Shown here: in pieces, positions 1 through 64,000 of the stretch | Position numbering within the stretch: the first letter of the stretch is position 1 | Layout: each line of letters starts with the position of its first letter | Assembly (NCBI RefSeq): GCF_020745735.1 | Contig: NC_083433.1 | Span: forward strand, 6,335,363 to 6,399,362 | Length of the DNA: 64,000 bases | From: Hemiscyllium ocellatum | Taxonomy: Eukaryota | Direction: 5' to 3' | Notes under the pieces: generated by a model | What the model saw: only the letters and a program-made list of their open reading frames with translations | What the model was told of the DNA's origin: nothing | Database searches by the model: none | Translations under genes and position numbers: made by a program

Positions 1-229
1 ATTAAAAGACAGAGAAACTATCTATTTGCTTTTATAGATGTATTAGAGCTGCTGAAGATCAGCATCTATCAAAACAAGAATTTATTGTAATGTTGGAATC
101 CAGCACTGCCCACACTGTGTAATTGTGCACCTAATGCACCCTTAAACAAACATCTGGAACACCCTGGGTAGATTCATTGCCACCAGTCCTCCTTGTTCCT
201 ACTAGAGTATGATACCAGTACCAAAACCC

Positions 230-580
230 ATATGGTGTAAGCCATTTGGCCCATTGAGCCTGTTCCACCATTCAATGAGAACACAGAACACTTTCCTGTC
301 TTTTCCCCATAATCCTTGATTTGCTTACTGATGATAAAAACAGTCTATCTCAGCCTTGAATATACTTAACAACCCAACTCTATGATAAATAATTGCACAG
401 ATTCACTACCTTCTGAAGGAAGGAATTTCTCCTCATCTTAGTCTTAAGTATGAAACGTCTTATTCTGGATGATGCTTTCCAGTCCTGGACTTTCTCGTAA
501 GGGCGAACAACCTGTCAGCACCTACCCTGCCAAGTCCTCAAAGAACCTTGCATGTTTCAATAAGGTTGAACCTATCTTCT
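230..580 (-). mobile_element. Degenerate CR1-type LINE 3' fragment
   Basis: Eroded similarity to the CR1 3' ends elsewhere in the window (gccatttggccc..., ccaccattcaat..., atttctcctcatct). Confidence 0.5.
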
Positions 581-1659
581 GCAGTTTCTAGTTGCAGATT
601 GGAAGCAGTAGGAGAATGCAAGATGCTCCAGCTACTGATGAATCTATAGATTTATAGATATGTTTAATGTTCTGATCTTCAGAAATGCACAATTAACTGA
701 ATACCATTCATAGTTGGGCTTACTACATGATCATATATTGACTTGAAATTGAGGAAGGGTTGAGATTTAAAAGATAGGCATGGGGTTGGAAAATTGTCTG
801 ACAATGGATTTATACATTGTCCCTTCGTTCCCGAGTGTATTTTCAAAATCACAAGGTTATACAGCACAGAAGGATTCCACTCAGATAATTTTTCGTATTT
901 AGAAGCTTTACAATGTACTACTCCTTTTTGCCCTTTCCCCAGTGCTCTATATTTATCCTTTTTATCGTAGTATCTAATTCCTTTTAAAGTTCCTGTTGAA
1001 TCTCCTTCCACTGCCATTACAGACAAACGTGTTCCAAATCACAGCAACTCGCTGTGGCAAAAAAAAACCCACACCTCAACTCTTGGACTATAATGACAGT
1101 TACCTTTGGTAACCAACTTGTCCCTCAATGGAAACTTCCTCATTTATTCCTTCAGAATTTTCAAGACCACTTAAATCTCCCTCTTAACCTGCTCAAAAGA
1201 AATCCTCTTCCCTGGTCCAAAGTCCCTTGTCACTGCTATCATTTGGGTGAAACTCAAGTGCACCCTTTCCAATGACTTGACATCATTCCTGAACCATATT
1301 GGACCCAGAGTCAGTCAAAAACTCCAGTTGAGGCCTAAATTATTGTCAGTTCCATTTGTTAGTGGTAGCCTTCCTGAGATCCACATTCTTTCACCTTAAA
1401 TCATTCAACTTTCCAAAACTCTTATGAGATCAGAAGATTACTCTCTCCTCATTTTAAAAGCTGCCATTGCACTTGAATGTCAAGTCAATTATCACCAAGG
1501 CTCTGATGTTTGGGTTTTCAGCAGTAAGTCTTTGTGCTTAATCTATTTGATGATTGGAGGGAGTTGCACTTAGGTTAATGGGTGGCAGATATTCAGAATT
1601 CACTGTACTGATTTTTCTGTCATTTGTCCAAGTCTAGTTTGGAGCTATGAAAGGAATAG

Positions 1660-2015
1660 GGTGGGGTATCCTTGGCAAAGCCAAATATTTGTTGTCCACC
1701 CGCCACCCCCCATTCCAAATTGCCCTTGAGTAGAGTGGCTCACATGGCTATTTCAAAGTGTAGTTAATGGTCAACCACATTGCTGTGGATTTACAGACAC
1801 AGCCAGACCGGGTAAGGACAGAGCAGTCACAACCGCAATGAGATTTTTAAAAATGGCAATCAATGTTAGTCCCATGGTCAGCATTCCTGAAACTAGCTGG
1901 CCAAGTCCATGGTTTCAATTTATGAATTAATTGAATTTCCCATTGTCTTGATGGGGATTTGAACATGTCACCCCAGATCATGAGCCTGGATTACTTACTC
2001 CAATAATATTACCAC
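1660..2015 (-). mobile_element. Degenerate tRNA-derived SINE (SacSINE/Deu-like)
   Basis: Minus-strand head GTGGTAAT..., B-box-like GTTCAAATCCC, and body motifs gtcaaccacattgctgtgg and ggtaaggac. A related 3' fragment lies on the plus strand at about 10485-10620. Family assignment is from recall only. Confidence 0.4.
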
Positions 2016-2923
2016 GACCACTCATACATTATTCTACAGCATGCTGAGTCTGTTACTTTTGAATTGTGAATTGTATTCTGAAATGGCCCTGATAGATCTG
2101 AGACAAAACAGAGTAACTGCAGAGAAATAGATCAATTGGCCCATGTAGTTGGTACTAGTATTTCCCTTGCACCCACCAGCATTCTCATCCATCTCACATC
2201 AGACGTTTTCTAGTCACTGTACTCGGATAGGAGGAATGAGCTCAGACCTTTGATGGCTCAGAGTTAGCAGAAACTTGAATTTCTACTCTCCTTCCCCCTT
2301 CAATTCATCCATGATCTTCACCTCAACTGAAGGCAAATAGGGAGAGCAATGAGGTAAAAAGACATTGAGAGGGAAAGTATAGCAGTAAAAAATACTAGCT
2401 GGAAAAGATTGAACAAACAGCTTATATAGAAGCTGATTTCTTTACTCAAAGCCCAGAGGTTCCATCTGCTTGTCAAGTCAAATCACCCTTCACTTGCGGT
2501 GGAGCCTTTGTGAATGGAATTTACATAGGTCAGATGTTTCAGGGTGTAACCTTTTTTAAAAGATCAAACATAGATAATTATTGAAGTGCTGCTCTATCCT
2601 GTATAAAGGTCTAATTGCAACACTGATGTGCTTCGGGTTATTTTACAAACGGAGGAACCATTCCAAGTGCAAACTAATCGGAAAGTGATTGCTCAGTAGA
2701 GCAGAATGCCTGCTGACAAGGTATCTGGGAATCTGTTCGGACCAACTCGTGAACAGAAACTGGAGTATGTATATTTGGTGATCCTCAAAGACTAAGGACA
2801 GTTGCTGATGATTGCAATGTTCAACATTATCTTCAGAAACTGAAAATTGTCAGTATCCTGATGCAGTACGACATGGACAACATCTCATCTTGGAATGATA
2901 AAGTGCAAGCAAAAGGTCACATT

Positions 2924-3180
2924 GGGGCAACCCAGTGGCTCACACTACTGCCTCACAGCACCAGAGACTGGGGTTCGATTCCACCTTCATGCAACTGAGT
3001 GAAGTTTGCACATTCTCCCTGTGTTTGTGTGGGTTTCCTCCCATATTCCAAAGATGTGCCAGTTAGGGTGGATTGGCCATAGGAAATGCAAGGTTACAGG
3101 GATGGGACAGGTCTGGATGGGATGCTCTTCAGAGGTTTGGGGTGGACCTAATGGGCTGAATTGCCTGCTTCCCACTTTCT
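2924..3180 (+). mobile_element. Degenerate V-SINE (HE1-like)
   Basis: B box GGTTCGATTCC and V-domain gtttgcacattctccctgtgtttgtgtgggtttcctcc. Matches the copy at 9694-10007. Confidence 0.75.
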
Positions 3181-4419
3181 GGAAGTTATAATTTCCCCTT
3201 GGAGAGAGAATCAAACTATCTGTGGAAGGGTCACAGGACCTGAAACATTAACTCTGATTTCTCTCCAAGATGCTGCTAGAACTGCTGAACTTTTCCGGCA
3301 ATTTTGTTTCTGGTTTCCAGCATCCACAGTCCTTTTGGTTTTTAATCTAACCATCTTCTTTTCAAATTCAAAGGTATAATACACCCACCAACATCCCTAT
3401 TGTTACGACTGACCAAACCTGAACCAACCTGATGTACCTACAGTATTGAAGAGCAACTTAGAGACAAGGAAATCTACAGCAATGACTCGCTCCTGGAATA
3501 TTTTGCCACCATCTAATCCACTTGCTTGGATGAATACAGTTCCCTCAACACTCAAAGACTCAGGCCATCGAGGACAAAGCAGTCAGCACTACATCCACCA
3601 CTTAACTTCATCACCAGGACAGAGAGAGACACAAGTGTACAAGCAGTTACTAAAGCGCCTTCAATTGTGCATTCATTGAACAAAATGAGAGATACATGGA
3701 AACTCCACTGACAGTTACATATTGACTTGGAACAGTGTTCCTTTTGCATCACAAGGTAAAAATCTGATACTTCCTAACAGAAGTGTGGCTGCCCTTATCC
3801 CTATCCTACCCGAGGACTGCAGTGGTTCAAGGCAGCATCTCGCCACCGTTTCACTTGCAACAAATGATGGCCCAGTCAGCAAAACCTATGTCCCATGAGC
3901 AAGGTTTAAAAAAAATCCCTTTGACCATGACACCATGGCAGCTACACCTAATGTTACTCCACCCAGTACGGGGAATCCATCCCCAGTGTCACAGCCTGAG
4001 CATCCAAGATGGAACCAGACCCTCCACTGCCTGGAAAGGAAGCCATCACCCCATCATGGTTAATAATAAGATTGCTCAAATCCCAACAAAAACACCTTGG
4101 ATGATGTGGTCATCTGTGTGAGAGAGGGGAGTGAAATAACTCCACAGAGGCTGGTATCCCAGCATCAAGTAACCTTTTCATGACACATGGAAACTCCTTG
4201 CTGTTGGTCTGGCTTCCTCAGAGCCAGCTCTCCAATCGAACAGAACCCCAGACACTCATGCAGGGCTGCCTGATTGGACTAGTTAACTGCCCCAAATCAG
4301 GGAACTCATTCTGAGGACAACCTGGCTGACCATGTTAACACTACGCTGAGCCACAGACAAGGACTGCCAAGATTATAAAGGAAGTTTGGCATCTATTGCA
4401 TGGGAAAGTAACGGTTGTT

Positions 4420-4720
4420 GTTTTTTCCCTCCGATGGGGAATTTCAAGTCTAGGGGACACATTAAGGACAGAGGAAGAAGATTTTAAAAAGACTAAGGGG
4501 CAAACTTTTTACTCAATAGTTTGCATGTGGAATGATCTTCCTGCAGAAGTGGTAGATGTGGGTACAATTACAACATTTAAAAGATATTTGGATAAGTTCA
4601 TGAATAGGAAAGGTTTGGAGGGATATGGGCCAGGAGCAGAAGGGTTTGGTTTGGGATTGTGTTCGGCATGGATGTTTGGCATGGACTGGTTGGGCCGAAG
4701 GGCCTGTTTGTGGTGTCTGA
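4420..4720 (+). mobile_element. CR1 LINE 3' fragment
   Basis: WNDLPAEVV...TFKRYLDKFMNRKGLEGYGP followed by the 3' tail gggccgaagggcctgttt. Confidence 0.8.
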
Positions 4721-5227
4721 CTGAATAACTGACCAAACAGATGAAGAACAGAAGTAGGCCAACCAATCCCCTGAGCTCTATCAGAAGCAGCAAGATCAAG
4801 GCTTGTCTTCTGATGAAGGATGAACTGATACGTTTGAGTTGACAAATCAAATGTCAGTTATTCTCCAGGTATTTTATATTAATGTTAAAGTAAAATCAAC
4901 ATTCCACTTAAATTTTCCTGAAGGGTTTGATTTTTCTCCAGTTAAATGTTTTCAGCAATAACATGCCCAGCAACTGCACCCTCATGTCAAACCCAATAAC
5001 CATCAAATAAAAAAAACACATTTCACTCAGGCAGCAACTATAGAGTGTTTGATAAATGAAGCACCTCCAAAGCTGATTAGCCCAAATTTGGAAAACAGGA
5101 TATTACTCATTAGGATTTGTGCCAATTAACTAGTTATTCCATTTTAGCAGGATGTTAAAAAAAATTAAAGAAATTTCTGATGAGCATTGAACACCACCCT
5201 CGTGGCAATGGATCAGTATCCTGAAGT

Positions 5228-5335
5228 TATAGATGAAGGAGCACTGCTCTGAAAGCTTGTGATTCCAAGTAAACTTGTTGGACTATAACCTGGTGGGATG
5301 TGACTTCTGATTTTGTCCAGCTCAGTCCAACAGCT
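5228..5335 (+). mobile_element. Short Penelope-like terminal fragment with eroded hammerhead motif
   Basis: gatgaa-ggagc-act-gctct-gaaa-gcttgtg...tgttggactataacctggtg matches the terminus at 56190-56310. Confidence 0.55.
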
Positions 5336-5602
5336 TGGTATCAGAAGTAAATTCTGTGACTGAATGAGAATTGTGGAATTGGACCCATCATGAAAACGTC
5401 AAAACACATCATTCCTTCCTGCCCCCACCCCCTTTCAGCATTAAGTAATCTCCTGCAGATATAAAGATGCATGACCCTTCCCTACACCAAGCTGAAGAAG
5501 TTAAAAAGTAATTGCAATCTCTTGTCAGTTATAACTATTGTGAACAATGTGCTATATGAGCAATTTGATATTAGGTAGGTAAGGAGGAAGAAAGGATCAC
5601 CG

Positions 5603-6393
5603 TGAGGTGCTGCATTTTGGGAAAGCAAATCTTAGCAGGACTTATACACTTAATGGTAAGGTCCTAGGGAGTGTTGCTGAACAAAGAGACCTTGGAGTGC
5701 AGGTTCATAGCTCCTTGAAAGTGGAGTCACAGGTAGATAGGATAGTGAAGAAGGCGTTTGATATGCTTTCCTTTATTGGTCAGAGTATTGAGTACAGGAG
5801 TTGGGAGGTCATGTTGCGGCTGTACAGGACATTGGTTAGGCCACTAGTGGAATATTGCATGCAATTCTGGTCTCCTTCCTATCGGAAAGATGTTGTGAAA
5901 TTTGAAAGGGTTCAGAAAAGATTTACAAGGATGTTGCCAGGGTTGGAGGATCTGAGCTACAGGGAGAGGCTGAACAGGTTGGGTTTGTTTTCCCTGGAGC
6001 GTCAGAGGCTGAGGGGTGACCTTATAGAGGTTTACAAAATTATGAGGGGCATGGATAGGATAAATAGACAAAGTCTTTTCCCTGGGGTCAGGGAATCCAG
6101 AACTAGAGGGCATAGGTTTAGGGTGAGGGGGGAAAGATATAAAAGAGACCTAAGGGGCAACTTTTTCACGCAGAGGGTGGTACGTGTATGGAATGAGCTG
6201 CCAGTGGATGTGGTGGAGGCTGGTACAATTGCAACATTTAAGAGGCATTTGGATGGGTATATGAATAGGAAGGGTTTGGAAGGATATGGACCGGGTGCTG
6301 ATAGGTGGGACTAGATTGGGTTGGGATATCTGGTCGGCATGGACGGGTTGGACCGAAGGGTCTGTTTCCATGCTGTACATCTCTATGACTCTA
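5603..6393 (+). mobile_element. CR1 (HER1-like) LINE, 5'-truncated, with ORF2 C-terminus
   Basis: ORF 5607-6314 contains LYRTLVRPLVEYCMQFWSP, LERQRLRGDLIEVYKI, TRGH and FFTQRVVRVWNELP. It ends in a ctctatga-type tail. Confidence 0.92.
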
Positions 6394-7563
6394 TACCAGC
6401 TTTTGTCAGGAAGAACAGGACAAAAAATAAAATCACTTTACCAAAATTCAATTCTATCCAATGAGATGGTTCTATCTAAACTGAACTGAGTTTGCATTTG
6501 ACTTCACTTTACTCAGTAAGTTCAAGGCTGGTTAAAAATTAACTCTTTCAGGATGGGAAAAGACATCCAAAAAAGGAGATTTCTGGATGATTTAGGGGCA
6601 TTCTGTCTGCAACAGGAAATGAGGTAACTTCTCCCAGGGAAGACAGTCATTGGCAAACAGCACTGACATTATGGCAACAAGTTACAATAGAATGGAAAGC
6701 TATCATTAGTTTAGTTAACAAACTCAGGGAAGAAAACCCATGGCAAGAATTCTGCCCGAAAGGGCAGAACTGTCTTGTTAGTAGGCAAGAAATTAGGCAT
6801 TTAACATCAACCCCATTAAATAGACAATAGACAATAGGTGCAGGAGCAGGCCATTCTGTCCTTCGAGCCTGCACCACCATTCAATATGATCATGGCTGAT
6901 CATCCTCAATCAGTATCCTGTTCCTGCCTTATCTCCATAACCCTTGATTCCACTATCCTTGAGAGCTCTATCCAAATCTTTCTTAAATGAATCCAGAGAC
7001 TGGGCCTCCACTGCCCTTTGGGGCAGAGCATTCCACACAGCCACCACTCTAGGTGAAGAAGTTTCTCCTCATCTCTGTCCTAAATGGCCTACCCCTTATT
7101 TTTAAACTGTGTCCTCTGGTTCGGGACTCACCCATCAGTGGAAACATGTTTCCTGCCTCCAGAGTGTCCAATCCTTTAATACTCTTATACGCCTCAATCA
7201 GATCCCCTCTGTTGTTCTTTAAAAGCTTCCAAGTCCTCTGTTTTCCCACTTATCTTTGCTATGTTATACTTTTTCTCTTTTGACTTTATAGGTTTCTTAA
7301 CTTCCCTCGTCAGCTACAGCCACCCCTGTCTCCTCATAGGATCTTTCTTCCTTTTAGGAATGAACTGATCCTGCATCTCCTGCACTATACCCAGAAATAT
7401 CTGCCATTGTTCCTCCACTGTCATCCCTGCTAAGGTATTGCACCATTGAACTTTGGCCAGCTCCTCCCTCATAGCTCCATAGTTCCCTTTATTCAACTGA
7501 AATATTGTCACTACCGATTGTATCTTCTCCCTCTCAAATTACAGATTGAAGCTTATTGTATTA

Positions 7564-8225
7564 TTGTAGTGGTTCTGTTCGCCGAGCTGGAAGTTTTTGT
7601 TGCAAACGTTTCGTCCCCTGGCTAGGAGACATCATCAGTGCTGTGGAGCTCCTGCGAAGCGCTTTTTTGATGTTTCTTCCGGCATTTACAGTGGTCTGTC
7701 CTTGCCGCTTCCAGGTGTCAGTTTCAGCTGTCCGCTGTAGTGATTGGTATATTGGGTCCAGGTCGATGTGTCTGTTGATGGAATTTGTGGATGAATGCCA
7801 TGCCTCTAGGAATTCCCTTGCTGTTCTCTGTCTGGCTTGCCCTATGATAGTAGTGTTTTCCCAGTCGAATTCATGTCGCGACATGAATTCGACTGGGAAA
7901 ACACTACTATCATAGGGCAAGCCAGACAGAGAACAGCAAGGGAATTCCTAGAGGCATGGCATTCATCCACAAATTCCATCAACAGACACATCGACCTGGA
8001 CCCAATATACCAATCACTACAGCGGACAGCTGAAACTGACACCTGGAAGCGGCAAGGACAGACCACTGTAAATGCCGGAAGAAACATCAAAGAAGCGCTT
8101 CGCAGGAGGCTCCACAGCACTGATGATGTCTCCTAGCCAGAGGACGAAACGTTTGCAACAAAAACTTCCAGCTCGGCGAACAGAACCACTACAACAAGCA
8201 CCCGAGCTACAAATCTTCGCACAAA
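7564..8225 (+). mobile_element. Penelope-like element 3' fragment forming a spacerless ~315-bp-arm palindrome
   Basis: Centre at 7878/7879 (gtcg|cgac). Encodes a GIY-YIG C-terminal piece (HEFDWENTTIIG...REFLEAWH). TSD cttattgtattat at 7552-7564 and 8226-8238. Confidence 0.88.
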
Positions 8226-9442
8226 CTTATTGTATTATGGTCACTACCTCCTAATGGCTCCTTCTCTTCGAGGTCCCTGATCTATTCTGGTTCGTTGCAC
8301 AAGACCAGATCCAGAATTGCCTTCTCCCTGGTAGGCAGCACCAGCTGTTCTAAGAATCCATCTCGGAGGCACTCCACAAAATCTCTTTCTTGAGGTCCAA
8401 TACCATTCTGATTCTCCCAGTCTACCTGCATGTTGAAATCCCCCATAGCAACTGTAGTAACATCTTTGTGACAGGCCAATTTCAGCTCCTTATTCAACTT
8501 ACACCCTACATCCATACTACTGTTTGGGGGCCTGTAGATAACTCCCGAGAGGGTCTTTCTACCCTTAGAATTTCTCAGCTCTATCCATACTGACTCTACA
8601 TCCCCTGATTCTAAGTCCCCTCGCGCAAAGGACTGAATATCATCCCTTACCAACAGGGCCACCCCACCCCTTCTGCCTGTCAGTCTGTCCTTACAATAGC
8701 ATGTATAGTCTTGAATATTCATTTCCCAGGCCCTGTCCACTTGAAGCCACGTCTCAGTTTCCCCACAATATCGTAGCTGCCAATTTCCAAAAGAGCCTCA
8801 AGCTCATCCATCTTATTTCTAATACTTTGTGCATTCATATACAGTATTTTTAATTTGTTACTGCCCTCACCCTTCCTATCAACCCCTATCCTATTTCACT
8901 CAACCTTACAGCATGATCCCTTTTTGGGTTTTCTGCTTCATTGATATCGTTGTCTTTCTTGACTTCCTTTGTTCTAACTTTCCCTTAAATTTCCTTCTTT
9001 AACTTCCAGCTTGTTCCCCGTGCCTCCCCACCCCCCCACTATTTAGTTTAAACACAGTTGTGTTGCAGTAGCAAACCTGCCTGCCAGAATTCTGGTCCCC
9101 AACCTATTAAACCATCTCTTTTGTATAATTTATGCTTACCACAAAACATACCCCAGTGATCCAAGAATTTAAATCCTTGCTTCCTGCACCAGTTCCCCAG
9201 CCACACATTCAAGTCCATTATCTCCTTGTTCCTGGCCTCTCCAGTCCAAGGAACTGGAAGCAAACCGGAGATAACCACTCTGGACGTCCTGCTTTTCAGC
9301 CTTCTTCCTAGTTCTCCGAAGTCCCACTGTAGTATGTTCCTCCTCTTCTTCCCGACATCATTTGTGCTGACATGTACCACCATCGCTGGCTCTTCACCTT
9401 CGCCCTTGAGGATTTCCTGCACTTTGTCTGCGATGTCCTTAA

Positions 9443-9618
9443 GAACAAACCACTATAAATACCGGAAGAAACATCAAAGCAGCACTTCACAGGAGGCTCC
9501 AGTAGCACTGATGATGTTCCCTAGCCAGGGAACGAAACGTTTGCAGCAAAAACTTCCAGCTCGGCGAACAGAACCACAACAACGGACACCCGAGCTACAA
9601 ATCTTCAACCAGACTTTA
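9443..9618 (+). mobile_element. Penelope-like terminal fragment
   Basis: Homologous to 8060-8225. 11-bp TSD gatgtccttaa at 9432-9442 and 9619-9629. Confidence 0.85.
9502..9547 (+). ncRNA. Minimal type I hammerhead ribozyme motif (PLE-associated)
   Basis: gca-CTGATGA-t-GTTCCCT-agcc-AGGGAAC-GAAAC-GTT-tgc, with a perfect 7-bp stem II. Homologues are at 8117-8156 (+) and 7601-7641 (-). Confidence 0.65.
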
Positions 9619-9693
9619 GATGTCCTTAATCCTGGCACCAGGAAGGCTACACACCATCCTTAAATCTGGGCCAGTTGTGACTGAGTCGTATTC

Positions 9694-10007
9694 TTAGATT
9701 ACTTACAGTGTGGAAACAGGCCCTTCGGCCCAACAAGTCCACACCGACCCGCCGAAGCGCAACCCACCCATACCCATACCCTTATATTTACCCCTTACCT
9801 AACACTACGGGCAATTTAGCATGGCCAATTCACCTGACCCGCACATCTTTGGACTGTGGGAGGAAACCGGAGCACCCGGAGGAAACCCACGCAGACACGG
9901 GGAGAATGTGCAAACTCCACACAGTCAGTCGCCTGAGTCGGGAATTGAACCCGGGTCTTCAGGCGCTGTGAGGCAGCAGTGCTAACCACTGTGCCACCGT
10001 GCCGCCC
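9694..10007 (-). mobile_element. Full-length tRNA-derived V-SINE (HE1-like)
   Basis: A box TGGCACAGTGG, B box GGTTCAATTCC, central V domain, and a 3' tail shared with CR1 (GGGCCGAAGGGCCTGTTTCC...AATCTAA). Confidence 0.9.
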
Positions 10008-13000
10008 ACAAATTAGTTACTCAACTGAATCTGAATAGAATATCCTTGGTCACGAGTCTGTACTGCACTTGCAGTTTACATCACCCCTCATGGTACCAGC
10101 TTAAGTATAGGTACAAATCTAAGACACAAAGAGAAATGAAAAAGAAAAGTTGCATTATCGTAGTGGTTCTTAGATGACAGTTAAGAGGATAAACGTGAAA
10201 TTATAGACAAGCATTAGCACAAGCACAGCACAGGGGTTCCACATGTGCTCTGACCAGTCTTCCAAGCTACTGACTGTCTGCACCAGCTTAGTTCCTGCTC
10301 TGCTCCAGAGCTCCAGCTCCCTTGCTCCAACTCTCAGCTGCTTCAAGTTTTACCATTCGAGAAAACAAATCTTAGGAAGTCTGGAACTCAAGTACACTGT
10401 TTGGGGATATGAAGAATCCCACCATGGCAGATGAAGTTTGAATAAAGTGCAAGATTAGTGGTGACAAAATTATACAGTTTACTTTAAGTCCTTTAAGGAA
10501 AGAAATCAACCAACCTTACCTGGTCTGGCCTAAACATGACTCCACACCCACAACTGTGTGGCAGACTCACCAGCATTCTGGGTAATTGGGAAATGCTTAT
10601 TAAAACTGGCCAAACAAGTGACACACCATCAGTGACTAAAATTAATGGACATCATTGTTCAGAAAAATGGCCTCATCCACTCTAACAGTGGAAACGGAGG
10701 CATTAGAACTTGAACTGATTTTACCCAAAAAGGGCCTAGAATGTAGAACATGAACACTCATGAGAATGTTTCAGGTTGAGGTGATAATCTAGGTTTGGTT
10801 ATTTGTTTGTAATTCTTGATTTATAGAAAGCCATTTCATGTTCAAGCACTTATTTTTACCTGGTGACAATTTCAAGAATTCTTGAGACTTCAGCACCTGG
10901 TGATTTCTTCCAAAATCTGAATCTAAACCCACCATGTTCCCAAAACAAAAACAGCTTGTCAAATCACAAGCTTGCTCATGTCTGGGAGATAAGACTAGTT
11001 TTTTCAGATGCAGTCTTGCTCCCTGCAGTCAATTCAGTCACTCTCCTCCATCCCACATCTTCGTAACAAAGGTCTCCTCTTACTTTTGTCTGCTCCAAGG
11101 AGAATAAGCTCAATTTCTTTAATCATTCCTTTTATCTAAAATCCCTCATTCCTAGTGTCATTCTTGTAAATCTCTTTTGCACTCTCTCCAGGGCTTTACT
11201 GTCCTTCCTTGAATTAAGGTGTCCGGAACTGAACTGAACACTGCAAATGTGGTCTGACCAATGATTTGTAGAGGTGTATCATCATTCCCCTGCTTTTATG
11301 CCTCACTTTAAAAACATAAGGATCCTATAAGCCTCCTTAACAACTATTTCATCTTCCCTAGACACCTTCAGCAAATCATTTACTTGAACCCCTAAGGTCC
11401 CTCTGCCCCTGTACTCCCCTCAGAGTTGTTCCATTGAATCTGCATTGATTCTCATATCAAATGCATTACATCGCATTTCTCTGCATTGAGATTTGGAAAT
11501 AATTGCCAACATCAAATCTTGCCCTGTAAAAATGTACTAATATTAGTTTTCAAATTTTCAGTTGGCCCTATGTGCATGCATGGGTGTATCATACACGTTT
11601 GTATTTTGTGTGCTTGCGCATATATGTGCATGTGTGTGTGTGTTTGCATGTATGTGCATCCACTATCCTTCCTGTGAAGAAGCCATTCTTAACATCATGC
11701 TGGACAGTTTAGTTCTAATGTGAAGATTATAATCTCATTCCACATCATCAGTTCTACTTGACCCATTGAGAAGAAACCGTTCCTCTGTATCTACTCTGTC
11801 AAATCCATTAATTGCAATTACATTCATCCCTTAACCTTCTACCCTGAGGATTGTGGGCAAACTGTTGATGTCATTTAACCAGCTCTTTATCGCGGAGTTC
11901 ATTCAGAAATTCAGGGCTGCACCATCTCCGCCTGAACTGAGCACTCCAGATGTGGTTGAACCAGAAATTGACAATTTTATAAAGATCCTCCATCCAGAGG
12001 GATTTGAACCTCTTTCAGATCAGGACTAATGTTAAATTAGTTTCTTTGCTTTGTGTTTTTACATCTGTTCACTACATTTCTGTCCACTTGTCTGAATAAT
12101 TTCATTTTGATCATTAGCTTTGATGACACAGCAGAAGATGTCACCTTTTATAAAACACCGTGAATTGTCTTTCTTGGTCAGAAGTGGATCACTTTACGCT
12201 TCCCCTCACTATCCTGTAGCTACCAGTCTTGCCCACTCCATTAAACTTTGCAACATTCTGCTCTCATGATAATGTGGCAGCTGATGTAGCGTCATCATTT
12301 TATTAATGATCCTTCATTCCTTCATCTAGAACATTGATCAATCTCATGAAAAGTGGTGTTTCCCAGTGCCTCTCCTTGGGAAAAGCAATCAGATCTTGCT
12401 ATTTTTTTAATGCACTCGTGGGATGAGGGTGCTGTTGGCTGGACCAGCATTTATTGCCCATCCTTAAATTACACTTGTGAAGATGGTGGTGGTGATGATT
12501 TGCCTTCTTGAATTTCTGCTGTTGCCCATCTGATGGAGGTAGACCCACAATCCTGTTAGGGAGAGAATCCAGGATTTTGACTCAGCAACAGGGGAAAGAA
12601 GAGTGACATAATTCCAAATCAAAATGGTGAGTGGCTCAGAGAGGAACTTGCAGGGGGTGGAGTTCCCATGTATTTTTGCTCTTGTTCTTCTAGGTGGAAG
12701 TGGTCATGGTGTTAGAATATACTGTCTAAGGTCCTTTGGTGAATTCCTACAGCATTTGGTAGATGGTACACCTTGCAGTTCCTAAGTAGCTGGAAGGAAT
12801 GTAGGTAAGTAGGTGGAAGGAATGAATGTTGGTGGCTATTGTGCCAATCAATCACGGTGGACTACTTTGAACTAGAGGGTGTCAAGATCCTGGACTGTTG
12901 TTAGCACACTTCCCATTATCCTGACTAACAACCCCTCCCCAAACCAGTTCCCCACCCACATTCTGTATTTTCATTTCTCCCAGTGATCACGTGTGATCCC

Positions 13001-13779
13001 CTATCAATGAAATCATTAAAAGGTGGCAGCTTTGTCAACAGCCAAACTGAAGCTGATAACATCCATCCTCCACATTAAATGGTCAGCATAAATCAAGATG
13101 CACACAGGGAACTACCACCTCCAAACATAACCAAATCCCTGGTAGCATTATTACTTGGAGCGTCAGTTCTAGTATCAATATTCAGAGCCTAGTCAAGCCT
13201 GCAAAATGGACTCATGTTTGCAGACTGGGAGCCACACCGGCGCAAAGCCCCACACCTTGAATTTGTACTTCTGCAGAAGAATAACATCTTAGATGGGAAA
13301 TATTATCTTCCCCCATACCCCCAACGAAGAGTACTGCCCCCTTTATCTCAGTTCAACTTGTTAAAAGCCTTATGATCAAATATTCAGAGCTACTTTGTGT
13401 CCCCCTTATTCTATTGTGGGACATGAGCATCCCAAGCAAGATCACCATTAGTCAGCCAGTAGATTTCCCTTACACTAAGAAATTACCACATTGCCCTGCA
13501 TATGACTGCATGTGCAGTGCAGGCTATATCAAGGGGGAGCTGATTTCCTGCAAGTTTACAAAAATTGGAACAGATTGCTGCAAATGCTACTTGGGTCCTG
13601 TAGGTTTATTAGGACCAGCTGCCCTCCATATGAGGGAATTGCTACTCTTGTCCACATGGGTTAAGGTAGGCACTGCTGCATTTCCTGATATAGATCTTAG
13701 TTAGGAGCCAAGCAGACTAGAGACACTGATGCCAATCAAAAAGCAGTATCCTTTTATCTAATGTTCCAGACTGGAGAAT

Positions 13780-14272
13780 AAGAGAAACTTTCTCAGCTTG
13801 GGAAACTGCTGTAGAGCAATCAAGTATTGTGTATCCAAGAATAGTTGAAGGTATTGTATAAGATATTCAACTTTTATATTCTTGTAAAGGGGTAGGTTTA
13901 CATGATTTAAATCATAACCTAAGCAATAAAACAAATTGCTGGAACACAGTCTGGTCTGACAACATCTGTTGTGAGAAAGTAATTATATTTCAAGTCTAGT
14001 GACTCTTAACTGATTCACTCCAGATGCTGCCAAACCCAAGTTTTCCTTCCTGATTTCCAGGAACTAGTTTTTGGCTTCTTTATAAAGACCCCTAAGCATT
14101 GGTTTTCCAGCAATTTGTTTAATACTTAGGTTATTATTTAGTAGATGCAAAACTCTTTATAAGAATATAAAAGTTGAATATCTTATACAATACTCTACCT
14201 TTGACTGTTCTTGGGTAGACAACACTGGATTGCTCTACAGCAGTTTCCCCAAGCTGAGAAACAGTTCCTCTT
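13780..14272. repeat. Imperfect inverted repeat (about 165-bp arms) downstream of copy 1
   Basis: 13780-13945 is the reverse complement of 14103-14272, for example ttgtataagatattcaacttttatattctt / aagaatataaaagttgaatatcttatacaa. Confidence 0.85.
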
Positions 14273-14516
14273 GTATTCAGTTGGTGTCAGTTGATTAGAT
14301 TGGGAGGAGATTTCAAACTATTAACTAGAGGGTGTTGCTGCAAAATACCCTGTGAGCACTGGCAGATAGTGAGCATTCCTTACTAGCCAAAAAGCTTAAG
14401 CAGTTGTGGAATTTCCAATGAAAATTGCTCACATACTCCAAATCCCCCTCCACAGACCAGAATAAAACTGAGCAAATTACTGGGACAAGCATTGAAACAA
14501 AGTTGAGAAAAAAGGA

Positions 14517-14522
14517 TTTAAT
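14517..14522 (-). terminator. Poly(A) signal ATTAAA, copy 1
   Basis: About 160 nt after the stop and followed by a T/GT-rich tract. The same hexamer is at 24447-24452, 31749-31754 and 39829-39834, with the variant ACTAAA at 54081-54086. Confidence 0.6.
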
Positions 14523-14679
14523 GATCAGATGTTAAACAGCAAAACCCCAAGAACCAAATGAAGCTAAGAAATTACAGTACTCAGTTCCATGGTGAACACT
14601 AATTTTGTGCAAAGTACAACCAAAGTCATCCACTAGAATGAAGTCACCATGTCCAACAAATGGAGTTCTTGAATCCCAC

Positions 14680-19646
<4,967 letters not shown>

Positions 19647-19699
19647 CTTCACTATTCCTGCTCACTGTCACCCAGACAACTCCAGACCTGAACCACCCT

Positions 19700-19930
19700 C
19701 CCTCAAGCTCTTGTATTTACCCTGCTGGGACACTCTGCACTCAACCAGAGAGAGGGAGCACCAATGATGATTGACAATCTCTGACAGCCAATCAGGAATC
19801 ACCAATGAATGTACACCCCAATGAGAGAGAGGTGTGTGTGTGTGTTATCAGAGCAGTAGATTAGAGTCAGGTCTGGATGATTATTCTGTGATTGGAACAG
19901 CAGGAGGTCACTCAGTAGTATCTCAATCAG
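19700..19930 (-). promoter_or_regulatory. Putative proximal promoter of ferritin copy 1
   Basis: TATA-like GTAAATA about 70 nt upstream of the ATG (19714-19720). TGCACTC MRE core at 19736-19742. CCAAT boxes on the plus strand at 19761, 19788 (AGCCAATCAG), 19802 and 19818. The block is conserved upstream of copies 1-6. Confidence 0.6.
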
Positions 19931-21149
19931 GTCACGGTGAGTTTGCGTCCTTTTAAAGAAATGGGTTTGGATGAGGAAAGGTTTTCAAGTTTTCTTTTAA
20001 AATAAAGTTTGTTGTGACCAACTTCAAGAGGTGCTCAATGAAGAAAGAGAGTCAGTTTCTCAGCCTGTTGTTGGAAATGGGAGAGAAAGGTGGGAGATTG
20101 GTGCTAGGACAAGGCAATTGTGACAGGAGCAGATGGGGCAGAGACTGGAAAATGTTCTCAATGACCAGAGATTTCAGAATGGGGTAGGTCACAGTCTACT
20201 GACACTGGGTAAACTGCTTAGGACTGAGATGAGGAGAAATGTCTTCACCCAGAGAGTGGGGAACCTGTGGCATTCTCTGTAACAGAAAGTGGTTGAGGCC
20301 AAATATTGAATGTTTTCAAGAAGGAGTTAGATATAGCTCTTAGGGCTAAAGTGATCAAATTTATGGGGAAGGTGTAGGAAGATGGTACTGAGTTAGATGA
20401 TCAGGCACAATCATATGGAATAGTGGAGCAGGCTGGGAGGGCTGAATGCCTCACTCCTACTCATTTTTTCTATAATTCTATGTTTCAATAACCTGGGTAG
20501 TAAGGGTCTTGTGGCACAGGGGTAGTGTCCCTCTGTCTGGGTCAGGAGGTCTAGGTACAAGAACCTATCTGTTCCAGAGGTGTCTGACAATATCTCTGGA
20601 CAGGTTCATGAGGAAATAACCAGAGCTGATGCAGGCCCAGTGGACTGAATGGCCTCCCCCTGTGCCATAACAATTCTGTGATTCTGTGGTTGATCTGCAT
20701 CTGACCAGCGATTCCCTGCCTCTGTCTCCTGACTGACCTTTCTGTGGATTGTCACCTCTCTGTGATGGAGAGCCTCGAGTGTCCCATTGAGTCTGAGAGT
20801 GATACTTCAAGAGATTTCCACCTCCTGACAGGACCACGCAGGACGGTAAGGTCAGAGAGAAGGATCTCGATAAAGTGTAGTGCAAAACAAGTCCTCAACG
20901 GCCATCCATCCAGGCAGAAGGTATTTGTCTGCTATCCACGAGGGTGGGTAAAGGCTACATCAGGAGGGAAATCCCCAGCCGACATTTCCTTGCCATTTGA
21001 GCTGGACCTACCTTCTGTAAAGGATCGTGTCTGTGCTGATGTCCAACAGCATTCCCATGCTTAACGATGCTCTGTACACAGTGTCTACCTAGAGGATTCT
21101 AACCCCCTCCCCAAACACATTGTCCACCCTGGAAAGTCAGTCAGAGGAT

Positions 21150-21900
21150 TTTACAGAAGGAGGTCATTCAGCCCTCCCCCATGTCTGTACTCCCTCCGAA
21201 AAGAGCTACCCAGCTAGTCCCAGTCTCTAGCCCTCTCTCCATAGCCCTCTAACTTCATCCCTTTCATGTATATATCCAGCTCTCTGTTGAAACCTCCTAT
21301 GGAATCCACCTCCCCCACTCTCCCAGGCAGCGCAGTCCAAATCCTAGCAACTCTCCGAGTTAAGAAATTTCTCTTCACCTCACTCTGAGCTCTCTTGCTG
21401 ACTAATTGTGACCCCTAGTAACTGGCATACCAACTGGTGAAAGCAGAACATCCTCCTTCACCCTGTCAAAATTGCTCATAATTTTGAACACCTCAATAAG
21501 GTCACCTCTTAATCTTCTCTGCTCCAAGGAGAATAAGCCCAATTCCTTTAATCTTTGCTTGTATCTAAAATACCTCACTCCTAATATCATTCTCGTAAAT
21601 CTCTTTTGCACTTTCTCCAGGGCGTTAATATCATTCATGATTCATGAATAAGATGTGCAGAACTGAACACAATATTGCAAATGTGGTCTGACCAATGATT
21701 TGTAAAAGTGAGGCATCATTCCCCTGTTTTGATGCCTCTCTTTTTAAAAACTTAAGGATCCTATAAGCCGCCTTAATGACTGTTTCATCTTCCCTGGCCA
21801 CCTTCAGAGAGTCATTTACTTGAACCCGAAGGTCCCTCTGCCCCTGTACTCCCCTCAGTTGTTCCATCTGAACCTGCATTGACTCTCATACCAAATGCAT
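21150..21900 (-). mobile_element. Old CR1 3' fragment duplicated in most spacers
   Basis: ALEKVQKRFTRMI...LEQRRLRGDLIEVFKI. Homologues are at about 11070-11480, 28460-29220, 35720-36880, 51300-51900 and 58500-60250. Confidence 0.8.
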
Positions 21901-24613
21901 TACATTGCATTTCTCTGCATTGAGATTCGGAAATAATTGCCAACATCAAATCTTGCTCTGTAAAAATGTAATATTAGTTTTCAAATCTTCAATTAGTTTT
22001 GTGTGCATTCACTATCCTTCCTGTGAAAAAGCTGTCCCTAACATTAGCCTGAACAGTTTAGATCTACTGTGAAGATTCTAATCCCATTCCATATCCTCAG
22101 TTCTATTTGACCCATTGTGAAGAAACAGTTCCTCTCTATCTACTCTGTCAAATCCATTTATCACCAAAAACATTTCAATTACACTCACCCCTTAACTTTC
22201 TACCCTGGGGAATGTGGACAAACTGTTGATATCATTTAACCAGCTCTTTATCTCTGAGTTCATTCAGATAATCTAGGATGCCCCATTGGCCACAGAAAAT
22301 GTCACCATTTATAAAACACTGTGAATTGTCTTTCTTGGTCAGAAGTGAATAACTTTACACTGCCCCTCAGTGTCCTGTATCTGTCAGTCTTGCCCATTCC
22401 ATTAAACTTTGCAAGGTTCTACTTTCATACTAATGTGCCACCTGATGGAAATTGTCATTTTATTGATGACCCTTCATTCCTTCATCTAGAACATTGATAA
22501 ATCTCATGAAAAGTGGTGTTTGGGATGACGGTGCTGTTGGCTGGGCCAGCATTTATTGCCCATCCTTAATTACTCTTGTCAAGGTGGTAGTGGTGATTTG
22601 TCTTTGTGAATCGCTGCTGTTGTCCATTTGGTGGAGGTAAATCCTATTAGGAAGGGAATCCAGGATTTTGACTCAGCAACAGGGGAAGGATAGTGACATA
22701 ATTCCAAGTCAAAATGGCGAGTCACTCAGAAACTTGCAGGGGATGGATTTACCATGGATCTGCAGCCCTTGTCCTTCTAGCTAGAAGTGGTCATGGTATT
22801 GAAATGTGTTATCTAAAAGAGCTTTGGTCAATTTCTACAGCACTTGGTAGAGGGTACACCTTGCAGTTGCTAAGTGTCAGTGGGTAGAGGGAATGAATGT
22901 TGGTGGTTATTGTGCCACTCAAGTGGGCTGCTTTGAACTGGAGGGTGTCAAGATCCTTGTTGTTGTTAACACACTCTCCATTATCCTGACAGACACCCCT
23001 TTCCTGGAACCAATTCTCGACCCACATTTAGCATTTCCATTTTCCCATGATCATGTGATTCCCTGTCAATGACATCATTAAAGATGGCTCCTTTAGCTTT
23101 TCACAAAAGGAGGCAGAACATCCATCCTCCAAATTAAAGGATCAGCACAAATCAAGAGAATATAACCAAATCTAGAGTAGCCTTATCACATGGAGCCTGG
23201 TCAAGCCTGTAAAATGGACTCTGTTTGCACACTGGGAGGTTAAATTTCCATGCACTGCTCAGGCCAAAGTACATGTGTATTTTCAATCCCATTAGTAGTG
23301 AACAGGTGTAAAGTACTAGAGCTTAAGTTTGTACTGGACTTCTGCAGAAGAATACCTTACAGGGGAAATATTGTCTTTCCCCTCAGGCAAAACCCCTGCC
23401 CCATCTATCAATTCAAGCTGAGAAAAAAAAGTGAACAGTGCAGCCTTCAGAAGACCTTAGACCAATTATTAACTGAGTTACTTGATATCCCCCTTATTCT
23501 AAAGGTCAGCTAGGAGCATCAGTATTAATCCAATGGATTTTCCTTGATCCACAACATTGCCAGATTGGCCTGTTTATGATTCTACACCCAATGTAGACCA
23601 TATTCAAAAGGAGAGCTGATTTCCAGTAAGTTAGAAGGAAAAAGTGGAACAGAATCCTGCAAATGCTACTTGGGTTCTAGAGCTTTCTTTGCACCAGCTG
23701 CCCTCCATGGGAGGCCTCTGGATTGCTAGAGCAGTAAAAAGGGAATTGCTACATTTGTCCCACATGAGTTAAGGTAGGCACTGTTATATTTCCTGATGTA
23801 GAAGATAGTTATTAGCCCAGTGGAGTAGACACACTGATGCTTATCAAAAGCAGATTCTTCATTCTCCAGCACAGAACGTGGAGAAGAGAGAAACCATTTC
23901 CCAACTTGGGAAACCATTATAGCAATCAAGTATTGCTTATCTAAGATAAGAGTCAAGAATAGTGAAGATTATGAACAAGATGTTTAACCTATATTCTTGT
24001 AAAGGGGTAGTTTTACATGATCCACTTAAGCATTAAGACAAATTGCTGGAAAACACTGACAGCAGCTGTTGCAAGAAAGTTAAAGTATTTCAAGTCCAGT
24101 GAATGTTAACTGACTTCATGCCGTAGATTCTGCCAAACCAATTTTCCCAGTTGTGGTTCCTCCTGATTTCCAGCAGCTAGTGGTTTTTTAAAAAACAATT
24201 TTACAAATACCTCTAGGAATGACTCAGTACACCAGTTTCAAACATTAGATTGAAACTTGTTCCCAATCAAGCTATTGCTACAAAATAGTTGATGAGCACA
24301 GGCAGATAGTGAGCATTGCTTACACGCAGGACAGCTTAAACATTTGTGGAATTTCCAATTATGAGTTACTCACTCAATCTCCCCACAGAATAAAACACGG
24401 AACAAGTTACTGGGACAAGAATTGAAACAAGGTTGAGAGAAAAGGATTTAATGATCAGATGTTAAACAGCAAAAGCCAAGAACCAAAATGAAGTTAAATA
24501 GTTAGAGTACTCAGTTCCATGGTGAAGAACACTTCAGTTGTGCCATGCACAAAATTAAGTCATCCACTAGAATAAAGTCACCATGTCCAACAAATGGAGT
24601 TCTTGAATCCCAC

Positions 24614-26947
<2,334 letters not shown>

Positions 26948-26989
26948 TCACTATCACCTAGACAACTCTAGAAATGAGTCTCTCCCGCA

Positions 26990-27220
26990 GCTCTTGTATT
27001 TATCCTCCTGGGACATCCTGCACTCAACCAGGGAAAGGTAGCACCAATGATGATTGACAATCCCTGACAGCCAATCAGAAATCAGCCATAAATGTACACC
27101 CCCAATGAGAGAGAGGGGGAGGGTGTGTTAACCAGAGCTGATCAGAGGTGTGGATTAGAGTCAGGTCTGGATGATTATTCTGTGATTGAAACAGCAGGAG
27201 GTCACTCAGCAGTATGTCAA
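26990..27220 (-). promoter_or_regulatory. Putative proximal promoter of ferritin copy 2
   Basis: GATAAATA TATA variant near 27000, TGCACTC at 27019-27025, CCAAT boxes, CACACCC on the minus strand near 27121-27127, and TGCTGAGTGA near 27202-27211. Confidence 0.6.
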
Positions 27221-30200
27221 TCAGGTCACGGTGAGTTTGTGTCTTTTTAAAAGAAATAGGTTTGCATGAGGAAATGTTTTCAAGTTTTCTTTTGAAATAA
27301 AGTTTGTTGTGACCAACTGCAAGAGGGGCTCAATGAAGAAAGGGAGTCAATTTCTCAGCTTGTTGTGTTGGAAATGGGAGAGAAAGGTGGGAGATTGGAG
27401 CTTGGACAAGTCAATTGTAATAGGAGCAGATGGGGCAGAGACTGGAAAATGTTCTCAATGATCAGAGATTTCAGAATGGGGGTGTGGGGTAGGTCACAGT
27501 CTATGACACTGGGTAAGCTGCTTAGGACTGAGATGAGGAGAAAGGTCTTCACCAAGAGAGTGGGGTGCCTGTGGAATTCTCTGTCATAGAAAGTGGTTGA
27601 GGCCAAATATTGAATGTTTTCAAGAAGAAGTTAGATATAGCTTTCAGAGCTAAAGGGATCAAAGTGTTGGATGGAGAATGGGAAGATGGTACTGAGTTAG
27701 ATGATCAGCCATAATCATAAGGAATGGCGGAAGTGTGAACAGCTGACTCCCATTCCTTTTTTCTCTAATTCTATATTTCAATTATCTGGGTAGTAAGGGT
27801 CTTGTGGCACAGGTGTAGTGTCCCTTTGTCTGTGCCAGGAGGTCTAGGTACAAGACCCTTTCTGTTCCAGAGGTGTCTGATAACATCTCTGGACAGGTTC
27901 ATGAGAAAACAACCAGAGATGCTGCATGCCCAATGGACTGAATTGCCTCCTCCTGTGCCATAACAATTCTGTGATTCTGTGGTTGATCTGCATCTGACCA
28001 GCGATTCCCTGCCTCTATCTTCTGACTGACCTTTCTGTGGATTGTCACCTCTCTGTGATGGAGAGCCTCGAGTGTCCCGTTGAGTCTGAGAGTGATATTT
28101 CAAGAGGTTTCCATCTCCTGACAGGACCACCTAGGACGGTAAGGTTGGAGGGGAGGATCCCGATAAAGTGCAATGCAAAACAATGCAAAACAAGATAGCC
28201 ATCCATCCAGGCAGAAGGTATTTGTCTGCTATCCACGAGGGTGGGTAAAGGCTACATCAGGAGGGAGATCCCCAGTTGACATTTCCTTGCCACTTGAGTT
28301 GGACCTTCCTTCAGTAAAGGATCGTGTCTGTGCTGATGTCCAACAGCATTCCCATGTTAAACAATGCTCTGTACACAGTGTCTACCTAGAGGATTCTAAC
28401 CCCCTTACCCTAACACATTGACTCTCCAGGGTGGACAGTTAGAGGATTTTACAGAAGGAAGCCATTCAGCACTCCCCCCCATGTCTGTACTCACTCTTAA
28501 AAGAGCTACCCAGCTAGTCCCAATCTCCAGCCCTCCCTCCATGGCCCTCTAACTTCATCCCTTTCATGTATATATCCAGCTCTCTGTTGAAACCGCCTAT
28601 GGAATCTACCTTCCCCACTCTCCCAGGCAGCGCAGTCCAAATCCTAACAACTCTCTGAGTTAAGATGTTTCTCTTCACCTCACTCTGAGCTCTCTTGCTG
28701 ACTAATTGTGACCCGTAGTAACTGGCATACCAACTGGTGAAAGCAGAACATCCTCCTTTACCCTGTCAAAATTGCTCATAATTTTGAACACCTCAATAAG
28801 GTCACCTCTTAATCTTCTCTATTACAAGGAGAATAAGCCCAATTCCTTTAATCTTTGCTTGTATCTAAAATACCTCACTCCTAATATCATTCTCGTAAAT
28901 CTCTTTTGCATTCTCTCCTGGGCGTTAATATCATTCATGATTCATGAATAAGATGTGCAGAACTGAACACAATATTGCAAATGTGGTCTGACCAATGATT
29001 TGTAAAAGTGAGGCATCATTCCCCTGCTTTGATGCCTCTCTTTTTAAAAACATAAGCATCCTATAAGCCGCCTTAATGATTGACTGACTGTTTCATCTTC
29101 CCTGGCCACCTTCAGAGAATCATTTACTTGAACCCGAAGGTTCCTCTGCCCCTGTACTCCCCTCAGTTGTTCCATTTGAACCTGCATTGACTCTCATACC
29201 AAGTGCATTACATTGCATTTCTCTGCATTGAGATTCAGAAATAACTGCCAATATCAAATGTTGCCCTGTAAAAATGTAATAATATTAGTTTTCAAATCTT
29301 CAATTAGTTTTGTGTGCACTCACTATCCTTCCTGTGAAAAAGCTGTCCCTAACATTAGCCTGAACAGTTTAGATCTACTGTGAAGATTCTAATCCCATTC
29401 CACATCCTCAGTTCTATTTGACCCATTGTGAAGAAACGGTTCCTCTCTATCTACTCTGTCAAATCCATTTATCACCAAAAACATTTCAATTACACTCACC
29501 CCTTAACTTTCTACCCTGGGGAATGTGGACAAACTGTTGATATCATTTAACCAGCTCTTTATCTCTGAGTTCATTCAGATAATCTAAGATGCCCCATTGG
29601 CCACAGAAAATGTCACCATTTATAAAACACTGTGAATTGTCTTTCTTGGTCAGAAGTGAATAACTTTACACTGCCCCTCAGTGTCCTGTATCTGCCAGTC
29701 TTGCCCATTCCATTAAACTTTGCAAGGTTCTACTTTCATACTAATGTGCCACCTGATGGAAATTGTCATTTTATTGATGACCCTTCATTCCTTCATCTAG
29801 AACATTGATAAATCTCATGAAAAGTGATGTTTGGGATGACGGTGCTGTTGGCTGGGCCAGCATTTATTGCCCATCCTTAATTGCTCTTGTCAAGGTGGTA
29901 GTGGTGATTTGTCTTTGTGAATCGCTGCTGTTGTCCATTTGGTGGAGGTAAATCCTATTAGGAAGGGAATCCAGGATTTTGACTCAGCAACAGGGAAAGA
30001 ACAGTGACATAATTCCAAGTCAAAATGGCGAGTCACTCAGAAACTTGCAGGGGATGGATTTACCATGGATCTGCAGCCCTTGTCCTTCTAGCTAGAAGTG
30101 GTCATGGTATTGAAACGTGTTATCTAAAAGAGCTTTGGTCAATTTCTACAGTATTTGGTAGAGGGTACACCTTGCAGTTGTTAAGTGTCAGTGGGTAGAG

Positions 30201-31915
30201 GGAATGAATGTTGGTGGTTATTGTGCCACTCGAGTGGGTTGCTTTGAACTGGAGGGTGTCAAGATCCTTGTTGTTGTTAGCACACTCTCCATTATCCTGA
30301 CGGACACCCCTTTCCTGGAACCAATTCTCTACCCACATTTAGCATTTCCATTTTCCCATGATCATGTGATTCCCTGTCAATGACATCATTAAAGATGGCT
30401 CCTTTAGCTTTTCACAAACTGAGGCAGAACATCCATCCTCCAAATTAAAGGATCAGCACAAATCAAGAGAATATAACCAAATCTAGAGTAGCCTTATCAC
30501 ATGGAGCCTGGTCAAGCCTGTAAAATGGACTGTTTGCACACTGGGAGGTTAAATTTCCATGCACTGCTCAGGCCAAAGTACATGTGTATTTTCAATCCCA
30601 TTAGTAGTGAACACGTGTAAAGTACCAGAGCTTAAGTTTGTACTGGACTTCTGCAGAAGAATATCTTACAGGGGAAATATTGTCTTTCCCCTCAGGCAAA
30701 ACCCCTGCCCCATCTATCTCAGTTCAAGCTGAGAAAAAAAAGTGAACAGTGCAGCCTTAGACCAATTATTAATTGAGTTACTTGATATCCCCCTTATTCT
30801 AAAAGGTCAGCTATGAGCATCAGTATTAATCCAATGGATTTTCCTTGATCCACAACATTGCCAGATTGGGTGTAGAATCATAAACAGGCCAATGTAGACC
30901 ATATTCAAAAGGAGAGCTGATTTCCAGTAAGTTAGAAGGAAAAAGTAGAACAGAATCCTGCAAATGCTACTTAGGTTCTAGAGCTTTCTTTGCACCAGCT
31001 ACCCTCCATGTGAGGCCTCTGGATTGCTAGAGCAGTAAAAAGGGAATTGCTACATTTGTCCCACATGAGTTAAGGTAGGCACTGTTATATTTCCTGATGT
31101 AGAAGATAGTTATTAGCCCAGTGGAGTAGAGACACTGATGCTTACCAAAAGCAGAATCTTCATTCTCCAGCACAGAACATGAAGAGAGAAACCATTTCCC
31201 AGCTTGGGAAACCATTATAGCAATCAAGTATTGCTTATCTAGGATAAGAGTCAAGAATAGTGAAGATTATGAACAAGATATTTAACCTATATTCTTGTAA
31301 AGGGGTAGTTTTACATGATCCACTTAAGCATTAAGACAAATTGCTGGAAAACACTAACTTTCTTGCAACAGCTGCTGTCAAAGTATTTCAAGTCCAGTGA
31401 ATGTTAACTGACTTCATGCTGTAAATTCTGCCAAACCAATTTTCCCAGTTGTGTTTCCTCCTATTTTCCAGCAGCTAGTGGTTTTTTCCAAAACCACAAT
31501 TTTACAAATACCTCTAGGAATGACTCAATACACCAGTTTCATCAAACATTAGATTGAAACCTGTTCCCAATCAAGCTATTGCTGCAAAATAGTTGCAGAG
31601 CACAGGCAGATTGTGAGCATTGCTTACCCGCAGGTCAGCTTAAACATGTGGAATTTCCAATTATGAGTTACTCACTCAATCTCCCCACAGAATAAAACAC
31701 GGAACAAGTTACTGGGACAAGAATTGAAACAAGGTTGAGAGAAAAGGATTTAATGATCAGATGTTAAACAGCAAAAGCCAAGAACCAAAATGAAGTTAAA
31801 TAGTTAGAGTACTCAGTTCCATGGTGAAGAACACTTCAGTTGTGCCATGCACAAAATTAAGTCATCCACTAGAATAAAGTCACCATGTCCAACAAATGGA
31901 GTTCTTGAATCCCAC

Positions 31916-34209
<2,294 letters not shown>

Positions 34210-34264
34210 CTTCACTATTCCTACTCACTATCACCTAGACAACTCTAGAAATGAGTCTCTCCCG

Positions 34265-34495
34265 CAGCTCTTGTATTTATCCTCCTGGGACATCCTGCAC
34301 TCAACCAGGGAAAGGTAGCACCAATGATGATTGACAATCCCTGACAGCCAATCAGGAATCAGCCATGAATGTACACCCCAATGAGAGAGAGGGGGAGGGT
34401 GTGTTAACCAGAGCTGATCAGAGGTGTGGATTAGTGTCAGGTCTGGATGATTATTCTGTGATTGAAAGAGCAGGAGGTCACTCTGCAGTATGTCA
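34265..34495 (-). promoter_or_regulatory. Putative proximal promoter of ferritin copy 3
   Basis: Same architecture as copy 2, with TGCACTC at 34296-34302. Confidence 0.55.
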
Positions 34496-35867
34496 ATCAG
34501 GTCACGGTGAGTTTGTGTCTTTTTAAAAGAAATAGGTTTGCATGAGGAAACGTTTTCAAGTTTTCTTTTGAAATAAAGTTTGTTGTAACCAACTGCAAGA
34601 GGGACTCAATGAAGAAAGGGAGTCAATTTCTCAGCCTGTTGTGTTGGAAATGGGAGAGAAAGGTGGGAGATTGGAGCTTGGACAAGGCAATTGTAATAGG
34701 AGCAGATGGGGCAGAGACTGGCAAATGTTCTCAATGACCAGAGATTTCAGAATGGGGGTGTGGGGTAGGTCACAGTCTATGACACTGGGTAAGCTGCTTA
34801 GGACTGAGATGAGGAGAAAGGTCTTCACCAAGAGAGTGGGGTGCCTGTGGAATTCTCTGTCATAGAAAGTGGTTGAGGCCAAATATTGAATGTTTTCAAG
34901 AAGGAGTTAGATATAGCTTTCAGAGCTAAAGGGATCAAAATGTTGGATGGAGAATGGGAAGATGGTACTGAGTTAGATGATCAGCCATAATCATAAGGAA
35001 TGGCGGAAGTGTGAACAGCTGACTCCCATTCCGTTTTTCTCTAATTCTATATTTCAATTATCTGGGTAGTAAGGGTCTTGTGGCACAGGTGTAGTGTCCC
35101 TTTGTCTGTGCCAGGAGGTCTAGGTACAAGACCCTTTCTGTTCCAGAGGTGTCTGATAACATCTCTGGACAGGTTCATGAGAAAACAACCAGAGATGCTG
35201 CATGCCCAATGGACTGAATTGCCTCCTCCTGTGCCATAACAATTCTGTGATTCTGTGGTTGATCTGCATCTGACCAGCGATTCCCTGCCTCTATCTTCTG
35301 ACTGACCTTTCTGTGGATTGTCACCTCTCTGTGATGGAGAGCCTCGAGTGTCCCGTTGAGTCTGAGAGTGATACTTCAAGGGGTTTCCACCTCCTGACAG
35401 GACCATCCAGGACGGTAAGGTTGGAGGGGAGGATCCCGATAAAGTGCAATGCAAAACAAGATAGCCATCCATCCAGGCAGAAGGTATTTGTCTGCTATCC
35501 ACGAGGGTGGGTAAAGGCTACATCAGGAGGGAGATCCCCAGTTGACATTTCCTTGCCACTTGAGCTGGACCTTCCTTCAGTAAAGGATCGTGTCTGTGCT
35601 GATGTCCAACAGCATTCCCATGTTAAACAATGCTCTGTACACAGTGTCTACCTAGAGGATTCTAACCCCCTTACCCTAACACATTGACTCTCCAGGGTGG
35701 ACAGTCAGAGGATTTTACAGAAGGAGGCAATTCAGCACCCCCCCATGTCTGTACTCACTCTTAAAAGAGCTACCCAGCTAGTCCCAGTCTCTAGCCCTCT
35801 CTCCATAGCCCTCTAACTTCATCCCTTTCATGTATATATCCAGCTCTTTGTTGAAACCTCCTATGGA

Positions 35868-36261
35868 GTTTAGAAGATTAAGGGGAGACTTAATAGAGAC
35901 GTACAAGATAATACATGGCTTGGAAAGGTGAACGCTAGGAAATTGTTTCCATTAGGTGAGGAGACTAGGACCCGTGGACATAGCCTTAGAATTAGAGGGG
36001 GTCAATTCAGAACAGAAATGCGGAGACATTTCTTCAGCCAGAGAGTGGTGGGCCTGTGGAATTCATTGCCACAGTGTGCAGTGGAGGCCGGGACGCTAAA
36101 CGTCTTCAAGGCAGAGATTGATAGATTCTTGTCTCGAGGAATTAAGGGCTACGGGGAGAACGCTGGTAAGTGGAATTGAAATGCCCATCAGCCATGATTG
36201 AATGGCGGAGTGGACTCGATGGGCCAAATGGCCTTACTTCCACTCCTATGTCTTATGGTCT
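35868..36261 (+). mobile_element. Young CR1 3' fragment, specific to the spacer upstream of copy 3
   Basis: TRGHSLRIRGGQFRTEMRRHFFSQRVVGLWNSLP with a (tcttatgg) tail, flanked by tatgga. Absent from the paralogous sites near 21300 and 28600. Confidence 0.85.
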
Positions 36262-36919
36262 TATGGAATCCACCTCCCCCACTCTCCAAGCAGCGCAGTC
36301 CAAATCCTAGCAACTCTGAGTTAAGAAATTTCTCTTCACCTCACTGAGCTCTCTTGCTGAATAATTGTGACCCGTAGTAACTGGCATACCAACTGGTGAA
36401 AGCAGAACATCCTCCTTTACCCTGTCAAAATTGCTTATAATTTTGAACACCTCGATAAGGTCACCTCTTAATCTTCTCTGCTCCAAGGAGAATAAGCCCA
36501 ATTCCTTTAATCTTTGCTTGTATCTAAAATACCTCACTCCTAATATCATTCTCGTAAATCTCTTTTGCACTTTCTCCAGGGCGTTAATATCATTCATGAT
36601 TCATGAATAAGATGTCCAGAACTGAACACAATATTGCAAATGTGGACTGACCAATGATTTGTAAAAGTGAGGCATCATTCCCCTGCTTTGATGCCTCTCT
36701 TTTTAAAAACTTAAGGATCCTATAAGCTGCCTTAATGATTGACTGACTGTTTCATCTTCCCTGGCCACCTTCAGAGAATCATTTACTTGAACCCGAAGGT
36801 CCCTCTGCCCCTGTACTCCCCTTAGAGTTGTTCTGTTTGAACCTGCATCGACTCTCATACCAAATGCATTACATCGCATTTCCCTGCATTAAGATTCGGA
36901 AATAATTGCCAACATCAAA

Positions 36920-37664
36920 ACTTGGAGTAAAAAGTGAGGTCTGCAGATGCTGGAGATCAGAGCTGAAAATGTGTTGCTGGTTAAAGCACAGCAGGTCAGG
37001 CAGCATCCAAAGAACAGGAAATTCGACGTTTCAGGCCAGAGCCCTTCATCACCTGCACCTCCACACACATCATCTATTGCATCCGCTGCACCCGATGTGG
37101 CCTCCTCTACATTGGGGAGACGGGCCGCTTACTTGCAGAACGCTTCAGGGAACACCTCTGGGACGCCCGGACCAACCAACCCAACCACCCCGTGGTTCAA
37201 CACTTTACCTCTCCCTCCCACTCCACCGAAGACATGCAGGTCCTTGGACTCCTCCATCGCCAGAACATAACAACACGACGGTTGGAGGAAGAGTGCCTCA
37301 TCTTCCGCCTGGGAACCCTCCAGCCACAAGGGATGAACTCGGATTTCTCCAGTTTCCTCATTTCCCCTCCCCCCACCTTGTCTCAGTTGATTCCCTTGAA
37401 TTCAGCACCGCCCTCCTAACCTGCAATCCTCTTCCTGACCTCTCCGCCCCCATCCCACTCCGGCCTATCACCCTCATCTTGACCTCCTTCCACCTATCAC
37501 ATCTCCATCGCCCCTCCCCCAAGTCCCTCCTCCCTACCTTCTATCTTAGCCTGCCTGGCACCCTCTCCTCATTCCTGATGAAGGGCTCTGGCCCAAAACG
37601 TCGAATTTCCTGTTCCTTGGATGCTGCCTAACCTGCTGTACTTTAACCAGCAACACATTTTCAG
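36920..37664 (+). mobile_element. Penelope-like fragment with an inverted terminal copy
   Basis: GIY-YIG region from about 37052 (same family as 16722-18449), preceded by an inverted terminus at 36920-37051. TSD caacatcaaa at 36910-36919 and 37665-37674. Hammerhead motif at 37571-37606 with GAAA changed to AAAA. Confidence 0.88.
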
Positions 37665-39996
37665 CAACATCAAATCTTGCCCTGTAAAAATGTAACAATG
37701 TTAGTTTTCAAATCTTCAATTAGTTTTGTGTGCATCCACTATCCTTCCTGTGAAAAAGCTGTTCCTAACATTATCCTGAACAGTTTAGTTCTAATGTGAA
37801 GATTCTAATCCCATTCCACATCCTCAGTTCTATTTGATCCATTGTGAAGAAACAGTTCCCCTCTATCTGCTCTGTCAAATCCATTTATCCTCAAAAATTT
37901 CAAAAACTCATCCCTTAACTTTCTACTCTGGGAACTGTGGACAAACTGTTAGTGTCATTTAACCAGCTCTTTACCTCTGAGTTCATTCAGATAATCTAGG
38001 CTGCACATCTCTACCAGGACTGAGCAATCCAGATGTGGTTGAACCAGGACTTGGCAATTTTACGAAGAAACTCCATCCAAAGGGATTTGAACCTCTTTGA
38101 GGTCATGACTAATATTAAATTAGTTCCTTTGCTTTGTGTTTTTACATCTGTTCACTACATTTCTGTCCACTTGTCTGAATAATTTCATTTTGATCATTAG
38201 TTTTGATAATAAGCAGAAGGTGTCACCATTTATAAAACACTGCATTGTCTTTCTTGGTCAGAAGTGGATCACATTACACTTCCCCTCAGTGTCCTGTATC
38301 TGCCAGTCTTGCCCACTCCATTAAACTTTGCAACCTGATGTAGAGTCATCATTTTAATCGATGGACCTTCATTGATAACATTTACAAATCTCATGAAACG
38401 TTATGGCTCCCAATGTCTTTCCTTGGGGAAAGCAATCAGATCTTGCTATTTTTAATTCACTCCCTGGCTGAGGGTACTGGTGGCTGGGCCAGCATTTATT
38501 GCCCATCTTTAATTACCCTTGTCAAGGTGGTGGTGATTTGCCTTCTTAATTGCTGGGAGATTGGAAAAGAACATTTGACCTAGCAGTGCGTGCAAATTTA
38601 AAGCACATTATGCATTGTCAATCCCAATAGTATTGAAGTGTAAAGCACCAAAGCTTACATTTGTAGCAGACATTTACAGTAGAATAACATTTTTGATGGG
38701 AAAATACTGTCTCCACAGCCCCCAAAGCCAAACACCTGCCCCATTTATCTCAGTTCAATCTGAGAAAAAATGAACAGCATTGCCTTATGATGATTGAGCA
38801 GTCATAACCAAGTTATTTAGGGACTCCTTTATTCTATCATGGGCTGTGAATAAGACACAGCTGATCCATACTAGTCACCTATTAGATATTTCTAGGAATA
38901 TATCAATGCCACCACAATCTACCTGTGACTCCACACGAGTATAATTGAAGGAAAGCTGATTTTATGTAAATTAAAGGAAAAAAAAATTGGAACAAACTCC
39001 TGCAAATTCTAGTTGGGTCCTATAGCTTTCTTTACACCAGCTGCCTTCAGTATTTGACACCCCTGGATTGAAAGGCCAGTAAAAAAAGGGAATTGCTATA
39101 TATTTGTCCCACGTGGGACAAGGTAGGCACTGTTGCATTTCCTCACCTAGAGGATAGTTATTAGCCAAGTATACTAGAGGCACTGATGCCAGTCAAAAGC
39201 AGAATCTTCATTCTCCGACATGGAATGAGGAGAAGAGAAACCATTCTCCACTTGGGAAACCATCATATAGCAATCAAATATTGCTTATCCAAGAACAGTC
39301 AAAAGGAAGTATACTATAAAAGCAAGCTATTTAACCTTTATATTGTTTAAAAAAAAAGGAGTAATTTTAGATGATCAGCTAAATCAATCTAAACATCAAA
39401 CCAAATTGCTGGAAAACAGTATCTATTGCAAGAACTAATTAATATTTCAGGTCTAGCAACTGTTCTCAACTGATTTTACACCACATACTGCCAACCCCAC
39501 ATTTTCCTCAGCAGTCTTCTTCCTGATTTGCAAGAGCCAGTTTTTTTGCTTCAGTTTAAAAAAAGTTAAATAAATGCTCAGAGTATACCAGTTGTGTCAA
39601 ACATTTAGACTGGGATTATATTTCGAACTATTGCCGAGAGGCTGTTGCTGTAAACGTATTCCAGTGAGCACAGGCAGTTAGAGAGTATTCCTTACAAGCC
39701 AAAAAGCTTAAGCTGTTGTGGAATTTCCAATTCTGAGAACTGCTCACTTAGTCCATAAATCCCTCTACACAGAAATAAAACAACATATTATTGGGACAAG
39801 CATTGAAACAAGGTTGAGAGAAAAAGGATTTAATGATCAGATGTTAAACATCAAAACCCCAAGAACCAAATGAAACTAAAGTAGTTACACAGAGTACTCA
39901 GTTCCATGGTGAACACTAATTTTGTACAGAGCACAACCAAAGTCATCCACTAGAATGAAGTCACCACGTCCAACAAATGGAGTTGTTGAATCCCAC

Positions 39997-42555
<2,559 letters not shown>

Positions 42556-42604
42556 CTTCACTATTCCTGCTCACTATCATCCAGACAACTCCGGACCAGA
42601 GCCT

Positions 42605-42830
42605 CTCTCCTATAAACTCTTGTATGTATCCCCCAGGGAACATCCAGGGAGAGGTAGCACCAATGATGATTGACAATTCCTGACAGCCATTCAGGAATCC
42701 CCCATGAACATAGGCTCCAATGAGAGAGAGGGGGAGGGTGTGTTAACCAGAGCTGATCAGAGGTGTAGATTAGAGTCAGGTCTGGATGATTATTCAGTGA
42801 TTGGAACAGCAGGAGGTCACTCAGCAGAAT
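42605..42830 (-). promoter_or_regulatory. Putative proximal promoter of ferritin copy 4 (altered)
   Basis: The TATA variant is changed to GATACATA, the MRE-containing segment is deleted, and the second CCAAT box is mutated to ccatt. Confidence 0.5.
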
Positions 42831-43340
42831 CTCAATCAGGTCACAGTGAGTTTGCGACCTTTTGAAAGAAATAGGTTTGGATTAGGAAAGGTTTTCAAGT
42901 TTTCTTTTAAAATAAAGTTTGTTGTGACCAACTGAAAGTGGGGCTCAATAAAGAAGGGCAGTCAGTTTCTCAGCCTTTTGTGTTGGAAATGGGAGATTGG
43001 CGCTAGGACAAGGCAATTGTAACAGGAGCAGATGGGGCAGATTTGAAGACTATAATCCCATTCCACATCCTCCGTTCTATTTGACCAATTGTGAAGAAAC
43101 AGTTCCCCTGTATCTTCTCTGTCAAATCCATTCATCCTCATTAAAATTTCAATTGCGCTCATTCCTTAACCTTGTACCCTGAGGATTGTGGGAAAACTGT
43201 TGATGTCATTTAATCAGCTCTTTATCACGGAGTTCATTCAGAAATTCAGGGCTGCACCATCTCCGCCTGAACTGAGCACTCCAGATGTGGTTGAACCAGA
43301 ATTTGACAATTTTACAAAGAATCTCCATCCAGAGGGATTC

Positions 43341-44245
43341 AAAAGAACAAAGAAAATTTGTAGCCCAGGAACAGGCCCTCCAAGCCTGAGCCAATCCAAA
43401 TCTACTGTCCAAACCTGTCGCCTGGTTCCTAAGCATCTGTATTCCTCTCATCCCCACCTAATTGTGCATCTGTCCAGATGCATCTTAAATGAATCTACGG
43501 TGCCTGCCTCTACCGCCTCTGCTGGCAACGCGTTCCAGACAGTAACCACCCTCTGTATAAAGTACTTGCCCCATTTATCCTCCTTAAACCTTTCACCTCT
43601 CACCTTGAAAGCGTGACCTCTCGTTATTGAATCCGTCACCCTCAGAAAAAAACTTATCTCTATCTACCCTGATATTACCCTTCATCATTTTAAAAATTAT
43701 GAGGGGCATGGATAGGACAAATAGACAAAGTCTTTTCCCTGGGGTCAGGGAGTCCAGAACTAGAGGGCATAGGTTTAGGGTGAGAGGGTAAAGATATAAA
43801 AGCGACCTAAGGGGCAACTTTTTCACACAGAGGGTGGTATGTGTATGGAATGAGGTGTCAGAGGATGTGGTGGAGGCTGGTACAATTGCAACATTTAAGA
43901 GGTATTTGGATGGGTATAGGAATAGGAAGGGTTTGGAGGGATATGGGCTAGGTGCTGGCAGGTGGAACTAGATTGGATTGGGATATCTGGTCGGCATGGA
44001 CGGGTTGGACCGAAGGGTCTGTTTTCATGCTGTACAACTCTATGACTCTACTCAACCTCTCTTCATAGCTAGCACCTTCCCTACCAGGCAATATCCTCAT
44101 AAACCTTCTCTGCACCCTCTCCAAAGCATCCACATCCTTTTGGTAATGTGGCGACCAGAACTGTACACAGTATTCTAAATGTGGCTGAACCAATGTCGTG
44201 TACAATTTTAACATGACCTGCCAGCTCTTATAAAAGAACAAAGAA
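43341..44245 (-). mobile_element. Nested CR1 fragments: minus-strand element with a plus-strand CR1 3' end at about 43686-44050
   Basis: LYTTLVQPHLEYCVQFWSP and TRGHAFKVRG on the minus strand. The inner piece matches 6030-6393. Flanked by aaaagaacaaagaa at both ends. Confidence 0.82.
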
Positions 44246-44692
44246 TGTCTTTGAGATCAGGACTAAAATTAAATTAGTTCCTTTGTTTTGTGTTTTTACA
44301 TCCGTTCACTAAATTTCTATCCAATTGTCTGAATAATTTCATTTTGATCATTAGTTTTGATGACACAGCAAAAGATGTCACCATTTATAAAACACTGTGC
44401 ATTATTTTTCTTGGTCAGAAGTGGATCACTTTATACTTCCCCTCACTGTCCTGTATCTGCCAGTCTTGCCCATTCCATTAAACTTTACAACATTCTGCTG
44501 TCATGGTAATATGTCACCTGATGTAGAGTCATCATTTTGTTGATGGCTCTTCATTCCTTCATCTATAACATTGATCAATCTCATGAAAAGTTGTTTCCCA
44601 GTGCCTCTCCTTGGGAAAAGTAATCAGATCTTGCTAATTTTTAATTCACTCACACATTGAGGGTGCTGATGGCTGGGCCAGCATTTATTGCC

Positions 44693-44940
44693 CATGGCAC
44701 AGTGACTAGCACTGCTGCCTCACAGCGCCAGGGTCCCAGGTTCGATTCCAGCCTTGGGTGACTGTCTGCGTGGGTTTCCTCCCACCTTACAAAAATGTGC
44801 AGGCCAAGTGAATTGGCTATGCTAACTTGTCCATAGTTGTTAGATGCATTAGTCAGAGGAGGGTGGGTTACTCTTCAGAGGGTCTGTGTGGACTTGTTGG
44901 GCCAAAGGGCCTGTTTCTATATTGTAGATAATCTAATCTT
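44693..44940 (+). mobile_element. Degenerate V-SINE
   Basis: tggcacagtgactagcactgctgcctcacagcgcc, B box ggttcgattcc, and an aatctaatct tail. Confidence 0.8.
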
Positions 44941-46933
44941 AACTACACTTGTCAACATGGTGGTGGTGATGATTTGCCTTCTTGAATTACTGCTGTTGTC
45001 TATTTGGTAGAGGTATTCCCACAATCCTGTTTGGGAGGGAATCCAGGGGTGGAGTTGCCATGTATTTCTACCCTTGTCCTTCTAGATAGGAGTGGTCATG
45101 AGTTCGGACCATGTCTGAGGAGCTTTGGTGAACTCCTATAGCATTTGGTAGATGGTACACCTTGCAGTTGCTAAGTGTCAGTGGATGGAAGGAATGAATG
45201 TTGGTGGCTATTGTGTCAATCACGTGGACTGCTTTGAACTGGAGGGTGTCAAGATCCTTGACTGTTATTGGCACACTCCCCAGTATCCTGACTTTGACAC
45301 CCCCTCCCCAAGCCAATTCCCCACCCATCATGTGATTCCCTGTCAATGACATCATTAAGGTGGCAGCTTTGGCTTTTCATGAACTGACGCTGATAACATC
45401 CATTCTCCAAATTAAAGGGTCAGCACAAATCAAAATGCACGCTAGGAACCACCACCTCTGGACTAATGAATATAACCAAATCCATAATAGCCTTGTCACT
45501 TGGAGCATTAGTTCCACATTCAGAGTCTGGTGAAGCCTGTCAAGTGGACCATCTCAATTTGCACAGTAGGAAGATTGGAAAAGAACATTTGCCCTCACAG
45601 TATGTGCAAACACAAAGCACGTGTGCATTTTCAATCCCAAAATCATGGAAGAGGTGGCAAGTATCAACGTTGCCTTTTGTATTAGACTTCTGCACAAGAA
45701 TAACATTTTTAGATGGGAAATAGTCTTTTCTTCCCCTCCACAGCCAAGCATCTGCCCCATTAATCTCAGCTCAAGCTGAGAAAGATGAACAGCACAGCCT
45801 TAAAATGGCTGAGTAGTCATTGACCAAGTTACTTTGTGTCCCACATTGTATTATGGGCAGTGAGCATCCCAAATAAGATCAGCATTCATCACCTATTAGA
45901 TTTCCTTTGAACTAAGACTCCACACTCAAGCGCAGCCTTGATATAAAAACAGGAGCTGATTTCAATTAAGTTAAAAGGAAAAACATTTGGAACAAGTTAC
46001 TGCAAATGCTAGTTGGGTCCTATAGCTTTCTTTGCACCAGCTGCCCTCAGTATTGTGGAGGGTGCTGGATTGCTAGAGCAGTAACAAAGGAATTGTTACA
46101 ATTGTCCCACAGAGGTTAAAGGTAGGCACTATTGCATTTCCTCACAGATATTAGCCAGTTAGACTAGATGCACGATGCCAATCAAAAGCAGAATCTTCAT
46201 TCTCCAGCCTGGAACTTGGATCAGAGATAAACCATTTCCTAGCTTGGGAAAACCACCGTATAAGCAATCAAGTATTACTTATCCAAGAACAAGTGTAGTG
46301 TACCTTTGAGCAAAATATTCAACTTTTAATGTTTAAGGGGTCATTGTAGATGATCCACTAAATCAGAATCTAAGCATTAAAAAGGTAATTGCTGGAAAAT
46401 AAAGTCTGACAATAATCAGTTACACAGTAATTAATATTTCAGGTCCAGTGACTAACTCCACAGATGCTACTAAACCCAAGTTTTCCCAACTGTGTTTCTT
46501 CCTGATTGGCTGCTGGAAATGTTTTTTCAAGAAAAACCTTAAGCATTGTTCAGTGTACATGAGTTGTGTCAATCATTCAGACTTCAAACTATTGACTAGA
46601 GTCTGTTGCTGCAAACTTGTTCCAATGAACACAGGCAGGTGGTGAGCACTGCTTACAAACCTTAATACCACAACTGCTTTCCAAGCAGGAGTTGTTCACA
46701 GACCAGAATAAAAACAGAACAAGTTACTGGGACAATCATTGAAACAAGGTTGAGAGAAAAGGATTTAAATGATCAGATATTAAAATATCAAAAACCCAAG
46801 AACCAAATGAAACTAACAAATTACACAGTACTCCGTTCCATGGGGAACACTTTTAATTTTGTGCAAATCACAACAAGAGTCATCCACTAGAATGAAGTCA
46901 CCATATGCAACAAATGGAGTTCTTGAATCCCAC

Positions 46934-49803
<2,870 letters not shown>

Positions 49804-49859
49804 CTTCACTATTTCTACTCACTATCACCTAGACAGCTCTAAAACTGAGCCTTTCTCCC

Positions 49860-50090
49860 ACAAGCTCTTGAATTTATCCTCCTGGGACACCCTGCACTCA
49901 ACCAGGAGGAGATATCACCAATAATGATTGGCTGACAGGGATTGTCAATCAGTAATCACCCATGAATGTATACCCCAATGAGAGAGAGGGGGAGGGTGTG
50001 TTAGCCAGAGCTGATCAGAGGTGTAGATTAGAGTCAGGTCTGGATGATTATTCAGTGATTGGAACAGCAGGAGGTCACTCAGCAGCATCT
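49860..50090 (-). promoter_or_regulatory. Putative proximal promoter of ferritin copy 5
   Basis: GATAAAT, TGCACTC at 49893-49899, CCAAT/ATTGG motifs and CACACCC. Confidence 0.55.
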
Positions 50091-53000
50091 CAATGAGGTT
50101 ACAGTGAGTTTGTGTCCTTTTAAAAGAAATAGGTTTGGATGAAGAAAGGTTTTCAAGTTTTCTTTTCAAATAAAGTTTGTTGTGACCAACTGCAAGAGGG
50201 GCTCAATGAAGGAGGGGAGTCAGTTTCTCAGCCTGTTGTGTTGGAAATGGGAGAGAAAGCTGGGAGATTGGCGCTGGGACAGGGCAACTGTAACAGGAGC
50301 AGAGGGGGCAGAGACTGGAACGCTGTTCCCAATGGTGGGGATTTCAGAATACAGGGTGGAGTCACAGTATAGTGACACGGGATAGGCTGTTCAGGATTGA
50401 GAAGAGGAGAAAGGTCTTCATCCAGAGTGGGGAGTCTGTGGAATTCTTTGCTACAGAAAGTAGTTGAGGCCAAATATTGAATGTTTTCAAGAAGGAGTTA
50501 GATATAGTTCTTAGGGCTATAGGGATCAAAGGATATGGGGGAGGGTGTGGAAAGATGGAATTGAGTAGATGATCAGCCACAATTATATGGAATGGCCGAC
50601 TCCCATTCCTTTTTTTCTCTAATTCTATGTTTCAATAACCTGGGTAGTAAGGGTCTTGTGGCACAGAGGTAGTGTCCCTTTGTCTGGGCCAGGAGTTCTA
50701 GGTACAAGACCCTACTGCTCCAGAAGCATCTGATAACATCTCTGGACAGGTTCATGAGAAAACAACCAGAGATGTTGCAGGCCCAATGGACCGAATGGCC
50801 TCCCCCTGTGCCATAACAATTCTGTGATTCTGTGGTTGATCTGCATCTGAACAGCATTTCGCTGCCTTTGTCTCCTGAATGACCTTTCTGTGGATTGTCA
50901 CCTCTCTGTGATGGAGAGCCTCGAGTGTCCCGTTGATTCTGAGAGCGATACCTCAAGAGGTTTCCACCTCCTGGCAGAGCCACCCAGGACGGTAAGGTCG
51001 GAGGGGAGGATCCCGATAAAGTGCAATGCAAAACAAGTCCTCAACGGCCATCCATCCAGGAGAAGATATTTGTCTGCTATCCACGAGGGTGGGTAAAGGC
51101 TACAGCAGGAGGGAGATCCCAAATCAACATTTCCTGGCTACTAGATCTGAATTTTCCTTCTGTAAAGGACTGTGTCTGTGCTGATGTACAACAGCATTCC
51201 CATGTTAAACAATGCTCTGTACAAGGTGTCCACCTGGAGGATTCCAACCCCCTCCCCAAACGCACTGACTTTCCAGCATGGACAGTCAGAGGATTTTACA
51301 GAAGGAAGGCATTCAGTCCATAGTCCCCTAACTTCATCCCTTTTAGTATCTATCCAGCTCTCTTTTGAAACCTCCTTAGGAATTCACCTCCCCATTCCCC
51401 CAGACAGCAAATTCCAAATCCTAGGAAAGAAGTTTCTCCTCATCTCACTCCGAGCTCTTTGCTGACTAATTGTGACCCCTAGTTACTGACATACCAACTG
51501 TTGAATACAGAACATCCTCCTTTACCCTGTCAAAATTGGTCATAACTTTGAACTCCTCAATAGGATCATCTCTTAATATCCTCTGCTCCAAGGAGAATAA
51601 GCTCAATTTCTTTAATCATTCCTTGTATCTAAAATCCCTCACTCCTGGTATCATTCTCCTAAATCTCTTTTGCACTCTTCCCCTGGGCTTTAATATCCTT
51701 CCTTGAATTAAGGTGTCCAGAACTGAACACAATATTGTAAATGTGGTCTGACTTGTAGAAGTGTACCATCATTCATCTGCTTTGATGTCTCTCTTAAGAA
51801 CATAAGGATCCTATAAGCCTCCTTAGCAACTGTTTTGTCTTCTCTGGCCACCTTCAGAGAATCATTTACTTGAACCCCCGAGGTCCCTCTACCCCTGTGT
51901 ATTTTTGGGTGCTTGAGCCTGTGTACGTGTTTAGATGTGTGTGCATCCAATATCCTTCCTGTGAAGAAACGGTTTGTAACATTATCCTGGACAATTTAGT
52001 TCCAATGTGAAGATTCTAATCCCATTCCACATCCTCAGTTCTAGTTGACCCATTGTGAAGAAACAGTTCCCCTCTATCTACTCTGTCAAATCCATTTATC
52101 TTCATAAAAATTGCAATTACACTCATCCCTTAACCTTCTATCCAGAGGAATGTGGGCAAACTGTTGATGTCATTTAACCAGCTTTTTATCTCAGGAGTTC
52201 ATTCAGAAATTCAGGGCTGCACCATCTCTGCCTGAACTGAGCACTCCAGCTGTGGTTGAATCAGACTTTGACAATTTAATAAAGCACCTCCATCCAGAGG
52301 GATCTGAACCTCTTTCAGATCAGGACTAATGTTAAATTAGTTTCTTTGTGTTTTTACAATTGTTCACTATATTTCTGTCCACTTGTCTGAATAATTTCAT
52401 TTTGATCATTAGTTTTGATGACACAGCAGATGTCACCATTTATAAAACATGTGAATTGTCTTTCTTGGTCAGAAGTGGATCACTTTATACTTCCCCTCAT
52501 TATCCTGTACTTGCCAGTCTTGCCCACTCCATTAAACTTTGCAAGAATCTGCTGTCATGGTAATGTGTCTCCTGCTGTAGAGTCATCATTTTAGTGATGG
52601 CCCTTCATTGATAACATTGACAAATCTCATGAAACATTATGGCTCCCAGTACCTCTCCTTAGGGAAAGCAATCAGATCTTGCTATTTTTAATTCACTCCC
52701 TGGCTGAGGGTACTGGTGGCTAGGCTGGCATTTATTGCTCATTAATTGCCCTTGTCAAACCGATGCACATAACCAACTCCATAGTAGTCTTACCACATGG
52801 AGCATCTGTTCCAATATCAACATTCAGACCTTGGTCAAGCCTGCAAAATGGATCATCTCAGTTTGCAGACTGGGAGATTGGAAAAGAGCATTTGATCTCA
52901 TGGTGGGTCCACATATAAAGCACATTGTGAATTTTCAATCCCAATAGCATTGAAGATGTGCAAAGCTCCCAAAAAAACTTACATTTGTACTTGACTTCTG

Positions 53001-54232
53001 GAGGAGAACATTTTACATGGAAAAAATGTTGTCTCTTCCACCCCAGAAAAGCACCTGCCCCATTTCAAGCTGTTAAAACTAAACTGCTCTACCATCTTCT
53101 GAAGACAGCTGTCATTGACAGAGTTATTTTATGTCCCCCTTACTCTATTATGAGCCAAGCATCCCAAGCAAGATCAGTATTAGTCACCCATCAGATTTCT
53201 ATTGAACTATGACATTGGCCTGCATTAGACTCCACAGCCAGTACTGACAATAAAAGTGAGAGCTGACTTCCTCCAAATTGTTTCCTTAACTTGGAACAGA
53301 TTCCTGAAAACACTACTTGGGTCCTACAGCTTTCTTTGCTCCAGCTACCTTCAGTAGCAGAGGCCTCTAAAGTAGTTAAAAGAGAATTGCTACATTTGTC
53401 CCACATGGGACAAGGTAGGCACTGCTGCATTTCCGCATAAAAAGGGATAGTTATTAGCTAAGCAGGCTAGAAATAGAGATACGGATGCCAATCAAAAGCA
53501 GAATCTCTGTTCTCCAGCATGGAACACGTGTAGGAGAGAAACCGTTCCAATTTGGAAAACATAGCAATCAAGTATTACTCATCTAAGAGCAAAGGTAGCA
53601 TACCTTTGAGCACAATATTTAATGTTTTTCTTGCAAAGGGATAGCTATAGATAAACTAAAGAAAAAAAAAATCAGATTCTAAGCATTAAAAACAAATTGC
53701 TGGAAAACTTAGATGTTATTACAGGTCCAGTGACTGTTCCTATCTGACTACACTCCACAGATACTGCCAAACCAGTTTTACCAGCATGTTTCTTCCTGAT
53801 TTCCAGTAGCCTTTGCTTCATTTTAAAAAGCAAAGCATCATTTGGAGAGTACGTTAGTTGTGTCAAGCATTTAGATTGAGAAGTGGTTTCAAACTATTGA
53901 CTAGAGGCTGTCGCTGCAAAAGTATAGATAGTGAGCATTTCTTACAATGCCAAAACACTAAGCAGTTGTGGAATTTCCAATTATGAGAGAGTTGTTCACT
54001 CACTCAAAGTCTCTCCACACAGAATAAAACATTGAGCAAATTATTGGGACAAACACTGAAACAAGGTTGAGTGAAAAGGATTTAGTGATCAGATAGTTAA
54101 CAGCAGAAACCCAAGAACCAAATGAAGTTAGGAAGTGACAATGTACTCCGTTCCACAATGAACACTATTTTAATTTTGTGTTGAGCACAACCAAAGTCAC
54201 CATGTCCAACAAATGGAGTTCTTGAATCCCAC

Positions 54233-57172
<2,940 letters not shown>

Positions 57173-57229
57173 CTTCACTATTCCTGCTCACTATTACTCA
57201 GACAACTCAAGGAGTAAATCTCTTTCGCC

Positions 57230-57450
57230 CAAGCTCTTGCATTTATCCTCCTGGGATATCCTGCACACAACCAGGGAGGGGTATCACCAATGATGATTGA
57301 CAATCCTTGGCAGCCAATCAGGAATCACCTATGAATGTAGACCCCAAAGAGAGAGAGAGAGGAGGTGGGTGTGTTAACTGGAGCTGATCAGAGATATAGA
57401 TTAGCGTCAGGTCTAGATGATTGGAACAGCAGGAAATCACTCACCATCTC
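57230..57450 (-). promoter_or_regulatory. Putative proximal promoter of ferritin copy 6
   Basis: GATAAAT, TGCACAC at 57262-57268 (still fits TGCRCNC), AGCCAATCAG and CACACCCACC. Confidence 0.55.
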
Positions 57451-58804
57451 AACTTGCTGGGGCGCTTATTCAGGTCATGGTTAGTTTGCATCCTTTTAGA
57501 AGAAACAGTTTTGGATGAGGAAAGATTTTCAAGTTTTGTTTTAAAAATTAAGCTCATTGTGACCAACTGCACGAGGGGCTCAATGAAGAAAGGGAGTCAG
57601 TTTCTCAGCCTGTTGTGTTGGAAATGGGAGAGAAAGGTGGGAGATTGGTGCTAGGACAAGGCAATTGTGACAGGAGCAGATGGGGCAGAGGCTGCAAAAT
57701 GTTTCCAATGACGGGGAGTTCGGCATCAAGGGGTGGGGTCACAGTCACAGTCTAGTGATACAGAGTATTTAGGACTGAGATGAGGAGAAAGGTCTTCATC
57801 CAGAGAGTGGGGAGCCTGTGGAACTCTCTGTCACAGAAAACATTGAGATCATAATATTAAATGGTTTCAAGAAGAGTTAGATATAACTCTTAGGGCTAAA
57901 GAGATCAAAGTGTTAGGGGAGGGAATGGGAAGATGGTACTGAGTTCGATGATCAGCTATAATTGTATGGAATGGTGGAGCAGGCCGAATGGCCTCCTCCT
58001 GTGCGATAACAATTCTGTGATTCTGTGGTTGATCTGCATCTGACCAGCGATTCCCTGCCTCTGTCTCCTGACTGACCTTTCTGTGGATTGTCACCTCGCT
58101 GTGATGGAGAGCCTCGAGTGTCCCATTGAGTTTGAGAGTGATACCTCAAAAGGTTTCCGCCTCCTGATAGGACCACCCAGGACGGTAAGGTCGGAGGGGA
58201 GGATCCCGGTAAAGTGCAATGCAAATAAAGTCCTCAATGGCCATCCATCCAGGCAGAAGGTATTTTTCTGCAATCCCTGAGGGTTGGTAAAGTCTGCATC
58301 AGGATGGAGATCCCCAGTTGACATTTTCTTGGCACTTGAGCTGGATCTACCTTCTGTAAAGGACTGTGTCTGTGCTGATGTACAACAGCATTCCCATGCT
58401 AAAGGATGCTCTGTACAAGGTGTCTACATAGAGGAACTCCAACCCCTCCACAAACACATAGAATTTCCTGGGTGGACAGTCAGAATTTTACAGAAGGGGG
58501 CCATTCAGCCCATCATGTCTGTACCAGCCCCTGAAAGAGCTACCCAGCTAGTCCCAGTCTCCAGCCCTCTCTCCATAGCCCTCTAATGCCATTCCTTTTC
58601 AATATCTATCCAGCTCTGTATTGAAACCTCCTATGGAATCCACCTCCCCCACTCTTCCAGACAGCACATTCAAAATCCAAGGAAAGAAGTTTCTCCTCAT
58701 CTCACTCTGAGCTCTCTTGCTGACTAATTGTGACCCCTAGTTACTGGCATACCAACTGGTGAAAACAGAACATCCTCCTTTACTCTGTCAAAATTGCTCA
58801 TAAC

Positions 58805-59870
58805 ATAGAACATGTAGAACATAGAAGGATACAGCGCAGTACAGGCCCTTCGGCCCTCGATGTTGCGCCGACCGAATCCTACCTAACCTATACTAGCCCA
58901 ATAACTTCCAAATGCCTATCCAATGCCCGCTTAAATGACCATAAAGAAGGAGAGTTCACCACTGATACGGGCAGGGCATTCCATGAACTCACAACCCGCT
59001 GTGTGAAGAATCTACCCCTAACATCTGTCCTATACCTACCACCCCTTAATTTAAAGCTATGTCCCCTAGTAACACCTGACTCCATTAGCGGTAAAAGGTT
59101 CTTAGTATCTACCCTATCTAAACCCCTAATCATCTTATACACTTCTATCAGATCTCCCCTAAACCTTCTCTTCTCCAATGAGAACAGCCCCAAGTGCCTC
59201 AGCCTTTCCTCATAAGATTTTCCTACCATTCCAGGCAACATCCTGGTAAACCTCCTCTGCACTCGTTCTAAAGCTTCCACATCCTTCCTATAGTATGGCG
59301 ACCAAAACTGCACACAATACTCCAGATGAGGCCTCACCAGAGTCTTATACAACTGCAACATGACCTCAGGACTCCGGAACTCAATTCCTCTGCCAATAAA
59401 GCCCAGTACACCATATGCCTTCCTCACAGCACTATTTACCTGGGTGGCAACTTTCAGAGATCTGTGTACATGGACACCAAGATCCCTCTGCTCATCCACA
59501 CTACCAAGTAGCCTACCATTAGCCCAGTAATCCATCATCTTGTTATTCCTACCAAAGTGAACGACTTCGCACTTAGCTACATTGAATTCCATTTGCCACA
59601 TTTCCGCCCAGCTCTGCAACTTATCTATATCCCGCTGTAACCTACCACTTCCTTCCTCACTATCCACAACTCCACCGACTTTTGTGTCATCCGCAAACTT
59701 GCTTACCCAGCTTTCAAGTCCTTCCTCTAGATCATTTATAAAGATAACAAAAAGCAATGGTCCCAAAACAGATCCTTGTGGTACACCGCTAGTAACTGCG
59801 CTCCAAGATGAACATAATCCATCAACTACTACCCAAATCCATCAACTACTACCCTAATCCATCAACTACT
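58805..59870 (-). mobile_element. Young CR1-clade LINE 3' fragment with RT domain
   Basis: ORF 58888-59766 contains GPLLF, KFADDTK, LYKTLVRPHLEYC and TRGH. Tail is ttctatg-like. A 19-mer (aatccatcaactactaccc) occurs about three times at the 5' junction. Confidence 0.92.
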
Positions 59871-61107
59871 AACTTTGAACACTTTAGTAAGGTCACCTCT
59901 TAATATTCTCCGCTCAAAGAAGAATAAGCTCAAGTTCTTTAACTTTTCCTTGTAACTAAAATCCCTCTTTCCTAGTACTATTCTCATAAATCTCTTTGTG
60001 CTCTCTCCAGGGCTTTACTATCCTTCCTTGAATTAAGGTGTCCGGAACTGAACACAACACTGTAAATGTGGTCTGACCAATGATTTGTAGAGGTGTAGCA
60101 TAATTCTCCTTCTTTGATGCCTCTTTTTAAAAACACAAGGATCCCATAAGCTTTAACAAAAGTTTCTTCTTGCCTGGCCACCTTCAGAGAATGATGTACT
60201 TGTATCCCTGAGGTCCCTGTGTTCCTGTACTTGTCTCAGAGTTGTAAAATTTAGATTGTTTTATCTCTTCATGTTTCTTCCACTAAAATATATTTCTGCA
60301 GATTGCTCTGCTTTGAAATGAGATGATTGCTAACATCAAACTTTACCCAATAAAAATCTAATAATCCATTTTGAAATCTTCAGTTCATCTGTCAAGATGC
60401 ATGTGTGTGTGTGTGAGGATGCAAGCTCCTATGAGTATACTTGCAGTATCCTATGAAGAAGCCATTTCTGACATTATACTGGACAGTTTAGTTTTAATTT
60501 GAAGATTATAACCCTATTCCACACCCTCGATGGCCCATCGGGAAAGAAACAGTTCCTGCGTATCAACCTGTCAAATCCATTAATCCTCTGAAAGATTTCA
60601 ATTACCGCCATTCCTTAACCTTCTAACCAGAGGGACTTAGGCAAACTGTTGTCATAATTTAACCAGCTCTTTATGTCAGAGTGGGTACTGAAAAATTCTG
60701 CACTGTACCATCTGCATCCAACATACCAGAACCGAGCAGTCTAGATGTGGTCTAACCAGAACATGACAATTTCAGAAAGAACTTTAATTCAGAGGTATTC
60801 AAACCCCTTTGTAATCAGGGCTTTTATTGAGTTTAAACATAGCAATTTACCTTCTTGAATTCATTGCCCACTTGGTAAGCATACCCAAAATGGCACGAAG
60901 GACAGAATTCCACTCCAGAACTAGTGAAGGAATGGTGATAGATTTCCAAATTAGGACTGAGAGTGGCTTGGAAGGGAACTTTCAAGAGGAAGTATTCTTA
61001 CATTTAGGACAAGGGCAGAAAATAGGTAAGTGACAGGGGGGCTTGGTGAGTGTTGGTTAATGAGCCTTTGAATGTCGACAGTATGTGGTAGATAGTGCAC
61101 TCTATAG

Positions 61108-61290
61108 CTGAAAATGTGTTGCTGGTTAAAGCACAGCAGGTTAGGCAGCATCCAAGGAATAGGAAATTCAACGCTTATGCCCGAAATGTTGAATTTCCTA
61201 TTCCTTGGATGCTGCCTAACCTGCTGTGCTTTAACCAGCAACACATTTTCAGCTGTGATCTCCAGCATCTGCAGACCTCATTTTTTACCC
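61108..61290 (+). mobile_element. Small fold-back PLE-derived element
   Basis: 68-bp arms at 61106-61173 and 61187-61254 with loop cttatgcccgaaa. 14-bp TSD agtgcactctatag at 61094-61107 and 61291-61304. Confidence 0.85.
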
Positions 61291-62668
61291 AGTGCACTCT
61301 ATAGTTCTTGTCTGTCAGGAGTGGAGGGAACTGAGCGTTTGTGGATATTGTACCAACTCAAAACAGCCCCCTTGACTGGAAGCTGTCAAAATTCTGATGT
61401 TAGAGTATACCGGTTGTCCTAATCCTATCTCTGACACCCTCTAATGATCAGATGAAACCCCTCACTGAAATCATTCAAAAGACAGTAGCTTTACTGTCCT
61501 CAAACAGCTTATAAATGTCTGTTCTCTAAATCAGATTCAGCACAAGTCTGTGTTCAGGTGAGAATACTCCCTCTAGGATGGTGATTTAACAAAACCATTA
61601 TCTGGAGCATCAGGTCCAATACCAAGACTCTGAAGGATGAGCTACACCCGACACCTTGGTAAGGTCTCTAAACCAATTGCACTGGCCCATTTTACAGCAG
61701 AAAACTTAGAGAACTTTTGACCCAACATTGCAAATTTAAATCACAAGCTAGAGTCTCTCAGTTATATGTAGAACTAATGTTCTGATATTTAATTTATGCT
61801 TTTCCTTGAAATGAGAGAAGTGTTTTACATGGGAAATATGTCTTTTCCCCCAAAGACAAGCTACCTGTCCCATCTCAGTTCATGCTGAGAAAGTGATAGC
61901 TTATTTTATGGTTTGAACAAATCAAAAAGCAGATTCTCCAGCAATAATGTCTGCTACTTGAGAAACCAACTCCTGAGCTTTGTAAACTATAGCTTATCTA
62001 AGCAAGTCAAGAGTGATGGGTCATGCATGCAAATACCTTCATTCTTGTAGGGGACAATGTTATTTATCTACTAAAGTCAAAGAGTCTATCCATTAACAAA
62101 ACAAGTTGTTGGAAAGAATTCAGGTCAGGCAGCAGAGGAGAGAAAACAGCTAGTGTTTCAGCTCCTGGGTGAACCTTCAGAAGGGTTTTCTCTCCCCAGA
62201 TTTTCCAATAATCTGTTTTGATTTACAGTTTTGTATTTTTAAAAATCCGAGCATTGCTATGGACAATACAGTCGGTGTCTAACATTTAGACAGTGGACTG
62301 AGTTCTGTGTTTAGTGAACAGAGGCTGTTCCTACAAAATTGTCCACTGACCGCAAGACTGGTGAATCAACATTACTTCTAATGCTAAAAGGCTTGGACAG
62401 TTGTGGGATTTCCAGAGAATTGCTGTATTTAAAAAGCTGTAAAATACTTTTTTGGAATCCACTGAGTAAGTTACTGGGGCAGGTATTGAAGCAAGACCAA
62501 GCAGCTCAAGATTAAATAAATCAAATGTTAACAGCTAAAGCCTTCAAGAACTTGCACAAAGTACTCAGTTCTGTGGTGAACACTATTTTAATTTTGTTTA
62601 GAGCACAACCAAAATCATCCACTAGAATGAAGTCACCATGTCCAACAAATGGAGTTCCTGAATCCCAC

Positions 62669-63468
<800 letters not shown>

Positions 63469-63569
63469 CTGCAATCAAGGACAAAAATCATTGCTGCCAA
63501 CATGAAGTCTCAATTCCAGAGGAGGAAACAATATATAAATAAAAATATAAATAAACTGACTCTAATCAG

Positions 63570-64000
63570 GTGAATTATTTGCAAAGTGTCATTATAGCAC
63601 AAAGTGATCCAATTATCCATGCCAGCCAATTTTACCCAAGCTAAACTAGTCCCAGTTGCTTGGGTTTGAACCCTATCCCTCTAAGCCTTTATTCATGTCC
63701 AAAGGGGTGTTAGATGTTGTAGCTGTACCTGCAGCTACAACTTCCTCTGGTTGAGGATTCTGACCATAAACCCCCACTGAAAATTGTCCTCCAGCTTTTT
63801 CAAGTCCCTCAAGCATATCCCTCCTAGTTTTGGCCTCACTGACAAGATATTTTGCATGTTCACCCTACCCATGCTGTTAGTGATTAAGCCTCTTCAAGGT
63901 CATCCTCCACCTTCTCTTTAGGAAGGCAAACCCTCCAATCCTGTGCACACAGTCTCTTCAATTTAATATCATTCTTATAGGTGTTTAGCCAGAATTGGAA
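63570..64000 (-). mobile_element. Degenerate CR1 3' fragment in intron 1 of copy 7
   Basis: Eroded similarity to 18490-19000 and 48860-49420 (ctagtccca..., atccctctaa..., acttcctctgg..., ccagaattg). Confidence 0.55.

Follow-up and report, generated by a model that had tools for sequence, protein, structure and literature searches.

Six tandem H-type ferritin genes of the epaulette shark lack a canonical iron-responsive element

A 64-kb stretch of the 3.98-Gb genome of the epaulette shark, Hemiscyllium ocellatum (C111:6335363-6399362, hereafter the window), carries on its minus strand six complete four-exon H-type ferritin genes and part of a seventh that runs past the window edge. A canonical iron-responsive element (IRE) is absent from all six. 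We consider it highly probable that they belong to an old, amplified elasmobranch lineage of H-type ferritins whose members have compact promoters of their own and an IRE-less leader of about 44 nt with no significant predicted structure, and whose output is governed by transcription and gene dosage.

IRPs bind a cap-proximal IRE and repress translation of ferritin mRNA (reviewed in PMC11719527). This IRE/IRP switch is the textbook mode of ferritin control in animals, and an intron-bearing cytosolic ferritin of a vertebrate would be expected to have the element. An amplified family without the switch, situated beside two ordinary ferritin genes that keep it, amounts to a natural experiment, showing how the storage of iron can be freed from the cell's sensing of it, probably in order to load large yolky eggs. 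Large ferritin arrays in sharks, and their expression in ovary, are already described in the ferritin passage of a preprint on the Greenland shark (10.1101/2024.09.09.611499). New here are a transcript start site read from fossil cDNAs, a genome-wide count of two ferritin IREs, a census of about half of the array and a decayed IRE in a sevengill shark.

Gene copies and coding regions

Each complete gene has four exons separated by GT-AG introns and encodes 173 residues, with a frameshift in copy 3 (Table 1). Exon borders were fixed with a processed retrocopy from elsewhere in the genome, employed as a fossil cDNA. The Pfam ferritin domain (PF00210) was matched exon by exon and the genes belong with the H-type ferritins: the 173-residue products, their residues read by eye, retain the LELY and YLDEQVK segments, and the H-type ferroxidase ligands are present. 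In human H-chain numbering we take these ligands to be E27, Y34, E61/E62, H65, E107 and Q141.

Table 1. Positions of the ferritin gene features in the window
Feature	Window positions	Strand	A of ATG	Details
Copy 1, coding region	14680-19646	-	19646	exons 19646-19545, 15941-15795, 15185-15060, 14826-14680; 173 residues, intact
Copy 1, TATA block GTAAATACAAGAG	19708-19720	-		-74 to -62 from ATG
Copy 1, inferred 44-nt leader	19647-19690	-		lone CAGTG, no IRE-type hairpin
Copy 1, CCAAT cluster	19765-19826	-		inverted and direct (ATTGG/CCAAT); -119, -146, -160, -176
Copy 2	24614-27003	-	26932	TATA 26991-27003, leader 26933-26976, coding 26932-24614; 173 residues, intact
Copy 3	31916-34280	-	34209	TATA 34268-34280; 2-nt deletion, premature stop
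Copy 4	39997-42629	-	42555	TATA variant ATACATACAAGAG 42617-42629, leader 42556-42599, coding 42555-39997; intact
Copy 5	46934-49877	-	49803	TATA 49865-49877, leader 49804-49847, coding 49803-46934; intact
Copy 6	54233-57246	-	57172	TATA 57234-57246, leader 57173-57216, coding 57172-54233; intact
Copy 7	62675-63468	-		exons 2-4 only; exon 1 and promoter past window end

The six copies are tandem duplicates of a whole unit with a period of about 7.3 kb, the repeat units being 70-98% alike when compared with one another. The IRE absence that they share is therefore one inherited state rather than six independent observations. The coding sequence of the array is under purifying selection, with dN/dS values of 0.16-0.41 both within the window and in comparisons with sevengill shark, skate and chimaera. 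The damage to copy 3 lies at the start of exon 4 (window 32034-32090, near 32060), where a TG present in copies 2 and 4 has been lost, so that CTG TGT GAC now reads CTG followed by the stop TGA. Since its aligned gene and upstream region are otherwise 97.8% identical to those of copy 2, copy 3 is probably a very young pseudogene.

The frameshift in copy 3, together with a stop in exon 1 of one array member outside the window, might suggest that the copies are silent or decaying and that the missing IRE is merely part of this decay. Two probable RNA runs from the same organism also hold little of copy 2 exon 1, with almost none of the sampled exon-1 words; the share that they do hold fits conserved exon sequence and says nothing on the leader. 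We nevertheless find decay most improbable as an explanation, given that five of the six complete copies have intact reading frames and the dN/dS values just cited, that sharks, rays and a chimaera share a conserved promoter, and that some 15 dispersed processed retrocopies, by their abundance, point to germline expression of the family. Furthermore, equivalent arrays are expressed in the ovary of another shark, according to the ferritin passage of 10.1101/2024.09.09.611499.

Long, near-perfect palindromic hairpin elements (containing gcacagcaggtcaggcagcatccaaggagcag) were seen at window 19230-19420 and 55819-55999 and at positions 3467-3594 of a further locus (L004). One of them lies inside intron 1 of copy 1, which is enlarged to 3.6 kb, and two have sub-threshold matches to plant miRNAs in Rfam. 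They are probably MITE-like repeats.

Promoter and leader

Alignment of the 5' regions of the six copies defined a block of consensus [G/A]TA[A/C]AT[A/T/G]CAAGAG ahead of every ATG, at -74 to -62 in copies 1, 4, 5 and 6 and at -71 to -59 in copies 2 and 3. The TATA-like box that the initial annotation had placed some 70 nt before the start codon of copies 1-6 is thus mapped, and its estimate of a leader of 40-45 nt holds, the position of the block and the 5' ends of retrocopies (-44 +/- 1, see below) agreeing on 44 nt. Between two and four CCAAT/ATTGG boxes precede the TATA block, at -109 to -176, copies 2-6 having equivalents of those listed for copy 1. The context of the start codon is strong, with A at -3 and G at +4. 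Promoter and leader together (-150 to -1) are 83-89% conserved and were found only in this array.

Two other features upstream of the genes deserve mention. About 45 nt before the TATA block lies an element TGTCA[A/T/C]TCATCAT (window 19780-19800, 27060-27085 and equivalent positions; also loci L032, L034, L054 and L055), which is conserved from chimaera through sharks and rays and which we take to resemble, on the opposite strand, a PBX/MEIS composite site. Further out, at -330 to -230 (window 19860-19950, with equivalents upstream of copies 2-5), is a block whose plus strand (CAGGTCACG/GTGAGT) has the look of an exon end with a splice donor after it. Its good conservation is restricted to the local subfamily, and it could represent a divergent transcript from a bidirectional promoter.

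Search for an iron-responsive element

Scanning the whole 64-kb window on both strands with Rfam cmscan returned no IRE, either at the gathering score (34 bits for IRE_I, RF00037) or at E<=10. Two positive controls came from the same genome. The first, scoring 42.6 bits with RF00037, lies at C111:6301044-6301079, 34 kb to the left of the window. It is part of the 5' UTR of gene A, a ferritin gene on the plus strand, and is located just downstream of the TATA box of that gene. The second (C53:32044491-32044527) scored 41.5 bits and belongs to an FTH1-like gene whose promoter is GC-rich. A custom motif scan of the SIREs type, which recovers both of these real IREs with 0 mismatches, gave zero sense-strand matches in the window; its only antisense matches were two with one mismatch, within the first introns of copies 2 and 3. 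The RF00037 and SIREs-type check that had been proposed at the outset therefore upholds, for the sense strand, the original suggestion that these ferritin genes are without an IRE. A pattern search of the entire genome (4 Gb) for the ferritin-type IRE core yielded two exact matches, namely gene A and the C53 gene, and one with 2 mismatches on C2.

On C2 a third IRE-like hairpin is present (G000:C2:5672816-5672850, minus strand; TCCTTCAACAGTGATTGAACAGAA), with a score of 28.3 bits that is below the cut-off. Either a decayed FTH1 retrocopy or another gene may account for it.

The leaders themselves contain no hairpin of the IRE type, in which a CAGUGN or CAGAGN hexaloop is closed by an upper stem of 5 bp and a lower stem follows below an unpaired C (or UGC/C internal loop). 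Alignment of the leaders confirmed what had been read from the letters at first, namely a lone CAGTG in copy 1 (19663-19667, minus strand) with flanks that do not pair, replaced by TAGTG in copies 2-6. The pentamer occurs 165 times in the window, for an expectation of 175 +/- 14, and is therefore uninformative by itself. Minimum-energy folds of the six leaders were no better than those of shuffled sequences (z between -1.5 and +0.7) and included no hexaloop hairpin; both real IREs of the genome, folded as a control, formed the expected hairpin.

Control by iron might instead operate by another route. The conserved leader could harbour a site at which IRPs bind in a non-canonical manner, or some other protein binds the RNA, or transcription could respond to iron or redox state. 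Over roughly its final 30 nt the leader is indeed conserved through the array, and its motif GGTGATAGTGAG recurs in the leaders of whale shark and sawfish (Pristis pectinata), so that a different control element may reside in the leader. Nevertheless, the fold results argue against a stable hairpin, the conserved block may equally be a downstream promoter element or start-codon context, and inspection by eye of the array-conserved -150 to -1 block found no MRE or ARE core. On balance, control by such a route seems improbable, and we favour leaders that are free of IRP control.

Transcript start

The dispersed intronless retrocopies mentioned above come from array-type mRNAs and hence record where such mRNAs begin. 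Two of them are bounded by target-site duplications: ATAAACA[A/G]GGGATT, found directly after the A tail, in L008 (C50:7704774-7707094) and ACAGGAGTGTC in L006 (C19:35313265-35315672). The 5' ends of both read CAG[C/T]TCTAGAG and correspond to -44 +/- 1, about 28 nt past the TATA box. The remaining retrocopies are 5'-truncated, at -35, -27, -24 and -14, and among all the retrocopies there was neither extra or foreign 5' sequence nor an IRE. Their parents are array paralogues of 176 residues with a different 3' UTR, not the 173-residue copies of the window, the leaders being of the same family. L006 and L008 occupy an identical site in a single repeat family, and their full independence might accordingly be doubted; the shared site is either an insertion hot spot or the product of one event that was later copied.

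These retrocopies also bear on the proposal that an unrecognised start site further away, or a non-coding exon upstream, supplies an IRE after all. Splice acceptors for such an exon could be provided by several AG dinucleotides of the leader (e.g. TTCTAG/AG). However, the full-length retrocopies with target-site duplications start at -44 and contain sequence upstream of the candidate acceptor, and the mRNAs from which they derive were therefore unspliced there, making an upstream exon spliced into the leader unlikely. Nor is there an obvious source for the element: none was found at E<=10 on either strand of the 64 kb or in the sampled half of the array, and the genome has only two ferritin-type IREs, the nearer of which is on the opposite strand to the window genes. 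We therefore assign very little probability to a hidden upstream IRE and retain the short leader as the one that these genes probably use.

An apparent upstream promoter at L006 and L008, comprising CCAAT and TATAAA, was considered and rejected. The target-site duplications show that both retrocopies inserted into an LTR-like repeat of high copy number, to which the apparent promoter belongs. The insertion site is just after the TATA box of this repeat (TGTAGTGATTGG...CCAATCAG...ATATAAACAGGGGATT), for which a first look gave 3,249 candidates.

The rest of the array

The array to which the window belongs contains around 60 H-type exon-2 matches, and about 33 more are found in a second array on the same contig. 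Seventeen further 10-kb blocks, representing about half of the array, contributed 20 more exon-1 starts. In every one of the 20, a TATA-type box was seen in the interval from -64 to about -80, one of these boxes being a variant, GATAAACA, that the search pattern had missed. No IRE-like motif was found in any of the 20 leaders.

At three positions in the array, C111:6441573, 6681967 and 6560262 (L039, L051 and L045), the leaders and TATA boxes are of a different sequence family (e.g. GGTATAAATACTAGGCTCATAG), so that the promoter has been replaced or has diverged within the array. The TATA box of these members is still at about -72 and an IRE is again absent.

Comparison with other ferritins and proposed control

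The two IRE-bearing ferritin genes of the same genome, gene A and the FTH1-like gene on C53, resemble the array genes in having four exons, with exon lengths of 102, 147 and 126 nt, and in their H-type ferroxidase residues. The TATA blocks are also similar, GATAAATAAGAGG in gene A compared to GATAAATACAAGAGC in the array. Gene A differs, however, in having a leader of about 135 nt, a separation of about 165 nt between TATA box and ATG, and the cap-proximal 42.6-bit IRE, whereas the array genes have the 44-nt leader and no IRE. An alignment of the promoter and leader of gene A with those of the array gave nothing credible outside the coding sequence and the TATA block.

Ferritins without an IRE are familiar from other animals, and include mammalian mitochondrial ferritin (FTMT) and FTHL17, the yolk or female-specific ferritins of snails and schistosomes, and the secreted tick FER2. 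Like the shark array, these are ferritin paralogues outside IRP control with tissue-specific expression, several of them in female reproductive tissue. The array genes differ from them in keeping their introns and ferroxidase centre, in having no presequence or signal peptide, and in being present in dozens of copies. In particular, they are not of the FTMT type, which is intronless and has a mitochondrial presequence, since they have four exons and a product without an N-terminal extension.

A closer parallel is offered by the Greenland shark, for which the ferritin passage of the preprint by Sahm et al. (2024; 10.1101/2024.09.09.611499) gives 155 FTL and 179 FTH1 copies, in three clusters that are shared with the white shark, are at least 250 My old and are expressed specifically in ovary. 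The epaulette array most likely belongs to the same family as these Greenland and white shark arrays, judging by the white-shark array-type proteins that fall in the same clade of our protein tree (see below). In that single ferritin passage (2 occurrences) of 10.1101/2024.09.09.611499, IREs, leaders and promoters go unmentioned, and in the literature that we searched we found no statement on the IREs of shark ferritin arrays.

We envisage that each gene of the array would be transcribed from its own compact promoter, consisting of a TATA box and CCAAT/NF-Y-type boxes, to give an mRNA with a leader of some 44 nt that has no significant predicted structure and no IRE. With no IRE near the cap, IRP1/2 would be without a binding target and translation would not be held back when iron is low; the mRNAs should be translated whatever the activity of the IRPs. 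Judged from the sequence, then, the array would escape IRP control, as the initial annotation supposed. Its output would be set by transcription, probably in the ovary or oocyte, and by copy number. By analogy with the Greenland shark, an ovary programme may be presumed for the epaulette shark too, and tissue-programmed expression fits both the ovary-specific Greenland shark arrays and the many germline-derived retrocopies. The array may also be independent of iron, although transcriptional control by iron would remain compatible with what we observe. The most likely role would be the supply of oocyte or maternal ferritin, made independently of cellular iron sensing. For shark annotation pipelines and studies of iron biology, the practical consequence is that ferritin protein should not be assumed to track iron through the IRPs.

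Other cartilaginous fishes and loss of the element

For comparison, six array-type loci were taken from other species: two copies from the sevengill shark Heptranchias perlo and one each from Rhincodon typus, Amblyraja radiata, Pristis pectinata and Callorhinchus milii. In all six a short leader comes after a TATA-type box, and an Rfam search at E<=10 gave no IRE. In a protein tree the window copies fall within the array lineage, a 28-row clade with 97/90 support that also includes proteins of sevengill, white, whale and zebra sharks, skate and sawfish. This clade is separate from those of gene A, of FTH1 and of the 'L-like' second array, and the chimaera protein is placed where the array clade parts from the rest.

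Traces of the element do survive. One Heptranchias leader contains TTCTTGCTTCAATAGAGTT, matching the gene A IRE TTCTTGCTTCAACAGTGTT at 17 of 19 nt, a similarity that was equalled by 0 of 2000 shuffles. It is a decayed IRE, with the loop mutated to UAGAG and the 3' stem gone. The skate leader retains ATTCTTGAGCTTCAA (12 of 2000 shuffles), and the epaulette shark leader, with TAGAGTTGTCTAG, matches the sevengill TAGAGTTGTTTAG at 12 of 13 nt (11 of 2000 shuffles). Compared directly with the IRE, the epaulette shark leader is not significantly similar, some 10% of shuffles scoring as well, and its GGAATAG and CAGTG/TAGTG may or may not be IRE remnants. The second sevengill copy was set aside as a relic: it has only a 9-mer (GTGTTTGAA) in common with the IRE, reached by 40 of 2000 shuffles, at a position inconsistent with the first relic, and the resemblance is possibly due to chance.

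Given the decayed Heptranchias element, the lineage probably descends from an IRE-bearing gene, the element having been lost by mutation and deletion rather than never having been present. The alternative is that this one sevengill copy acquired an IRE-like stretch by copying from a paralogue that bears an IRE. On the preferred reading of descent and loss, the sevengill leader would be a trace of how the switch was lost.

A more ambitious reading, possible but in our view doubtful, is that the array represents an ancient ferritin lineage of cartilaginous fishes, that this lineage lost its IRE earlier than the separation of sharks from rays, possibly even before the chimaeras branched off, that it has reached about 100 copies or more, that it would provide an IRP-independent, oocyte-directed maternal iron store, and that GGTGATAGTGAG would be a replacement control element. 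If true, this ancient lineage would be the vertebrate counterpart of invertebrate yolk ferritin.

One further peculiarity concerns the sawfish Pristis pectinata (L055, positions 1501-1560), in which the annotated product begins at an upstream in-frame ATG in the leader and consequently has a hydrophobic N-terminus (MILLELLLVIVSCSSVEKR) before MASQVRQ. This may be either an annotation artefact or a signal-peptide-like extension.
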